This document shows, one piece after another, positions 1-64,000 of a stretch of DNA of 64,000 nucleotides; the first letter of the stretch is position 1; every line of letters begins with the position of its first letter. The position numbers and the translations under genes were made by a program. The DNA lies in contig JAGAZE010000036.1 in the NCBI GenBank assembly GCA_017940185.1, forward strand, positions 11,308-75,307. The letters run 5' to 3'. Under the pieces are notes generated by a model that worked only from the letters and a program-made list of their open reading frames with translations, did not search any database and was not told the DNA's origin. The DNA comes from Bacteroidaceae bacterium (GTDB taxonomy: Bacteria > Bacteroidota > Bacteroidia > Bacteroidales > Bacteroidaceae).

Positions 1-1
1 G

Positions 2-802
2 GGCTACGGGGTATTCCTCGTGCCTCCCCAGGAAGCCGAACATTGCGTGAGCGAAGCACTATCGGTAGGTTATCGACTCATCGACACGGCTCAGGCTTAT
101 GCCAACGAAGAAGGCGTGGGCGCCGCCATTGCCAAGTCGGGCATCAACCGCAGCGATATCTTCGTCGTCACCAAGGTGTGGATATCCAATGCCGGCGAGG
201 AAAAGGCAGCACGGAGCATTGACGAGAGCCTGCGCAAGCTGCAGACAGACTATATCGACCTGCTGCTCATACACCAAGCCTACGGCGATGTGTTCGGCAC
301 ATGGAGAGCCATGGAGCAGGCTTACCGTGCAGGTAAGGTGAGAGCAATCGGCGTGTCGAACTTCCAGGCAGCCCGCTTCTTCGACTTTGCCCATTATGTA
401 GACATCAAACCCATGGTCAACCAGTTGCAGTGCAACGCCATGATACAACAGACGGGCATCGAACCTCTGCTGAACGAGAGCGATACCAAGATAATGGCAT
501 GGGGACCGTTGGGCGGTCAGGGCGTCGACAGCATCCTGAAAAACGAGTTTCTAAGCAATATCGGAAACCGATATGGCAAGAGTGGCGGACAGGTAGCGCT
601 GCGATGGCTCACGCAAAGGGGCATAGTAGCTATACCCAAGTCGAGCCATAAAGAACGTATGCAGCAAAACTTCGATATCTTCGACTTCAGACTCAACGAC
701 GAAGAGATGAAAACAATTGCCACCATAAACCAACACGACACGGGTACCATCAACTTCCAAGACCCGCAATTTGTGAAATACCTTATCGAAACATACGGAT
801 AA
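2..802 (+). CDS. Aldo/keto reductase (2,5-diketo-D-gluconate reductase-like), 5' end outside window
   Basis: Motifs GYRLIDTAQAY, FVVTKVW, DLLLIH, AIGVSNF and IPKS; frame is open to the window edge (GYGVFLVP...). Confidence 0.92.
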   Translation, partial: GYGVFLVPPQEAEHCVSEALSVGYRLIDTAQAYANEEGVGAAIAKSGINRSDIFVVTKVWISNAGEEKAARSIDESLRKLQTDYIDLLLIHQAYGDVFGTWRAMEQAYRAGKVRAIGVSNFQAARFFDFAHYVDIKPMVNQLQCNAMIQQTGIEPLLNESDTKIMAWGPLGGQGVDSILKNEFLSNIGNRYGKSGGQVALRWLTQRGIVAIPKSSHKERMQQNFDIFDFRLNDEEMKTIATINQHDTGTINFQDPQFVKYLIETYG

Positions 803-838
803 ATCATCCATCATTTACCCTTTTCAACTTTTATCATC

Positions 839-1471
839 ATGAATCACATACGCCAATTTTTAGCCATCGCCCTCTGCCTGCTCGTCTCCACGGCATGCAG
901 CGGAAGCAAAAAAGACGACAACAAACAAACCGACACTGCTGGGGAGAACGTGAAATTCAACCCGAAGGACAAGGCGCTCGTCGTCTTCTTCTCGCACGCC
1001 GGCGACAACTATGCCGTGGGGAACATCGCCGTGGGCAATACCAAGATTGTGGCAGACTACATCAGCGACATCACCGGTGCCGACCAGTTTGAAATAAAGA
1101 CAAACAAATACGACGGCATGGCATACAGACCGTTGTGTGACCTTGCCAAACAAGAGCAGGAAGACAACGAACTGCCCGAGTTTGAAGGCAGCGTTGATGT
1201 GTCGCAGTACCAGACCATCTTCGTCGGAGGACCCGTTTGGTGGGGCACTTGGCCACAGGTAATGTTCTCCTTCTTCAAGAAATACGACCTCAACGGCAAA
1301 ACCCTCATCCCCTTCACTACCCACGAAGGAAGTGGACTGGGCGCCTGCGTCGACGACTTGAAGGACACCTATCCGCAAGCCAACGTCACCGGCCAATTCT
1401 CCATCTACGGACACGACGTGCGCACAGGAAAAGACAGGGTGGAAAAGTGGCTAAAGAAACTCGGATTCTGA
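839..1471 (+). CDS. Flavodoxin-like lipoprotein (flavodoxin_4 type)
   Basis: Lipobox STAC; VVFFSHAG..GNTKIVA, GGPVWWGT and PFTTHEGSG flavodoxin motifs. Confidence 0.88.
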   Translation: MNHIRQFLAIALCLLVSTACSGSKKDDNKQTDTAGENVKFNPKDKALVVFFSHAGDNYAVGNIAVGNTKIVADYISDITGADQFEIKTNKYDGMAYRPLCDLAKQEQEDNELPEFEGSVDVSQYQTIFVGGPVWWGTWPQVMFSFFKKYDLNGKTLIPFTTHEGSGLGACVDDLKDTYPQANVTGQFSIYGHDVRTGKDRVEKWLKKLGF

Positions 1472-1530
1472 CATCCTCGGACAACACTTCTTACGACCTG
1501 ATGGCATAAAGCCATTCCCACAGAGAACAC

Positions 1531-1566
1531 AAAAAGGCTCATACACACGGCGTGTATGGCCCTTTT
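1531..1566. terminator. Imperfect hairpin between convergent genes
   Basis: aaaagg-ctcatacac ... gtgtatg-gc-cctttt, flanked by A and T tracts. Confidence 0.5.
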
Positions 1567-1616
1567 GAACTGTATATGCCTTCATGGTGAGACGCTGTTC
1601 TCCTCGAAAGGGTTGT

Positions 1617-2156
1617 TCAGTATTGCTTGTGCGTTGTTTCGTCAGGGGTAATGGCGCCTTTCCCCATGAGTTCCACTGCCTGCTTGCCTGTTACATGCCC
1701 GATGTCGAGCCGCAGAACGTGCATGCGCGACAATCCTGATGCCAGCTCACGCTGCAGACTCGCCTCATGGCGGGGATGATATTTGTCACCGAGGGCACGT
1801 GCCGCCTTGAGGCGCTCGGCAGCGGCATCCACTATGTGCAGGGTGCCGAATACTATCACGCTGCGATAGTAGGTGGTGTAGCGCGAGGGCACTACCTCGT
1901 CGCGGTCGATTACGCAGAACGAGACCTTGTCGTGGGCACGCAGGGCATCGACTTTGTGTCCATGCAGGGCACTGTGGAAGTACAGGCATCCGCGGGTGTA
2001 GACAAAGCTCATGGGCACGGCGTAGGGATAGTCGTTGTCGCCGAGCAGGGCGAGTGTGCCAGACGTGGCACGGCGCAGTATGTCGTCGCATTGCTCTTGC
2101 GACAGCTGCTGCGCAAGGCGACGCATGGGACGGAAAGTAGGATGAGGCTGCTGCAT
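1617..2156 (-). CDS. nim: Nim-family 5-nitroimidazole reductase / pyridoxamine 5'-phosphate oxidase-like flavin-binding protein
   Basis: FRPMRR..Q, GTLALLGDNDYPYAVP, YFHSA..GHK, VSFCV, TTYYRSVIVFG and TGKQAVEL follow the NimA-type pattern. Confidence 0.8.
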   Translation of the reverse strand: MQQPHPTFRPMRRLAQQLSQEQCDDILRRATSGTLALLGDNDYPYAVPMSFVYTRGCLYFHSALHGHKVDALRAHDKVSFCVIDRDEVVPSRYTTYYRSVIVFGTLHIVDAAAERLKAARALGDKYHPRHEASLQRELASGLSRMHVLRLDIGHVTGKQAVELMGKGAITPDETTHKQY

Positions 2157-2174
2157 GGCTATGGTGTGTAGTGG

Positions 2175-2768
2175 TCAGTGCTTTGCTTTACCTATGAGCT
2201 GGAGCATGGCTTTGGCATCTTCGTCGCCCGCTGAGGCATCGGTGCGCAGCTTGCGCAGTATGTCATCGCCGCCTTTGGGATTGCGCACGGCACGTAACAA
2301 CCATTTCTTGGCCAACGATTTATCGGCATCGGTACCTTTGCCCTTGAAATAGCACTTTCCCAGCTGGTATTCGGCGTCGGCATACTCCTGGTTGGCAGCC
2401 AGCTGAAAGTAGTGGAAGGCTTTCTTCTTATCCTTCTGCACGCCTTTGCCGTCTTTGTAGCACTTTCCCATGCGGTATTGCGCCTTATGATAGTTCTGCT
2501 CGGCTGCCTTGCTGTAGTAGGCGAAGGCCATGCGCAGGTCTTTTTCCACGCCATTACCTTTGGTATAGCATCGTCCGAGACGGTAGAGAGCCTTCTTGTG
2601 CCCCTTGTCGGCAGCGGTTTTGAGCAGGGGAACAGCCTCGGAATATTGTCCGGCATCGTAGAGCTGCTTGCCCTGACGGTAGATTTTGTCGGCGCTCTGC
2701 GCATGAAGCGGCAGCGACAGGAGTGCCGTCATTGCTGCGATGAATAATGAAAAGAGTGTTTTGCTCAT
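2175..2768 (-). CDS. Exported Sel1-repeat (SLR/TPR) protein
   Basis: Signal peptide; three A-x-Y-x-(L/M)G-x-CY-x-x-G-x-G repeats. Confidence 0.9.
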   Translation of the reverse strand: MSKTLFSLFIAAMTALLSLPLHAQSADKIYRQGKQLYDAGQYSEAVPLLKTAADKGHKKALYRLGRCYTKGNGVEKDLRMAFAYYSKAAEQNYHKAQYRMGKCYKDGKGVQKDKKKAFHYFQLAANQEYADAEYQLGKCYFKGKGTDADKSLAKKWLLRAVRNPKGGDDILRKLRTDASAGDEDAKAMLQLIGKAKH

Positions 2769-2788
2769 GGTATGTTCGTTATGGGTTG

Positions 2789-3493
2789 CTATACTTTAGC
2801 GAAGCAGAGTGTGGCGACGCTGAATTGCGTGGCTCCTGCCCGCATGAGTGCTTTGGCAGCGGCGCAGATGGTGGCACCGGTGGTAATCACATCGTCGACG
2901 AGAAGTATGTGTTGCTTTGTGAGGTCGTCGTGCGTGTTGCTGCAAAAAGCATCTTCTACATTTTCGGCGCGCTCGGCATGTGATAGGTGCGTCTGACTTT
3001 TACTGAATGCCGTTCGCTCAATCCACGTGGGCTGGAGTGGCAGTTGTGTAACCTGCGCTATGCCTTCGGCGATGAGCAGGCTTTGGTTGTATCCGCGTGT
3101 ACGCTGTCGCTGCTGCGTGAGCGGTATGGGCACAATGGCCGTGACGGAGCTGAAGAAGCTGTTGTGCAGGAAAGTCTGCGCCATCAGTTGGCCCATGTAG
3201 CGCGCCAGTTCGGGCTGGTGATGATACTTTATGTCGTAGATGATGCGTGCGCTCTGTGCGTGCGGCATGTGCCGGTAGAGTGCAGCGGCGTTGTTGACGG
3301 GAATGCGCAGCCACAGCAGGCGCACCATCTCGTTGTCGTCGGGGGTTAGGTGATGGTTGGTGTAGGGCAGGTGGCGCTGGCAGGCTACGCAGATGAAGCG
3401 TTCTTGTTGTGCCAATCGTCGCCCGCAGCAGAAGCACGCCGATGGTGCAATGAGGTCGAGCAGACGATGGAAGAAACTGTAGCGACTACGCAT
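2789..3493 (-). CDS. comF: ComF family phosphoribosyltransferase (double Zn-ribbon)
   Basis: CFCC..CVAC Zn ribbon, RGYNQS, LLVDDVITTGAT; start reset to ATG 3493 because the longer ORF runs through the 72-bp repeat. Confidence 0.88.
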   Translation of the reverse strand: MRSRYSFFHRLLDLIAPSACFCCGRRLAQQERFICVACQRHLPYTNHHLTPDDNEMVRLLWLRIPVNNAAALYRHMPHAQSARIIYDIKYHHQPELARYMGQLMAQTFLHNSFFSSVTAIVPIPLTQQRQRTRGYNQSLLIAEGIAQVTQLPLQPTWIERTAFSKSQTHLSHAERAENVEDAFCSNTHDDLTKQHILLVDDVITTGATICAAAKALMRAGATQFSVATLCFAKV

Positions 3494-3521
3494 GGAGGAA
3501 AAGGGGAGAGGGGGCAGAGTT

Positions 3522-3671
3522 ATGGTTGAATGTCTTTCGACCATCTCTCGCCTCAGCAATCGGAGCGAGCTACATTGCCTTCGGCTTATCGAGATGGTTG
3601 AATGTCTTTCGACCATCTCTCGCCTCAACAATCAGAGCGAGCAACATTGCCTTCGGCTTATCGAGATGGTT
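3522..3671. repeat. 72-bp tandem structured repeat (2 copies + stub), REP/MITE-like
   Basis: Unit starts at 3522, 3594 and 3666 (atggttgaatgtctttcgaccatctctcgcctca...cttcggcttatcgag); internal inverted repeat gagatgg/ccatctc. Confidence 0.92.
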
Positions 3672-4152
3672 AATCGGTATTGGCTTCGCGAGGCAGGCAT
3701 TGGATAATGTCATCGTAGGCGTAGCCTTTGGATATGGCATAGCGTATAAGTTTCTGCTTGCACTGGTAGGCATCGGTGTCGTGCAGGGTTTGCAGTTTGC
3801 GCTGCAGCAGGCCACACAGCGTGTTGCGCATGTCGTCTTTGTCGTTGTCATCGAAGAGGTGTTGCACTTGCTGCGGGTGTATGCCTCGTCGCCGGAGTTC
3901 TTGCTGCAGCTTGTGAGGTCCCCAGTGGTTGAGGCTTGATTTTTCTTTGACGAACATTTCGGCAAAGCGTTGGTCGTCGATGAATCCTTTTTCTACGAGT
4001 TGCTGTATGATGCCGTCGTGTTCATCGGGTTCTAATCCCCATCTATAGAGCCGTTGACGGGCATCGTATTGGCATATTTCACGCTTTGCGCATATGGCGG
4101 CGAGTCGTTGCAGTGCTCGTTCGGGTGTCAGGGTTCGTGGTATTATGGCCAT
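3670..4152 (-). CDS. recX: Regulatory protein RecX
   Basis: CAKREIC, FIDDQRFAEMFV, WGPHKLQQEL..RGI, KLIRYAISKGY. Confidence 0.88.
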   Translation of the reverse strand: MAIIPRTLTPERALQRLAAICAKREICQYDARQRLYRWGLEPDEHDGIIQQLVEKGFIDDQRFAEMFVKEKSSLNHWGPHKLQQELRRRGIHPQQVQHLFDDNDKDDMRNTLCGLLQRKLQTLHDTDAYQCKQKLIRYAISKGYAYDDIIQCLPREANTD

Positions 4153-4169
4153 GAATGCGGGAAAGTTTG

Positions 4170-4177
4170 TATCTTTG
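4170..4177 (+). promoter_or_regulatory. Bacteroidetes -7 promoter element upstream of GT11
   Basis: TATCTTTG matches TAnnTTTG. Confidence 0.6.
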
Positions 4178-4233
4178 CGAAATGAGAGGACGAGGGAAAG
4201 TCCGGGGAGAATGAAAAATACTGTTAGCTAATT

Positions 4234-5160
4234 ATGATAGGTTGTTATTTTTCCGGTCGTTTGGGCAATCAGCTGTTCCGCTATGCTTTTGTTCGCCGGT
4301 TGTGGGCGGAGCGTGGTGGTCGCGATGCGCTGTTGTTCAACTTTCGCCGCGTTGAGAGTGGTGTGGGCGAGGGCTTTGTTGACAGTTTGCGGCATTTCCG
4401 TGTGTTGCCTTATGTGCGTGACGATAGGAGTTTGGTGTTGCGTCACGGCACTGTGCATCAGCGCTGTATCTACGGTGCCTATCGTTTTTCCGAGGCGGCA
4501 TGTCGTCGTCTGTCGCGTCGTTGCGATGTGTCGGGTGCGTATCGCGAGCGCCTTCTTCGTGCCGGTATTGTGGTGTTGGGCAGTGGCGATGGCGACAGGA
4601 GAGTGGCTGTGCCGCCATTGGAACGAGTGTTTGTGAACGGCTTTTTTGAAAACCGCATGTATTTCGACGCTATCCGCCCTATATTATTAAGGGAGTTGGT
4701 TCCCTGCGAGCCTCCTTTGGCCGGCAATGCCAGATTGTATGCGCGTATGGCGGAGTGCGAGTCGGTGTGTGTGAGTGTGCGGCGTGGCGACTATCTGTCG
4801 TCAACTTATCGCGATGGTTTCTATGTGTGCGATGCGGATTACTTTGTTCGCGCCATGGCAGCCATCCGTAAGCGCGTGCCGAATCCGCAGTTTGTGTTTT
4901 TCTCTGACGACATTGATTGGGTTCGCCAACAGTCGTGGGTGCCTTCGGGAAGCTTGTTTGAGCATGGCGACGATCCTGTGTGGGAGAAGTTGCGCCTAAT
5001 GTCGTCGTGCAAGCATTTCATCATCAGCAATTCATCGTTCAGCTGGTGGGCACAGTATCTGGGTCAGTACGCTGGTAAGGTTGTGGTGTCGCCTCGGCAT
5101 TGGTTTAATCGTAAAGACTGGGTGTCGCATTTGGTTGAGGATGACTTTGTGAAGTGTTGA
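4234..5160 (+). CDS. Alpha-1,2-fucosyltransferase, GT11 family
   Basis: GRLGNQLFRYA, SVRRGDY, FFSDDIDW and HFIISNSSFSWW motifs. Confidence 0.9.
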   Translation: MIGCYFSGRLGNQLFRYAFVRRLWAERGGRDALLFNFRRVESGVGEGFVDSLRHFRVLPYVRDDRSLVLRHGTVHQRCIYGAYRFSEAACRRLSRRCDVSGAYRERLLRAGIVVLGSGDGDRRVAVPPLERVFVNGFFENRMYFDAIRPILLRELVPCEPPLAGNARLYARMAECESVCVSVRRGDYLSSTYRDGFYVCDADYFVRAMAAIRKRVPNPQFVFFSDDIDWVRQQSWVPSGSLFEHGDDPVWEKLRLMSSCKHFIISNSSFSWWAQYLGQYAGKVVVSPRHWFNRKDWVSHLVEDDFVKC

Positions 5161-5180
5161 ATAAGAAGCGAGGGGGAGAA

Positions 5181-5224
5181 AGAAAAGACAAGTTTTCCGA
5201 TGCGGGGAAAAACTTGTCTTTTCT
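5181..5224. terminator. Bidirectional rho-independent terminator
   Basis: agaaaagacaagtttt / aaaacttgtcttttct inverted repeat between convergent genes. Confidence 0.8.
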
Positions 5225-5233
5225 GATATTGAG

Positions 5234-6937
5234 TTAATGGAAGTTGTTGAGGTCTTCCGGTGTGAAGTGGTGTATGTATACATATTTTCCCATGACGTTT
5301 TCTTCCGCCATTCTGACGTAGACGTTTGCACTCTTGCTGAAGAGTTCGGGTGCTCGTGTGGCGTCATCGAGGATGAGGAGCGACATCATTATCTCTGCCG
5401 TCATGTCGTAGAGTCGGCGCGCGAGGAAATCCTGCACAGCCTGGTTGTCGTGTTGCTTGACGCAGTCGATAGATGCTTCGTACATCTTCACCATGCCTTC
5501 TACGCGCTGCTTAAGGGGCTTCATCTCTTCGCTCACTTCGCTCTGCAGCATTTCCTTCATCAGATTGAGGTAGGTTCCGTTGGTGATGTAGCGTATGGCA
5601 GCAACCACCTGAAGCTGTGTCGTTCCCTCATAGATGGAGAATATGCGTGCGTCGCGGTAGAGTCGCTGGCACTTATATTCCATGATGAATCCCGAGCCGC
5701 CATGTATCTGTATGGCGTCGTAGGCGTTCTGGTTGGCATATTCGGAATTCATTCCCTTGGCGAGGGGGGTGAAAGCGTCGGCCAAACGAGAGTAGAGTTT
5801 CTGCTCCTGTCGTTCTTCGGGAGTGAGTTTGCGCTCGCGGCTGATGTCTTCGAGCGTCTTGTAGATGTCGACATAGCGTGCTGTCTGGTAGAGGATGCTT
5901 CGTCCGGCATCGAGTTTCGCCTTCATGCGACTGAGCATGTCGTAGACAGCGGGGAAGTCGATGATAGCTGTGTCGAACTGGCGGCGCTCCTTGGCGTAGG
6001 CGAGTGCTTCGTTGTAGGCAGCCTGGGAGAGACCTGTCGACTGTGCAGCTATACCAAGACGTGCTCCGTTCATGAGTGCCATAACATACTTGATGAGTCC
6101 GAGTCGTGTGGAGCCGCACAACTCTGCCTTTGCGTTCTTATAGGTAAGTTCGCATGTAGGCGAACCATGTATTCCGAGCTTGTGTTCGATATGCCGCACG
6201 TCGACGCCGCCGTCGCGCTTGTCGTAAATGAACATAGAGAGTCCGCGTCCGTCGCGTGTACCTTCCTCAGAGCGTGCGAGTACGAGGTGAATGTCGGAGT
6301 CGCCGTTGGTGATGAAGCGCTTCACACCATTGAGACGCCAGCAGTTGTTCTCCTCGTCGAACGTGGCCTTGAGCATCACGCGCTGGAGGTCGGAGCCGGC
6401 GTCGGGTTCGGTGAGGTCCATCGACATGGTTTCACCTGCGCAGACACGCGGAATGTACTTCTGTCGCTGCTCTTCGCTGCCGAACTCATAGAGCGTCTCT
6501 ATACAGTCTTGCAGCGACCAGATGTTCTGGAAGCCGGCATCGGCGGTGGAGACAATCTCCGAAGCCATGGAGTACGGTGTGATGGGCATGTTGAGTCCGC
6601 CATATCGTCGCGGCATGCTGATGCCCCACAGTCCTGCCTTGCGTGTGGCATCGATATTCTCGAAGGTCTTCGAAGCGTAAATCATGCGTCCGTTTTCGAG
6701 GTGCGGTCCCTCCAGGTCTACGTCTTCGGAATTGGGCTCAATAATGTTGGCTGCGATGTCGCCCGTGATTTCGAGCAGCTGCTTATAGTTTTCGATGGCG
6801 TCGTTGTAGTCGACAGGCGCATCTTCGTAGTTGTCTTTATCGGCAAAGTTGCGTTCTTTCAACTCTACGATGCGCTTCATCAGGGGATGATGAAGGTGGA
6901 ATTCCAATTCGGGATGGTCGCTGAAATAGTTTGCCAT
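5234..6937 (-). CDS. Acyl-CoA dehydrogenase (ETF-linked)
   Basis: MDLTEPDAGSD, GVKRFITNG, KLGIHGSPT, QIHGGSG, IYEGTTQLQ. Confidence 0.95.
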   Translation of the reverse strand: MANYFSDHPELEFHLHHPLMKRIVELKERNFADKDNYEDAPVDYNDAIENYKQLLEITGDIAANIIEPNSEDVDLEGPHLENGRMIYASKTFENIDATRKAGLWGISMPRRYGGLNMPITPYSMASEIVSTADAGFQNIWSLQDCIETLYEFGSEEQRQKYIPRVCAGETMSMDLTEPDAGSDLQRVMLKATFDEENNCWRLNGVKRFITNGDSDIHLVLARSEEGTRDGRGLSMFIYDKRDGGVDVRHIEHKLGIHGSPTCELTYKNAKAELCGSTRLGLIKYVMALMNGARLGIAAQSTGLSQAAYNEALAYAKERRQFDTAIIDFPAVYDMLSRMKAKLDAGRSILYQTARYVDIYKTLEDISRERKLTPEERQEQKLYSRLADAFTPLAKGMNSEYANQNAYDAIQIHGGSGFIMEYKCQRLYRDARIFSIYEGTTQLQVVAAIRYITNGTYLNLMKEMLQSEVSEEMKPLKQRVEGMVKMYEASIDCVKQHDNQAVQDFLARRLYDMTAEIMMSLLILDDATRAPELFSKSANVYVRMAEENVMGKYVYIHHFTPEDLNNFH

Positions 6938-6945
6938 ATCGGTAA

Positions 6946-7968
6946 TTATTTTGAGTTCTGCTTATAATACTTAATCAGTTTCGGAACAGTTTCTTCCACT
7001 GTGCCCACGATGACATAGTCGGCAATCTTGTTGATGGGTGCATCGGGGTCGGAGTTGATGCTGATGATGATGCCGGCGTCTTGCATTCCAGCGATGTGCT
7101 GTATCTGTCCGCTGATGCCGCATGCGATATATACTTTCGGATGAACGGTGACACCCGTCTGACCAATCTGTCGGTCGTGGTCTATCCATCCGGCATCGAC
7201 GGCAGCACGCGAGCCACCCACTTCGCCGTGGAGCACTTTGGCGAGTTCAAACAACTGGTCGAAACCTTCCTTGGAACCTACGCCGTATCCTCCGGCTACG
7301 ACGATGGGCGCACCTTTCAGATTGTGCTTGGCCGCCTCGACGCGGTGTTCAAGCACTTTCACCACGAATGCCTCGGGGCTTACATACTTGGCCACTTCAG
7401 GATAGACAACTTCGTTTTTAGCCTTTCCTTCGTAGACAGCTTTCTGCATCACTCCGCTGCGCACAGTCGCCATCTGGGGGCGGTGGTCGGGATTGACGAT
7501 GGTGGCAACGATGTTTCCACCGAATGCAGGACGAATCTGATAGAGCAGATTTTCGTAAATCTTACCCGCTTTCTTGTCCTCATATGGACCGATTTCCAGT
7601 TCCGTACAGTCGGCAGTGAGTCCGCTGGTGAGCGAGGAGCTGACGCGTGGTCCGAGGTCGCGTCCGATGACGGTGGCTCCCATGAGGCATATCTGCGGTT
7701 GTTCTTCCTTGAAGAGGTTGACGATGATGTCGGTATGTGGTGCGCTGGTATAGGGGAAGAGTCCTTCTCCGTCGAAGACGAAGAGTTTGTCGACGCCGTA
7801 GGGGAGTATTTGTTGTTCCACCTTTCCCTTAATGTCCGTGCCAATTACCACGGCATGTAGTTCTACACCGAGCTGATTGGCGAGTTTGCGTCCTTTGGTG
7901 AGCAATTCCTGCGACACTTCCTGTACGAGGGTGCCTTCTATTTCGCAATATACAAAAACGTTGTTCAT
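6946..7968 (-). CDS. etfA: Electron transfer flavoprotein alpha subunit
   Basis: GLTADCT, QIRPAFGGN, QIGQTG, YIACGISGQIQH; start reset to MNNVFVYCE, just after the etfB stop. Confidence 0.95.
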   Translation of the reverse strand: MNNVFVYCEIEGTLVQEVSQELLTKGRKLANQLGVELHAVVIGTDIKGKVEQQILPYGVDKLFVFDGEGLFPYTSAPHTDIIVNLFKEEQPQICLMGATVIGRDLGPRVSSSLTSGLTADCTELEIGPYEDKKAGKIYENLLYQIRPAFGGNIVATIVNPDHRPQMATVRSGVMQKAVYEGKAKNEVVYPEVAKYVSPEAFVVKVLEHRVEAAKHNLKGAPIVVAGGYGVGSKEGFDQLFELAKVLHGEVGGSRAAVDAGWIDHDRQIGQTGVTVHPKVYIACGISGQIQHIAGMQDAGIIISINSDPDAPINKIADYVIVGTVEETVPKLIKYYKQNSK

Positions 7969-7970
7969 GC

Positions 7971-8843
7971 CTATCCGATGATTTTTTCGTCCAACAATTC
8001 TTTGATCATTCCATCGATGTCTGCGTCGGCAGCCGTCAAAGTTTTCGACTCCTTCGCTTGGAAGGCGATGTTTTTCACCGCCTTGACCTTTGTGGGCGAG
8101 CCTGGCAGTCCGCACTGTTGCGGGTCGCCATCTACATCGGCCACGCTCCATTGGTTGAGTGTGAGGTATGGACGCTCTTCGTAGAGGTATGCGTAGCCAT
8201 CGTCTTCGGCGGGTCGCTCCATGGGGCATGTGGCGCGCTTGTATTTCATGACGAGTTTGGCGTTGCATGGGCGGCAGGGGGCAGCACTTCCATTAACGGT
8301 GATAACTACGGGCAGTGGCACTTCAACGAGTTCCACTCCTCCGTCGATGACACGTCGCACGAGGGCCTTACCATTTTCCACCTTCACTATCTCTTCGGCG
8401 TAGGTCACTTGGTTGAGTCCCAGTTTTTGCGCCACCTGCGGTCCCACCTGTGCGGTATCTCCGTCGATGGCCTGTCGTCCGCCGATAACTAGGTCGACAT
8501 CGCCAATCTTCTTTATTGCTGTGGCGAGTGCGTAGGAGGTAGCAAGCGTATCGGCACCGGCAAAGAGTCGGTCGGTGAGCAACCATCCGGTATCGGCACC
8601 GCGGTAGAGTCCTTGACGGATGATTTCTCCGGCTCGCGGCGGTCCCATGGTGAGCAGTCCTACGGTGGATCCGGGATGCTGCTCTTTGATTCGGAGTGCC
8701 TGCTCGAGAGCGTTAAGGTCTTCGGGGTTGAAGATGGCGGGCAGGGCTGCACGGTTGACGGTGCCTTCGGCTGTCATGGCATCCTTGCCCACATTGCGGG
8801 TATCGGGTACTTGCTTGGCAAGCACTACAATTTTTAAGCTCAT
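7971..8843 (-). CDS. etfB: Electron transfer flavoprotein beta subunit
   Basis: KQVPDT, FAGADTLATS, GRQAIDGDTAQVG, GLPGSPT. Confidence 0.95.
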   Translation of the reverse strand: MSLKIVVLAKQVPDTRNVGKDAMTAEGTVNRAALPAIFNPEDLNALEQALRIKEQHPGSTVGLLTMGPPRAGEIIRQGLYRGADTGWLLTDRLFAGADTLATSYALATAIKKIGDVDLVIGGRQAIDGDTAQVGPQVAQKLGLNQVTYAEEIVKVENGKALVRRVIDGGVELVEVPLPVVITVNGSAAPCRPCNAKLVMKYKRATCPMERPAEDDGYAYLYEERPYLTLNQWSVADVDGDPQQCGLPGSPTKVKAVKNIAFQAKESKTLTAADADIDGMIKELLDEKIIG

Positions 8844-8893
8844 AGTCTATTGTTGTGTTGTGTTGTTGTTTGCATTGATTTTGAAAAGCGCCG

Positions 8894-8901
8894 CAAAGGT
8901 A
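8894..8901 (-). promoter_or_regulatory. -7 promoter element for etfB-etfA-acd
   Basis: TACCTTTG on the minus strand, ~50 nt upstream of etfB. Confidence 0.65.
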
Positions 8902-8955
8902 GTCAAACAATTGCACGTAGGCAAGTTGAGCGGCAAAAAGGTGATGATTTGCGGA

Positions 8956-9489
8956 TTATGCGTGCATGAAGAAGGGTTTGGCATATTCCCATATCACGAT
9001 GCCTGCCGTGATGGCCACATTGAGCGAATGCTTGGTGCCGTATTGCGGAATCTCTATGCATGCATCGCACTGGTCGACGATGTGTTGCTGCACTCCTTTC
9101 ACCTCATTGCCCAGCACCACAGCGGTGGGTTGTGATTGTTGTGGCATGGTGAGGAGGTTGTCGGCTCCTTCGGCTTGCTCTATGGCACAGACGCGGTATC
9201 CTCTCTGTTGAAGTTGTGCCACGGCGTCTTCTGTTTTTTCGAAGTGTTGCCACGTAACGCTGTCTTCGGCCCCAAGTGCAGTCTTGTGTACTTCGGGATG
9301 TGGCGGTGTGGCGGTGATGCCACAAAGGTAGAGTGCCTCAATACGGAAGGCGTCGCATGTGCGGAAGATTGACCCTACGTTGTAGAGCGAGCGCACATTG
9401 TCGAGAACGACGACGAGGGGCAACTTGTCGGCTTGTCGGAACTGCTCTATAGTGAGGCGTTGCATCTCTATGGTGCGTAGTTTGCGCAT
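8956..9489 (-). CDS. SpoU/TrmH family RNA 2'-O-methyltransferase
   Basis: LDNVRSLYNVGSIFRT, VLGNEVKGV, IPQYGTKHSLNV. Confidence 0.92.
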   Translation of the reverse strand: MRKLRTIEMQRLTIEQFRQADKLPLVVVLDNVRSLYNVGSIFRTCDAFRIEALYLCGITATPPHPEVHKTALGAEDSVTWQHFEKTEDAVAQLQQRGYRVCAIEQAEGADNLLTMPQQSQPTAVVLGNEVKGVQQHIVDQCDACIEIPQYGTKHSLNVAITAGIVIWEYAKPFFMHA

Positions 9490-9508
9490 GGCGGTGTGGG
9501 TTGTGCTT

Positions 9509-9931
9509 TTATTGTTCTTTCATCTGATAGGCCAGTGCTGTGGCTTTGATGCGTTTCAACATGGCGAGCAGTCCGTTGCTGCGTGTGGGCGACAGATGTT
9601 CGCGCAATCCGATGCGCTCTATAAAGTATAGGTCGGCATTGACGATCTCTGTGGGTGTGTGTCCGTCGACTACTTGCAGGAGCAGTGCAATGATGCCTTT
9701 CACTATGAGCGCATCGCTTTCTGCCTGGAAGTGTATGACACCATCAGCATAGTCGGCTTGGAGCCATACACGACTTTGGCAACCCTCAATGAGGTTCTGC
9801 TCTGTTTTGTATTCGGGTTTGAGAGGGGGTTGTTCGTTGCCCAGATCAATGAGCAACTGATACTTGTCCATCCAATCATCGAAGGCTGAGAACTCTTCGA
9901 TGATGGCATCTTGACGTTCGTTGATGGTCAT
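9509..9931 (-). CDS. sufE: Cysteine desulfuration protein SufE
   Basis: IEGCQSRVW, ESDALIVKG, LSPTRSNGL. Confidence 0.93.
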   Translation of the reverse strand: MTINERQDAIIEEFSAFDDWMDKYQLLIDLGNEQPPLKPEYKTEQNLIEGCQSRVWLQADYADGVIHFQAESDALIVKGIIALLLQVVDGHTPTEIVNADLYFIERIGLREHLSPTRSNGLLAMLKRIKATALAYQMKEQ

Positions 9932-9996
9932 GTTGCTTATTATAAAAGAGGAAAGAATGGAGGGGTGAGATTTGGGGACGGGGAGAGAAGGGTTGC

Positions 9997-10027
9997 TGCT
10001 GTGGTACAGCTACATACGGTACGGAGC
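9997..10027 (-). repeat. Dispersed intercistronic hairpin element, copy 1
   Basis: Sense strand gtatgtagctgt-acc-acagcagca; homologous to the copies at 16628 and 41712. Confidence 0.75.
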
Positions 10028-10040
10028 GGGTGAGTGTGTG

Positions 10041-11306
10041 TCAGGTTGATGTTGTGGTGGCATCGATGCGGAATACTTTGTCGTTGGGCCGCACTTTGTC
10101 GGGCACTCTGACGCTGACGAGTGTACCTTGCTTTGCCTCTTGTACCGGTCCGTTGTCGTCGTGTATCTCGTCGACGTCGATGTACATCACGCCTGTGGTG
10201 GGTCCTGTGACGAGCAGGCGATTGCCCACGGCAAAGGTGTTGGCTTGCACTGCCACTTCGGCCACGCTCAGACGTGAGAAATATTTGGTGACTTTTCCCA
10301 CCAGTGTCTTTCGTTGTGTGGCGTTAGATCCGTAGTGCCGGTTCCACTCTCCGAGTCGCTGTCCTTGGTAGTACCCGTCCCAGAATCCGCGGTTGAACAC
10401 GGTGGCGAGTTGTCGGTCCCACTCGTCTTTTCGCTGTTCGGTGTAGTTGTCGTTTCCTTCTGCCAGTGTGTGGAGTGCCTCTTTGTAGGCTTTCACCACG
10501 GTATAGACATACTCTGGTCCTCGTGCGCGGCCTTCTATCTTGAGCACGCTGACGCCTGCGGCTATCATGCGGTCGAGAAAGCGTATGGTCTTCAGGTCTT
10601 TGGGACTCATGAGGTATTTGTTATCAACCTCTATTTGGTTTCCTGTTTCGGCATCGGTGAGGATATATGCCCTTCTGCAAATCTGCACGCATTCTCCGCG
10701 GTTGGCAGATCGGTTGGCTTCGTGCAGACTCATGTAGCACTTTCCGCTGACAGCCATGCATAGCGCGCCGTGGCAGAACATCTCAATGCGTATGAGTCGT
10801 CCTCCCGGTCCGCAGATGTGCTGCTCCACGATGTCGCGATGGATGGCTGCCACCTGCTCGAGGGTGAGCTCGCGCGCCAGCACAACGACGTCGGCATATT
10901 GTGCGTAGAACTTCAATGCCTCGGTGTTGGAGATGTTGAGTTGTGTGCTGAGGTGCACTTCCAGTCCTATGCTTCGTGCATACTGCATCACGGCTACGTC
11001 GCTGGCTATCACCGCACTGATATTGGCTTCGAGTGCAGCATCGAGTATGTTTCGCATGGTGGTCAGTTCCTCTTGATAGATGATGGTGTTGACGGTGAGA
11101 TAAGTCTTCACGCCATGTTGCAGACACAGCCGGGCGATGTCGTGCAGGTCGTCGATGGTAAAATGGTTGGCGGAGTGGGCACGCATGTTGAGTTGCTCTA
11201 CGCCAAAGTATACAGAATCGGCTCCAGCCTGCAACGCGGCCTGCAGGCTTTCGCGGGAACCAACAGGAGCCATCAGCTCTATGGTGTCGTTGTTTCGTGT
11301 AATCAT
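10041..11306 (-). CDS. U32 family peptidase-like protein (RNA hydroxylation / PrtC-like)
   Basis: ELMAPVGS, GADSVYFG, HGALCMAVSGKC, NRGECVQICR, LKIEGRAR; start placed downstream of the TATCTTTG at 11311-11318. Confidence 0.9.
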   Translation of the reverse strand: MITRNNDTIELMAPVGSRESLQAALQAGADSVYFGVEQLNMRAHSANHFTIDDLHDIARLCLQHGVKTYLTVNTIIYQEELTTMRNILDAALEANISAVIASDVAVMQYARSIGLEVHLSTQLNISNTEALKFYAQYADVVVLARELTLEQVAAIHRDIVEQHICGPGGRLIRIEMFCHGALCMAVSGKCYMSLHEANRSANRGECVQICRRAYILTDAETGNQIEVDNKYLMSPKDLKTIRFLDRMIAAGVSVLKIEGRARGPEYVYTVVKAYKEALHTLAEGNDNYTEQRKDEWDRQLATVFNRGFWDGYYQGQRLGEWNRHYGSNATQRKTLVGKVTKYFSRLSVAEVAVQANTFAVGNRLLVTGPTTGVMYIDVDEIHDDNGPVQEAKQGTLVSVRVPDKVRPNDKVFRIDATTTST

Positions 11307-11380
11307 AGGGCAAAGATACTGAGATGGTGGCAAGTGTACAAGCTTTGCGGTGATTAGGTGAAGTTATTTCGCTTTGTGTG

Positions 11381-11419
11381 AAAAAACTGGCGACATGGGT
11401 AGTAGTCATGTCGCCAGTT
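11381..11419 (-). terminator. Rho-independent terminator after the M6 protease gene
   Basis: aactggcgacatg / catgtcgccagtt 13-bp stem followed by a U tract on the minus strand. Confidence 0.8.
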
Positions 11420-11441
11420 GTGCGTATTGTTGGTGAGGAGT

Positions 11442-13787
11442 TTATTCCACCACAACTTTTCTTCCTTGGAAGATGTAGATGCCCTTAGGCAGTCCGTTGG
11501 TGTTTTTGGCATTGCGTCGCACGATGTTGCCTTTCATATCGTAGACGTTGTGAGTGTTGATGCCTTCCACATCGGTTTCCACGCCGTCGATGGCGGTCAC
11601 CACTTTGTCGAAGGTGTACTGTATCTTGTCCGTTTTTCTTGTAGCCAACAGACAGTCGTAGGCGTAAAAATAGTCCGACACTGGCAGGTAGTTTGGCATT
11701 GTCTCATAGAAGTGGTATCCGTAGACGTTGGCTGTTGGGTTTTTGAGTGTGAGTTGTGCGGCATATTTTCTGCCACTGAAGGTAAACTCGTCAATGGTGA
11801 CAACTGCGACTCCTGTGCTTGCCTTGACCTGTTTCTGCATGAGCAGTCCCAGCTCGGTGTATTCCCAGTTGCGGTTGTTGACTTTTACGATGCACGGGCG
11901 GAATGCCTTGATGCCTGTGTTGACGGTTTTGAAGTTGATTTCGGTTTTTCCTGTCGTGGTATTCTGATATGTGTTGGTGAACTCTGCCACTTTAACGTCG
12001 GCTCCGAGCGCTTCTTGCAGTTCGGCTTGTGTCATGTCGAACGGCAGCCAGAGTGCTCTCCAGTGTCCGTTGGGGAACATCACGTTGGTGTTGACGTTGT
12101 AGGTTCCGGCGGCGTATGTCATTTCACTTTCGTTGCGTTCGTCGAGATAGAGCGACTGATATGTTGTTGCCGATGCCGCAGCGTTGCGGTAAGTGAAGTT
12201 GATTGTTCCGTCGCTGTTGAGTGTGATGTTGGTTATGCCGTGGTTGGCAAAGTCGGTTGCATCATCGCCTCCGTTGTAGCGTGTCATCTTCGGTGTGGAG
12301 GTGTCAGTGAATGCGTTGTTGGTATTGTAGGGATACACATCTCCTGCCTGTCCCTGATAGCTCTGCATGTTGTCGTCGGCGGGCATTATCTGCCAGCGCA
12401 TATGGTTGTTTTTCTTCTCTTCCCACTGGCGTGTGGTGTAGTTGTACTCATAGTATGTGCCGTAGGTGTTCACTCTGTTGTAGGCCCATGCGTAGTAGTT
12501 GTAGTCGATATGTGTGATGAGCAGTCCTTTCGGATTGTCGTTGTATGCGTACATTCTGGACACATTACGGTTTTCGAGGATGTAGTATTCTTCTCCCGTG
12601 GTGCTTTCGCAGTCGATGACATATAGTTCGCCGTTGCTCTCTATGGGTTTCATGTTTTTCACCTGCACAGGGTCGGTCAACACGATGGGTTCAAGCCATC
12701 CTGCAGTCCACTTTTCAAATCCAGAGTAGTCCATGGGGTTGAAGCCGTTTTCTTTATAGGAACCACTTCCCATGAGGTCCCATGATCCTACACCGATGTT
12801 GCCTGAGTAGGATGTGTCGTAGAGATCGGGAAATCCCATGCAGTGTGAGAATTCATGGCAGAATGTTCCTATTCCGCAGTTGTTGCTTCCGCTTCTTCCG
12901 CGCATCTCTGAAGAGCATGCATAGGTGTTGATGCGCATACCCTGCAACGTGAGAGCGGAACCTGTTCCCGAACTCAACGACCACTTATGTGGCCATATGG
13001 CATCGGTGGGTGCACCTTCGGCTTGGTTGTATCCGGCATAGAGTATGAAGACGTTGTCTACTTCTCCGTTGCCGTCCCAGTCGTAGTCGGCAAAGCGCAC
13101 GGAGTCTTGTACGAGTTCTACGGCTTCTTTCACCATTTCGGCTGGTCTGAGGTCGTGTGTTTCTCCTTGTTGCTCTCCATAGTAGACCATGTCTTGTGAC
13201 ACTGTCACGGGTCCGATGACATCGAATTGGAGGTCGAAGCGTCCGTAGCTTTGTTTGCGGAAGTAGTCGCGTATGCTGAGTTTGTAGTTTCCTTCAGAGA
13301 AATTGAGGGTGTTGGCCACCTTGTTGTAGAAGGCTTTTGGGTTTGTGGTGGTGTATTGCACGTCTTGGAAGTTGACCAAGATGATGAGTCCTTTTTTATT
13401 TCCTCTGAATGCGTCGAAGTTGCTGTGGTTTTGCGTTTTGCTCATTCCTTTTCTCAGGACGGGCTGCGGGTGTGCACACACGTTGTGCGCATCGGCTTCG
13501 CGTCGTGAGTTGGCGGCTTTGGCTTTGGCAACTATCTCTGTGGTTGTACGCTTGGCATAGCGCTTAACGCCTGGCAGGCTCGATTCGAGCGTGTAGATGT
13601 TGCCTTGTGCGTCGCGATAGTAGCTGAACCATTCATCGCCAATGAGTTGTGCCTGCACGGTCTGTCCATTGGTGAGTGTGATTGTGTGCCACAGGTTGGG
13701 GTCGGCTGGTATGGCACGTACTGTCAGTGCTGTGGTGCACATGAAGAGCAGCACTACCAGTGGGCGAAGGAGTTGTTGTGTATTCAT
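11442..13787 (-). CDS. M6 (immune inhibitor A-like) metalloprotease with T9SS C-terminal domain
   Basis: Signal peptide MNTQQ..TVRA; ILVNFQD, DYDWDGNGEVD, IWPHKW, HEFSHCMGFPDLY, WDLMGSG; CTD VYDMKG..LPKGIYIFQGRKVVVE. Confidence 0.9.
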   Translation of the reverse strand: MNTQQLLRPLVVLLFMCTTALTVRAIPADPNLWHTITLTNGQTVQAQLIGDEWFSYYRDAQGNIYTLESSLPGVKRYAKRTTTEIVAKAKAANSRREADAHNVCAHPQPVLRKGMSKTQNHSNFDAFRGNKKGLIILVNFQDVQYTTTNPKAFYNKVANTLNFSEGNYKLSIRDYFRKQSYGRFDLQFDVIGPVTVSQDMVYYGEQQGETHDLRPAEMVKEAVELVQDSVRFADYDWDGNGEVDNVFILYAGYNQAEGAPTDAIWPHKWSLSSGTGSALTLQGMRINTYACSSEMRGRSGSNNCGIGTFCHEFSHCMGFPDLYDTSYSGNIGVGSWDLMGSGSYKENGFNPMDYSGFEKWTAGWLEPIVLTDPVQVKNMKPIESNGELYVIDCESTTGEEYYILENRNVSRMYAYNDNPKGLLITHIDYNYYAWAYNRVNTYGTYYEYNYTTRQWEEKKNNHMRWQIMPADDNMQSYQGQAGDVYPYNTNNAFTDTSTPKMTRYNGGDDATDFANHGITNITLNSDGTINFTYRNAAASATTYQSLYLDERNESEMTYAAGTYNVNTNVMFPNGHWRALWLPFDMTQAELQEALGADVKVAEFTNTYQNTTTGKTEINFKTVNTGIKAFRPCIVKVNNRNWEYTELGLLMQKQVKASTGVAVVTIDEFTFSGRKYAAQLTLKNPTANVYGYHFYETMPNYLPVSDYFYAYDCLLATRKTDKIQYTFDKVVTAIDGVETDVEGINTHNVYDMKGNIVRRNAKNTNGLPKGIYIFQGRKVVVE

Positions 13788-13851
13788 GGGTGTTAAGGTA
13801 TTTGTTATGATTTTCTTTTTTGGGGAGAGTGGTGTTGAGGTTTTAGGGTTA

Positions 13852-13893
13852 CAAATGTAGTGTGTTTTTTTATATTCTACACATATTCTACAC
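13852..13893 (-). promoter_or_regulatory. -7 element plus 11-bp direct repeat upstream of the M6 protease
   Basis: TACATTTG at 13852-13859 (minus); atattctacac twice, at 13872 and 13883. Confidence 0.5.
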
Positions 13894-13921
13894 ATTTTTC
13901 TGCTTTCTTTCCGTGTGGGTG

Positions 13922-15112
13922 TCAGTATTTTATGTGGTACAAGTGTGTGGTGTTGATAAGTTTGTTGTATGGACTTTTGATGTAGATTGTTCCATCGGCA
14001 TCGATGGGTTTGGCATGTGCTGCGTATGCGTAGAGATTTCCTGCATTGATATAGATGTCGGCATTTGCCTTGATGGCCTTTGGTTTCGACAGCAGGCTTT
14101 CTCCTCTGGTGACGATGTTGACTTCTCCTCCGTTGATGGTGGTGTGGGCATCGCTTTTCATCCCTTTTGCATTATTGCCCAGACATAGCAGGTTGAGCAC
14201 TCCAGCTTCTACAATGATGTTGGCGTCGCTTTTCACTGCTGCGCAGTGTGTGGTGTCGTTGCTGGCGATGCTCGATTGTGCGTTGGTGATGATGGTGGTG
14301 TGTCCCCCTTCTATGAGAATGTCGGCTTCGCTGTTGAGTCCTTTTCCTCCGTTGGCTGTCAGATTGATGTTGGTTACGCTGCCGTTGATGAAGATGCCGT
14401 CGTTGGCTTTGATGCCATTGTTTCCTTTAGCTTCGATGAATAGAATACATCCTGCTCTCAGTCGGAAGAAGTCGTCGGTGGCGATAGCGTTGTGTGCGTT
14501 GCCGGTGACGTGGAGCGTTCCTTCTCCTGAGATGATGATGTCGCCTCGGTTGTAGAGCGCTCCTTTCATTTTGTGGTCAGCTATGGGAGTGTATGTGTTT
14601 CCGTCGACGAGGGTATTGATGGTGCCTCTTTGCAGCACGAGATACATTCTCTTGTTGTTGATGTTGTAGATGGCGGAGCCGTCGGTGCTGGCGAGAGTCA
14701 GGTTGTTGAGGTCGAGTCGGTATTTGTATTGGCTGTTGATGGCCAGTTGTCCGTTGTGTGACGTTCCGCTAATGATGTATTGCACATTCTCAAGTTGCGA
14801 TGTTATCATCAGGCGTGCGCCGTTGGCGGTGCATGATATGCCCGTGGGCAATTGTGATACTTCTACCTGATTGTTGTGGAATGCAATATGTATAGTGTGA
14901 CCGATGCTGAAGTTTTCCACCGAGTCGTTTGCAGGCATGGTGATGCTTTGTTCGTCGTCATCGGGTGTGCCGTAGTAGAAGCTGATATCTTTTATGTTGG
15001 CTTCTTCGTTGTTGTTGTATTGCTGTATCAATACTTCGAGTTCGGAGTCGTCGTTTTGGCATGCTGTGAAGGCGATGGCGCAAAGCAGCAGGAAAGTGGA
15101 GATGTGTCGCAT
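13922..15112 (-). CDS. Lipoprotein with Cthe_2159/DUF4353-type beta-helix carbohydrate-binding domain
   Basis: Lipobox FTAC followed by acidic QNDDSE; YIISGTSHNGQL, LNNLTL, GTINTLVDG, repeated (N/K)G(I/L)K motifs. Confidence 0.82.
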   Translation of the reverse strand: MRHISTFLLLCAIAFTACQNDDSELEVLIQQYNNNEEANIKDISFYYGTPDDDEQSITMPANDSVENFSIGHTIHIAFHNNQVEVSQLPTGISCTANGARLMITSQLENVQYIISGTSHNGQLAINSQYKYRLDLNNLTLASTDGSAIYNINNKRMYLVLQRGTINTLVDGNTYTPIADHKMKGALYNRGDIIISGEGTLHVTGNAHNAIATDDFFRLRAGCILFIEAKGNNGIKANDGIFINGSVTNINLTANGGKGLNSEADILIEGGHTTIITNAQSSIASNDTTHCAAVKSDANIIVEAGVLNLLCLGNNAKGMKSDAHTTINGGEVNIVTRGESLLSKPKAIKANADIYINAGNLYAYAAHAKPIDADGTIYIKSPYNKLINTTHLYHIKY

Positions 15113-15123
15113 GGTAAGGGGAA

Positions 15124-15158
15124 AGAGGAGGGAAGAGAGGAGGGAAGAGAGGAGGGAG
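15124..15158. repeat. 12-bp purine tandem repeat (agaggagggaag x ~3)
   Basis: Copies at 15124, 15136 and 15148 in the intergenic spacer. Confidence 0.8.
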
Positions 15159-15165
15159 CGGGGTA

Positions 15166-15915
15166 TTAGAATCGGAATTGGTATCCGAGTCCGAGAATGT
15201 GTTCGTTGTAGTCGTAGATGTCACCTTCTTCGTTGTTGATTTGGAATCGGTAGAATGCTTTAATGACGTGGTGCTTTTTTATTTTATAGTCGGTGCCGAT
15301 GGTGAGTCTTATTTGTTCAGTTCTCCACGCGTTGAACAGTTCGGCAGACACTTCCGGGTCCAGTTTCCAGTGTGGGAAGTCGTATTCCATTTTGAGTCTG
15401 GACCTCAGTTCGTGTTTAGCCTTTGCTCCTACGTTGTGTTGCTCCCATCGTTCGTCGTCGAAGTCGTATCGTGACACGCTTTTGTCGGGTCGGTAGGTGT
15501 ATTGCCATCTTTCGCGCAGAGAGATTGTGAATCGTTGAATTTGTATGGAAGCTTCAGCCCCAAGGAAAACTCTGTGTCTGATGTGGTAGTAGGACGGTCT
15601 CCAGTGTTTGAGGTTTATGGGAGTTGTGGTGTAGCTTATCTTTTCTTGTCTTTGTTCGTCGATGAACTTGTATCCTCCTTCAATTTTCAGGTTTCTGTTT
15701 GGTTTCCACGCTGCTGCTGCTTCGATGGTCCATCTGTCGGTGGTGCGCGCGTTGTTGCGTGTGCGGTATTCGCCTTCCAGACTTATGCTAAGCTGCTGCG
15801 ATAGTTTCTTCTGTGCTCCGAGGGTATACCATATTCCGAAGTCATCGCCCGTACTTTGTGCTCTGACGATGGTGCATAGTAGTAGGAGCAGGAGTGTGAG
15901 AGAGTGTTTTTTCAT
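15166..15915 (-). CDS. DUF2490-like outer-membrane beta-barrel protein
   Basis: Signal peptide; DDFGIW..KKLS, EGEYRTR, SLRERWQYT, LRSRLK; C-terminal aromatic HILGLGYQFRF. Alternative GTG start at 15936 overlaps the upstream stop. Confidence 0.8.
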   Translation of the reverse strand: MKKHSLTLLLLLLCTIVRAQSTGDDFGIWYTLGAQKKLSQQLSISLEGEYRTRNNARTTDRWTIEAAAAWKPNRNLKIEGGYKFIDEQRQEKISYTTTPINLKHWRPSYYHIRHRVFLGAEASIQIQRFTISLRERWQYTYRPDKSVSRYDFDDERWEQHNVGAKAKHELRSRLKMEYDFPHWKLDPEVSAELFNAWRTEQIRLTIGTDYKIKKHHVIKAFYRFQINNEEGDIYDYNEHILGLGYQFRF

Positions 15916-15932
15916 GACATGATGGTGTGTTG

Positions 15933-16598
15933 TCACACTTGTGTGAGGTCTTCGCTTTTGAGTTTCAGTTTGTTGTTTATTTCTGCCGGGTTTCCGTCAC
16001 CATTGTCGTTGTAGGTCACTTTGAGTATGGCCATGTCGCGCAACATATCGACGCTTCCCACTTCCACCTTTATCACCTGTATTCCGAGCCGTTGTTGCAG
16101 GTCGTCGATGAGTTGCTGTCGGCATTCGGGCTTGATGAGTTCTATGCGGTCGTATTGTATGAGTTTAGTAGGTTTCGCTTTGAGCATCATTTCGCAGAGG
16201 CATACCGCGAATAGTATGACGATGTTGGTGATGAGCGTTTCGCATAGGGGAATGTTGGTGGCCAGTGCATTGACGACAGCGAGTGTGATGACCACGAAGA
16301 GGTAGGTGAGTTCTCTTACCGGCATGGTTTCGGTGCGATATCGCATGATGGAGAAAATACCGAAGAGACCGATGCCGATGCCTATTCCTGTCTTTCCTTT
16401 GAGGTCGTCGAGCACGAATATCATGAAGAAGACGAGGAAGAAGATGGCTGTGGACATGAGCATAAACGTGAAGTAGAAGTCGCGCCGATGACTTTTTCGG
16501 TAGTAGAGTCTGTCGATAATAATCCAGTTGACGAGTGTGCAGATGGCAAAGCGCATGAGCATCAGGAGGAAGTCTTCTTGTAGTGTGAATTCAAACAT
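15933..16598 (-). CDS. DUF4956 family inner-membrane protein
   Basis: Several hydrophobic helices; GIGIGLFGIFSIMRYRT..RELTYLF signature; soluble C-terminal domain. Confidence 0.85.
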   Translation of the reverse strand: MFEFTLQEDFLLMLMRFAICTLVNWIIIDRLYYRKSHRRDFYFTFMLMSTAIFFLVFFMIFVLDDLKGKTGIGIGIGLFGIFSIMRYRTETMPVRELTYLFVVITLAVVNALATNIPLCETLITNIVILFAVCLCEMMLKAKPTKLIQYDRIELIKPECRQQLIDDLQQRLGIQVIKVEVGSVDMLRDMAILKVTYNDNGDGNPAEINNKLKLKSEDLTQV

Positions 16599-16627
16599 GG
16601 TATGGGAAGTTTGTGGAGCAGGTGATT

Positions 16628-16660
16628 TTGTTGCTGTGGTACAGCAACATACTGGACGGA
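16628..16660 (-). repeat. Dispersed intercistronic hairpin element, copy 2
   Basis: Sense strand gtatgttgctgt-acc-acagcaaca, perfect 9-bp stem. Confidence 0.75.
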
Positions 16661-16675
16661 GGGAGTATATGCGTG

Positions 16676-17476
16676 TTATAATGGGTTGTTGGCCTGTTGC
16701 TGCAGTCGCTTTATGTTGTGCAGTCGCTCTTTGAATCTGTTGACGCGTACAGTGTTGTCGGTCATTGCCCTTGCCAGGCTGTATTTGCTGAACGGTTGTG
16801 GGAAGATGCGCTGTTGTCGCAGCAATTGTGTGGCGTAGCTTGGTTGTCGGACGTCACGTTTGAGTTCGATGACTACGATGTGTTGCAACTGTTGTGTTGG
16901 TTGGTTGTTGAGTAGGTTGAATTGCAGTTGTGTGTCGATGGTCAGCCGTTCGGTGAGTTGTTTGTTGACGAGTGTGATGCGTTGGAATTGATTTTGCATT
17001 TTCGCCGTGAGTGTTTCGGGATCGTAGCGCAGGTGTTGCCGCAGGAATGGGTAGCAGTGTTGCTTTGTCCAGGGGTGAATGATGAACTGTTGCGGTGTGG
17101 TGTGGAGCGTGTCAGGTGTTTCTTTGAGTGTGATGCGCTGTTTGTTGGTTTTGCCGTGGTTGTCTTTTGTTTTCACTTCGAGGAAGTGTTGTTGGCTGTC
17201 GAGGTAGGATCTTATTCTCACCTTTTGTCGGTTGACGTGTCCATGCTGGTGCATGTTGTACATGTTATTGTCGGGCGTGTCGAAGTAGAGTGTGGCATAG
17301 TGTGCTATGCGCTGTCCGTTAATTTCCTGTACATGATATTGGTTGACAGCCATGGCGAGCAACTGATGCAACTTCTCCGGTGTTGTGAGATACTTGGTAT
17401 CGGTTCGTTGCATGAGCTTCACCTTCTGCATTTCTGCTAGTGTGATGGGAGCGAACTGTTGTAGCAGCGTGTCCAT
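16676..17476 (-). CDS. VTC-domain (polyphosphate polymerase / CYTH-TTM) protein
   Basis: RTDTKY, TLYFDT, KVRIRSY, FLEVKTK, ERLTID, VIELK and FSKY motifs. Confidence 0.88.
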   Translation of the reverse strand: MDTLLQQFAPITLAEMQKVKLMQRTDTKYLTTPEKLHQLLAMAVNQYHVQEINGQRIAHYATLYFDTPDNNMYNMHQHGHVNRQKVRIRSYLDSQQHFLEVKTKDNHGKTNKQRITLKETPDTLHTTPQQFIIHPWTKQHCYPFLRQHLRYDPETLTAKMQNQFQRITLVNKQLTERLTIDTQLQFNLLNNQPTQQLQHIVVIELKRDVRQPSYATQLLRQQRIFPQPFSKYSLARAMTDNTVRVNRFKERLHNIKRLQQQANNPL

Positions 17477-17498
17477 ATATTGTGTTCAAAGTATTGTG

Positions 17499-17506
17499 CA
17501 AAGATA
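17499..17506 (-). promoter_or_regulatory. -7 promoter element for the VTC operon
   Basis: TATCTTTG on the minus strand, 22 nt upstream of the ATG and downstream of the asd terminator. Confidence 0.7.
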
Positions 17507-17539
17507 TGAAAATATGTGGTTTCTATAAGGGGAGTGCCG

Positions 17540-17579
17540 ACAAAAAGTGCGCTCTGCTATCTGCGGGCGCACTTTTTGT
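17540..17579 (-). terminator. Rho-independent terminator after asd
   Basis: acaaaaagtgcgc / gcgcactttttgt inverted repeat. Confidence 0.8.
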
Positions 17580-17598
17580 GTCATTGAATTTGTCTCTG

Positions 17599-18603
17599 TT
17601 ATTTGTTCTTTTCGATGATCAGTTCTGCTATTTGCACTGCGTTAAGGGCTGCTCCTTTTCTTATTTGGTCTCCTGTGATCCACAGTGTGATGGCATTATC
17701 TTCGGCGATATCTCTTCTAATGCGTCCCACGTAGATGTTGTCGGTGCCTTGCGTGTAGAGGGGCATGGGGTATTTGGCGTGTTGTGTGTCGTCAACGAGT
17801 GTGCATCCTGGTGCCTGTACTATGGCGTTTCTGACGTTGTCGATGTTGAGTTGTTCTGCTGTCTGCACCCATATTGCTTCGCTGTGGCATCGCAGTGTGC
17901 TGACGCGGACGCATGTGGCCGAGCAGCGCACATTGGAGTGGAGTATCTTGCGCGTCTCATGATACATTTTCATCTCCTCTTTGGTGTAGTCGTTGTCGGT
18001 GAAGACGTCAATCTGTGGTATGACGTTGTAAGCCAGTTGGTGTGGAAATCGCTGTATGTGTGGTTGTTTTCCCTGTGCGATGTCGGCATACTGTTGTTCC
18101 ACCTCTTTCATGGCCAGTGCTCCGGCTCCGCTTGCGCTCTGATAGCTGGCAACGTGTATGCGTTGTATGTGCGACAGTCGCTCTATCGGCATGAGTGCTG
18201 TGACCATCATGATGGTGGTGCAGTTTGGGTTGGCAATAATGTTGCGTGGGTGTTGCAGCGCATCGCTCGGGTTGCATTCGGGCACTACGAGCGGCACGTC
18301 GTCGCACATGCGGAAAGCACTGGAGTTGTCTATCATGATGGCTCCGTGTCGTGTGATGTCATCGGCATATTCTCGGCTCACAGCGGCACCGGCAGAAGTG
18401 AAAACGATGTGTGTGTTGCTGAAGAGGTCGCCGTGTTGCAGGCGTTCTACTACGACGGGATTGTTGCGGAAGGTGTATGTTTGTCCGGCACTGCGTTCTG
18501 ATCCGAAGAGTCTCAACTGTCTGACGGGAAAGTTGCGTTGTTGTAGCACTTGCAGCAATTCCTGTCCCACGGCACCACTGGCGCCTACGATGGATATGTT
18601 CAT
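17599..18603 (-). CDS. asd: Aspartate-semialdehyde dehydrogenase
   Basis: [52 protein letters not shown]. Confidence 0.96.
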
Positions 18604-18756
18604 TGGGAAAAAGATTTACGTAAATAAGCGCTACAAAGATAGCGAGTATTTTCTTCTCTTATACACTTAAGACATTTTCTTTGTATTGCAAGCACTCCGA
18701 TACAGCTTTTCCTCAATGCCCCAATCGGCAGGCTAAAGGGCAACAATAAGTCATAC

Positions 18757-18804
18757 AAAAAAACATCACCCTGCCGTAGAGGTATACGACAGGGCGAGTG
18801 TTTT
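18757..18804 (-). terminator. Probable terminator after the lipoprotein gene
   Basis: aaaacatcaccctg.cgta / tacg.cagggcgagtgtttt imperfect stem. Confidence 0.55.
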
Positions 18805-18825
18805 GATTTTCAGGTAAAGGGATGA

Positions 18826-19236
18826 TTACTTGCCGGACTCGAGTTTCCAGTTTTCTTCCTTGTCTTTCACGAGTTTGAAGTCCTGTTCCTTGGTGTTACC
18901 GTTGCTCATGGTAAACTTCATCTTCACCTGTGCAGAAGTCTTGTCTTCGTTGATCATTTCGTCGCCAACCTTTTCAAACTTCTCAATCTTCACGGAGTCG
19001 TTCATGTTGGGAGACAGCTGCTTGTCGAGAGCACTCTTGTACTTCTGCTTGTCGGAATTAACTTTTGTACTGTCGCCCTCAAAGTAAACGAACTCCATGA
19101 ACTTTTCGGTGTTGCCTTCCTTGAGAGCTGCGCAAGCTTCTTCAACAACCTGAGAAGGAGCTTTCTTGTTGTCAGCACAACTAACGATTGCCAGAGCTGC
19201 GATAGCTACAATGGCGAGAGAGAAAAACTTTTTCAT
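18826..19236 (-). CDS. DUF4878 / NTF2-like lipoprotein
   Basis: Lipobox IVSC; PSQVVE, AQVKMKFT..G, LVKDKEENWK. Confidence 0.75.
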   Translation of the reverse strand: MKKFFSLAIVAIAALAIVSCADNKKAPSQVVEEACAALKEGNTEKFMEFVYFEGDSTKVNSDKQKYKSALDKQLSPNMNDSVKIEKFEKVGDEMINEDKTSAQVKMKFTMSNGNTKEQDFKLVKDKEENWKLESGK

Positions 19237-19281
19237 TGCAATGATGTTTTTTAATAATGGGTTGATATGAATTTTGTGTTA

Positions 19282-19953
19282 TTAATGTTTCACCCTTTTA
19301 TATTTTGGGAACCTTGCCACTGGTTTGAAGAACTTGCTTTCGTAGATGTCTGATGGCATCCAGCATGTTATTTCGTATGCAGGGATATTGAAGTGGTGTT
19401 GTGGTGGTCCCACCAACGGACGGCCTGCCTTCTCGTATGCATATATAACAAGTTCGGTGCAGTACATCTTTGTGGTGTCCTCGTTGTTGTAGTCGTGGTC
19501 GAAGAGTGTTTTTTTGTGGTATATCCTCAATGCCACTTCCGCAGCCTTGTGTCCTATCTGTGCATCGCGTGGACGCGTTATCTCTCCTTTGAATGCATTT
19601 TCTTTTGCGAAGAACTTTTCGGGAGTTTCCATTTTCACCCTGTCGGGGTCGCCTTCGTAGTCAGGTTCGCCTGGTACGGCATGCACCACCATGAGTGTTC
19701 CTGCCGAGTCGACGACGATGCCGCAGTGGGAATAGCCGCCGTTGGGATCGGCTTCGAGGACTGCTGAGGACATGATTCCTCCTCCGAGCCTGTACAAGAC
19801 ATCTCCTTCGCGCAACTGTACACCCTTAGGCATCAGGGTGGAATTGGGATTGATAATTACCACTTTATGCTTATCACTCTTTTGGCCTTCCTTGCAGGAT
19901 AGCATAAACAGTAGCGATAGTAGCAATAGGGAGGTAAGTTGACGATGGCGCAT
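19282..19953 (-). CDS. YiiX/YebB-like permuted NlpC/P60 cysteine hydrolase lipoprotein
   Basis: LREGDVLYR, YSHCGIV, VVHAVP, FDHDY, MYCTELV (His precedes Cys, i.e. permuted); lipobox MLSC; TACCTTTG at 19979-19986. Confidence 0.82.
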   Translation of the reverse strand: MRHRQLTSLLLLSLLFMLSCKEGQKSDKHKVVIINPNSTLMPKGVQLREGDVLYRLGGGIMSSAVLEADPNGGYSHCGIVVDSAGTLMVVHAVPGEPDYEGDPDRVKMETPEKFFAKENAFKGEITRPRDAQIGHKAAEVALRIYHKKTLFDHDYNNEDTTKMYCTELVIYAYEKAGRPLVGPPQHHFNIPAYEITCWMPSDIYESKFFKPVARFPKYKRVKH

Positions 19954-20139
19954 GTGCGTATAATGATGCTTTGCTGTGCAAAGGTAAAGCATTTTTTTTA
20001 AACCCCCGCGCTAAAGGAAAGAAAAAAAGCGAGCGAGAAGGGTTTAGAATAAAGGCATCCGCTTTTTTCTTTTCCTTGCGCGAAGTAAGATTATGAAAAA
20101 AATTATCTTGGTGGTAAGTCTGGTTTTTGTTGTTGTGTG

Positions 20140-20709
20140 TTATTTCTGTTTGTTGTATTCTTCTGCAGTTTCGCACAGTTGTTGGTACCACTGCTTGGAG
20201 AATCGTCGTGTGAGCGGTTTGCGCAGAAACTGATAAAGGCGTATTTGCTGTTGTTGTCCATATTGTCGTGCATCTCTGCAAATGTGCCACTGGTGGTATT
20301 GCAGTCCTATGTTTCCGTTTCTGAGTTTTACTTCGCGTATGGGATATAGTTCGCAGCTGATGGGTTTTTGCAGTTGTGGTGTATGTTTTTCAATGGCGCA
20401 CAGACAGCATCCGTTTTCATGGCATGTGAATACGCAGTCTTTTCCGTTGACGATGGATGTCACGCGGTCTCCTTCTTGGTCGGTGTAGGCTATGCCTTGC
20501 TGTTGTATGATTTGTTGCGCATCGTCGGCGAGGTGTGGCAGCAGTTGTGGCAGGTGTTGTTGTATTGTCAGTTCTTCATCTTGTGTGACGGGTGCTCCGG
20601 CATCGCCATCTATGCAGCATTGTCCTCGGCATTGCTGCAGATTGCAGCAGAAAAACTCGGTGAGTATTTCTGATGTGAGGAGCACGTTGTCGATTTGCAG
20701 GAGTGGCAT
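20140..20709 (-). CDS. DUF3109 family Cys-rich protein
   Basis: FCCNLQQCRGQCCIDGDAGAP, CLCAIEK, KPISCELYPIR, LTRRFSKQWY. Confidence 0.82.
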   Translation of the reverse strand: MPLLQIDNVLLTSEILTEFFCCNLQQCRGQCCIDGDAGAPVTQDEELTIQQHLPQLLPHLADDAQQIIQQQGIAYTDQEGDRVTSIVNGKDCVFTCHENGCCLCAIEKHTPQLQKPISCELYPIREVKLRNGNIGLQYHQWHICRDARQYGQQQQIRLYQFLRKPLTRRFSKQWYQQLCETAEEYNKQK

Positions 20710-20778
20710 ATGTGTGTGTTGGTTGTTGGGGCGCTATAGGATTGCGCTGCAATGAACGATGGTGGGTGGCTGGTGGGT

Positions 20779-22998
20779 TTATTCTGCGATGATGAGGTCG
20801 ATTTGTCTTTTTTCGATGTTGGCTGCTGCGACTTGTATTGTGATGGCATCGCCGAGTTGGTATGTGTGGTGACGGCGGCGGCCTACCAGACGGTAGTTTT
20901 TCTCGTCGAAGTCGTAGTAGTCGTCTTTCAGTTGGCTCATGGGCACCATTCCTTCGCAGTGATTGTCGTCGATTTCGCAGTATATGCCGTAGGGTTGTAT
21001 TCCGCTGATGTGCGCTTGGTAGGTGTTTCCTATCTTGTCGGCCATGAATTCCACCATTTTATATTTTATGCTTTCCCTTTCGGCGTTGGCTGCTATTTGT
21101 TCCATGTCGCTGGCGTGCTGGCATAGTGTTTCATATTCATCAGCGTTGGCCGATGGTGCTCCTTTCTGATACTGCGTGAGCAGCCGGTGTACCATGGTGT
21201 CGGGATAGCGTCGTATGGGCGATGTGAAGTGTGTGTAGTAGTGGAATGCGAGTCCGTAGTGTCCGATATTGTGTACGCTGTATTTTGCTTTCATCATTGC
21301 CCGGAGTGCTACTGTCTCTATGAGTCGCTGTTCGGGTTGGTCGTGGCATTGGTCCATGAGGTTATTGAGGCTTTTGGATAGTGCTTGTGCGGAGCCTGCC
21401 GTTTTTATTTTGTATCCGAATGGCCGTATGAATTGTCGTAGCGTCTCGAGTTTTTCGGGGTCGGGTTTGTCGTGTATGCGGTAGGGCAGTGTTTTTGGTT
21501 TTGTGCGTCGTTGGCCTTGTGTGTTGTCTTTTGGTTTTCCTATGCTTTCGGCCACTGTTCGGTTGGCGAGCAGCATAAACTCTTCTATGAGCTTGTTGGC
21601 GTCTTTGGATTGTTTGAAATAGCAGCTTACGGGTTTTCCCTTGTCGTCGGTGTCGAAGTGTAATTCTTCCCTTTCAAACTTGACGGCTCCGTTGGCAAAT
21701 CGTTGTTTGCGCAGTGCTTTTGCGATGGTGTCGAGCACGATGAGTTGCGGGGCGTATTCGCCTTGGTATGCCTTGGCGGCGGGTGCTGGGGTTCCTGTGC
21801 CGTCTACCACTCCGTTTTGTTCCAGTATGTGTTGCACTTCTTCATAGGTGAAGCGTCGGTTGCTTCTTATGACGGTGTGTGCCAAGTGCCAATGGCAGAT
21901 ATTGGCGTCTTTGTCGATATGGAACACGACGCTGTAGCACAGTTTGTCTTCGTCTGGCCGCAGTGAGCAGATGTTATTGCACAGTTTCTCGGGCAGCATG
22001 GGTATGGTTCTGTCGACGAGGTATATGCTTGTTGCTCTGCGTTGCGCTTCTTTGTCGATGATGGAATTGCGTTTCACGTAGTGTGACACGTCGGCAATGT
22101 GTACGCCGACTTCATAGAGTTGGGTGTCGTCGGTGGTGTTGATAGGTTTTATCGACAGTGCGTCGTCGAAGTCTTTGGCATCTTTGGGGTCGATGGTGAA
22201 TGTTATCGTGTCTCTGAAGTCTTCTCTTTCTGCGAGGTCTTGCTCTGTTATTTCAGCAGGTATTTTGTCGGCAGCCTGCTCCACTTCTTTCGGGAATCGG
22301 TAGGGCAGGTTGTATTTGGCCAGTATGGCGTGCATTTCAGTGTTGTTGTCGCCTGCGGGACCGAGGATGTCGACCACTTCTCCTACCATATTCTTTACGG
22401 TGTCTGACGGCCATTGTGTGACTTTGACGAGTGCTTTGTCTCCCGATTTACCCTTTTTGAGTTTTCGTGCGGGTATGATGATGTCGTGCGCGTAGGTGTC
22501 GCTTTGTGTGGAGAGGAATGCAAAGTCTTGCTCGACATGGAGTATTCCCACGAAGGTCTCTCTGGCTCTTTCGAGCACTTTGGTGACGACGGCTTCTCTC
22601 ACGTGTTTTTTTCGTCTTGCCATTAGTGTAGCCTGTACTCTGTCGCCGTCGAGTGCGAAGCATGAGTTGCGCTCGCTCACGAAGATGGGTTGCTGCTGTC
22701 CGTCGGCCACAAAGGAGTTTTTGCCGTTGGCCTTGCGGTGGAATATGCCTTCCATCACCTGCCCTCTTTGGTTGAGCTGGTAGGTGTCGTGTGCTTTTTT
22801 GAGCAGGAAGTCGTCCCATGCCAAGTCGTCCATGATGGCGTGGGCGTTGAGTTTCTGCGGGTGTGTATTGAGTTTGAGTTGTCTTGCCACGTCTCTCAGT
22901 GTGAGTGGCGTGTCGGGGTTGGCAAGGAAGAGTTGCTCTATAGCCTGCTCCATGCGCTGGGCTGTCATGCGCTGCTTGTTTTTTTTCTGTTTTGCCAT
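20779..22998 (-). CDS. rnr: Ribonuclease R
   Basis: FTIDPKDAKDFDDALS, VHIADVS, IEEFMLLAN, HFTSPIRRYPD, C-terminal S1 domain. Confidence 0.95.
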   Translation of the reverse strand: MAKQKKNKQRMTAQRMEQAIEQLFLANPDTPLTLRDVARQLKLNTHPQKLNAHAIMDDLAWDDFLLKKAHDTYQLNQRGQVMEGIFHRKANGKNSFVADGQQQPIFVSERNSCFALDGDRVQATLMARRKKHVREAVVTKVLERARETFVGILHVEQDFAFLSTQSDTYAHDIIIPARKLKKGKSGDKALVKVTQWPSDTVKNMVGEVVDILGPAGDNNTEMHAILAKYNLPYRFPKEVEQAADKIPAEITEQDLAEREDFRDTITFTIDPKDAKDFDDALSIKPINTTDDTQLYEVGVHIADVSHYVKRNSIIDKEAQRRATSIYLVDRTIPMLPEKLCNNICSLRPDEDKLCYSVVFHIDKDANICHWHLAHTVIRSNRRFTYEEVQHILEQNGVVDGTGTPAPAAKAYQGEYAPQLIVLDTIAKALRKQRFANGAVKFEREELHFDTDDKGKPVSCYFKQSKDANKLIEEFMLLANRTVAESIGKPKDNTQGQRRTKPKTLPYRIHDKPDPEKLETLRQFIRPFGYKIKTAGSAQALSKSLNNLMDQCHDQPEQRLIETVALRAMMKAKYSVHNIGHYGLAFHYYTHFTSPIRRYPDTMVHRLLTQYQKGAPSANADEYETLCQHASDMEQIAANAERESIKYKMVEFMADKIGNTYQAHISGIQPYGIYCEIDDNHCEGMVPMSQLKDDYYDFDEKNYRLVGRRRHHTYQLGDAITIQVAAANIEKRQIDLIIAE

Positions 22999-23035
22999 AG
23001 TTGCTTAGGAGTATGATAGTGGAAGCAAAGGTATG

Positions 23036-23068
23036 AAAAAGAGTCGGACTATGGTTGTTCCGACTCTT
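23036..23068 (-). terminator. Rho-independent terminator after the oxidoreductase beta subunit
   Basis: aagagtcgga / tccgactctt stem plus U tract; rnr promoter TACCTTTG at 23026-23033 follows. Confidence 0.75.
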
Positions 23069-23106
23069 GTTATTTTGTTTCCGTGTCGCGTGGGCATTGT
23101 GTGTTG

Positions 23107-24114
23107 TCACTTCACTTCCCAGATATCGTTGGTTTCGAGCAGTTCTTCGAAGTTGTGATACTTTTTCTTCTGCTTCACATCGTCTATCTGTACGTAGATG
23201 GCTGTGTCGTAGGTTGGTGCTTCCACGTCTCTGATTACTCCGAGCGCCACGGGGAATCCGTCTTCGACCTGCATCATTGCCAGTTTGAGCTGCAGTGTGT
23301 TGTCTTCGCAGTGTGCATCATGCGTGAGAATATCGTCCAGTGTGTAGCCGTCTTTTCCTATCTCCACCACTTTAAGGTTGAATCCGTCTTGTACAAGTCC
23401 GTACTCATTGTTCTCTCCGAAGACGAGTTTTTCTCCGTGTCGCACGTAGATGGCGTTTTTCTTTCTTCCCTCCTTCGTGTAGATGGCGTCGTGTGTGTGG
23501 TCGTTGAAGATGACACAGTTTTGCATTATCTCGCATACGGCTGCCCCTTTATGCTTGTAGGCTGCCTTTAGGATGTCGATGGTCTCGGGTGCGTCGGTGG
23601 CCACGGACCGTGCGAAGAATCTTCCTCGTGCTCCGAAGCAGAGTTCGGCGGGTCGGAAGGGGTCTTCTACTGTGCCGTAGGGGGAGGACTTGGATACGAA
23701 TCCTCGCGGCGAGGTGGGTGAGTATTGTCCTTTTGTGAGTCCGTAGATGCGGTTGTTGAGCAGAATGACATTGATGTCGATGTTTCTTCTCATGGCGTGA
23801 ATGAAGTGGTTGCCTCCTATTGCGAGTGCGTCGCCGTCGCCGGACACTTGCCATACGCAGAGTTCTGGGTTGGCTATCTTGGCTCCGGTGGCGATAGCGG
23901 CAGCGCGGCCGTGTATGGTTTGCATGGCATAGGTGTTGACGTAATAGGGCAGTCGGCTTGAGCATCCTATGCCTGATATGACAGCCATCTGATGGGGTGG
24001 CACTCCCACTTCGGCCATTGCTTTGTGCAGCGATGCGAGGAAGAAGTGGTCGCCGCAACCGGGACACCAACGGGGTTGTCCTTTCTTATAGTCTTGTGCT
24101 GTGTATGTGTTCAT
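23107..24114 (-). CDS. korB: 2-oxoacid:ferredoxin oxidoreductase beta subunit
   Basis: RWCPGCG, SGIGCSSR, GDGD TPP motif, NNRIYGLTKGQYSPT; substrate not determinable from sequence. Confidence 0.92.
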   Translation of the reverse strand: MNTYTAQDYKKGQPRWCPGCGDHFFLASLHKAMAEVGVPPHQMAVISGIGCSSRLPYYVNTYAMQTIHGRAAAIATGAKIANPELCVWQVSGDGDALAIGGNHFIHAMRRNIDINVILLNNRIYGLTKGQYSPTSPRGFVSKSSPYGTVEDPFRPAELCFGARGRFFARSVATDAPETIDILKAAYKHKGAAVCEIMQNCVIFNDHTHDAIYTKEGRKKNAIYVRHGEKLVFGENNEYGLVQDGFNLKVVEIGKDGYTLDDILTHDAHCEDNTLQLKLAMMQVEDGFPVALGVIRDVEAPTYDTAIYVQIDDVKQKKKYHNFEELLETNDIWEVK

Positions 24115-24135
24115 GGTCTTGTGTGCTCCTTTCTT

Positions 24136-25986
24136 TTATTGCTCTATAATGTGTCGGAAGGCTTCTACCAGGTCTTTCACCTGGAAGGGTTGTCCCTTCA
24201 CTTCGTTGTACTGATAGGGTACGAATCCGTTGATTTTTCCTTTCAGGTAGGCGGCAAACTGCCCGAGGTTCTGTTCGGCCACTACCACCTTTTTGTACTT
24301 CTTGAGCACTTCGGCGGTGTTTTTCGGCAGCGGGTTGATATACTGGAAGTGAGCATGTGCCACTTTCATTCCCTTTGCTCTGAGTTCCTCCATCGCCGTG
24401 TAGAGGTGTCCGTAGGTGCTTCCCCATCCTACGATGAGCAGTTCGGCATCGTCTTTGTCGCCTGCCACTTCGAGTTCGGGCACCGGTATGCGCGCCACTT
24501 TCTCCGCTCTTTGTCGGCACATGTGGTCGTGGTTGTCGGGATCGGTGCTGATGGCTCCCGTCTTCTCGTCCTTCTCAAGTCCTCCGAGTATGTGGGTGTA
24601 TCCCTCCGTGCCAGGTGCTGCCCAATAGCGTGCCAGCGTTTGCGTGTCGCGCTGGTAGGGCGTGTAGTTGCCCTTCATGTCGGCTGTGGCGTAGTGTGGG
24701 TGGATGTCTGGCAGTTCGCTCATCTTTGGCAGTTTCCATGCTCCCGATCCGTTTGCCACAAAGGCATCGGTGAGGAGAATCACTGGAGTGAGATGCTCGA
24801 GGGCGATCTTTGCGGCGGCATAGACGGCGTCGAAGCAGTTGGTAGGGCTTGTTGCTGCAATCACTGGCATGGGGCTTTCTCCGTTGCGTCCGTAGAGCAC
24901 CTGCAGCAGGTCTGTCTGCTCGCTCTTTGTGGGCAGTCCTGTTGAGGGACCTCCGCGCTGCACGTCGATGATGACGAGTGGCAGTTCGTCGATTACTGCC
25001 AGGTTGATGGCTTCGCTTTTCAGGCATATGCCCGGTCCCGAGGTGCTCGTGGCGGCGAGTGCTCCTGCGAAGGCTGCTCCTATGGCTGTGGAGCAACCAC
25101 TGATTTCGTCTTCACACTGCATGGTGACGACTCCCATCGACTTATGCTTGGAGAGTTCGTGCAGTATGTCCGTGGCCGGAGTGATGGGGTACGACCCTAA
25201 GAAAAGGCGCAATCCCGCCTTCTCGGCAGCTGCCATCAGTCCGTAGGCCGTTGCCTTGTTGCCGGTGATGTCCATATAGCGGCCCGTCTCCTTGTGCTTG
25301 GAGTCAATACGGTATGTTGCAGGCACGCTGGAGTGGGTGTTGTGGCCGAAGTGGTATCCGGCGCGCACCACTTTCATATTGTTTTCAGCCAGTTCGGGTT
25401 TTTTGGCAAACTTCTCATTGAGGTAAGTCTCCACCAATGCGAGGTCGCGATGGAATAGCCAGCACACCAGTCCGAGTGCAAACATGTTACGGCACTTGAG
25501 AATGGCTTTGTTGTCCATACCCGAATCGGCAAGGCACGACTTCACCATCGTCGTCAGAGGGCATGCCACGACGCGGTCGGTGTCGATGCCCATCTCTGCG
25601 AGATAGTCGGGAGTTTTAAATTCCGCTTTCTTCAGGTCGTTAGGCCCGAATGCATCGGTATCGATGATGATGGTGGCCTGTGGTTTGGCATACTGGTATT
25701 GCGTTTTCAGTGCTGCGGCATTCATTGCCACGAGCACATCGCATAGGTCGCCAGGTGTGTAGACCTTTCCCTCTCCGACGTGCACCTGAAAGCCGCTCAC
25801 ACCTGTGAGCGATCCTTGCGGAGCCCGTATATCAGCGGGATAGTCTGGAAAAGTCGATATACTGTTACCTACGGTTGCAGAGATGGTGGAGAAGATGTTT
25901 CCTGCCAGCTGCATTCCGTCGCCGGAGTCGCCCGAGAAGCGTATTACAACTTCTTCGAGGCCCTTCACTTCTAATTGTTCGGCCAT
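24136..25986 (-). CDS. korA: 2-oxoacid:ferredoxin oxidoreductase alpha subunit (gamma-alpha fusion)
   Basis: SGDSGDGMQLAG, YPITPATD, EDEI, QRGGPSTGLPT, GWGSTYG. Confidence 0.92.
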   Translation of the reverse strand: MAEQLEVKGLEEVVIRFSGDSGDGMQLAGNIFSTISATVGNSISTFPDYPADIRAPQGSLTGVSGFQVHVGEGKVYTPGDLCDVLVAMNAAALKTQYQYAKPQATIIIDTDAFGPNDLKKAEFKTPDYLAEMGIDTDRVVACPLTTMVKSCLADSGMDNKAILKCRNMFALGLVCWLFHRDLALVETYLNEKFAKKPELAENNMKVVRAGYHFGHNTHSSVPATYRIDSKHKETGRYMDITGNKATAYGLMAAAEKAGLRLFLGSYPITPATDILHELSKHKSMGVVTMQCEDEISGCSTAIGAAFAGALAATSTSGPGICLKSEAINLAVIDELPLVIIDVQRGGPSTGLPTKSEQTDLLQVLYGRNGESPMPVIAATSPTNCFDAVYAAAKIALEHLTPVILLTDAFVANGSGAWKLPKMSELPDIHPHYATADMKGNYTPYQRDTQTLARYWAAPGTEGYTHILGGLEKDEKTGAISTDPDNHDHMCRQRAEKVARIPVPELEVAGDKDDAELLIVGWGSTYGHLYTAMEELRAKGMKVAHAHFQYINPLPKNTAEVLKKYKKVVVAEQNLGQFAAYLKGKINGFVPYQYNEVKGQPFQVKDLVEAFRHIIEQ

Positions 25987-26141
25987 TGTGTTAGTATGTT
26001 TGTTGTAGTGTGAGTTGTTGATATTGTGTGTGGCGTGTGCCTGAAATCGCGTGCAAATGTCTTAATTGTTTTTTGCATGCAAAAATAATTCCACAATCTT
26101 TTACGTTTTGCTCTGGGAGGGGTCATCGAGTCAATGGCTTT

Positions 26142-27806
26142 TTAGTATTTGAACGACGAGCCTCCCACAAATTCTCTCAGCAGTGATGTCTGCGGCAGTT
26201 GCTGTTGGCTGATGGGTGCTATATATTTAAGGAATTTGGCCAGTCGGTGTGCTTCGCTGTACTGTGGTGAGTTTTCCGGCACTTGCTGCAGCAGTGGCAG
26301 TGCTTGTTGTCGTATTACTCCGAGTTCGTAGATCATGGCGCTGTTGAACATGGCGTCGGCATTTTCCTGGAATGGAAAGATCCATTTGTTTTCTCCGTTT
26401 CTGACGCTTGGCCATCTTTTGAGGGTTTCTTCTGCTGTTGTTCCTCTGTATTTATGGTCTCGTATGATGCGTCTCAGCAGTCGGTTGTCGGTAGTAGGGA
26501 TGTAGTTGTGGTAGTCGAGGAGTATGGTTGTGAGTGCCGAGGCGTAGATGCGGTATTTGATGTTGTCGTCGATTTCGGCAGTGAGTTGCGGGTTGAGTGC
26601 GTGTATTCCTTCGAGTATGAGTATTTGGTTTTCTTTGAGTTGCAGTTGTTTTCCGTTGTTTTGGCTTTTTCCGGTGTGGAAGTTATATTTGGGCAGTTGT
26701 ATTTTTTCTCCGTTGAACAGTTGTTGCAGTTGTTGGTTGAGCTGTTTGAGGTTGAGTGCGTAGAGGCTTTCGTAGTCGTAGTCTCCGTTTTCGTCTCTTG
26801 GTGTGAGTGTTCTGTCGACGAAGTAGTCGTCGAGCGAGATGGCTATGGGTTGTATTCCGTTGCAGAGCAGTTGTATGCAGAGTCGTTTTGTGGTGGTGGT
26901 TTTTCCTGATGAGGATGGTCCTGCAATGAGTACGAGTTTGGTATTTTTTCTTTGTGCGATATCTTCTGCTATATTTGCAATTTTTTTCTCTTGCAGTGCT
27001 TCCGAGAGATTGACGATGTCGGTTGCTTTTCCTTGTGCGACAGCTTCGTTGAAGTCGCCTATGGTTTCAATGTGTAGCAGGTCTTGCCATTTGTGGTGTT
27101 CTTTGAAGATGTCGAACATTTTGTCTTGTCTGATGACGGTTCCGAGTTGTTGTGGGTTGTTGCGTGTGGGTATTCGCAGCAATATTCCGTCGTAGTATTT
27201 TTCGAGTCCGAAGTTTGTGATTTGTGCGGTGTTGTTGAGCAGTGGTCCGTAGTAGTAGTCGGCATAGTCTCCTATCTGGTAGTATGTGGTGTAGAGGTTT
27301 CCGAGCGTTCTCAGCAGTTTTACTTTTGTTTTTGTAGTTTTTTTATTGAATTGCTGTATGGCTTCTTCCATGGTGCAGTCGTGTCGCTGTATGTTTATTT
27401 GTGCATCTATGATGTTTTTCATTTGCTGCTGTATGCGTTGCACATCTTGTAGCGACACTGTTTTTCCTATTCTGAGGTCGCAGTAATATCCGTTGCTTAT
27501 CGGCGTGTCGATGCGCACGTATCCGTTGGGGAACAGGTCATTGACGGCTTTGCTTAGTATGAAGAAAAGGGTGCGTGTGTATACGCGCATGCCTTCGGCG
27601 GATGTGATGTCGAGGAATTCTACATCTTTGTTCTGATAGACTCTGAATGCCATTCCCCTAACCTTATTGTTGACTTTGGCACACAGCGGCGGCAGTGTCA
27701 TTTGGCATTGCGAGGCGTCGTAGATATCAGAAAGTGAACTTCCGATGGGGATGTTTAATATGTTATTTGTATTTTTGCACCTGATTTTGATAATTTCGTG
27801 TTGCAT
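26142..27806 (-). CDS. udk: Nucleoside (uridine) kinase with N-terminal ThrRS-like domains
   Basis: P-loop AGPSSSGKTT, ISLDDYF, LEGIHALN, SLLREFVGGS; start reset to MQHEIIKIRC (554 aa). Confidence 0.88.
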   Translation of the reverse strand: MQHEIIKIRCKNTNNILNIPIGSSLSDIYDASQCQMTLPPLCAKVNNKVRGMAFRVYQNKDVEFLDITSAEGMRVYTRTLFFILSKAVNDLFPNGYVRIDTPISNGYYCDLRIGKTVSLQDVQRIQQQMKNIIDAQINIQRHDCTMEEAIQQFNKKTTKTKVKLLRTLGNLYTTYYQIGDYADYYYGPLLNNTAQITNFGLEKYYDGILLRIPTRNNPQQLGTVIRQDKMFDIFKEHHKWQDLLHIETIGDFNEAVAQGKATDIVNLSEALQEKKIANIAEDIAQRKNTKLVLIAGPSSSGKTTTTKRLCIQLLCNGIQPIAISLDDYFVDRTLTPRDENGDYDYESLYALNLKQLNQQLQQLFNGEKIQLPKYNFHTGKSQNNGKQLQLKENQILILEGIHALNPQLTAEIDDNIKYRIYASALTTILLDYHNYIPTTDNRLLRRIIRDHKYRGTTAEETLKRWPSVRNGENKWIFPFQENADAMFNSAMIYELGVIRQQALPLLQQVPENSPQYSEAHRLAKFLKYIAPISQQQLPQTSLLREFVGGSSFKY

Positions 27807-27845
27807 GACGTATAAGTTTAAAGATCGGAGGCAAAGGTAGTGAAT

Positions 27846-29540
27846 ATGTTGATAGCATTCAAACTTTTCGGTTCTCTTGCGCTGCTGATGTTTGGTATGA
27901 AGGCCATGAGCGACAGTCTGCAGAAGTTGGCTGGTCCTCAGTTGCGCCACATTCTCGGTGCGATGACCACCAATCGTTTCACCGGTGTGCTGACCGGCAC
28001 GTTTGTGACTGCTGCCGTTCAGTCGTCCACTGCCACGACACTGATGACGGTGTCGTTTGTGAACGCTGGTTTGCTGGCATTGCAGCAGGCGATAGCTGTG
28101 ATTATGGGTGCACATATCGGCACCACGGTGACGGCATGGATTATGTCGTTGGGCTTTTCGCTCAACATCACCAATGTGGTCTATCCTGCCTTTTTCTTTG
28201 GCATCATCCTTATCTACATAAAGCGCCGCCGCATTATCGGCGATTTGCTTTTCGGTCTGGCGTTTCTCTTTTTGGGTCTTGCCACGCTGAAGGAGACGGG
28301 CTTTGCCTTGCTCGACGATGCCGACACACGCGATGCCATCACTTCCTTTTTCAGCCACTTCAACACTGCCGACGTGCTCACTTCGCTGCTCTTCTTGCTT
28401 GTGGGCACTTTGCTGACGGTGTGTGTGCAGTCGTCGGCTGCCATCATGGCCATCACGATGATGCTATGCTCGACGGGTGTGCTCCATATAGAACAGGGTG
28501 TGATGTTGGTATTGGGCGAAAACATCGGCACCACCATCACTTCAAACATTGTGTCGCTGAGTGCCAACACGCAGGCGCGCCGTGCTGCATTTGCACACTT
28601 CACTATTAATGTAATAGGTGTGGTGTGGGCGTTGCTGCTCATTCGTCCTTTTTTTGAGTTGGTGTGCTCCATTGTGGGTTTCGACAACACCCTGCAACCG
28701 TCGTCTCCCTCGTTTGCCGTGAAGGCTTCGGTGTTGCTGGCCACATTCCACTCGGCCTTCAACATTGCCAACACGTCATTGCTGATTTGGGTGGTTCCTC
28801 AGATAGAGCATTTTGTGACGTGGGCTATCCGAACGCGCACTAATGAGGATGAAGATTTCGGTTTGCACTTCATCCAGAGCGGTATCATGAAGACTCCGGA
28901 ACTCTCTGTGCTGGAGGCGGAGAAAGAAATCACTGCCTTTGCGGACCGCATACAGCGCATGTTTGGATTTGTGAAGGACATGTTGCTGGAAGAAGATAAG
29001 GCTAAGGCTAAGCAGCTATACGAACGGATAGAGAAATATGAAAACATCTCTGACAACATGGAGCTGGAGATTGCGAAATATCTCGACAATGTGAGCAATG
29101 CCCACCTCTCCGACGAGACGAAGCAGAAAATACGGGCCATGCTCAGGGAAATTTCGGAGATAGAGAGTATTGGCGATGCTTGCTACAACATAGCACGCTC
29201 AATCAACCGCAGAAATAAGGATAGCGAAACTTTTACCACCCAACAGCAACACAACTTGCTCCAGATGATGGATCTCACCGATCAGGCACTCACGCAGATG
29301 AACAACAACTTGCAGGGGAAGCGTGAACAGCTGGACAGCCACACCTCATTTAATATAGAGAACGAGATAAACAACTATCGCTCGCAACTGAAGGCTCAAA
29401 ACATTATTGACCTCAACGAACACCGCTACTCATACGGCATCAGCACCATTTACATGGACATTGTGGCTGAATGTGAAAAACTGGGTGACTATGTGGTGAA
29501 TGTGGTAGAAGCGCGCATAGGTCAGAAACAGAAAAATTAA
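27846..29540 (+). CDS. Na+/Pi cotransporter (NptA/YjbB) with C-terminal PhoU-like domain
   Basis: VQSSTATT, MGAHIGTT, VQSSAA, LGENIGTT, EKLGD; alternative GTG start at 27840. Confidence 0.93.
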   Translation: MLIAFKLFGSLALLMFGMKAMSDSLQKLAGPQLRHILGAMTTNRFTGVLTGTFVTAAVQSSTATTLMTVSFVNAGLLALQQAIAVIMGAHIGTTVTAWIMSLGFSLNITNVVYPAFFFGIILIYIKRRRIIGDLLFGLAFLFLGLATLKETGFALLDDADTRDAITSFFSHFNTADVLTSLLFLLVGTLLTVCVQSSAAIMAITMMLCSTGVLHIEQGVMLVLGENIGTTITSNIVSLSANTQARRAAFAHFTINVIGVVWALLLIRPFFELVCSIVGFDNTLQPSSPSFAVKASVLLATFHSAFNIANTSLLIWVVPQIEHFVTWAIRTRTNEDEDFGLHFIQSGIMKTPELSVLEAEKEITAFADRIQRMFGFVKDMLLEEDKAKAKQLYERIEKYENISDNMELEIAKYLDNVSNAHLSDETKQKIRAMLREISEIESIGDACYNIARSINRRNKDSETFTTQQQHNLLQMMDLTDQALTQMNNNLQGKREQLDSHTSFNIENEINNYRSQLKAQNIIDLNEHRYSYGISTIYMDIVAECEKLGDYVVNVVEARIGQKQKN

Positions 29541-29553
29541 GTTTGCCACTCTC

Positions 29554-30165
29554 TTGATTACCAACAAACACATACTGATAGGTGCTAAGGTGATGAGCAT
29601 GTTGTTCACCCCTTTTTATCTTCCCATTGTAGGGTTGATGGTTTTGTTTTTGTTTAGCTATTTGTCGTTGCTTCCCTGGGCGTACAAGTGTCAGGTGGCG
29701 TTGTTGGTGTACATCTTCACCGTTTTGGCGCCTACACTGCTCATCCGACTGTATCGCCATGCTCAGGGATGGACGCACATAGAGATGCTTCGGCGGCAAC
29801 ACCGTATAGTGCCTTACATCATCACGATTGTGCTCTACTTTGTGTGCTACTACATTCTTCGCGCCTTGCATGCACCACATTTCATCACTTCCATACTGAT
29901 TGCTGCGCTGCTCATACAGATACTATGTGCGTTGATCAATGTGTGGTGGAAGATTTCGACTCACACCGCCGCCGTAGGAGCCTTTGCCGGTGGGCTTATT
30001 GCCTTTGCTTTCCGATTGCAATTCAACCCTACCACGTGGCTCGCCATCACTTTGATTGTGGCAGGTCTGGTGGGTTGTAGCCGCATCATTCTGAGGCAAC
30101 ACTCTCTCACACAGGTAGTGGCAGGATTTTTCCTTGGCATGATATGTGCATATAGTGTATGCTGA
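29554..30165 (+). CDS. PAP2-superfamily-like membrane protein
   Basis: About 6 TM segments; WWKISTH and SRIILRQHSLTQV motifs; TTG start. Confidence 0.75.
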   Translation: MITNKHILIGAKVMSMLFTPFYLPIVGLMVLFLFSYLSLLPWAYKCQVALLVYIFTVLAPTLLIRLYRHAQGWTHIEMLRRQHRIVPYIITIVLYFVCYYILRALHAPHFITSILIAALLIQILCALINVWWKISTHTAAVGAFAGGLIAFAFRLQFNPTTWLAITLIVAGLVGCSRIILRQHSLTQVVAGFFLGMICAYSVC

Positions 30166-30195
30166 AAATTTAGGGATTTTCCGAGTGTTGCCTAA

Positions 30196-30458
30196 TTGCA
30201 GTGTGATTGGGGAACAGTTGCAGTGTGATTGGGGAACAGTTGCAATGTGATTGGGGAACAGTTGCAGTGTGATTGGGGAACAGTTGCAGTGTAATTGGGG
30301 AACAGTTGCAGTGTGATTGGGGAACAGTTGCAGTGTGATTGGGGAACAGTTGCAGTGTGATTGGGGAACAGTTGCAGTGTGATTGGGGAACAGTTGCAGT
30401 GTGATTGGGGAACAGTTGCAGTGTGATTGGGGAACAGTTGCAGCGTGATTGGGGAACA
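30196..30458. repeat. 22-bp tandem repeat x12 (ttgcagtgtgattggggaacag), VNTR
   Basis: ggggaaca recurs every 22 nt from 30209 to 30451; three internal single-base variants; no spacers. Confidence 0.97.
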
Positions 30459-30462
30459 TTCT

Positions 30463-30514
30463 CACCATCAAAAAAAAGGTTCCATCGAGTGATGGAACCT
30501 TTTTTTTGATGGTG
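30463..30514. terminator. Bidirectional terminator with perfect 24-bp arms
   Basis: caccatcaaaaaaaaggttccatc-gagt-gatggaaccttttttttgatggtg between convergent genes. Confidence 0.9.
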
Positions 30515-30520
30515 TATTGT

Positions 30521-32029
30521 TTAATTCTTTATATATTCCGCGAAGTCTGTGAGGTGCATGTCTCCTTTTCTAGCCAGTGTGTCGTGGAATGCGAGTGCTG
30601 CTGTGAGGTTGTGTTGTGTGTGTCCTCCGTTGGCAATTTTGAGATAGTCCCACAGCAATTGTTTGTAGTCAGGGTGTGCGCAGTTTTCAATGATGAGTTG
30701 TGCGCGCTGCATGGGGCTTTTTCCTCTGAGGTCGGCAACTCCCTGTTCGGTTACGATGACGTTGACATCGTGTTCTGAGTGGTCTTGGTGTGACACGAAG
30801 GGCACGATGGATGATATAAGTCCGTTTTTAGCTGTTGACGGACAGGTGAAGATTGATATGTATGCATTGCGTTCGAAGTCTCCTGATCCGCCTATTCCGT
30901 TCATCATCTTTGTTCCGGAGATGTGTGTGGAGTTTGCATTGCCGTAGATGTCAACTTCTATGGCAGTGTTGATGGCTATGACTCCGAGTCGTCGTATTAC
31001 TTCGGGATTGTTGCTTATTTCTGCGGGTCGTATGGTGAGGTGGTCTTTGAAGTGGTCCATATTGTCGTACACCTGCATGAGGCATTCGTTGGTCACGCTA
31101 AGTGAGCATGTGGACGCGTCTTTCACTCGTCCGTGCAGCATCATATCGATGACGGCATCCTGTATTACCTCGGTATATACGTTGAAGTCGGGCACGTTTT
31201 TGTCTTTTCCGAGCGCTGCGAGTATGGCATTGGCTGTTGTTCCCACTCCGCTTTGCAGCGGCAGGAATGTGGATGGTATGATGCCCCGGTGCATGTCGTT
31301 GACGAGAAATTCGGCTACGGAGTGTCCTATGGTGTCGGTTACCGGGTCGCTGCCTTTGAATCCGCGTGCTTCGTCGGGTATGTTGCATTCCACGACGCCT
31401 ACTATCTTCTCACGCGGTATTTCGATATAGGGAGTGCCGATGCGGTCACCCACGTGTGTGATGGGTATGGGCTGGCGCATGGGCGGGTCGGCAGGTTCAT
31501 ACATGTCTTGTATGAGTTTGGCATTGGGGTTGTGGAAGTGGTTGAGTTCGAGTATCACTCGTTTTGCCATGCGTGCTGCTGTGGGTGCTATGCCTCCGGC
31601 TGCTGTCATGTATGCGCGGCATGTGGTTTCACCCTCCTCAATGTCGCAGCATTCGAGTATGGCCCAGTCCATTTCTCCGAAAAATCCGTAGCGCATTTCC
31701 TGTGCCATGTGGCTCAGGTGGATATCATTGTATGCTATTTCTCCAGCGTTGACACTTTTGCGGAAGTCTCCGTTGGTGGTATAGGGTGCCCGGTATCTGA
31801 TGGCTTTGGCGCGTGCGAGCACTCCGTCGGTGCTCTCTCCTGTCGACGCTCCGGTGAATATCCCCACCTGGAAGGGTCGCCCTGCGGCGTGTTCGGTCTC
31901 TGCTATGGCGGCGAGTTCGCGGGTGACCGCCTTCGGGGCTCCTGCAGGCGTGAATCCTGAGAGGGCAATGTTGGCGTTGTGCTTGATGAGTGAGGCGGCT
32001 TCTTGAGCCGTCATTCTGTTGTAGGACAT
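30521..32029 (-). CDS. Succinate CoA-transferase (acetyl-CoA hydrolase/transferase family)
   Basis: SGFTPAG, TGASTG, LQSGVG, YTEVIQD, MNGIGGSGDFERNA, VTEQGVADLRG; TACCTTTG at 32076-32083. Confidence 0.92.
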   Translation of the reverse strand: MSYNRMTAQEAASLIKHNANIALSGFTPAGAPKAVTRELAAIAETEHAAGRPFQVGIFTGASTGESTDGVLARAKAIRYRAPYTTNGDFRKSVNAGEIAYNDIHLSHMAQEMRYGFFGEMDWAILECCDIEEGETTCRAYMTAAGGIAPTAARMAKRVILELNHFHNPNAKLIQDMYEPADPPMRQPIPITHVGDRIGTPYIEIPREKIVGVVECNIPDEARGFKGSDPVTDTIGHSVAEFLVNDMHRGIIPSTFLPLQSGVGTTANAILAALGKDKNVPDFNVYTEVIQDAVIDMMLHGRVKDASTCSLSVTNECLMQVYDNMDHFKDHLTIRPAEISNNPEVIRRLGVIAINTAIEVDIYGNANSTHISGTKMMNGIGGSGDFERNAYISIFTCPSTAKNGLISSIVPFVSHQDHSEHDVNVIVTEQGVADLRGKSPMQRAQLIIENCAHPDYKQLLWDYLKIANGGHTQHNLTAALAFHDTLARKGDMHLTDFAEYIKN

Positions 32030-32109
32030 GGTATTTGGTTGTTTAGTCGTTTGGTTGTTTGATTGTTCAGGTGTGCAAAGGTAGGGATAATTTGTAATTC
32101 TACAAGTAT

Positions 32110-33105
32110 TTATTTTATTTCCAACATTCTCTCTATAGGTTTTACAGCCTGGTGTGCGAGTTGTTTATCAAGATCCACATACGGATATTCGTATTTGAGT
32201 GTGTTGTAGAGTTTGTGCATGGAGTTCATTTTCATATACTCGCATTCGTTGCAGTGGCATCCTGTTGTTGCTTCGCTTATTTCGGGGGGCACCGGATAGA
32301 ACATTGCATTGGGGCATTGCTGTTGCATTTGGTGGAGTATGCCTGCTTCGGTAGCAATGATGAATTCCTTTTGTCGGGGATGCTGTGTGACGTATTGCAA
32401 CAGCACTGCTGTTGACCCTACTACGTCGGCTGCTGCGAGGATGTGTGCTTTGCATTCTGGGTGTGCGAGCACTTTGGCCTGGGGGTGTTGTTGTTTCAGG
32501 TTGATGAGTGCTTTGATGCTGAATCGTTCGTGGACATGGCATCCGCCATGCCATAGTGTCATTTGTCGTCCTGTAAGGCTATTGATGTATGCGCCCAGGT
32601 TGTAGTCGGGTGCGAAGAGTATCTTTTCATTTTCGGGCATACTTTGCACCACTTTGAGTGCATTGCCGCTGGTGCACACTATATCGGTAAGTGCTTTTAC
32701 CGCTGCTGTGGTGTTGACATAGCTTACTACTTTATAGTCGGGGTGTTGTTGTTTCCACTCTTTGAGTTGCTGTGCGTTGCAGCTGTCGGCGAGTGAGCAT
32801 CCGGCGTTGTTGTCGGGCAGCAGTACGAGTTTGTCGGGGCAGAGCAGTTTGCATGTTTCGGCCATGAAATGTACTCCGCACATTACGATGATGTCGGCCT
32901 TTGTTTGTGCTGCCTGGCGTGCCAGCGCCAGTGAGTCGCCCACGAAGTCGGCGACTTGCTGTATGGCGCTGTCGACATAGTAGTGTGCCAATATCACTGC
33001 GTTCTTCTCTTCACACAGTGCTCGTATGGCTTTATGCAGGTCTATATTGTCGGGTATGGCTTCGTCGATATATCCCTGTTGTATCCATTGCTGTTTCGGT
33101 TTCAT
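32110..33105 (-). CDS. nadA: Quinolinate synthase
   Basis: ILAHYY, VGDSLAL, CGVHFMAE, AGCSLA, YVNT, CHVH, AHPEC, CEYMK. Confidence 0.95.
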   Translation of the reverse strand: MKPKQQWIQQGYIDEAIPDNIDLHKAIRALCEEKNAVILAHYYVDSAIQQVADFVGDSLALARQAAQTKADIIVMCGVHFMAETCKLLCPDKLVLLPDNNAGCSLADSCNAQQLKEWKQQHPDYKVVSYVNTTAAVKALTDIVCTSGNALKVVQSMPENEKILFAPDYNLGAYINSLTGRQMTLWHGGCHVHERFSIKALINLKQQHPQAKVLAHPECKAHILAAADVVGSTAVLLQYVTQHPRQKEFIIATEAGILHQMQQQCPNAMFYPVPPEISEATTGCHCNECEYMKMNSMHKLYNTLKYEYPYVDLDKQLAHQAVKPIERMLEIK

Positions 33106-33423
33106 ATATGTATAGGTTGTTTTCTTTTTATTTTTAGTTTTTCAATGATGTATTATATATGGCTGCGGAAAAGTGGATAAATCTGTGTTGTCTGTATGTT
33201 ATTGTCTGATATTGATATGTTTACGTTGTGTAGTGTGTTTGTGGAAAAGTTGGTAACAACCCCTGATGTTATGTTTTGTTTTCCCCTTTGTGTGATGTTT
33301 GGCTGCTGTTGTGTGTGGAAAAGCGGTGAGTTTTCCACTATTTTTTCCACACTTTTTGTGGATAGGTTGTTTAGGGGTAGAATTATCACCTTGTGAGCTA
33401 TATATAATAGTGGTGTGTTGGTG
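33106..33423. other. oriC: Probable chromosomal replication origin (DnaA-box cluster + AT-rich tract)
   Basis: TTTTCCACA at 33240(-), 33314(-) and 33343(+); near-consensus TTATCCACT 33172(-), TTTTCCACT 33331(+), CTATCCACA 33357(-); AT-rich 33108-33160. Confidence 0.72.
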
Positions 33424-34239
33424 TTATTTTTTTATGATAGCTGTTGCTGCGCTGCGCAGTCCTTTGCTTTGTATGAGGAATGCCTTTGCGCTTCCGAAGC
33501 TCATGTTGAAATCTATTCTGACGGGCAGGTGGTTGTTGTCGTCGCTGATGTAGAGTGTGGCAATTTTTTTGAATCGTCCTTTTTTTGCTTCGTAGAGTGC
33601 AAAGTCGAGCACTATTGTTCGCCATTGTTTTCCGTCGTCGGTCTTCACGTTCTGTTTTCCTTGGCATGTGAGTGTAGCCTTTTTTATTCCTTTTCCGTCG
33701 GCAGACTTGAGTTGCATGCTTTTTCCTTTTTTCCAGCTTCCGAAGTTGATACTTCGTGCGCGCATGAACAGGTTGAGCATGTCGGTGAAGCATTCAGTGC
33801 CTGTTTCGGTGTGATAGGTATTGGTTCCATCGTTGTTGAGTCGTCGTGTTTTGATATGACTTCTGCCTCCGGGATAAGAATACCACACTTCGTCGACGGT
33901 GTATCGTTTTCCCTCTTTGGCGCCTTTGCGGAAGTAGAGTGGTGTGAGGTTGGTTGTGGCATATGCGAGCAGCGTGTCGCGCATAACGAAGATGTTGTCC
34001 ATTTTTCCGTTGCTTTGTGTGGTAAGGCTGCATCGGTAGGCCTGTTTGCCTTGGTAGACGGTTTGTACTGTCGACATGGTGGCGGTGCCGACTTTCACCC
34101 ACACGAGTTTCCAATTGAAGTGTAGGTTATACAACAGATATTCTCCCGACTTGAATGCCGTGTTGGCATAGGTGCATTGAGCCTGTGTGTTGTGTGCCAG
34201 GGTGGTGAGTAAGAGTAGTAGGAAGAAGATTTTTTTCAT
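33424..34239 (-). CDS. DUF3108 family exported protein
   Basis: Signal peptide MKKIFFLL..AQ; AFKSGEYLLYNLHFNW, FVMRDT, SDDNNHLPVRID..FGSAKA. Confidence 0.82.
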   Translation of the reverse strand: MKKIFFLLLLLTTLAHNTQAQCTYANTAFKSGEYLLYNLHFNWKLVWVKVGTATMSTVQTVYQGKQAYRCSLTTQSNGKMDNIFVMRDTLLAYATTNLTPLYFRKGAKEGKRYTVDEVWYSYPGGRSHIKTRRLNNDGTNTYHTETGTECFTDMLNLFMRARSINFGSWKKGKSMQLKSADGKGIKKATLTCQGKQNVKTDDGKQWRTIVLDFALYEAKKGRFKKIATLYISDDNNHLPVRIDFNMSFGSAKAFLIQSKGLRSAATAIIKK

Positions 34240-34268
34240 TGTAGTGTTTTTATGGATGATGGGTGTTA

Positions 34269-35723
34269 TCAGTTGTCTTTCCAGAAAGAACGTGAGAAGA
34301 GCAGCAGCACGGAGAAAATCTCCAGACGTCCGATGAGCATGAGGAGTGAGCACATCCATTTGACGATGTCGGGCAATGTTGCCCACGACATTTCCGGTCC
34401 TATCTGTGTGCCTAGTGTCGGACCCACATTGCTGATGCAGCTCAAGGATATGGTGATGGCGTTGGTGTTGTCGATACCCATGGCTATCATGAGTGTGGAT
34501 GTGAAGAGACATGCGAGCACGAAGACTGCAAAGAAAGCCATGAGAGTGTTGGTTTGCGTGGTTGTGATGGTGTGTTGGTTGATTTTCACGGGCAGCACTG
34601 CCTTAGGGTGCAGTATTTGGTGGAATGAGTTGCGTATGATTTTCCACACCATCAGTGCCCTAATGCTTTTGAATCCGCCACTGGTAGAGCCTGCGCAGGC
34701 TCCGATGAACATCAGTATTGCCAAGAATACCCACGACAGATGGTGCCATTGTGCCACGTCGTCGCTGAAAAGGCCAGTGGTGGTGATAAATGATACTACT
34801 TGGAACAGCGAACTGCGGAAGGCGTGCTCTATGTTGTAATGATTGTTGACAATGAGCATCACTGTAATCACTGCTGTGAAACTGCAAACGAGAAGCAGAT
34901 AGAACTTCAGTTCGGAATTGCTGAACATGCCTTTGAATTTTCCTTTGAAGAAGGTGAGATAGAGCAGTGTGAAGTTGATGCCGCTGAGAAACTGGAAGAA
35001 TGCTCCTGCATATTCGAGTGCAGGTGAGTTGTAGAATTCTATGCTGTCGTTGTGAGTTGCGAATCCTCCTGTTGCGGTTGTTGTCATGGCATGGTTGATG
35101 CCATCGAAGATATTCATGCCGGCAATGCAGAATGTGACTGCGCACGCTGCCGTGAGCAGCAGATAGATGCTCCATATGCGTTTGGCCGTGGTGGAGAGTC
35201 GTGGATGCAGTTTGGTGCGTATAGGTCCTGTGGCTTCTGCGGCAAAGATGCGCACGCTGCCTCCCACCATTGATGGCAGCACTGCGATGGTGAAGAACAC
35301 GATACCGAGTCCGCCTATCCATTGTGAGAGTGATCGCCAGAAGAGTATGCCGTGTGGCATGCTGTCGACATCATTGATGACGGTGGCTCCCGTGGTGGTA
35401 AATCCCGACATTGTTTCAAAGAATGCGTCGGTGATGTTGGGCAGATAGCCGCCCACGATGAATGGTATGCTGCCAAATAGGCTGAACACCAACCACAACA
35501 CCGTTACTATCAGGTAGGCATCTTTTCGTGTCATGCCTCCTTTTGCCTCTCGGCCCTCCCATCGCAGCAGTGCCCCTACGGATGCCGTGATCACCACGCC
35601 AGTCACGAAGGCGAGCGTGTCGCTCTCGCCATACCATAACGACACAGCGAGACACCATGTCATGAAGAAGGCTTCAAGAAAAAGCAAACTGCCTACTACC
35701 CTGTATAGAAGATATCTGTTCAT
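34269..35723 (-). CDS. trkH: Trk potassium uptake permease
   Basis: FETMSGFTTTG, QWIGGLG, ATGGF, GSTSGG, NVGP, IGRLEI. Confidence 0.95.
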   Translation of the reverse strand: MNRYLLYRVVGSLLFLEAFFMTWCLAVSLWYGESDTLAFVTGVVITASVGALLRWEGREAKGGMTRKDAYLIVTVLWLVFSLFGSIPFIVGGYLPNITDAFFETMSGFTTTGATVINDVDSMPHGILFWRSLSQWIGGLGIVFFTIAVLPSMVGGSVRIFAAEATGPIRTKLHPRLSTTAKRIWSIYLLLTAACAVTFCIAGMNIFDGINHAMTTTATGGFATHNDSIEFYNSPALEYAGAFFQFLSGINFTLLYLTFFKGKFKGMFSNSELKFYLLLVCSFTAVITVMLIVNNHYNIEHAFRSSLFQVVSFITTTGLFSDDVAQWHHLSWVFLAILMFIGACAGSTSGGFKSIRALMVWKIIRNSFHQILHPKAVLPVKINQHTITTTQTNTLMAFFAVFVLACLFTSTLMIAMGIDNTNAITISLSCISNVGPTLGTQIGPEMSWATLPDIVKWMCSLLMLIGRLEIFSVLLLFSRSFWKDN

Positions 35724-35761
35724 GTTGGAGGCAAAGTTCAGTGAGAGTAGGTGTTGTGTGT

Positions 35762-37105
35762 TTATTTGAAGAAGGTTTCCAGTTTTTTGATATTCACGTC
35801 GTGACAGAAGAGCACTACAGTGTCGCCTGCTTCTATCTGTGTGCCGCCGGAGACGAGCATGCCTTCGCCGTGTCGCACCAGTCCGCCTATGGTGGCACCC
35901 TGGGGCAGACCCAGTTCGAACACACGCTTGCGCGTCACCTTACTTCCCTGATGAGCATTAAACTCTATCACGTCGGCACTTGCCGTCATCAGGAAGCGTA
36001 TGTTTTGCACATCCTCGTCCAACATCATCTGATAGATGTGTGATGCGGTGATGGTCTTTCGGTTTACTATGGTGCCGATGTCGAGTTCTTCTGCGGTGCT
36101 CACATAGTCGATGTTTTCGACCATTGCAGCCGTCTTTCTCACGCCAAAGCGCTTTGCTGTGAGGCACGCCAGAATGTTGGTTTCGGCATTGCCTGTCACA
36201 GCCACAAAGGCTTGTGTGTTGCCTATGCTCTCTTCGGTGAGCAGTGGTATGTCGCGTCCGTCGCCATTGATTACCATGACACGGTCGGTGTCCAATATGT
36301 CGTTGAGATAGTCGCAGCGCTCAGCATTGGTTTCTATCACCTTGGCCTGCATATAGTCGGGCAGCAGTTTGCACAGGCGTACGGCAGTCTTTCCGCCTCC
36401 CATAATCATCACGTTGCGCACGTCGACATAGTGTTCCTTCCCTACCAGTCGGCGGATGTAGGGTATGTATTGTTTAGTGGTCATGAAGTATGCCAGATCG
36501 TAGAGTTCCAGACTGTCGTTACCTCCTGGAATGATGGTATCTTTTCGGCGTTTGATGGCCACCACGTGATAGGGGTCGTCGGGTCCGCAGAGTTCCTTTA
36601 GCGGCCGGTTGAGTATGGTGCATCCCTCGCGCAGCTTGATGCCCAGCATCACCAGTGCGCCGCCGTGCACGTCCCAGCGCTGACGCACCCAACTCATGCG
36701 CAATCCGTTCGCTATGTTCTGTGCTGCCAGCATCTCGGGATATATCAGCGAGTCGATGCCCAAGGCGTTGAACAGCTGCTTTCCTTCCTGGCTTATATAT
36801 TCGTGGTTGTCGATGCGTGCCACGGTGCGCTTGGCTCCTAGCCGTCGCGCCAGCATGCATGCCGTGAGGTTTTGGTGTTCGAAGGGTGTCACGCCGATGA
36901 AGAGGGCAGCATGTGCCACGTCGGCTTCTTTCAGGGCACTGATATCTGTCACCTCGCCTTGGAGCGACATGATATCGTATTCGGCGCCCACGCTGTCAAG
37001 ACGCGCCACATCATTGTCTATCAATACAATATCCTGATTGTTACGCGACAGCAGTCGGGCCAGGTGTCTGCCGATGTCGTAAGCGCCGGCTATTACAATC
37101 TTCAT
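35762..37105 (-). CDS. trkA: Trk potassium uptake NAD-binding subunit
   Basis: MKIVIAGAYDIG, second Rossmann motif IMGGGK, two RCK domains (447 aa). Confidence 0.95.
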   Translation of the reverse strand: MKIVIAGAYDIGRHLARLLSRNNQDIVLIDNDVARLDSVGAEYDIMSLQGEVTDISALKEADVAHAALFIGVTPFEHQNLTACMLARRLGAKRTVARIDNHEYISQEGKQLFNALGIDSLIYPEMLAAQNIANGLRMSWVRQRWDVHGGALVMLGIKLREGCTILNRPLKELCGPDDPYHVVAIKRRKDTIIPGGNDSLELYDLAYFMTTKQYIPYIRRLVGKEHYVDVRNVMIMGGGKTAVRLCKLLPDYMQAKVIETNAERCDYLNDILDTDRVMVINGDGRDIPLLTEESIGNTQAFVAVTGNAETNILACLTAKRFGVRKTAAMVENIDYVSTAEELDIGTIVNRKTITASHIYQMMLDEDVQNIRFLMTASADVIEFNAHQGSKVTRKRVFELGLPQGATIGGLVRHGEGMLVSGGTQIEAGDTVVLFCHDVNIKKLETFFK

Positions 37106-37119
37106 AGGGAGAGAGGGGG

Positions 37120-39003
37120 TTATAAATGGAGTAGTTTTTTCAGTTGCTCTACTATTGCTGATGCATCGAGCCCGGTCAGGTGTTTGAGTTCTGCTACTGT
37201 GCCATGCTCCACAAAATGGTCGCTGATGCCCATGCGTGTAATGGTGCCTTTGTAGGCGTTGTCGGTGAGCCATTCTGTCACAGCACTGCCAAGGCCACCG
37301 CTGCGGCAACCGTCTTCTATTGTCACGATGTGCCGGCACGCAAGCACCTTAGTCAGAATGGTGGTGTCCAGGGGCTTGACGAAGCGCATGTCGTAGTGTG
37401 CCACGCGCAGGCTCTCTTCCTCGCTGAGCATGGCAAGCGCTTTCTGCACGTCAATACCCGTGGAGCCTATGGACATGACGGCAATGTGTTCGCCCTCTTT
37501 CAGACAGCGTCCTGTGCCTATCGGCATATCTTCTAAGTTGCATTGCCAGTTGTCGCATCCGCAATATCCGCGCGGATAGCGTATCACCCATGGCCCGTCG
37601 GCATGCAACTGTGCGGTATACATCATGCGTCGCAGTTCGCTGCCGTCCATGGGTGCGGCAATGGTGAGTCCGGGTATGGGGCGCAGGGCCGCCATGTCGA
37701 ACATTCCGTGGTGTGTGGCACCGTCTTCGCCCACGAGTCCTGCACGGTCCATGCAGATCACCACGGGCAGGTGCAGCAGGCATACGTCGTGTATGATATT
37801 GTCGTAGGCGCGCTGGGCAAAGGCGCTGTAGATAGCGCAGAATGGCACCATTCCCTCCTTGGCCAGTCCGGCGCTGAAGGTCACGGCATGTCCTTCGGCG
37901 ATGCCCACGTCGTAGGTGCGTTCGGGAAAGGCATCAACCATGCGCTGCATGCCGGTGCCGGAGAGCATGGCAGCCGAGACGCCCACGATGCGTGGGTTGT
38001 GCTCGGCCAGTTCCACCAGCGTGGCGCCAAACACGTCTTGGAAGCGTGGTCCATTGCCCGACGTCTCCTTGCGCTTGCCGCTCGCCACGTCGTAGCGTCC
38101 TGGTGCGTGCCACACGCTGCCTCCCTCCTCTGCAGGCTTGTAGCCCTTGCCTTTCACGGTGTGCAGATGCACAAGCTTCGGACCCTTCATGTCTTTCACA
38201 CGCGACAAGATGTCGACCAAACTTTCTACATCGTGTCCGTCAAATGGCCCGAAGTAGCGTATGTTCATGCCAGCAAAGAGATTTTGTCCGCCGCCGAGCA
38301 ATCCCTTCAGAGCGTTTCCCATACGTATGATTCGTCCGCGGCGTACTACGTTGAGTTGGCCGCGGCGTCGCATCCAGCGCGACACACGGTCGCGAAAGCG
38401 GTTGTAGCCACGGCCCGTATTGAGCGACACGAGCATGCGGCGCAGTCCGCCCACGCTCTTGTCTATCGACATGTCGTTGTCGTTGATGACGATGAGCAGG
38501 TTGTTGTCGGTGCCAGCCACGTTGTTCATACCCTCAAAGGCCAGTCCGCCGCTCATCGCACCATCGCCGATCACCACCGCCACATGGTGCTGAAGGCCCA
38601 TGCCGATGTCCAAACCCAGAGCAGCGCTGATGCTGTTGGAGGCATGACCGCACACAAAGCTGTCGTAGTCGCTCTCCACAGGAGTGGGGAAGGGGTGCAG
38701 ACCGCCAAGTTTGCGATTGGTGTTGAACACGTCGCGACGACCTGTCAATATCTTATGTCCGTAAGCCTGATGACCTACATCCCACACTATCTTGTCGGTA
38801 GGTGTGTCGAGCACGTAGTGCAGTGCCACGGTAAGTTCCACCGCACCCAGACTGGAGGCGAGATGGCCAGGGTTCTCACTGCATTCACACACAATGTCGT
38901 CGCGCAACTCTTGGCAAAGTTGCGGCAACTGTGATTTATCCAGTCGTCGAAGGTCGGCAGGGCTGTCGACAGATTGTAGCAGGGGATAGTGCTTGTGAGC
39001 CAT
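37120..39003 (-). CDS. dxs: 1-deoxy-D-xylulose-5-phosphate synthase
   Basis: GHLASSLG, WDVGHQAY, GDGAMSGG, DVGIAEGH, DRAGLVGEDGATH; start MAHKHYPLL. Confidence 0.95.
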   Translation of the reverse strand: MAHKHYPLLQSVDSPADLRRLDKSQLPQLCQELRDDIVCECSENPGHLASSLGAVELTVALHYVLDTPTDKIVWDVGHQAYGHKILTGRRDVFNTNRKLGGLHPFPTPVESDYDSFVCGHASNSISAALGLDIGMGLQHHVAVVIGDGAMSGGLAFEGMNNVAGTDNNLLIVINDNDMSIDKSVGGLRRMLVSLNTGRGYNRFRDRVSRWMRRRGQLNVVRRGRIIRMGNALKGLLGGGQNLFAGMNIRYFGPFDGHDVESLVDILSRVKDMKGPKLVHLHTVKGKGYKPAEEGGSVWHAPGRYDVASGKRKETSGNGPRFQDVFGATLVELAEHNPRIVGVSAAMLSGTGMQRMVDAFPERTYDVGIAEGHAVTFSAGLAKEGMVPFCAIYSAFAQRAYDNIIHDVCLLHLPVVICMDRAGLVGEDGATHHGMFDMAALRPIPGLTIAAPMDGSELRRMMYTAQLHADGPWVIRYPRGYCGCDNWQCNLEDMPIGTGRCLKEGEHIAVMSIGSTGIDVQKALAMLSEEESLRVAHYDMRFVKPLDTTILTKVLACRHIVTIEDGCRSGGLGSAVTEWLTDNAYKGTITRMGISDHFVEHGTVAELKHLTGLDASAIVEQLKKLLHL

Positions 39004-39011
39004 TACGCCGG

Positions 39012-39088
39012 CAAAGGTAGCATGTAAACCGCAAATGTGGAAAAAAACTCGCTTTCTTTCGCTCTTTCGCTCCACTTAATTATCTTTG
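39012..39088. promoter_or_regulatory. Divergent -7 promoter elements
   Basis: TACCTTTG (minus, 39012-39019) and TATCTTTG (plus, 39081-39088), each 8 nt from its ATG. Confidence 0.7.
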
Positions 39089-39096
39089 CACACACC

Positions 39097-40098
39097 ATGG
39101 CGAAATCTATTCTCATAACGGGAGCAAGCGGATTCATAGGCTCTTTTCTTGTAGAAGAGAGTCTGCGTCTTGGTATGCAAGTATATGCCGCAGTGCGACA
39201 GTCGTCGTCGAGGCAATACTTGAACGATGAGCGCATACACTGCATCGAGACCGACTTCTCTTCTGCGGAGCAACTCACACAAGCACTGCAAGGTCGGCAT
39301 TTCGACTATGTCGTGCACGCCGCCGGAGTCACCAAGTGCCAAGACCATGCCGACTTCTATCGTGTCAACACCGAGGGTACACAATACCTGTGTCAGGCCC
39401 TCACCGCCACACAATCCGCCTTGCGCCACTTCGTGTTCCTCTCCTCCCTCAGTGTCATGGGAGCCATACGGGAAGCAGTGCCACACCAGGAAATCACCAT
39501 TGACGACACACCACTGCCCAACACGCACTACGGCAAAAGCAAGTTGCAAGCCGAAGAGAGGGTGAGAGAGTGCATGAACGACATTCCCTACACCATCCTG
39601 CGACCCACTGGGGTCTACGGACCCAGAGAGAAAGACTATCTGCTGATGGCGCAGAGCATAAATCGTCACGTTGACTTCAGCGTGGGCTACCGACAGCAAG
39701 ACATCACCTTCATCTATGTCAGCGATGTCGTACAAGCTGTTTTCTGTGCTTTGCAGGGCAACACCAGTGGTCAGACCTATCTGCTCACAGACGGACATAC
39801 CTACACCAGCCAAGACTTCAGTAAGCTGCTGCAGCAAGCCATGGGCGTTCGACGCGTGCTGCGACTGCGTGCACCGCTGTGGCTGCTGCGAGCCGTCTGT
39901 GCCGTGAGCCAAACCATGGCGCGATGGAGAGGAAAAGCCACCACACTCAACAACGACAAATACCACATACTGAGGCAGCGCAACTGGATGGCCGACATTG
40001 AGCCGGCAAGACAACAATTGGGCTACAACCCTCAATACAACCTTCAGAGAGGTGTCGAAGCAACAGTTGAATGGTACAGAAAGGAGGGATGGCTATGA
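39097..40098 (+). CDS. NAD-dependent epimerase/dehydratase (extended SDR)
   Basis: ITGASGFIG, VHAAG, YGKSK, LRPTGVYGP. Confidence 0.9.
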   Translation: MAKSILITGASGFIGSFLVEESLRLGMQVYAAVRQSSSRQYLNDERIHCIETDFSSAEQLTQALQGRHFDYVVHAAGVTKCQDHADFYRVNTEGTQYLCQALTATQSALRHFVFLSSLSVMGAIREAVPHQEITIDDTPLPNTHYGKSKLQAEERVRECMNDIPYTILRPTGVYGPREKDYLLMAQSINRHVDFSVGYRQQDITFIYVSDVVQAVFCALQGNTSGQTYLLTDGHTYTSQDFSKLLQQAMGVRRVLRLRAPLWLLRAVCAVSQTMARWRGKATTLNNDKYHILRQRNWMADIEPARQQLGYNPQYNLQRGVEATVEWYRKEGWL

Positions 40099-41081
40099 GC
40101 AGGCGAAAACCATGGGCAACGCTCACATCACTCTTCCAGAGAGACAAGCACACCACACGCACTCTCTACACATGGGAATGGGTGGTGCTTATCTATCTCG
40201 CCGCAACCACCATATATATATTGCTGTTCTGGACACGCCTCAACCACCCCGCCGACATGCTGCTCATGCGAGCACGTGTGCTCGCAGTCATGCTCGCGCT
40301 GTGGGGACTCAGCCGATTATGGCCTGCGCCAATCACTGTGTTGCTGCGCGCCACAGCACAACTCATGATGCTCTCATGGTGGTATCCCGACACATACGAC
40401 CTCAACATCGTGTGGCCAAACCTCGACCACGTCTTCGCAGCAGCCGAGCAGAACATCTTCGGCTGCCAGCCCGCAGCACTGCTCAGCACATGGGCACCGC
40501 AACCAATAGTCAGCGAAATCATGTATCTCGCCTATGCCGCCTATTTCCCAATGATAGCGCTCACCGCAGCCTACTACTTCTTCTGCCGACAGAAAGACTT
40601 CCCACGAGCAATGACTGTCCTGCTCGCCGCATTCATGACCTATTACGTCATCTTTGTCCTCCTGCCAGTCACAGGACCGCAATACTACTACCTCGCAGTC
40701 GGAGAAGACAACATACTCAATGCACAATTTCCAAACCTTCACTACTATTTCACCACACATGCTGACCGCATGACGGCACCAGGATGGACAGACGGACTCT
40801 TCTATGACATAGTCGAGACAGCACACCAAGTAGGCGAACGACCCACGGCAGCGTTTCCCTCAAGTCACGTCGGAATATCAACCATCCTGCTGTTCCTCGC
40901 ATACAGAGCACACAGCAAACCTCTCTTCTACACTCTCCTGCCATTCACACTCCTCATGCTCGTAGCTACAGTGTATATCAAAGCACACTATGCCATCGAC
41001 GTCATAGCAGGACTCATCTCTGCAGCACTGATCTACACAGCAATCAACTACACAATAAACATAACCAAAAAACACAGATAA
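40095..41081 (+). CDS. PAP2/Aur1-like (IPC-synthase-type) membrane phosphatase/phosphotransferase
   Basis: Multi-TM; PVTGPQYY, AFPSSH, HYAID; ATGA overlap with the upstream stop. Confidence 0.85.
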   Translation: MSRRKPWATLTSLFQRDKHTTRTLYTWEWVVLIYLAATTIYILLFWTRLNHPADMLLMRARVLAVMLALWGLSRLWPAPITVLLRATAQLMMLSWWYPDTYDLNIVWPNLDHVFAAAEQNIFGCQPAALLSTWAPQPIVSEIMYLAYAAYFPMIALTAAYYFFCRQKDFPRAMTVLLAAFMTYYVIFVLLPVTGPQYYYLAVGEDNILNAQFPNLHYYFTTHADRMTAPGWTDGLFYDIVETAHQVGERPTAAFPSSHVGISTILLFLAYRAHSKPLFYTLLPFTLLMLVATVYIKAHYAIDVIAGLISAALIYTAINYTINITKKHR

Positions 41082-41086
41082 ACATC

Positions 41087-41689
41087 ATGACAGACATCAA
41101 ACACTACAACAGCGTCTTCAACCAAGCCATCGACGACTACCACAAATACGACAACGTCGACCAGCCCATCAACAACCCCTACGACGCACAATCCTTCGAC
41201 AACCTGCTCTACCACAAGTGCTGGGTCGACACCGTACAGTGGCATCTCGAAGACATCATACGCGACCCGGAAATCGACCCCGCAGAGGCACTCGTAATAA
41301 AGAGAAGAATAGACAAGTCCAACCAAGTGCGAACCGACATGGTAGAAGACATCGACACTGCATACCGCAACCTCTACAGCAATGTCACACCACTGCCCAC
41401 AGCAACCATCAACACCGAAAGCCCCGCATGGGCGGTAGACAGACTATCCATCCTCGCACTCAAAATCTACCACATGCGCGAACAGGCCGAGCGCAAAGAC
41501 GCCACTGCAGATCACATCGCAAAGTGCCAAGCCAAACTCAACATACTGCAACAGCAACAGGAAGACCTCACACTCGCCATACAACAACTGCTCAACGACA
41601 TACAGAACGGAGCCAAATACATGAAAGTCTATCGACAGATGAAAATGTACAACGACCCCGACACCAACCCCGTGCTCTACAAAAAATAA
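41087..41689 (+). CDS. DUF4254 family protein
   Basis: DTVQWHLEDIIRD, KRRIDKSNQ.RTD, ESPAWAVDRLSIL.LK, YRQMKMYND. Confidence 0.85.
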   Translation: MTDIKHYNSVFNQAIDDYHKYDNVDQPINNPYDAQSFDNLLYHKCWVDTVQWHLEDIIRDPEIDPAEALVIKRRIDKSNQVRTDMVEDIDTAYRNLYSNVTPLPTATINTESPAWAVDRLSILALKIYHMREQAERKDATADHIAKCQAKLNILQQQQEDLTLAIQQLLNDIQNGAKYMKVYRQMKMYNDPDTNPVLYKK

Positions 41690-41711
41690 GACCACACCTC
41701 TGCCTCCCCCT

Positions 41712-41741
41712 GTTCCGTATGTTGCTGTACCACAGTGACAA
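41712..41741 (+). repeat. Dispersed intercistronic hairpin element, copy 3
   Basis: gtatgttgctgt-acc-acagtgaca; substitutions give G-U pairs in the sense RNA. Confidence 0.75.
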
Positions 41742-41759
41742 CCCCCGAACTCTCCTTAC

Positions 41760-42764
41760 ATGACCTATCCTCCCCACATACTCATCATCCGACTCTCAGC
41801 CCTCGGCGACGTAGCTATGACAGTGCCAGTAGTCAGACAACTCGCAGCACAATACCCACAGCTCAAAATCACCATTCTCAGCCGACCATTCGCCAGAGCA
41901 CTCTATGCTGGTATGCCCGCCAACGTGCATTTCATGGAGGCCGACCTCAAGGGAAAGCACAAAGGTGTAAAAGGTCTCAACGAGTTGTTCCGCCGACTGC
42001 ATGCCAAGCACTTCACAGCAGTCGCCGACCTGCACGACGTACTCAGAACAAAATATCTCCGACTGCGATTCCACATCAACAGATACCCCATCGCACACAT
42101 TGACAAACACCGACAACAGCGACGACAACTGGTCAGACAACACAACAAACAACTCCACCAGCTCCCCACACAGTTCCAAAACTATGCCGACGTGTTCGCA
42201 AAACTCGGATACCCCATTACCCTCCACACTCACGCTACACAAACCGGCAACAACAGCGTCGACATCGGCATAGCACCATTCGCAGCACACAAAGGAAAAA
42301 TATATCCAACACACCTGATGCAGCAAGTGGTAGAACAGCTCAACAACAACACAAGCATACAACACATCTACTTCTTCTGCGGCAAGGGAGAAGAAACCAA
42401 CATCGTCAACCGATGGTGTAGCCAATATCCAAAATGCACCAACGCATCACAACAGCTACACAGTCTCGAAAAGGAAATAGAACTCATGGCACAACTACGG
42501 CTGCTCATCACCATGGACAGCGGCAACGCACACCTCGCAGCAATGGCAGGAACTGAAGTAGTGTCTATATGGGGAGCAACACACCCATACGCAGGATTTA
42601 AAGCCTACACACAAAAAGAAGAAAACATACTGCAAACCTCACTCCCATGCCGACCATGCTCCATCTATGGCAACAAACCATGCCTGAGAAAAGATTACGC
42701 ATGCCTCAACAACATCACACCACAACAAATAGTAGATAAAGTAATGAAAATTGTTGGAGAGTAG
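41760..42764 (+). CDS. Glycosyltransferase family 9 (heptosyltransferase-like, LPS core)
   Basis: IRLSALGDV, DLHDVLRT, IAPFAAH, MDSGNAHLA, WGATHP, CRPCS. Confidence 0.9.
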   Translation: MTYPPHILIIRLSALGDVAMTVPVVRQLAAQYPQLKITILSRPFARALYAGMPANVHFMEADLKGKHKGVKGLNELFRRLHAKHFTAVADLHDVLRTKYLRLRFHINRYPIAHIDKHRQQRRQLVRQHNKQLHQLPTQFQNYADVFAKLGYPITLHTHATQTGNNSVDIGIAPFAAHKGKIYPTHLMQQVVEQLNNNTSIQHIYFFCGKGEETNIVNRWCSQYPKCTNASQQLHSLEKEIELMAQLRLLITMDSGNAHLAAMAGTEVVSIWGATHPYAGFKAYTQKEENILQTSLPCRPCSIYGNKPCLRKDYACLNNITPQQIVDKVMKIVGE

Positions 42765-42830
42765 ACAAACATTGTTAGTCTTATTCCCAACCAACTGAAC
42801 CATAATAACCAACAAAAAACCGACACACAC

Positions 42831-42992
42831 ATGAAAAAGTACATTTGCGACGTCTGCGGCTACGTCTACGACCCCGCTGTGGGCGACCCCGACAGCGGAA
42901 TCAACCCTGGAACAGCATTCGAAGACATACCCGAAGATTGGGTATGCCCCGTTTGCGGAGTAGGAAAAGGCGACTTCAGCCCGGAAGAATAA
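42831..42992 (+). CDS. rub: Rubredoxin (53 aa; absent from the ORF track)
   Basis: Manual translation: [53 protein letters not shown]. Confidence 0.97.
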
Positions 42993-43017
42993 CACAACGC
43001 ACGAACACCAACACTAC

Positions 43018-43054
43018 ACAAGCAGGCACCGATTATTGTCGGTGGCCTGCTTGT
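43018..43054. terminator. Hairpin terminator between convergent rubredoxin and ispG
   Basis: acaagcaggc-accga / tcggt-g-gcctgcttgt. Confidence 0.75.
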
Positions 43055-43110
43055 TGTATTCTCATAGCTCTAACGGTCAACTCTCACGAAGGAGTTTGTG
43101 CCCTGCTGTG

Positions 43111-44502
43111 CTATCGCTGTGTGTGTGTACTGCTGTCGTTGTCTCTCTCTATCAGCTCCAGCAGTTTGTCTACGGCCTCTTCTTCGGGAATGTTTTTCAT
43201 CACACACTCCTTGCCGCGATAGAGAGAAATCTTGCCGCGGCCCGCCCCCACGTAGCCGTAGTCGGCATCGGCCATCTCGCCGGGACCATTCACAATGCAT
43301 CCCATCACGGCAATCTTCATCCCCACAAGATGACTTGTGGCAGCCTTCACGCGATGGAGTGTGGAGGGCAAGTCGTAGAGCGTTCGGCCGCAACCAGGAC
43401 AGGCGATATACTCGGTCTTCGTAAATTTGATGCGTGCTGCCTGCAGTATGCCGTCGGCCAAACTCTCAAGGCGCGGGGTGTCGAAGTGTGGAGAGTGGAG
43501 CACGAGGGTATGCGCCTTGCGGTCCAACAACGACGGACCCGCCGCCAGGCAGGCGCGCAGGCTGTAGCGCTGCCAGTCGGGTTCGTCGCTGCTGAACTCT
43601 AGGGTGTCGTTCCTCAGCATGGTTGCGCCCGTTGGTTGCGCCTGTTGCGCCCCTCTCTCCTCTGTCACTACTTCCACTAAGCTCCGTGCCACAGGCAGCT
43701 CGCATACGGGAGATTCCGACAGCGACACGCGGATGGTGTCGCCAATGCCCTCTTGCAGCAAGGTGCCGATGCCTATGGCACTCTTCAGACGGCCGTCTTC
43801 GCCTTCTCCGGCTTCGGTGACGCCGAGATGCAGCGGATAGGTCATCTCCTCTCGCGCCATGGCCCGCACCAGCTGACGCACACACGTGACCATCATCACG
43901 GTGTTCGAAGCCTTGATGGATACTACCACATCGGCAAACTGCTCTTGCCGGCACAGGCGCAGATACTCCATGCAGCTTTCCACTACCCCTTCTGGTGTGT
44001 CGCCGTAGCGCGACATGATTCGGTCTGACAGCGAGCCGTGGTTCACGCCGATGCGAATGGCGGTGTGGTGCCGGCGGCACAGGTGTAGGAAGGGGATGAA
44101 GCGTTGTGCTATGCGCTGCAGTTCGGCGTGGTATTCGGCATCGGTGTAGTCCAGTTGCTCAAAGCGTCGTGCCCTGTCGACATAGTTGCCGGGGTTGATG
44201 CGCACCTTGTCGGCATAGCGTGCTGCCACATCTGCCACGGCGGCGTTGAAGTGCACGTCGGCGACGATGGGTGTGTAGTATCCGCGCTGCACGAGCGCTG
44301 CCTTGATGTGCCTGATGTTTTCGGCTTCGCGAATGCCCTGCGTGGTGAAGCGCACAAGTTCGGCTCCGGCGTCGATAAGGTCTATGGCTTGCTGTACAGC
44401 TCCTTGGGTGTCGAGTGTGGACACGGTGGCCATGCTCTGTATGCGTATGGGAGCGTCGCCTCCGATAGTGAGGTTGCCGACGTGAACGGTGTGTGTGTGC
44501 AT
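43111..44502 (-). CDS. ispG: (E)-4-hydroxy-3-methylbut-2-enyl diphosphate synthase
   Basis: IRIQSM, ADVHF, RINPGN, RIGVNHGSL, LHLGVTEAG, GDTIRVSL, ACPGCGR, AVMGCIVNGPGE. Confidence 0.95.
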   Translation of the reverse strand: MHTHTVHVGNLTIGGDAPIRIQSMATVSTLDTQGAVQQAIDLIDAGAELVRFTTQGIREAENIRHIKAALVQRGYYTPIVADVHFNAAVADVAARYADKVRINPGNYVDRARRFEQLDYTDAEYHAELQRIAQRFIPFLHLCRRHHTAIRIGVNHGSLSDRIMSRYGDTPEGVVESCMEYLRLCRQEQFADVVVSIKASNTVMMVTCVRQLVRAMAREEMTYPLHLGVTEAGEGEDGRLKSAIGIGTLLQEGIGDTIRVSLSESPVCELPVARSLVEVVTEERGAQQAQPTGATMLRNDTLEFSSDEPDWQRYSLRACLAAGPSLLDRKAHTLVLHSPHFDTPRLESLADGILQAARIKFTKTEYIACPGCGRTLYDLPSTLHRVKAATSHLVGMKIAVMGCIVNGPGEMADADYGYVGAGRGKISLYRGKECVMKNIPEEEAVDKLLELIERDNDSSTHTQR

Positions 44503-44515
44503 GGGCGTCGTTTGG

Positions 44516-46039
44516 TTAAGATTTTCTGAGTCTTGCCACGGGTATGTGCAGTTGTGTGCGGTATTTGGCTATGGTGCGTCGTGCTATGGGGTATCCTTTT
44601 TCGGCCATCGTTTTCTGTAGTTCCTCGTCGCTGAGCGGTGTGTTTTTGTCTTCGGCGTTGATGATGGCTTGCAGCACGTCTTTTATCTCGTGCTTGGACA
44701 GTTGCTGTCCTGTCTCTGTGGTATAGCTGTCGGAGAAGAGGTGTCGGAGCGGGAAGATGCCCCATTGTGTCTGCACATACTTGTTGGCGCATGCGCGGGA
44801 GATGGTGGAGCTGTGCAGTTGTGTCTTCTCGGCGATATCTTTGAGTATCATGGGGCGTATGAGGCTTTCGTCGCCTTCTATGAAGAACTGTCGCTGCCAT
44901 TCTGCTATAGTTTGCATGGTGAGCAGCAGTGTGTGGTGGCGTTGTTGTACGGCTTTGATGAATGACTTGGCGCGCTCCACCTTCTCTTTGCTATAGAGCA
45001 GTGCCTCCTTTTGTGTGCGGTTGATGCCGGCGCGGTTGTTCTGATACGCCTTGACCATGTTGCTGAGTGTGGCGGAGATATAGAGTTGCGGGATGTTGCC
45101 ACGGTTGAGTTGCACGTGGAGTGTTCCCTGTTGCTCGTCGATGCTGACGATGAAATCGGGTGTTACATGTTGTGCGCTGTTGTTGCTGCTTTCCGAGAGT
45201 GCTGCACCTGGTTTGGGATTGAGTCGTCGCAATGCTTGCTGCAGCGCGGCGGTCTGCTCTTCGTTCAGGTGCAAGGCGTGTTGTATGCGCTGCCAGCGGT
45301 TGTGTATGAAGTCGTTGAAGCGTTGCTTCAACACATGTTGCATGAGTTGCTGCATGGGTGTCGGACTCATGCGCTTCACTTGTATGAGCAGGCATTCCTG
45401 CAGGTTGCGTGCGCCGATGCCGGCGGGGTCGAATGTCTGGAGCATGCTGAGCACGTGGGCTATCACGTCGTCGGGCACGTCGATATTGTGGTAGATGGCC
45501 ATCTCGTCGGCTATCTGTGTGAGTGGCTTGCGGAGCAGTCCGTCGTTGTCGAGCGACCCTATGAGGTATTCCATGACGTTTTGCTCTATGTTGCTGAGGC
45601 GCAGTTCTCCCATCTGTGTGCGCAGCACATCGTAGAAGGTCGCTTCGCTGCGGGGCTCGTAGAAGGTTGTCTCTCCGGCACTTCCCTCACCGAACTTTCT
45701 CTCATCGTCCATCATGTCATCGGCGTTGAGCGACTGCAGGGCATTGTCGAGTGCTTCCTGTCGATCTTCACGCTCCAAGTCACCCGCAGCGTCGTCGTTC
45801 TCCCCGCCTTCCTCAAACTCTCCTTCCTCATACTTTTCCTCTTCGAAGGCACCCTCATCGAAGTCGTCGTTGCCGCTCTCTGTCTCCAGCGCAGGGTTGT
45901 CGTCAAGCTCGGCCTGAACTGCCTGCTCGAGCTGTGCTACGGGCATGGTGAGCAGGTGTATCTGCAGCAACTGCTGGGCGGAGAGCTGTTGGCGCTGCAC
46001 TTGCTGCTGTTCGGTGGTTTGGATAAGACGCTGGGACAT
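44516..46039 (-). CDS. rpoN: RNA polymerase sigma-54 factor
   Basis: Gln-rich region I, DPAGIGARNLQECL, STISR, RpoN box ARRTIAKYR. Confidence 0.96.
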   Translation of the reverse strand: MSQRLIQTTEQQQVQRQQLSAQQLLQIHLLTMPVAQLEQAVQAELDDNPALETESGNDDFDEGAFEEEKYEEGEFEEGGENDDAAGDLEREDRQEALDNALQSLNADDMMDDERKFGEGSAGETTFYEPRSEATFYDVLRTQMGELRLSNIEQNVMEYLIGSLDNDGLLRKPLTQIADEMAIYHNIDVPDDVIAHVLSMLQTFDPAGIGARNLQECLLIQVKRMSPTPMQQLMQHVLKQRFNDFIHNRWQRIQHALHLNEEQTAALQQALRRLNPKPGAALSESSNNSAQHVTPDFIVSIDEQQGTLHVQLNRGNIPQLYISATLSNMVKAYQNNRAGINRTQKEALLYSKEKVERAKSFIKAVQQRHHTLLLTMQTIAEWQRQFFIEGDESLIRPMILKDIAEKTQLHSSTISRACANKYVQTQWGIFPLRHLFSDSYTTETGQQLSKHEIKDVLQAIINAEDKNTPLSDEELQKTMAEKGYPIARRTIAKYRTQLHIPVARLRKS

Positions 46040-46072
46040 GGGGGAGTATTTTTTCAGTTATGAGTTGTGGAG

Positions 46073-46774
46073 TTATTCAAAATAGTCGTTCATCTGTGCT
46101 GCGTCGCCCTCCAGCGTGCCTGTAGGCATATGCTGATAGTGTGTCCACAGGTGCTGGCAGGCACCGACGATGCTCTGCGCAGCAGCGTTTCTCAAGCTGT
46201 CGTTACCGCCCTTCTCTCCCTTCTCCTCTTTTCTTTCTCCTTTTTGCATCATATACGGGTCGCATTGCTGAAAGGTGTGCAGCACGTCAACCACTTCGTC
46301 CACGGTCACCTTCATGCGTTTGGCGAGCTGTTGCACCTCAGGCGTGTGGCTCACCATGGTGAGCGGGGTGAGGCGGAAGTAAAGGTCCAGTACGAGCACG
46401 AGCATCAACTCGTTCCATGCTTCAGCGCCGGCAATGGGGCATAGCAGCCTTTCAAAGTCCTGCTCCAGCCTGTCCACACCATCGTAGAAGTTGTCGGCAA
46501 GGCCGAAACCACGCATGCTTCGCCATTTGGCAACGGCCTTCGACAGCTGACGCGGATGATTGCTATAGCGTTGCCACAGCTGCTGAATGCGTGGATTGTC
46601 AAGCAGACGCAAGCGCTGCAGCTGCTTGTGGAGTAATGCGGGAGGAAGGTGCAGTTCCAAACTAAGGTCAATAAGCCGACGGTTGTACAAGCGCTTCACA
46701 CCAACAGGCTTGCACAAATACAGCTCCAGCAACGGAAGCCAGTAGTCGTCAGACCATTTTGCAGAACCAGACAT
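46073..46774 (-). CDS. Hypothetical protein with two tandem W..L.LY helical modules
   Basis: 233-aa ORF in operon orientation; modules WSDDYWLPLLELYL and WNELMLVLVLDLYF. Confidence 0.7.
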   Translation of the reverse strand: MSGSAKWSDDYWLPLLELYLCKPVGVKRLYNRRLIDLSLELHLPPALLHKQLQRLRLLDNPRIQQLWQRYSNHPRQLSKAVAKWRSMRGFGLADNFYDGVDRLEQDFERLLCPIAGAEAWNELMLVLVLDLYFRLTPLTMVSHTPEVQQLAKRMKVTVDEVVDVLHTFQQCDPYMMQKGERKEEKGEKGGNDSLRNAAAQSIVGACQHLWTHYQHMPTGTLEGDAAQMNDYFE

Positions 46775-46853
46775 GATACAATGCTTTTATATTAAGTGTA
46801 GTAGTTTACAGTTTGACACTTTTAATTCCTTGACTCACTCCAATCAGCAGAAA

Positions 46854-47567
46854 CTATCGGCTTGACTCTTTCAACTCTCTCAGCTCCTTAAGTTCTCTGA
46901 CATTGGGATGTCGGATTGGTTCCATCACCTCGTATTGCCATGTGCAGTGGTGCGGTATGTAGATGGCATAGGCCCCTATTTGCACTGCCGGGGCTATGTC
47001 GCTCTTCATAGAGTTACCCACCATCAGGAGTTGCTGCGGTTTGATGCGGCAACGTGCACAGAGCTTTCGGTAGGCCTGTGCGTCTTTGTCCGACACCGTC
47101 ACCATCTCCTCGAAGTAGGGTAGCAGTCCTGAGCGTTCTGCCTTCTGCTCCTGTTCCAGACTGTCGCCCTTGGTGAAGAGCAGCAGACGATAGGTGGTGT
47201 GCTGCTTGAGCCATGCCAGTGTGTCTTCCACGCCCGGCAGCGGTGTGGCAGGCAGGCGCAGCAGCGTGCGTCCTTTGTCGATGATGCGTTGCAGCAGGGC
47301 GTTGTCCAAGCGGCCCTTGCTCACACGCAGCGCATTTTCCACTAAGGAGATAATCACGGCCTTTGAGCCGTAGCCCAACTCCGCCATGTTGCTGCGCTCC
47401 ACCTCGTAGAGCGATGCTGAGATGCTCTCTGCACTGCCATAGGCTTGCAGCGCGTGGCAGTACCAGCGTTCCACTTCGTTGAAGTATATCTGGCAGTCCC
47501 ACAGTGTGTCGTCGGCATCAAAGGCTATCACCTCTGTGCTGGGGGGGAAAAGCGGCTTGAGGTTCAT
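46854..47567 (-). CDS. HAD-superfamily hydrolase
   Basis: FDADDTLW, TKGD, MVGNSMKSDI; start MNLKPLF, downstream of the TATCTTTG at 47577-47584. Confidence 0.9.
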   Translation of the reverse strand: MNLKPLFPPSTEVIAFDADDTLWDCQIYFNEVERWYCHALQAYGSAESISASLYEVERSNMAELGYGSKAVIISLVENALRVSKGRLDNALLQRIIDKGRTLLRLPATPLPGVEDTLAWLKQHTTYRLLLFTKGDSLEQEQKAERSGLLPYFEEMVTVSDKDAQAYRKLCARCRIKPQQLLMVGNSMKSDIAPAVQIGAYAIYIPHHCTWQYEVMEPIRHPNVRELKELRELKESSR

Positions 47568-47647
47568 AATCGGATGCAAAGATAAGGCGTTTTTCTGCAA
47601 TGCGGCAACTTGCCGACGTTTTCGAGTACTTTCAGCCATGTGCTGCT

Positions 47648-47692
47648 AAAAAAATGTGACGGAACGCTCCTGTTTCCGTCACACTTCTTTTT
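47648..47692 (-). terminator. Terminator after the large T9SS gene
   Basis: tgtgacggaa / ttccgtcaca stem with A and T tracts. Confidence 0.75.
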
Positions 47693-47723
47693 ATTCACAA
47701 CTGTTGGTCGTGTGTTTGCCTGC

Positions 47724-50700
47724 TCAGAACTTCCACTCTCTCTGTTGTCCATTCTTCTCCGTCACTCGCACCACGGCGTGTTGCTCGTGCATCTTCACAC
47801 CAATGTGTCGTGCCGGTGTGACGAGGGTGGATTGTGCCAGTAGTACACCATCATAACTATATACCTCCATGCGTTGCAGTTTGGCTGTTTGAGCCGTGGC
47901 GGTCACGGCGCCCTCTCGCCAAGTCAACACTATGTCGGTCGACTCATGGTTCATGTCTGTCACCATTGTGGCAGCACCGCGGCGGTGTAGCACGAAGCGG
48001 TTGATGCTGCTCTCGCCGATGAGCACGCTCACCTCTTCGTTGAGGCTGTAGGTCGCACCTGTCTGTCGGTCGATGAGTTCATAGTCGGCCAGACTGATGT
48101 TGCCTGCGGCGAGGAAAGCCAGCGTCACGTTGCTTTCCTGTGACACGTATACGCCAAGTTCTATATTGTCGGCCAGGTGGCTGTTGATGTCGAGCGACTT
48201 GCCGTTGTCAATGGTAAACACTGCCAGCTGTGGCTGCACCTCGTCGTCAAACAGCGTCTCGCGGTCGGTGTCGTCGAGTCCTGTCACTATCAGTGCACGT
48301 GCACGGCTACTCTCCGTCGAGGCACAGATGCGAAGCATGCCCACCTCATTGCTGGTCTCTGCCAGCAGGGGTGTCGGCGAGGGTTGCTGGGCACGTACGG
48401 CATTGCCAAACATCGACTCGTTGAATACCACCGTCAGTGTCGTGCCAGCATTCTTTGCCGTCACAAAGAAGGCCTCCATGGGCTTGATGGTGGTGAACGT
48501 CTCGTCGGTAGTGATATACTGTCCTGCCACGGCGATGGCCGAGTTGTGGGTGTTGCCGTTGTAGGTCTTCACCTCGCTGACAACGTCCTCATTGGCTTCC
48601 AGGAATGCCTGTACATTGATGTGACTCATGAAGGGATTGCCCACCAGGAACGTCTGTGTGGCAGCCTCAGCAGTGAGCGTCACGCTCAGTTCGCCGATGT
48701 TGGCAAACAGCTGCCGGTCGTTATCCGTCAGGTAGGTGTAGGCGGTGGGCGTCAGGTCTGCCTCGTAGGCAAAGCGGAAGGCGTTGGCGCGTGTCAATCC
48801 GCTCTCTTCGAGTGTCATGGGTTCTTCTGTCACCTCGTTGTAGTAGTTGTATGCAGTATGTGTCTTCGGCAGGCGGAAGGTGAACATCTCGTCGTGGCTG
48901 TCATCGGGGTCCACCCACAGCGAGTAGCCTTCGCCTTTTCCGTAGGCGTAGGCCAGAGCGTTGAAGCGCTTGCTCCAGCGCGTCTCCTGTATGGTCGCGT
49001 CGGTGTTGTCGCCGGTAGCCAGCTTCGTCACTGCCGTCTTCTCCCACAGACGCTGATAGATGCGCGGCGAGAAGCGGTTCTGCTGATAATTGGTGCCGGT
49101 GAGCTCCTGCCATGGAGTGGGATTCGTCACGGCATCGCCAGTGGTGGCCACGAACATGTCGCCGGTGTACATGTTCTGCAGCGGTGCCGACAGCAGGTAG
49201 TAGCGGTTGCGCAGCAGGTCAATGTCAACGAAAGCTTGGGTGTAGTTCAGTTTGAACACCTTCTCCACTGCTGCGCGGCTCTCAAACTGTATGCGTGCGC
49301 AGCCGAACTCGTCGCCACGTGTCACCGTGCCGTCCAACGACGGATAGATGGCAGCACCATTGGGAATAATCACATCGGTACAGAGATACGGAGTACCATT
49401 TGTCCAGTTGCTCCATTCATTCCAGTTGGCATCGGAGGGATTCTTTTTCCATGTGGTCTGCAGCGGATGTACGTTGTATGAGGCGGTGCCCACCAGCTTG
49501 TCGCTGCCGTCATATATATATATAGGCATCTGGTAGCCCACCTTGTTGGCATGGATATCTACTGTCACTTCGCCTGTCTGCGAGCTGCGCACGTCGAAGC
49601 GTTCACCCTGTACGTTACCCGCCTCTTCGCTCACCTGGTCGGGGATGATGAAGTAGAAGTCGGTCTCCGTCGTGGCCTGTCCTTGCAGGTGTAGTGTTCC
49701 GCCCAGACAAGTGTTGGTCACCTGTATGTCGTTGATAGTGTTCGAGCAGTTGTCATTGTCGCGCAGGTCGCTGATGCCGTCGTGGTCGATATCGTTGCGC
49801 AGGATGATGCCGTAGATCTTGAAGGTCTTGGCTACACCCAGACCATTGACGATAGAAAGCCGAATCTCATCGTACTCCTTCGACGGGTTCATCAGCAGCA
49901 CCACCTTGTCTTCGTTCTGCACCACATTCACGCCAATTGCTTTCCATTCGTTTTCTTTCTCGCCCGTAGGCTCACCGTTCATATAGGTCTCCAGTGTCAT
50001 CACATCGCCAAGCGCTACATCCACATACTGCGTGTTGTCTATCACGACGCCCACCTGCTGACGGAAGTCTTGTATGTGTCCCATCTTCACGCTGATCACG
50101 GTCTGTCCCGAGCCTGCTCCCTTCACAATGGTGGCATAGGTGTCAAAATTCGGGTCGTCGTCCACGATGTTGCTCAGATTGTTGGTCACATCGCCCACTG
50201 CCACGGCACCGATGTTCTCTGCCGACACATAGGCATGGTCGCGGTGGTAGGTCAGAATGTCCGAGCCTTCCATGATGGGATTGCCGCAACCGTCGACGTT
50301 ATTGCTGCTCACGTTTTCAAAGAATGGATAGAAGATGTCTACCTTGTCGATGGCAATACCTCCGACGCCCGACTTCCATAGCTGAAACTCGTTGAACTTG
50401 ATGGGATTGCCCTCGTTGTCCACGGGGGGCACCTTGATGGCGAGTCTCACTTTCTCGTCCTTCTTCTCACCAGCGATGCCGATGCCAATGATGCCAAGCT
50501 CGGTGAGCGTGCCGCGATACACTTCCTGTTTGTTGTTGCCCGTGCCGTTGTAGCAGCGGATGTTGATGAAGTTCAGCAAGTTCAGGTCAAGTCCTGTCGA
50601 CTCCATCTCTACCACATAGCCTATACGCATGGGCAGAGCACCTGCCTTCGAACCATCGTATATGAGCGCATCGTCGACCGTCTTTACACCCACTATCATG

Positions 50701-52427
50701 AGGTTGTCCGCCAGCGTTCCTTCGGGATTGTAGGTGGCAAAGGTGGTGGGGTCGCCGTCGAGGGTGTTGTCTGGGTTCTGAAGTTCGCTGAAAGAGATGA
50801 GTGCGCCGCTGGTGCCGTATTCTTCTGTCGATAGGGCATACTTTGTTTCTATGCGGTTGTCGAAAGGAATCTCGCACTGCAGTTCGCTGCCTGTGATGCC
50901 ATGGTGTATGGTCACTTCCTCGTAGCATCCGTCGTCGGCAGTGGCGCGGAAGGTGTAGTCGCCCTCCTCATCGAGATTGCGCACATAGCCATTGGCGTCC
51001 ACTGTCACGGCGCTGCCTGTGGGGGCATCGATGAGCGTCCATGTCACTGCCACCTGTTCGTTGCTGCGCAATTGGTAGGTGCTCTGCTGGTCGCAGGTGT
51101 TCACGCCATACGAGGCGTTGATGGGGCAGTGGTGTTTCTCTATGCTGGGCTTGGGGCGCACAAAACCGTAGTAGACGCCGAAACCGCTGCCCAGATTGAG
51201 CACGCCGAGACCGGTATAGAACGATATTTCTGCACCCGAGAAGGGTTTCGTGGCTTCCACATACGAAGTCTGGTCGCCACCCGATGCTATTGCAAGTGCC
51301 AAGCCTTCGGCCGACACCGTGATAGTTTCCGTCTCGTCGCCATTGTGGTCGTAGAGTTTTACATCAACCCATGTACCCAATTGCAATACATCGGCTACCT
51401 GTACGAAGTTGTACTTGAATCCCACCTGGTCTCCGGCGTTGAACAGTTCGCCTACGCTACGGTCGCTGTTTTTCACGTTCACACGCACGCGTCCTTTGAA
51501 GGCGACACTTGCCAGCTGTACGGCACTTACCAGCGGCACCGTGTTGGTCAGGTCGTCATCAATGGCACGCTGGCAGTAGGATTCTACCACAGGCAGCGGT
51601 ATTCCTCCCACGAGCGGACTGGGCATATAGGCATCGCAGCTCACGTTCATCTGCGGGTGCCCTGTCTCGGTGCAATAGTCGGCCACGCCATTGGTGGTGA
51701 GCAGTATGTCGTGCGGATCGCCTACAAAGGCATACTTGATTTGCAGTACACCGCCTACCTCTGCATCAACACCGCCGCCTTTCACCAGCACCACCTCGTC
51801 AAACTTCTTCGTCGACTTGGCTGTGAGGTTCACGCAGGCTGCATCGTTGCCCACGCCGATGAGCGACAGTTTCACTCCACTGCCTGCATTTCCCTCACGC
51901 ACGGTAAGATCGTCCACGCGCTTGCCATCGCAATACAGCCAAATGTGCATGGTCTTGATTACATCAAGTGATAAGACTTTTGTGCCGCTGTTGGCTACAA
52001 CGCAAAAACCGACCGTCGTTCCGGCGGCATAATAATTATCGAGGTCGCGTACTCCCACGATGGGGCTCACGGCGGCTGTCACTCCCACGATACCGGGGAA
52101 GGTGGCGTTGTTGTCCAAGTCGTCGTCCACCAGGTTGGTGAGGCTATTTGTCCACGCGCCCACACCGACGGTTGTGATAATACGGTTGATCTGGCAGTTG
52201 TAGCCCACGAGTGCGCGCCGCTTGTTCAGATAGGGCGTGCGTGTCTGTGTGGGGTCGGTGCTCTGACTTGGGTCGGTCTCCTGCCATGTGGGGGCATTGA
52301 CCTTCTTGCCGGCCATCAGTGCGCTCTCTTCATCGCTCACGTCGCCGGTGTCGTCATCGGCAAACAGGGGTTGGTGGCCAAGGCACAGAAGCAAAAACAG
52401 GGTGAATAGGTGTATGCTGTGTTTCAT
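47724..52427 (-). CDS. Large secreted multidomain protein (1567 aa), probable T9SS cargo / adhesin
   Basis: Signal peptide; four (N/R)xxD(D/G)D modules; DIDHDGISD; WNEWSNW; VGNPFMS; CTD-like MEVYSYDGVLL..VVRV..WKF. Confidence 0.8.
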   Translation of the reverse strand: MKHSIHLFTLFLLLCLGHQPLFADDDTGDVSDEESALMAGKKVNAPTWQETDPSQSTDPTQTRTPYLNKRRALVGYNCQINRIITTVGVGAWTNSLTNLVDDDLDNNATFPGIVGVTAAVSPIVGVRDLDNYYAAGTTVGFCVVANSGTKVLSLDVIKTMHIWLYCDGKRVDDLTVREGNAGSGVKLSLIGVGNDAACVNLTAKSTKKFDEVVLVKGGGVDAEVGGVLQIKYAFVGDPHDILLTTNGVADYCTETGHPQMNVSCDAYMPSPLVGGIPLPVVESYCQRAIDDDLTNTVPLVSAVQLASVAFKGRVRVNVKNSDRSVGELFNAGDQVGFKYNFVQVADVLQLGTWVDVKLYDHNGDETETITVSAEGLALAIASGGDQTSYVEATKPFSGAEISFYTGLGVLNLGSGFGVYYGFVRPKPSIEKHHCPINASYGVNTCDQQSTYQLRSNEQVAVTWTLIDAPTGSAVTVDANGYVRNLDEEGDYTFRATADDGCYEEVTIHHGITGSELQCEIPFDNRIETKYALSTEEYGTSGALISFSELQNPDNTLDGDPTTFATYNPEGTLADNLMIVGVKTVDDALIYDGSKAGALPMRIGYVVEMESTGLDLNLLNFINIRCYNGTGNNKQEVYRGTLTELGIIGIGIAGEKKDEKVRLAIKVPPVDNEGNPIKFNEFQLWKSGVGGIAIDKVDIFYPFFENVSSNNVDGCGNPIMEGSDILTYHRDHAYVSAENIGAVAVGDVTNNLSNIVDDDPNFDTYATIVKGAGSGQTVISVKMGHIQDFRQQVGVVIDNTQYVDVALGDVMTLETYMNGEPTGEKENEWKAIGVNVVQNEDKVVLLMNPSKEYDEIRLSIVNGLGVAKTFKIYGIILRNDIDHDGISDLRDNDNCSNTINDIQVTNTCLGGTLHLQGQATTETDFYFIIPDQVSEEAGNVQGERFDVRSSQTGEVTVDIHANKVGYQMPIYIYDGSDKLVGTASYNVHPLQTTWKKNPSDANWNEWSNWTNGTPYLCTDVIIPNGAAIYPSLDGTVTRGDEFGCARIQFESRAAVEKVFKLNYTQAFVDIDLLRNRYYLLSAPLQNMYTGDMFVATTGDAVTNPTPWQELTGTNYQQNRFSPRIYQRLWEKTAVTKLATGDNTDATIQETRWSKRFNALAYAYGKGEGYSLWVDPDDSHDEMFTFRLPKTHTAYNYYNEVTEEPMTLEESGLTRANAFRFAYEADLTPTAYTYLTDNDRQLFANIGELSVTLTAEAATQTFLVGNPFMSHINVQAFLEANEDVVSEVKTYNGNTHNSAIAVAGQYITTDETFTTIKPMEAFFVTAKNAGTTLTVVFNESMFGNAVRAQQPSPTPLLAETSNEVGMLRICASTESSRARALIVTGLDDTDRETLFDDEVQPQLAVFTIDNGKSLDINSHLADNIELGVYVSQESNVTLAFLAAGNISLADYELIDRQTGATYSLNEEVSVLIGESSINRFVLHRRGAATMVTDMNHESTDIVLTWREGAVTATAQTAKLQRMEVYSYDGVLLAQSTLVTPARHIGVKMHEQHAVVRVTEKNGQQREWKF

Positions 52428-52449
52428 AATCTGTGATGAAAAGTGGGGG

Positions 52450-52668
52450 TTAGTCTACTTCTTCTTCGTGTTGTGGTTTGGTGTTAATCCACGAGTCGGG
52501 GTCTTCCATGTCCCATTCGGCCATGTGTTCTTCGTCTTCATTGCCGAAGGGGTCGACGGGTGCGCCTTGCGGGCCGCGCTCATCGTCGTCACCGGTGGAG
52601 AGGGCTATCATGCGTTGCAAGTGCACACGGAGCACCTCAGTGCAGGGGGAGATATAGGGAGTATTCAT
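52450..52668 (-). CDS. 72-aa small protein with YxxP leader-like N-terminus and acidic tail
   Basis: MNTPYISPCTEV..MIALS followed by 18 D/E in the last 48 aa; ATGA overlap with the upstream gene. Confidence 0.75.
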   Translation of the reverse strand: MNTPYISPCTEVLRVHLQRMIALSTGDDDERGPQGAPVDPFGNEDEEHMAEWDMEDPDSWINTKPQHEEEVD

Positions 52669-55190
52669 CGTATGATTGTTTTCTTACCATTATATATATA
52701 GATGCCTTTGGCAGTGGGTCGGCTGCTGAGTTGTCGTCCGTCAAGGGTGTACCAGTCAGCGTTTCTGTCTGCATTGCCGTCAACGGTCGTGATGCCCGTG
52801 GTGTTGCCTCCGCCGCCCAACAGCATGTCGAAGGCTGTCACCTTGCCGCCGTTGACCAGGTCTACCGTTTCCACGTCGATATATGCGCGGTTGGGCAGCA
52901 GATAGTCGCCGGCGGGATGCAGCAGGCGCAGGTAGCCGCTGGCATTGCGCGACAGCACCCACACATCGCGCCAGCCCGAGCCGCTTCCCCAATAGTATTT
53001 AGGATCGTCGTCGCTCTGCACGATGCCGCGCCACACATTGGTGCCGAAGGTCTCCGCCGTCGTCGTCGTCTGTCCGCTGCCAGCAGGGTAGATGTTGAAG
53101 CGTATGTTGCCGTAGCTCTCGCCTTCGCTCTTACTGCTTGTCACAAACACGGCATTGCCTGCGGGCACGTCGGCAACGGGTATCATCTGTATGCTTCCGC
53201 CCTTCTTGCCGCTGTCATATTCATATTGTCCTGCCCAGCCGCCCTGATAGATGGTGACCGTCTGTCCGTCGGCAGGAGCAGGCACGATGTCGAAGGGGTA
53301 ATAGAGTGTGGTCCAGTCGAGCTGGTCGTATTGTCGGCCGGGCTCGGGTGTCAGCCCTGTGACAAGCAGGGGCAGCTCCAATGTCGGTGCGGGCGAGATT
53401 ACCCAGGCGCTGCTCTCGTTGAGGTGGGGCACGATGTTGCTCTTCCAGTTGAGTCCGCCCTGATAGCCGTCGCCCTGTCCGTCAGCATAGATGCTGCCGC
53501 CGTCTACAGCATCGATGCCGCTGGCGCTCGTGCCGTGGTAGAGGTAGAAGCCATATTGTCCGTCGATAAGTTTGGTGAGGAAGAACTTGGCTGCCTCGTG
53601 TTCCGATGCTGTCGTCACGGGATAGTTTCTTCCGTCCACTGCCACCGAGTTGCTGCCCTTGATATATTGGCCTGTGTTGAGGTTGCGCACCACGTAGATG
53701 TTGTGCTCGGGCAGTATATGACCCGTGGCGGCATCGTGCGAGGTGGCGGCCTGTGCCACGCGCTGCAGCTGCCACAGTGCCGAGGCGTGGCTGTCGTTGG
53801 GCTTGGCAAGGTAGAATTCCGAGGTGCGTGCGCTGTACATCAGCTCTGCCTCGGTGGCATCGTAGAGGAATGCCTTGTCGGGGTCCTCGTTCTTCTCCTT
53901 CGTCGCGGGATCTTCGTCCTTGCGGTGGGTGAAGTGCACATGGTCTACGTCCTCCAGATAGCCGCCGCCGTCGAAGACATCTGTCGTCGGGTCTGCCACG
54001 CTGCGGGTCACGTTGCGCAAACGTACGATGGGGCTCTGGCTCTTGTCGTCGGCAAAGAGTTCTTCTTCGCTGTGGATTGACAGCTGTATCTTGTAGGTCT
54101 TGCCGTTGCGCTCATACTGCCCATTGCTCACAGGTATCAGCTCCCAGTCTACAGAGGGCTTGGCATCGGTCTTCGTCTCGGTGGCTGTCTTGCCCATGCC
54201 GAAGTAGCGGGGATTTCGCGCATTGCCGTTGGCGGTGAAGCTGATGTAGCGGTTGTTGTTGTCGGTGGAATGTGTGAAGCTGGGCTGCCATTCCGTGCCG
54301 CTGCTTTCCAACAGGGTCCATGTGACACTGGTTGCTCCGCTGTTCACCACACGGATAGGCTTGGCGCCATAGCCTGTAATGCTCAGCGTGCCATTCCTGT
54401 CGAGTGTGGAGATGGTCCACACACTGTACTGCGTGGGCAGCATGGTGGGAACCATGTCGTTTTCGTTGGTGTTGAGATAGGTGCCATACTGTCGGTTGCG
54501 CAGCAGATACTGGCCGTCCTGGAAGTTGCTCACGAAGTCGTCGACATAGGCTGTCGTCTGCTTGGCGCTAATGGCATCCACCAGTGTCTTGAAGCTGCTG
54601 CCTGCCTGGGGGTCGAGCTGCTCGTAGTCGATGCCCGTCACACCATGGCGCTCAGCCTCTTCTATAAGGTCGTCAAGGCTCCATAGCACCCACACCTGCT
54701 CGTCGATGTCAGCGGTGGACTTCAACTGGATGTACCCATAATATGTGAAGCCATCAAGTTTGGTCTCATCCTCCCAGTAGTTGCCGTCAGCGGTGTGTAT
54801 CTCCACGCCTACATTGTTGTACTGGCACTTGTTGATTAGCCATGTCACGCCCGTGGCATTCATTTTGTCGCGACGCAAATCGGAAACAAAAACGTCAGTG
54901 GTCATATACTTGCCGCTGCCAGCTGTTTTGGTTCCTATTTTGTAGCCGTTGCCATCCTTGACAAAGTAGAACAGATACTTGTCAGGTGTTTCCGTCATTG
55001 CCATGCCGTCTCTGGCCGACCAGAAACGGTTGCTGCTGCCGTCATCCAGAAAGAACGCCTTTGTCTTCCAGTTCTGTATGAGGTAATACACGGGTGCGCT
55101 GTTTTCGGCGGTGGGCACGGGCGGGTCGGCCACATCGGCCACACATGGCGCGCAAAGCAAGAGGAACAGAGCGAGAATGTTTATCTTCAT
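52665..55190 (-). CDS. Secreted protein (841 aa) with beta-trefoil-like repeats and T9SS C-terminal domain
   Basis: Signal peptide; YYLIQN, YLLRNRQYGTYL, VRLRN, YVVRNLNTGQYI; WTTLYYPF; CTD WYTLDGRQL..KGIYIYNGKK. Confidence 0.85.
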   Translation of the reverse strand: MKINILALFLLLCAPCVADVADPPVPTAENSAPVYYLIQNWKTKAFFLDDGSSNRFWSARDGMAMTETPDKYLFYFVKDGNGYKIGTKTAGSGKYMTTDVFVSDLRRDKMNATGVTWLINKCQYNNVGVEIHTADGNYWEDETKLDGFTYYGYIQLKSTADIDEQVWVLWSLDDLIEEAERHGVTGIDYEQLDPQAGSSFKTLVDAISAKQTTAYVDDFVSNFQDGQYLLRNRQYGTYLNTNENDMVPTMLPTQYSVWTISTLDRNGTLSITGYGAKPIRVVNSGATSVTWTLLESSGTEWQPSFTHSTDNNNRYISFTANGNARNPRYFGMGKTATETKTDAKPSVDWELIPVSNGQYERNGKTYKIQLSIHSEEELFADDKSQSPIVRLRNVTRSVADPTTDVFDGGGYLEDVDHVHFTHRKDEDPATKEKNEDPDKAFLYDATEAELMYSARTSEFYLAKPNDSHASALWQLQRVAQAATSHDAATGHILPEHNIYVVRNLNTGQYIKGSNSVAVDGRNYPVTTASEHEAAKFFLTKLIDGQYGFYLYHGTSASGIDAVDGGSIYADGQGDGYQGGLNWKSNIVPHLNESSAWVISPAPTLELPLLVTGLTPEPGRQYDQLDWTTLYYPFDIVPAPADGQTVTIYQGGWAGQYEYDSGKKGGSIQMIPVADVPAGNAVFVTSSKSEGESYGNIRFNIYPAGSGQTTTTAETFGTNVWRGIVQSDDDPKYYWGSGSGWRDVWVLSRNASGYLRLLHPAGDYLLPNRAYIDVETVDLVNGGKVTAFDMLLGGGGNTTGITTVDGNADRNADWYTLDGRQLSSRPTAKGIYIYNGKKTIIR

Positions 55191-55520
55191 AAGTGATGAG
55201 TTTAATTATAGGAATAGGGTATGCAGAAGAAACCAACTACAGACCACCACGACTATCGTTGCGCCTATTGCGTAAAGCAATGGTCACCCACAAAGGTTTA
55301 TCAGTGGTGTTCAGTTGTTAAAAATATTAATGAGAGGAGGGGGTGGTAGATTACCCTCACTTTCCAGAGAAAAAACTCTGGAAATATAGTAGGAACCGCC
55401 ATTACAGCTCGAAAAACAGCCTGCGCCGATTTTTCTTTTCCTTACTATCGCGATAATATTTGTTAATAAAAACTTAAACACCTAGTAGTCAGTTGCTTTT
55501 AGTTTCACGCGGCAAAGGTA
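55191..55520 (-). promoter_or_regulatory. Promoter and long putative 5' leader of the T9SS locus
   Basis: TACCTTTG at 55513-55520 (minus), ~320 nt upstream of the ATG; hairpin tttccagag-aaaaaa-ctctggaaa at 55361-55384. Confidence 0.55.
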
Positions 55521-55826
55521 AGCAACAATCGCATATTACAAAACAAATCGGTATATTTTTTATACCATGAAAAAAATAATACTATTTGCGTAATACAGTG
55601 TCAACTGTAAATAATTACTAATATAAAATAGTGTGCTGTTTCTGCTGTTTTTTATAGGTAGCGTGGGCTTACTGCGGATAAAGCCTCTTTTTCTGGAAAT
55701 CTCGGAACTAAAATTCTTGCATTTTCATCGTCTCATAAAGTGGAAATAATGCCCTCATGCAGTCATCCCCAACCGTCGAAAGCCACGTTCGCAGAAAAAC
55801 GAAGGATGAAATCCAAGGTACCCCCT

Positions 55827-56372
55827 CTACTCTTCTCGCTCTTCCTTTAGTTCTCTCATCACCTCCTCCATGCTCTCTGCCACGATGATATAGCGCTGCC
55901 ACGTGCCGCGTATCATGCCCTTCTGTTGCAAGGCGTCGAGCAGCGACACCAGTTCCGTCCAGAAACCTTTCATGTTCCACACCACTATCTTCTTGCTGTG
56001 GTAGCCTATGGTGGCGGAGGCGGCAATGGTGAACAGCTCGTCGAGGGTGCCCAGTCCGCCGGGCAACACCAGAAACACGTCGCTGCGCTCCAGCATCAAG
56101 GCCTTGCGCTCCGTCAGGTCGCGGCAAGGCACCACCTCGGTGAGATACGGTGTCTGTCCGCCGCCGTCCTCGACGATGCGCGGCACAACGCCTACCACCT
56201 TGCCGCCGGCAGCATAAGCCGACTCAGCCAGGGCCTCCATCAGTCCCATGGCGCAACCGCCAAACACTATCTCATGACCATCGCGGGCCAACAGCACACC
56301 CAACTCGCGCGTCATACTGAAGAAGTCGGGGTCGATGCGCTCATTGGCTGAACAAAAAATACATATACGCAT
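55827..56372 (-). CDS. LOG family (TIGR00730) nucleotide phosphoribohydrolase
   Basis: ICIFCSA, VFGGCAMGLM, ERKALM, LPGGLGTLDEL; TACCTTTG at 56399-56406. Confidence 0.9.
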   Translation of the reverse strand: MRICIFCSANERIDPDFFSMTRELGVLLARDGHEIVFGGCAMGLMEALAESAYAAGGKVVGVVPRIVEDGGGQTPYLTEVVPCRDLTERKALMLERSDVFLVLPGGLGTLDELFTIAASATIGYHSKKIVVWNMKGFWTELVSLLDALQQKGMIRGTWQRYIIVAESMEEVMRELKEEREE

Positions 56373-56461
56373 AGGGCAATCAGGTTTTAATCTTTCTACA
56401 AAGGTAGTCTTTTCTTTTCTCTCTCCATGTCTCATTTGCCAAAAACCACTATCTTTGCGCT

Positions 56462-58153
56462 ATGCAACCGTCAGTCACCCCTTTGCCCTTTGCCCTGCTG
56501 GGCATTCCCGCCCCGCTCTGCCAAGCCGTGGCAGAGATGGGATTTGAGCAACCTATGCCCATACAGCAGGCTGTCATACCCTTCCTGCTGCACACACAAC
56601 ACGACCTCATAGCATTGGCACAGACCGGCACGGGCAAGACAGCGGCCTACGGACTGCCACTGCTCGCACTGCTGGCAGGCAGCACACGAGGCAATAACGC
56701 AGCGACTCGCCAGCCCCAAACACTCATTCTCAGTCCCACGCGCGAGTTGTGCCTGCAAATCACCGGCGACCTGCAAGCCTACGCCGCCTACATGCCACAG
56801 CTGCACATAGCCGCCGTCTACGGAGGAGCACCCCTGCCGCCGCAGCAGAAAGCACTGCGCAAAGGCGTAGACATCGTCGTGGCAACACCGGGACGACTCA
56901 TCGACCTATACAACAGAGGCGACGCCCGACTCGACGGTATCAGCACGCTTATACTCGACGAAGCCGACGAGATGCTCAACATGGGATTTCGCGAGGCCCT
57001 CGACGAGATACTGCAAGCGCTGCACCGACGTCACCCGCGCACACTGCTCTTCTCAGCCACCATGAGCCGGGAGGTGGAGCAGATAGCGCAACACTACCTG
57101 CACGAACCCGAACAAATAGTGGTGGGCAGCCGCAACGAAGGGGCTGAAAATGTAAACCACCTCTACTACCTTGTCAGAGCGGCCGACAAATACCTCGCTC
57201 TGAAACGCATCGTCGACTACCACCCGCGCATCTATGCCATCGTCTTCTGCCGCACAAAGGCAGAGACACAACAGATTGCCGACCAGCTCATACGCGACGG
57301 ATACAACGCCGAAGCGCTGCACGGCGATCTGGCACAGCAACAACGCGACCTCACCATGCAGAAGTTTCGCACACATGTCACCCAGTTGCTCATCGCTACC
57401 GACGTGGCAGCAAGAGGACTCGATGTCGACAACCTCACACACGTGATACACTACGGACTGCCCGGCGACAACGAGACTTATACGCACCGTGCGGGACGTA
57501 CGGGAAGAGCTGGGAAAAAAGGCACGTCGATAGCCATCGTGCACACCAAAGAGATGCACCGCATACGCGACATCGAAAAGCAGCTGGGAAAACAATTCCA
57601 ACAACAGCCCCTGCCCTCACCCGACGACATCTGCACCAAGCAACTCTATAAAGTAATCGACGAGATAGAGCACACCGACGTCGACGAGCAGCAGATAGCT
57701 CCCTTCCTCCAACACCTGCAGTGGCACTTCGGCTACCTCGACAAGGACACCATCATACAAAAGGTCATTGCACGCGAGTTTGGCAAGTTTCTCAACTACT
57801 ATGCCCATGCACCCGAGATAGAAAAGGTGGAAGCACCGAAGAGCCGCACAACCGGAAAGGGAAAAGGCAGAAAAGACATCGGCGACTCACCCAAAAACGC
57901 AACACATAAACCCGAACGGGGCTACAAGGTCGTGCAGGTGAACCTCGGCAAGCACGAAGGGTTCTACCCCGGCGTGGTGATGCAGCTTATCAACCGATAC
58001 ATCCCCGGCCGACAGACAGTGGGGCACATCCAGCTCTACGAACACAAAGCGCTCATAGAGGTGCCGGCACGCGATGCCGACAGAGTGGCCAAAGCGCTTA
58101 ACGGAAAATACTTTAAGAACAAAGAAATAAAAGCAAGAACGGAATCCAGATAA
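56462..58153 (+). CDS. DEAD-box RNA helicase with DbpA-type RNA-binding C-terminus
   Basis: Q motif, AQTGTGKT, PTREL, TPGR, DEAD, SAT, ARGLD, HRAGRTGR. Confidence 0.95.
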   Translation: MQPSVTPLPFALLGIPAPLCQAVAEMGFEQPMPIQQAVIPFLLHTQHDLIALAQTGTGKTAAYGLPLLALLAGSTRGNNAATRQPQTLILSPTRELCLQITGDLQAYAAYMPQLHIAAVYGGAPLPPQQKALRKGVDIVVATPGRLIDLYNRGDARLDGISTLILDEADEMLNMGFREALDEILQALHRRHPRTLLFSATMSREVEQIAQHYLHEPEQIVVGSRNEGAENVNHLYYLVRAADKYLALKRIVDYHPRIYAIVFCRTKAETQQIADQLIRDGYNAEALHGDLAQQQRDLTMQKFRTHVTQLLIATDVAARGLDVDNLTHVIHYGLPGDNETYTHRAGRTGRAGKKGTSIAIVHTKEMHRIRDIEKQLGKQFQQQPLPSPDDICTKQLYKVIDEIEHTDVDEQQIAPFLQHLQWHFGYLDKDTIIQKVIAREFGKFLNYYAHAPEIEKVEAPKSRTTGKGKGRKDIGDSPKNATHKPERGYKVVQVNLGKHEGFYPGVVMQLINRYIPGRQTVGHIQLYEHKALIEVPARDADRVAKALNGKYFKNKEIKARTESR

Positions 58154-58187
58154 TATAACACATCCCCGAACTCTACCTCCACGAACT

Positions 58188-59009
58188 ATGCAGAAATACG
58201 CAGACTACATCCAGCAAATAGAAATCGACTCCCTTTGGAGCGGTAAGAAGCACATCGTGTGGAACCTGCACCCGCAAGTCAACATCCTCAGCGGTGTCAA
58301 CGGCATGGGTAAGAGCACCATCCTCAACAAGGTCGTCAAGGGCCTGCGCGCAGGAGGTGAGTTTCCGAGCCACATGCTCAAGGGCGTGAAGCTGAAGGTG
58401 TTTCCCGAAGCGTGCAAGTGGATACGCTTCGATGTGATACGCTCCTTCGACAGGCCGCTCATGAACAGCGAGACAATAGGGAAAATCGATATCAGCCTCG
58501 TCACAGAACTCGACTGGCAGCTCTTCCAGCTGCAGCGCAAGTATCTCGACTACCAGGTCAACATCGGCAACCGCATCATCAATGTGTTGCAGCAGGGCGG
58601 GCCCGATGCAGCGCAGAAAGCGGCACTGATAAGCGCACCGAAAACACGCTTCCAAGACATCGTCGACAATCTCTTTGCCGACACAGGAAAGAAAATCTTA
58701 CGAACGGAAAACGAGATTCGGTTCACACAGATCGGCGAAACACTCCACCCCTACCAGCTCTCAAGCGGAGAAAAGCAAATGCTCGCCATTCTCCTCACCG
58801 TGCTCATTGAAGACAACCAGCACACAGTGCTCTTCATGGACGAACCCGAAGTGAGCCTGCACATTGAATGGCAAAAACAACTCATCGACCTCATTCTCGA
58901 ACTCAACCCCAACGTGCAGATTATACTCACCACACACTCGCCGGCCGTCATCATGAAAGGATGGCTCGACCAGGTGACAGAAGTGAGCGATATCACAGTC
59001 GACGAGTAG
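58188..59009 (+). CDS. ABC/AAA_21-type ATPase (AriA-like)
   Basis: Walker A GVNGMGKST, signature LSSGEKQ, Walker B LFMDEPE, H-loop TTHSP; no TM partner. Confidence 0.9.
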   Translation: MQKYADYIQQIEIDSLWSGKKHIVWNLHPQVNILSGVNGMGKSTILNKVVKGLRAGGEFPSHMLKGVKLKVFPEACKWIRFDVIRSFDRPLMNSETIGKIDISLVTELDWQLFQLQRKYLDYQVNIGNRIINVLQQGGPDAAQKAALISAPKTRFQDIVDNLFADTGKKILRTENEIRFTQIGETLHPYQLSSGEKQMLAILLTVLIEDNQHTVLFMDEPEVSLHIEWQKQLIDLILELNPNVQIILTTHSPAVIMKGWLDQVTEVSDITVDE

Positions 59010-59138
59010 AAAAGAAAAGGCCTGGAAGCTCTGGATAGAGCCGGAAACTTTAGCACCCCCTCGCCTTCGTCTGTTGCAGCGCAATTCTGTTGCGCTCCTT
59101 TCCCTCCACTTTCACGCCCCCTCTCCCAACTTCTTCCC

Positions 59139-60128
59139 ATGCCCTCCCTACGCGACAATATCAATAGCGAATACATCGCTGCTGCCAACAGGATGCGCTC
59201 CCGACAGGCGCGGCGACGCATCGTAGCCTATGTGGAAAGCTACGACGACATCTTCTTTTGGCGAACAGTGCTCTCAAGATTCGAAAACGAGCAACTCTAC
59301 TTCGAAGTGATGCTGCCATCGCGCTACAACCTGTCGAAAGGAAAGAAACCCGTGCTCATGAACCTCATCGGCAACAAGGTGGGACACGATATGATAGCAT
59401 GCGTCGACGCCGACTACGACTACCTGCTCCAAGGACGCACCAAACTCTCTGCCGACATCATCAACAACCCCTACATACTTCACACATACGTCTACGCCAT
59501 TGAAAACTACCAGTGCTACGCTCCCTCGCTGCACAACGTGTGCGTGATGGTGACACTCAACGACCGGCAAGTGTTCGATTTCCAACGATTCATGCGCACA
59601 TACTCCCAAGCCATCTATCCCCTCTTCGTGTGGAACATTTGGCACTACCGGTATGGATGCTATTCCGACTTTACCATGAGCGACTTCAACCGTGTGATAG
59701 AGACGGGCAACATCAACATCGGGCGGCCCGCGCAAGCCATCGACAACGTGCAGCGAAAGGTGCAACGCAAGGTCAGTGCTCTCAAGCACATGCATCCCGA
59801 CGCCGTCCCGCAGGTGGAACAACTGGCGCAGGAGCTCACACAACTGGGCATCACGCCCGACACCACTTATCTGTATATACAAGGACACCACCTCTACGAC
59901 AAGGTGGTGACACCGCTGCTCAAGAAGGTGTGCAGCCGGTTGCGCCAGCAACGCGAAAACGAAATACACCACAACGCGCAGCATGGAACACAGCTGCGCA
60001 ACGAACTGGCCAGCTACAGCCACTCCGTGGGCGACATCAACACCATGCTGCGACGCAACACCGAATACCAGACGGCATTGCCCTTCCTGCAATTGTTGAA
60101 AGATGTAGAGAGAATAATCGGCAATTGA
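59139..60128 (+). CDS. DUF4435 TOPRIM-like protein (AriB-like)
   Basis: AYVESYDD..FW, CVDADYD (DxD), YAIENY, IQGH. Confidence 0.82.
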   Translation: MPSLRDNINSEYIAAANRMRSRQARRRIVAYVESYDDIFFWRTVLSRFENEQLYFEVMLPSRYNLSKGKKPVLMNLIGNKVGHDMIACVDADYDYLLQGRTKLSADIINNPYILHTYVYAIENYQCYAPSLHNVCVMVTLNDRQVFDFQRFMRTYSQAIYPLFVWNIWHYRYGCYSDFTMSDFNRVIETGNINIGRPAQAIDNVQRKVQRKVSALKHMHPDAVPQVEQLAQELTQLGITPDTTYLYIQGHHLYDKVVTPLLKKVCSRLRQQRENEIHHNAQHGTQLRNELASYSHSVGDINTMLRRNTEYQTALPFLQLLKDVERIIGN

Positions 60129-60167
60129 CAACCCCGCCTGAGAAAGCGCATTATCGATTGTCAATTG
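60122..60167. terminator. Inverted repeat between convergent genes
   Basis: caattgacaa / ttgtcaattg arms. Confidence 0.45.
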
Positions 60168-60171
60168 TCGG

Positions 60172-61134
60172 TTACACAAACGTTTCCAGCACCTTCACCT
60201 TTCCGCTGATGGTCACTGTCTGCGTAGTGGCCGACAGTAGCAATGTCTCGCCTTGCCTTACGGGCATCTCTTCGCCCTCCTCGGTGGTGAGCGTGCCTTC
60301 GCCCTCTACGACGATGAGTGCCACGAAGGAGTCGAGTTCGCTGTAGTCGAGCGTCATCGGCTCGGTGAGGCGGTAGAGCGACGTGGTGAAGTAGGGGCAT
60401 TGTGCGAGCACGGTGCCTTCGTTGTCATTATGGGGATAGTGTGTGCGGTAGTCGTCGCTCACGCTATAGTCGATGCACTCTGCTGCCTGCTGCGTGTGCA
60501 GCGGGCGCAGATGCCCGTCTTTGTCGCGGCGGTTGAAGTCGTAGATGCGATAGGTGGTGTCGCTGGTCTGTTGTATCTCGGCGAGGAAGCATCCCGCACC
60601 GATGCTGTGTATGCGTCCGCCGGGGAGGAAGAACACATCGCCAGCCTTCACCCTATAGTGTGCCAGGGCATCGCAGATGGCATCGCTCTCCACCAGGCGG
60701 GTATACTCCGCAGGCGTTATCTCTCGTCGCAAACCGCTGTAGAGATGTGCCGCTTCGGTAGCGTCGATGATATACCACATCTCTGTCTTGCCGCGCGGCA
60801 ACCCTTGCCGGCGCGCAGTGGCATCGTCGGGGTGTACCTGGATGGACAGATCCTGGCGCGCATCGATAAACTTGATGAGCAACGGAAACTCATTGCCGAA
60901 CTGCCGATAGTTGTCACCGCCCACGAGGTCGCCCTTCAGCTCGTCGATGAGCTGCGGCAGCGTGTAGCCGGCATAGCGACCGTCGGCAACAACCGACTCG
61001 CTGCCACCAACACCACTGATCTCCCAACTCTCACCTACATTGCCTTGCACAACGTCGAGATGCTTGAAGGGGATAAGTCGCTCGCCACCCCAAAGGGTGG
61101 ACTTCAGTATAGGACGAAAACGAAAAACTGACAT
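60172..61134 (-). CDS. manA: Mannose-6-phosphate isomerase, class I
   Basis: LWGG, GESWEIS, FPLLIKFIDA, LSIQVHP, KTEMWY, EIQQTSD.TYR. Confidence 0.93.
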   Translation of the reverse strand: MSVFRFRPILKSTLWGGERLIPFKHLDVVQGNVGESWEISGVGGSESVVADGRYAGYTLPQLIDELKGDLVGGDNYRQFGNEFPLLIKFIDARQDLSIQVHPDDATARRQGLPRGKTEMWYIIDATEAAHLYSGLRREITPAEYTRLVESDAICDALAHYRVKAGDVFFLPGGRIHSIGAGCFLAEIQQTSDTTYRIYDFNRRDKDGHLRPLHTQQAAECIDYSVSDDYRTHYPHNDNEGTVLAQCPYFTTSLYRLTEPMTLDYSELDSFVALIVVEGEGTLTTEEGEEMPVRQGETLLLSATTQTVTISGKVKVLETFV

Positions 61135-61177
61135 GGGAATGGATAGTTGACAATTGACAATAGATAATTATCTGCTC

Positions 61178-63241
61178 TTACTGTTCTGTTTCTGCTCCCA
61201 GTACTTTGGGTGGTATTTCTTTTATTCCAAGTCGTCGTGCTCTGTCGCGGTTGCGCAGTGCCACCGATTTCTTTTCTTCTCTTTGCTGGGTGTTGTTCAT
61301 GTTGTTGCCTGCTGCTGTGCCGGCACCCATGTCGCGTGGTTTCTGCTTGTGTGCCGGTACGGCGGTGGGGTTCCATCGCTCGCGTATGTCCCAGTTGGCG
61401 CGCACGTTGATGCCGCGCGGATAGTAGCACAGCAGTTCGGGTTGTTGCCTCCGGTGGTAGTCGCCGGTGCTCCATTGTCCGTCGCCGTCGGCATCGATGA
61501 AGGCACGCAGGTAGTAGGTGCCGGCACGCAGGTAGAAGAAGGGCAAGGTGCCGTCGTCGGTTGTCGCTGTCTTCACCACGCTGCCCTGCTTGTTGAGCAG
61601 CTGTGCCACCACGTGCTGTCCGGCCCATCCGTCGAGGGTGACGACAAGCGAACCGTATTCCGAGGCATCGGGCACCTTCAGTCCTACCTTATAGGCGGTG
61701 TTCACGCGACCGTAGATGTCAACAAAGGCGGCAGAGTCAATCTCCAGACTGTACGACGTGTTGTGTTGCCATGCCGCGCGCAACTCATACTGTCGGTGCC
61801 CCGTCTCTATAAAGCGTTTGTCGATGGGGTGCCACGTGCTGTCTTGTGTGGCGTAGAGATGTATGGCGGCGGTATCGATGCGTGCCAGCGGCGTGGGCAT
61901 CTGTATGGGGATGCCGTAGTCGGGCGGCATAATGGGCAGTATGTTGTATTTGGGTTGCAGCATGTCGGCGGGCATCATGCTCTCAGTGGACTCACCGCGC
62001 TGCTTGCGCCGCTGTTGCTGCTGCTGCCAGCGCGCGTACTCCCTGGCGCGGTCTTTCTGTCGCAGCTCGTAAGAGCGTCGTGCCACCACATCAAGGGTGT
62101 CGGAGCGCGTCAGCAGCACGTCGAGGCTGTCGTCGGTGGCGCGGTAGGTGAGGCTCAGGCGCAGCGTGTCTTGCTTGATGAGTGTGCTGTCGCGCAGCCA
62201 GTAGGTGAGCGTGTCGTTGTGCTGTGATGCCTCCACCACGAAGGCATTGGTGTCGTCGAAGTTGAGACCACTCACGCGGGGCTGCTCCGTGTCGGGTGCG
62301 GTGAAGAGTATGCTCAGGCGGTCGGCGTCGGTGCGTGTGACCTTCAGCAGGTGGCGCTGCGTGGGTGTGGCGGTGAAGGCGCGCAGCACGATGTCGTCGG
62401 GGCGGTAGTGTGTATAGGCTGTGCGCCGTATGTCGCGTATGTGGAGCGAGTCGCGCCACAGTGTGTCCTGGCGGTTGGCTGCCGACAGCGAGGGCACGTA
62501 GATGCTGTCGTCGAAGGCTACCTGTTCCGAGGGCAGGCTATAGCTGAAGTCGGCGTCGATGTCGGCCAGTGCCATCACGCGGTAGCGTCCGTGTGCCACG
62601 CCCTTCACGGTGAAGTGTCCTTGTGCGTCGGTGCGCGCCACACGCTGCAACGACACATGGCCCGTCTCAGACGCTCGCGCTTCTGCGCTTTCCAACGCTC
62701 CCCCGTCGTCGGCCGTCACCACGCCCACGAGTATGCCCTGCACGGGAGCAAGGGTGAGAGCATCCACCACATGCCCGCTCACCTGCATGGAGTCGATGGA
62801 AGTGCCGGTAGAGAAGGTGTAGGTGTAGTTGCCCATGGGGTTGCCCTCGTTGAGGTCGGTGATGGCATCGGAGAAATCGATGGTGTAGGTGGTGTTCGCC
62901 TTCAGACTGTCGTTGAGGTCTACCACGATGCGTCGTCCCTGTACGCGGATGGTGGGTGGCTCATGTTGTGCGGGCGACACTACCACGTTCTGCTGTGGGT
63001 TTTCCAGCTTGATATATTCGTCGAAGTTGATGATGATTCGTCGGTTGCTCACGCCTGTGGCACCGTCGGCGGGCATGCTTCCCATGACGCGCGGCGGCAG
63101 CTGGTCGTACCATCCGCCGTCGGGCTGTCCCATGCGGGCGCACGATGTGAGGCACATTGCTACGGCCAGCAGCAGGCAGTGCCACAGGCGGCATGCTGAG
63201 CAGGCAGCGGCGGGGTGGGGGAGGGGAGAGGGTGTGGTCAT
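61178..63241 (-). CDS. Ig-like (Big_5) domain lipoprotein
   Basis: Lipobox LTSC; PDGG..D..PP, FDEYIKL, NTTYTIDFSDAITDLNEGN, FIDADGDGQWSTG; exact start uncertain. Confidence 0.85.
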   Translation of the reverse strand: MTTPSPLPHPAAACSACRLWHCLLLAVAMCLTSCARMGQPDGGWYDQLPPRVMGSMPADGATGVSNRRIIINFDEYIKLENPQQNVVVSPAQHEPPTIRVQGRRIVVDLNDSLKANTTYTIDFSDAITDLNEGNPMGNYTYTFSTGTSIDSMQVSGHVVDALTLAPVQGILVGVVTADDGGALESAEARASETGHVSLQRVARTDAQGHFTVKGVAHGRYRVMALADIDADFSYSLPSEQVAFDDSIYVPSLSAANRQDTLWRDSLHIRDIRRTAYTHYRPDDIVLRAFTATPTQRHLLKVTRTDADRLSILFTAPDTEQPRVSGLNFDDTNAFVVEASQHNDTLTYWLRDSTLIKQDTLRLSLTYRATDDSLDVLLTRSDTLDVVARRSYELRQKDRAREYARWQQQQQRRKQRGESTESMMPADMLQPKYNILPIMPPDYGIPIQMPTPLARIDTAAIHLYATQDSTWHPIDKRFIETGHRQYELRAAWQHNTSYSLEIDSAAFVDIYGRVNTAYKVGLKVPDASEYGSLVVTLDGWAGQHVVAQLLNKQGSVVKTATTDDGTLPFFYLRAGTYYLRAFIDADGDGQWSTGDYHRRQQPELLCYYPRGINVRANWDIRERWNPTAVPAHKQKPRDMGAGTAAGNNMNNTQQREEKKSVALRNRDRARRLGIKEIPPKVLGAETEQ

Positions 63242-63999
63242 GATTGATTGGCCTTCAGGTCGGCGTTCATCAGCAGCAGTTCGTCGATGATATGTCGGTC
63301 GTTGGACAGGCGCGGCACCTTATGCTGTCCGCCCAGCTTGCCCTTCGACTTCAGCCAGAGGTCGAACAGTCCCTGCTGTGCCACGACAATCTCGAGGGGT
63401 TGCAGGGTGATGTCTTTATAGCGTTTGGCTTCGTAGTCGCTGTTGATGTGTTGCAGCTGTTTGTCGAGCATGTCGGCAAAGCGTGCCATGTCGGCGGGGC
63501 GCTTGGCGAAGTCGATGAGCCACTGATGGCGGCAGTGGCCCTGCTGGTCCATGAAGATGGGTGCTGCCGTGTAGTCGCGCACCTCGGCACCCAGCTCCTC
63601 ACACACGTGCGCAAGAGCCTTCTCTGCGTTGTCTACGATGAGTTCTTCGCCAAAGGCGTTGATATAGTGTTTGGTGCGGCCGGTGATGACAAACTTGTAG
63701 GGGTTTTTCTGTGTAAACTTCACCGTGTCGCCTATGATATACCGCCACAGTCCGCACGAGGTGGATATCACCATGGCGTAGTTTTTTCCCACTTCCACGT
63801 CGCTGAGCGGCATCACCACGGGCGTCTCGGAGTGGAAGGTGTCCATGGGGATGAACTCGTAGAACGTGTCGTAGTCTATCATGAGCAGCATGGCGGGGTC
63901 GCTCAGGTCGCTCTGTATGCCGAAGAATCCCTCGCTGGCGTTGTAGGTCTCCATGTAGTGCATGTGCGGTGAGCGTATGAGCTGCTCGTAGGTCTTGCG
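63238..63999 (-). CDS. GH3 (auxin-responsive) family acyl-adenylate ligase, 5' end outside window
   Basis: ETYNASEGFF, GLWRYIIGD, ITGRTK, NSDYEAKR, GGQHKVPRL. Confidence 0.9.
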   Translation of the reverse strand, partial: RKTYEQLIRSPHMHYMETYNASEGFFGIQSDLSDPAMLLMIDYDTFYEFIPMDTFHSETPVVMPLSDVEVGKNYAMVISTSCGLWRYIIGDTVKFTQKNPYKFVITGRTKHYINAFGEELIVDNAEKALAHVCEELGAEVRDYTAAPIFMDQQGHCRHQWLIDFAKRPADMARFADMLDKQLQHINSDYEAKRYKDITLQPLEIVVAQQGLFDLWLKSKGKLGGQHKVPRLSNDRHIIDELLLMNADLKANQS

Positions 64000-64000
64000 G

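Follow-up and report, generated by a model that had tools for sequence, protein, structure and literature searches.

Does a four-gene cassette in a rumen bacterium encode a machine that makes a phosphate polymer and places it outside the cell? The question is raised by the window, meaning the whole 64,000-nucleotide stretch of a Bacteroidaceae contig (JAGAZE010000036.1) that was analysed, the source being a bacterium of a sheep/cattle gut (rumen) lineage. On its minus strand (17476-13922), four co-directional genes lie downstream of a single TAnnTTTG motif (Table 1). Their content makes such a machine plausible, and the best explanation of the operon as a whole, namely synthesis, export and surface holding of polyphosphate (polyP), is given a probability of roughly one in three.

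Table 1. Features of the four-gene unit and its upstream boundary in the window.
Feature	Coordinates	Strand	Evidence
Hairpin with A/T runs on its flanks (AAAAAGTGCGC...GCGCACTTTTT)	17553..17582	-	past asd stop; terminator-like hits 17553-17567 and 17566-17582
Bacteroidota-type -7 promoter motif (TATCTTTG)	17499..17506	-	sequence read and pattern scan; VTC ATG 22 nt downstream
VTC/TTM-fold enzyme, 266 aa, soluble	16676..17476	-	PF09359, E 7.9e-33
DUF4956 inner-membrane protein, 221 aa	15933..16598	-	PF16316, E 5.8e-49
DUF2490 outer-membrane beta-barrel, 249 aa, signal peptide	15166..15915	-	PF10677, E 2.7e-26
Cthe_2159-type right-handed beta-helix lipoprotein, 396 aa	13922..15112	-	PF14262, E 4.9e-38

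The genes run from the VTC/TTM enzyme through the DUF4956 membrane protein and the DUF2490 barrel to the Cthe_2159 beta-helix lipoprotein, with intergenic spacings of 77, 17 and 53 nt, and all four reading frames have the properties ascribed to them by a first-pass annotation of the DNA. The promoter motif, TATCTTTG, sits downstream of the asd stop and of the hairpin, which is likely both the asd terminator and the upstream limit of the unit. A minus-strand pattern scan from 17499 to 13860 found no further TAnnTTTG, the next being at 13859-13852, ahead of an M6 protease gene. With 35 occurrences in the window against 22.7 expected, the motif shows only modest enrichment and by itself is weak evidence. 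The VTC-DUF4956(-DUF2490)(-Cthe_2159) order is found again in dozens of other genomes, an arrangement far beyond chance, and the proposal of a single conserved gene unit is upheld.

The product of the first gene scores 114.4 bits against the VTC model (curated cut-off 23), covering model positions 1-232 of 235, and this is the sole domain that a Pfam search finds in it. Its AF2 model (pLDDT 85, pTM 0.83) has an eight-stranded tunnel fold nearest to Vtc4: the top Foldseek matches in the PDB are all Vtc4 (3g3q, 3g3r, 7ytj_D and 8i6v_E), with E values around 1e-12 (best 3g3q, 1.5e-12) and TM scores of 0.60-0.63, and the inactive Vtc2 and the TTM hydrolases ygiF, CthTTM-like and ThTPase rank below them, with hydrolase matches at E 1e-8 or weaker. 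A profile alignment with Vtc4 (E 7.6e-17) pairs K28, R87, R89, K102, R166, E204, S230 and K231 with Vtc4 K200, R264, R266, K281, R361, E426, S457 and K458, so that eight of the nine residues described as essential in a cryo-EM study (10.1101/2023.01.27.525886) are retained. These eight are invariant, E204 being at least 90% conserved, across 30 to 73 diverse homologues. The kept set includes K231, the equivalent of the activity-defining K458, a position taken by Ile or Leu in the inactive Vtc2/3 (10.1101/2023.01.27.525886). The ninth residue, Tyr359, which contacts triphosphate, is not kept; the aligned Phe164 is near-invariant in the subfamily of the window enzyme, and Tyr is retained there in the other bacterial VTC subfamily (RxEYKY...YEREAF). 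In yeast Vtc4, the Y359F change reduces polyP (10.1101/2023.01.27.525886). The first position of the hydrolase ExExK motif is Arg24 in the window enzyme, and the two-glutamate set is absent. The initial assignment to the VTC/TTM enzymes is borne out, and the protein may be regarded, from its residues and modelled fold, as a Vtc4-like candidate polyphosphate polymerase. The literature searched yielded no assay of any bacterial VTC-domain protein and, as had been remarked of this operon, no functional characterisation.

No resemblance between the membrane partner and the Vtc1-type channel of the eukaryotic VTC complex was detected, which weakens the analogy first drawn. A DUF202 (Vtc1-type) match was found in one of 21 DUF4956 members, at E 3.1 only, and a fold search with the DUF4956 model returned no Vtc chain and no solved fold, an absence that is not decisive by itself. 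The AF2 model (pLDDT 78) comprises five helices and a C-terminal ACT-like beta-alpha-beta-beta domain, with a topology that we infer to be N-out/C-in. The MgtC model (PF02308) matches the window protein at E 0.29 and 11 of the 21 members, with a best E of 1.3e-5 and all matches under the cut-off; ACT models match 3-4 of the 21, and hhalign against an alignment of eight true MgtC proteins gives E 3.9e-4 with a probability of 36%. From these profiles and the model, DUF4956 appears distantly related to MgtC/SapB proteins, its tail being ACT-like. Its invariant columns, drawn from the 21 phylum-wide members, form a G...RxRT motif (G77, R86, R88, T89) at the end of helix 3 that faces the cytoplasm.

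The two outer components belong to recognizable families. The barrel scores 92.9 bits against the PF10677 cut-off of 29.8, a family equivalent to TCDB 1.B.81; it also matches other outer-membrane barrel families more weakly, and its structural neighbours in the Atlas (TM 0.88-0.95) are all DUF2490. Translation probably begins at ATG 15915 (N-terminus MKKHSLTLLLLLLCTIVRAQ...), within a reading frame that opens at GTG 15936, and the protein ends in ...YQFRF, with an aromatic last residue. Most DUF2490 genes are not linked to VTC; the linked barrels are no more basic than the unlinked ones, and this barrel is not unusually basic beside unlinked DUF2490 proteins. The lipoprotein (131.4 bits, cut-off 25.8) is similar to the crystal structure of Cthe_2159 (4peu/4phb, E 7.3e-13). 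In surface lipoproteins of Bacteroidota, acidic residues a few positions after the lipobox Cys serve as an export signal, and here the lipobox ...AFTAC is followed by QNDDSE, an acidic tail of this type. In some 25 orthologues encoded immediately behind the barrel, the sequence is C-[VQE]-[KNS]-D-D-[TS]-D, a conserved C-x-x-D-D-x-D/E motif which strengthens the original reading of that tail, and the window lipoprotein is predicted to be surface-exposed.

Comparison across genomes separates a core from its accessories. In all 78 Bacteroidales loci the gene directly downstream of VTC is DUF4956, which also follows 28 of 29 full VTC matches in a 151-genome sample of the phylum, and one DUF4956+VTC fusion protein exists. 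The barrel is linked to the core at 62/74 Bacteroidales loci versus 7/27 phylum genomes, and a co-directional Cthe_2159 lipoprotein gene at 36/59 versus 4/27. VTC and DUF4956 are thus an obligate core, and the barrel and beta-helix lineage-specific accessories; co-occurrence of the four genes holds for the pair, but not for the whole set, as the outer two accompany it only in some lineages. Cthe_2159 genes occur mainly in VTC-positive genomes (7 of 8). Other lineages join other trans-envelope parts to the core. A divergent periplasmic adaptor, without an ordinary pump, stands immediately upstream of VTC in 7 of 20 phylum loci; the profile of this adaptor family matches ZneB, AcrA, EmrA and MacA, and HlyD_3 matches three of the seven members. 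DUF4956-like, HlyD-like and OEP-like genes are consecutive in family f25, and at one locus a Porin_O_P-like (phosphate-porin-like) barrel occupies the position of DUF2490. These adaptor, OEP-like and porin-like parts favour an export role. Overall, the first interpretation is supported in part. One genome (G135) has DUF4956, DUF2490 and CotH with no Pfam-detectable VTC. The cassette of the window is best explained as the Bacteroidales version of a VTC-DUF4956 core that is widespread in bacteria, extended by outer-envelope parts.

The genomic background adds two further elements. PPK1, PPK2 and PPX are absent from the genome to which the window belongs (G000, 89% complete) and from its two 100%-complete order-mates, all of which carry the cassette; any polyP in this lineage would therefore come from VTC, and cytoplasmic reuse of polyP by a PPX-type exopolyphosphatase or PPK2 is not available. 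The system is not a general substitute for PPK, since 24 of the 27 VTC-positive genomes in the phylum sample also have PPK1. The strongest partner, overlooked in the first-pass annotation, is the CotH kinase family, which is coded for in every VTC-positive genome sampled (27/27, versus 30/124 VTC-negative ones) and in 45/48 DUF4956-positive versus 12/103 DUF4956-negative genomes. Within family f25 both occur in an identical set of 16 of the 22 genomes, and CotH adjoins the core in loci L069, L077, L090, L100 and L102. The association is overstated, because related genomes are not independent. This CotH link, the absence of PPK1, PPK2 and PPX in the lineage, the MgtC-like appearance of DUF4956 and the ordinary charge of the barrel are the points that are new here.

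In the preferred reading, the soluble Vtc4-like tunnel enzyme would join NTP gamma-phosphates into polyP on the cytoplasmic side of the inner membrane, acting on or with a DUF4956 oligomer whose invariant Arg-x-Arg-Thr motif would face the cytoplasm. DUF4956 would conduct or gate the chain to the periplasm, the DUF2490 barrel would let it cross the outer membrane, and the surface lipoprotein may bind, hold or trim the polyanion; the product could be functionally coupled to secreted kinases of the CotH family, whose genes lie elsewhere in the genome. Against this stand the Phe164 substitution, the apparent kinship of DUF4956 with MgtC/SapB proteins, known as regulators rather than channels, its lack of detectable resemblance to Vtc1/DUF202, and the many DUF2490 barrels unlinked to VTC, with no extra basic charge in those that are linked; the PPK1 genes of most VTC-positive genomes, the VTC-less gene set of G135 and the slight effects of the S. 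intermedius deletions described below also count against it. A doubtful alternative, though one to be taken seriously, uses the same facts otherwise: VTC would hydrolyse triphosphates or nucleotides, or act as a sensor, and would be tethered to the membrane by a DUF4956 of MgtC type that binds a small ligand through its ACT-like domain. The barrel and lipoprotein would do something else, for example binding and uptake of pectin, an anionic plant polysaccharide, in the rumen. The sub-threshold MgtC and ACT matches and the MgtC architecture are consistent with it, as are the regulatory role of Salmonella MgtC, which is connected with phosphate and ATP homeostasis (cited in 10.1101/2024.04.20.589940), the Phe in place of Tyr359, the fact that other TTM enzymes, hydrolases or cyclases, match the fold as well, the binding of cellulose and polygalacturonate by Cthe_2159 itself, and the dispensability of both outer proteins in many lineages. 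It has to contend with residues that are those of active Vtc4, K458 included, with Arg24 where hydrolases have the first Glu of ExExK, with adaptors and OEP-like genes that would be senseless beside a cytoplasmic regulator, and with the Cthe_2159 genes found in VTC-positive genomes and the barrel-then-lipoprotein order kept behind DUF4956 in dozens of loci.

CotH could also be the main purpose rather than a companion. As no ATP is present outside the cell, the core might export polyP or another phosphoanhydride mainly as phosphoryl donor for extracytoplasmic CotH kinases acting on surface or matrix targets, with the barrel and beta-helix routing or holding the donor. The genome-wide association, the adjoining loci and the joint travel of CotH, VTC and DUF4956 at Gram-positive pel loci speak for this, yet it is distinctly unlikely: polyP use is known for no CotH-fold kinase, the CotH gene of this genome is on a separate contig, twelve CotH-positive genomes have no DUF4956, and relatedness inflates the counts. 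Very improbable is the converse reading, also raised at the outset, in which lipoprotein, barrel and DUF4956 capture and import external polyP. The layout would suit either direction, the rumen is phosphate-rich, and at one locus a Porin_O_P-like barrel replaces DUF2490; Vtc4-type enzymes, however, polymerise and have no known depolymerising role, the adaptor/OEP sets of sister cassettes are export devices, and the lineage has no PPX or PPK2 with which to use imported polyP. To return to synthesis and export, its broadest version is a PPK-independent second bacterial route to polyP, with a split Vtc4-like polymerase and with DUF4956 and outer parts threading the chain to the surface, where it would act as a matrix or cation store and supply phosphoryl groups to secreted CotH kinases, being the sole polyP system of this rumen lineage, which lacks PPK1, PPK2 and PPX, and devoted entirely to the cell exterior; this is a speculative proposal and rather improbable in full.

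Among known systems, the eukaryotic VTC complex (yeast Vtc4/Vtc3/Vtc1; 3g3q, 7ytj, 8i6v) shares the tunnel (TTM) fold, eight of nine residues and an obligate membrane partner, and yeast VTC couples synthesis of the polymer to its passage through the membrane. The bacterial enzyme, in contrast, is separate, soluble and 266 aa long, with Phe for Tyr359, and the pair has neither an SPX domain nor, fused or as partner, the 3-TM Vtc1/DUF202 domain of the pentameric channel, the enzyme having only PF09359 and its partner PF16316; nothing in the eukaryotic complex corresponds to the outer-membrane and surface parts. MgtC/SapB proteins likewise have a membrane domain of five helices and, C-terminal to it, an ACT-like domain in the cytoplasm, but the similarity is weak and sub-threshold, the G...RxRT motif is DUF4956's own, and MgtC is unpaired with a TTM enzyme. 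Synthase-dependent secretion systems (alginate, cellulose, PNAG, Pel) show the same layout of inner-membrane polymerase, outer-membrane barrel and surface or periplasmic handlers in one operon. Only this general layout is alike, as none of the four genes codes for a glycosyltransferase synthase, co-polymerase, c-di-GMP receptor, TPR scaffold or 16-18-strand porin; the barrel is of another family and small (~230 mature residues), and the polymer would be inorganic. A further comparison is with the accessory set of Gram-positive pel loci, CotH/'polyphosphate polymerase'/DUF4956 (Whitfield et al. 2020, 10.1101/768473; SIR_1592-1594 in Streptococcus intermedius, 10.1101/2024.04.20.589940), with the same core and the same CotH link. 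Single deletions of VTC, DUF4956 and CotH in S. intermedius left Pel production and aggregation essentially unchanged, with a small decrease in the DUF4956 mutant only (10.1101/2024.04.20.589940). Those loci adjoin Pel genes and have no outer-membrane barrel, whereas here pel genes are absent, CotH is unlinked, and the barrel and Cthe_2159 lipoprotein are added. Tripartite efflux and secretion systems combine an adaptor with a TolC-like channel; the window has neither and the sister cassettes lack an ABC, RND or MFS pump, but those cassettes do carry, beside the same core, a divergent adaptor or a HlyD-like and OEP-like pair.

The four genes and the unit they form are real. The first-pass annotation had described a VTC-domain protein, a DUF4956 membrane protein, a beta-barrel and a Cthe_2159 lipoprotein, read in this order from one Bacteroidota-type -7 promoter motif (TAnnTTTG), and the description proved correct throughout. 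Spacing is tight across all four minus-strand genes, and for the lipoprotein the crystal structure of Cthe_2159 is a further match (E 7e-13). A pattern scan of the window found no other TAnnTTTG on the minus strand 3' of TATCTTTG before 13859-13852, where an M6 metalloprotease gene has its own motif, TACATTTG; this gene adjoins the cassette in just 3 of 80 related loci and is thus probably a separate unit.

Features of the four-gene unit and of the genes bordering it
Feature	Positions	Strand	Length	Evidence and remarks
asd gene	17599-18603			NF011456 E 2.6e-129; hairpin, then four-gene unit directly behind
TATCTTTG promoter motif	17506-17499	minus		22 nt upstream of first ATG
VTC-domain protein	16676-17476	minus	266 aa	PF09359 E 7.9e-33
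DUF4956 protein	15933-16598	minus	221 aa	PF16316 E 5.8e-49
DUF2490 barrel	15166-15915	minus	249 aa	from likely ATG; PF10677 E 2.7e-26; signal peptide, FRF C-terminus
Cthe_2159 lipoprotein	13922-15112	minus	396 aa	PF14262 E 4.9e-38; ...AFTAC then QNDDSE
M6 (immune inhibitor A-like) metalloprotease	11442-13895	minus		likely start 13787 (MNTQQLL...)

The window DNA turns up in gut metagenomes of sheep and cattle, from about ten studies. One sheep-gut RNA-seq run yielded contigs in the lipoprotein (14112-14317), the barrel (15264-15646), the VTC/DUF4956 junction (16504-16682) and VTC (16912-17257), each with 0-4 differing letters at a depth of 2.5-5; since RNA libraries can hold DNA, such low-depth coverage of all four genes is not proof of transcription or of a single transcript. 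Strain variation was seen in one sheep-gut run (X6), in the form of a 12-nt deletion variant at 15124, within the 53-nt spacer between barrel and lipoprotein.

Conservation across loci and genomes rules out chance adjacency of the four genes, and it is very uneven among them. In a Bacteroidales set of 80 loci, annotated by local HMMs, DUF4956 follows VTC in all 78 that have room, the DUF2490 barrel comes next in 62 of 74, and a co-directional Cthe_2159 gene adjoins in 36 of 59. Pfam model searches of an evenly sampled phylum set of 151 genomes found VTC in 27, DUF4956 in 48, DUF2490 in 48, Cthe_2159 in 10 and CotH in 57. By coordinates, DUF4956 lies immediately 3' of 28 of the 29 full VTC matches in this sample. 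DUF2490 is next to VTC in only 7 of the 27 VTC-positive genomes, most DUF2490 genes being unlinked, and two families (f5 and f6) are rich in DUF2490 genes and have no VTC. Cthe_2159 is rare but concentrated: of 8 solid cases, 7 are in VTC-positive genomes, 4 of them adjacent. From these linkage counts, the core consists of two genes, VTC and DUF4956, and the barrel and lipoprotein are lineage-specific. The proposed layout of one gene per envelope compartment would hold for the window and for two complete genomes of its order (G075 and G119), which keep all four genes with Cthe_2159 before or after the core; as a general rule it gives way to a constant VTC-DUF4956 pair with lineage-specific elaboration. 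A conserved 142-aa secreted protein lies 5' of VTC in the two same-order genomes (L083:7532-7957 and L084:7175-7603); the window lacks it, asd there directly adjoining the promoter. Another Cthe_2159 protein of the window's genome is longer (658 aa; contig C9, L124:6530-8503, plus strand); its gene is unlinked to VTC and precedes that of a BspA-type leucine-rich-repeat protein.

With 6014 representative clusters (50% identity, E <= 0.001) the VTC family is a large one, and the window enzyme is a genuine Vtc4-like tunnel protein. In PDB sequence searches, neither the single VTC sequence nor a narrow Bacteroidales profile turned up a solved relative; a profile of 73 sequences got no further than Vtc2, an inactive yeast subunit, and an alignment mixing both bacterial subfamilies was the sole one to reach the polymerase subunit Vtc4 (E 7.6e-17). 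The AF2 model (pLDDT 85) has Vtc4 as its best fold match (3g3q, 3g3r, 7ytj and 8i6v; E about 1e-12, TM 0.60-0.63), with inactive Vtc2 and the hydrolytic TTM enzymes ranked lower. Counted on the printed alignment against published numbering (10.1101/2023.01.27.525886), Vtc4 residues K200, R264, R266, K281, R361, E426, S457 and K458 correspond to window K28, R87, R89, K102, R166, E204, S230 and K231. The position of K458 is occupied by Ile or Leu in the inactive Vtc2/3 subunits (10.1101/2023.01.27.525886), and the retained lysine is the strongest argument from sequence for a polymerase. Vtc4 Y359 is replaced by F164, a real difference, because Y359F lowers polyP in yeast (10.1101/2023.01.27.525886); Phe is near-invariant in the window's subfamily, and Tyr is kept by the other bacterial subfamily. 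That the window enzyme makes polyP is given a little less than even odds.

The membrane partner is more difficult to place. The AF2 model of DUF4956 (pLDDT 78) shows five long helices, with a beta-alpha-beta-beta domain at the C-terminus, and the protein is predicted to be N-out and C-in, since the basic loops 32-41 and 86-96 read as cytoplasmic under the positive-inside rule. Only G77, R86, R88 and F101 are invariant among 21 phylum-wide members, L78 and T89 being nearly so, and G...RxRT at the cytoplasmic end of helix 3 defines the DUF4956 signature. Foldseek returned nothing below E 0.02, and a wide VIA-align search gave generic helical bundles (best Z 7.8) and no matching solved fold. DUF4956 does not look like Vtc1, no Vtc1-like match being seen in these fold searches, which does not exclude one. 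A remark in a preprint on S. intermedius (10.1101/2024.04.20.589940) prompted a comparison with MgtC: sub-threshold PF02308 (MgtC) matches occur in 11 of the 21 members (best E 1.3e-5), a few members match ACT models, and hhalign against eight true MgtC proteins gave E 3.9e-4 at a probability of 36%. A distant kinship with MgtC/SapB is plausible, though not established. Fused forms (one DUF4956+VTC and one DedA+VTC protein, each on a single contig) are too thin to weigh, and a single ORF matching both DUF4956 and DUF2490 (L074:6383-7828) most likely reflects the loss of a stop codon or a faulty assembly, not a real fusion.

An envelope export role is the best-supported reading of the module. 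The idea of a basic barrel lumen was rejected: the whole-barrel charge is much the same in VTC-linked DUF2490 barrels (n=70; median net charge +6, pI 9.2) and unlinked ones (n=17; +5, pI 9.24) and hence unspecific, and an atlas structure search with the barrel returned DUF2490 clusters only. A 2026 preprint (10.64898/2026.07.29.741452) describes, in 238 DUF2490 models, two cations, two anions and a tyrosine that form a buried network, and an iron-dependent stimulon table (PMC10434189) gives -7.6-fold (value 0.175) for BT3498-99, the B. thetaiotaomicron homologues with DUF4956 and DUF2490. Elsewhere in the phylum other envelope parts accompany the core. Directly 5' of VTC, 7 of 20 phylum loci code for a conserved, N-terminally anchored protein of about 357 aa, whose profile matches periplasmic adaptors (ZneB at E 6e-5, MexC-like, EmrA, AcrA and MacA) and of which 3 of the 7 members match HlyD_3; no ordinary pump is present at these loci. 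Weak matches put HlyD-like and OEP-like genes behind a DUF4956-like gene in family f25, and in one genome (G149) a 334-aa barrel ending in ...QIRW occupies the DUF2490 slot between DUF4956 and CotH (L100:8425-9426) and matches phosphate-selective porin O/P marginally (PF07396; 22 bits, cut-off 20.9). Such independent recruitment of export hardware is the best argument for something leaving the cell via the module. Two f25 loci (L087 of G084 and L088 of G108) show the row YceI, DUF6580, DUF4956-like, HlyD-like and OEP-like, and neither genome has a Pfam-detectable VTC. The whole chain, in which VTC would make polyP to be threaded through DUF4956 and the barrel to the surface lipoprotein, is assigned a probability of about one third.

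What the module may handle can be weighed against the polyP enzymes of its hosts. PPK1 and PPK2 are absent from the window's genome (89% complete) and likewise from two 100%-complete order-mates, and PPX/GppA was not found in any of these three genomes. The cassette is thus the only recognisable polyP enzyme in this lineage, which fits an extracytoplasmic fate of the product, the route of reuse being missing (no PPX-type exopolyphosphatase, no PPK2), or, alternatively, no polyP at all. Since PPK1, PPK2 and PPX are missing and the cassette is kept, any polyP in this lineage must stem from the operon, and the lineage offers a natural null background. VTC is not a general replacement for PPK1, as 24 of the 27 VTC-positive genomes have PPK1.

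A candidate recipient is CotH, which is present in all 27 VTC-positive genomes of the 151-genome sample and in 45 of 48 DUF4956-positive versus 12 of 103 DUF4956-negative genomes; related genomes are not independent in these counts, yet the pattern covers many families. Within f25, DUF4956-like and CotH go together: 16 of 22 genomes have both, and exactly the DUF4956-like-positive ones carry CotH. The CotH of the window's genome is 633 aa long, has a signal peptide and a discoidin domain, and is on a separate contig. It is the genome's only CotH gene (C38, L123:6619-8520, minus strand; F5/8 type C domain), and 5' of it on the same strand (L123:8546-13403) are a 5'-nucleotidase-like phosphoesterase (Metallophos + 5_nucleotid_C) and three proteins (226, 310 and 389 aa) without any Pfam match; this gene group may be a second envelope operon. 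In another genome DUF4956 and DUF2490 lie beside a convergent CotH gene (L085, G135:C1:2176000-2192000), the genome having no VTC, no PPK1 and two PPK2 genes, and at L086 (G111) the genes behind DUF4956 code for a secreted protein of 341 aa and for a metallophosphoesterase of purple-acid-phosphatase-like type. The full reading, in which exported polyP would also supply CotH, seems unlikely.

The triad of CotH, VTC and DUF4956 also occurs at Gram-positive pel loci (10.1101/768473; 10.1101/2024.04.20.589940), and in print the cassette is known just as unexplained gene content. Published accounts (e.g. PMC10657179) trace bacterial polyP to PPK1 and PPK2 and regard VTC as a eukaryotic invention; a working bacterial VTC module would, if true, represent a second route of polyP synthesis, explain extracellular polyP and give the secreted CotH kinases a possible energy source.
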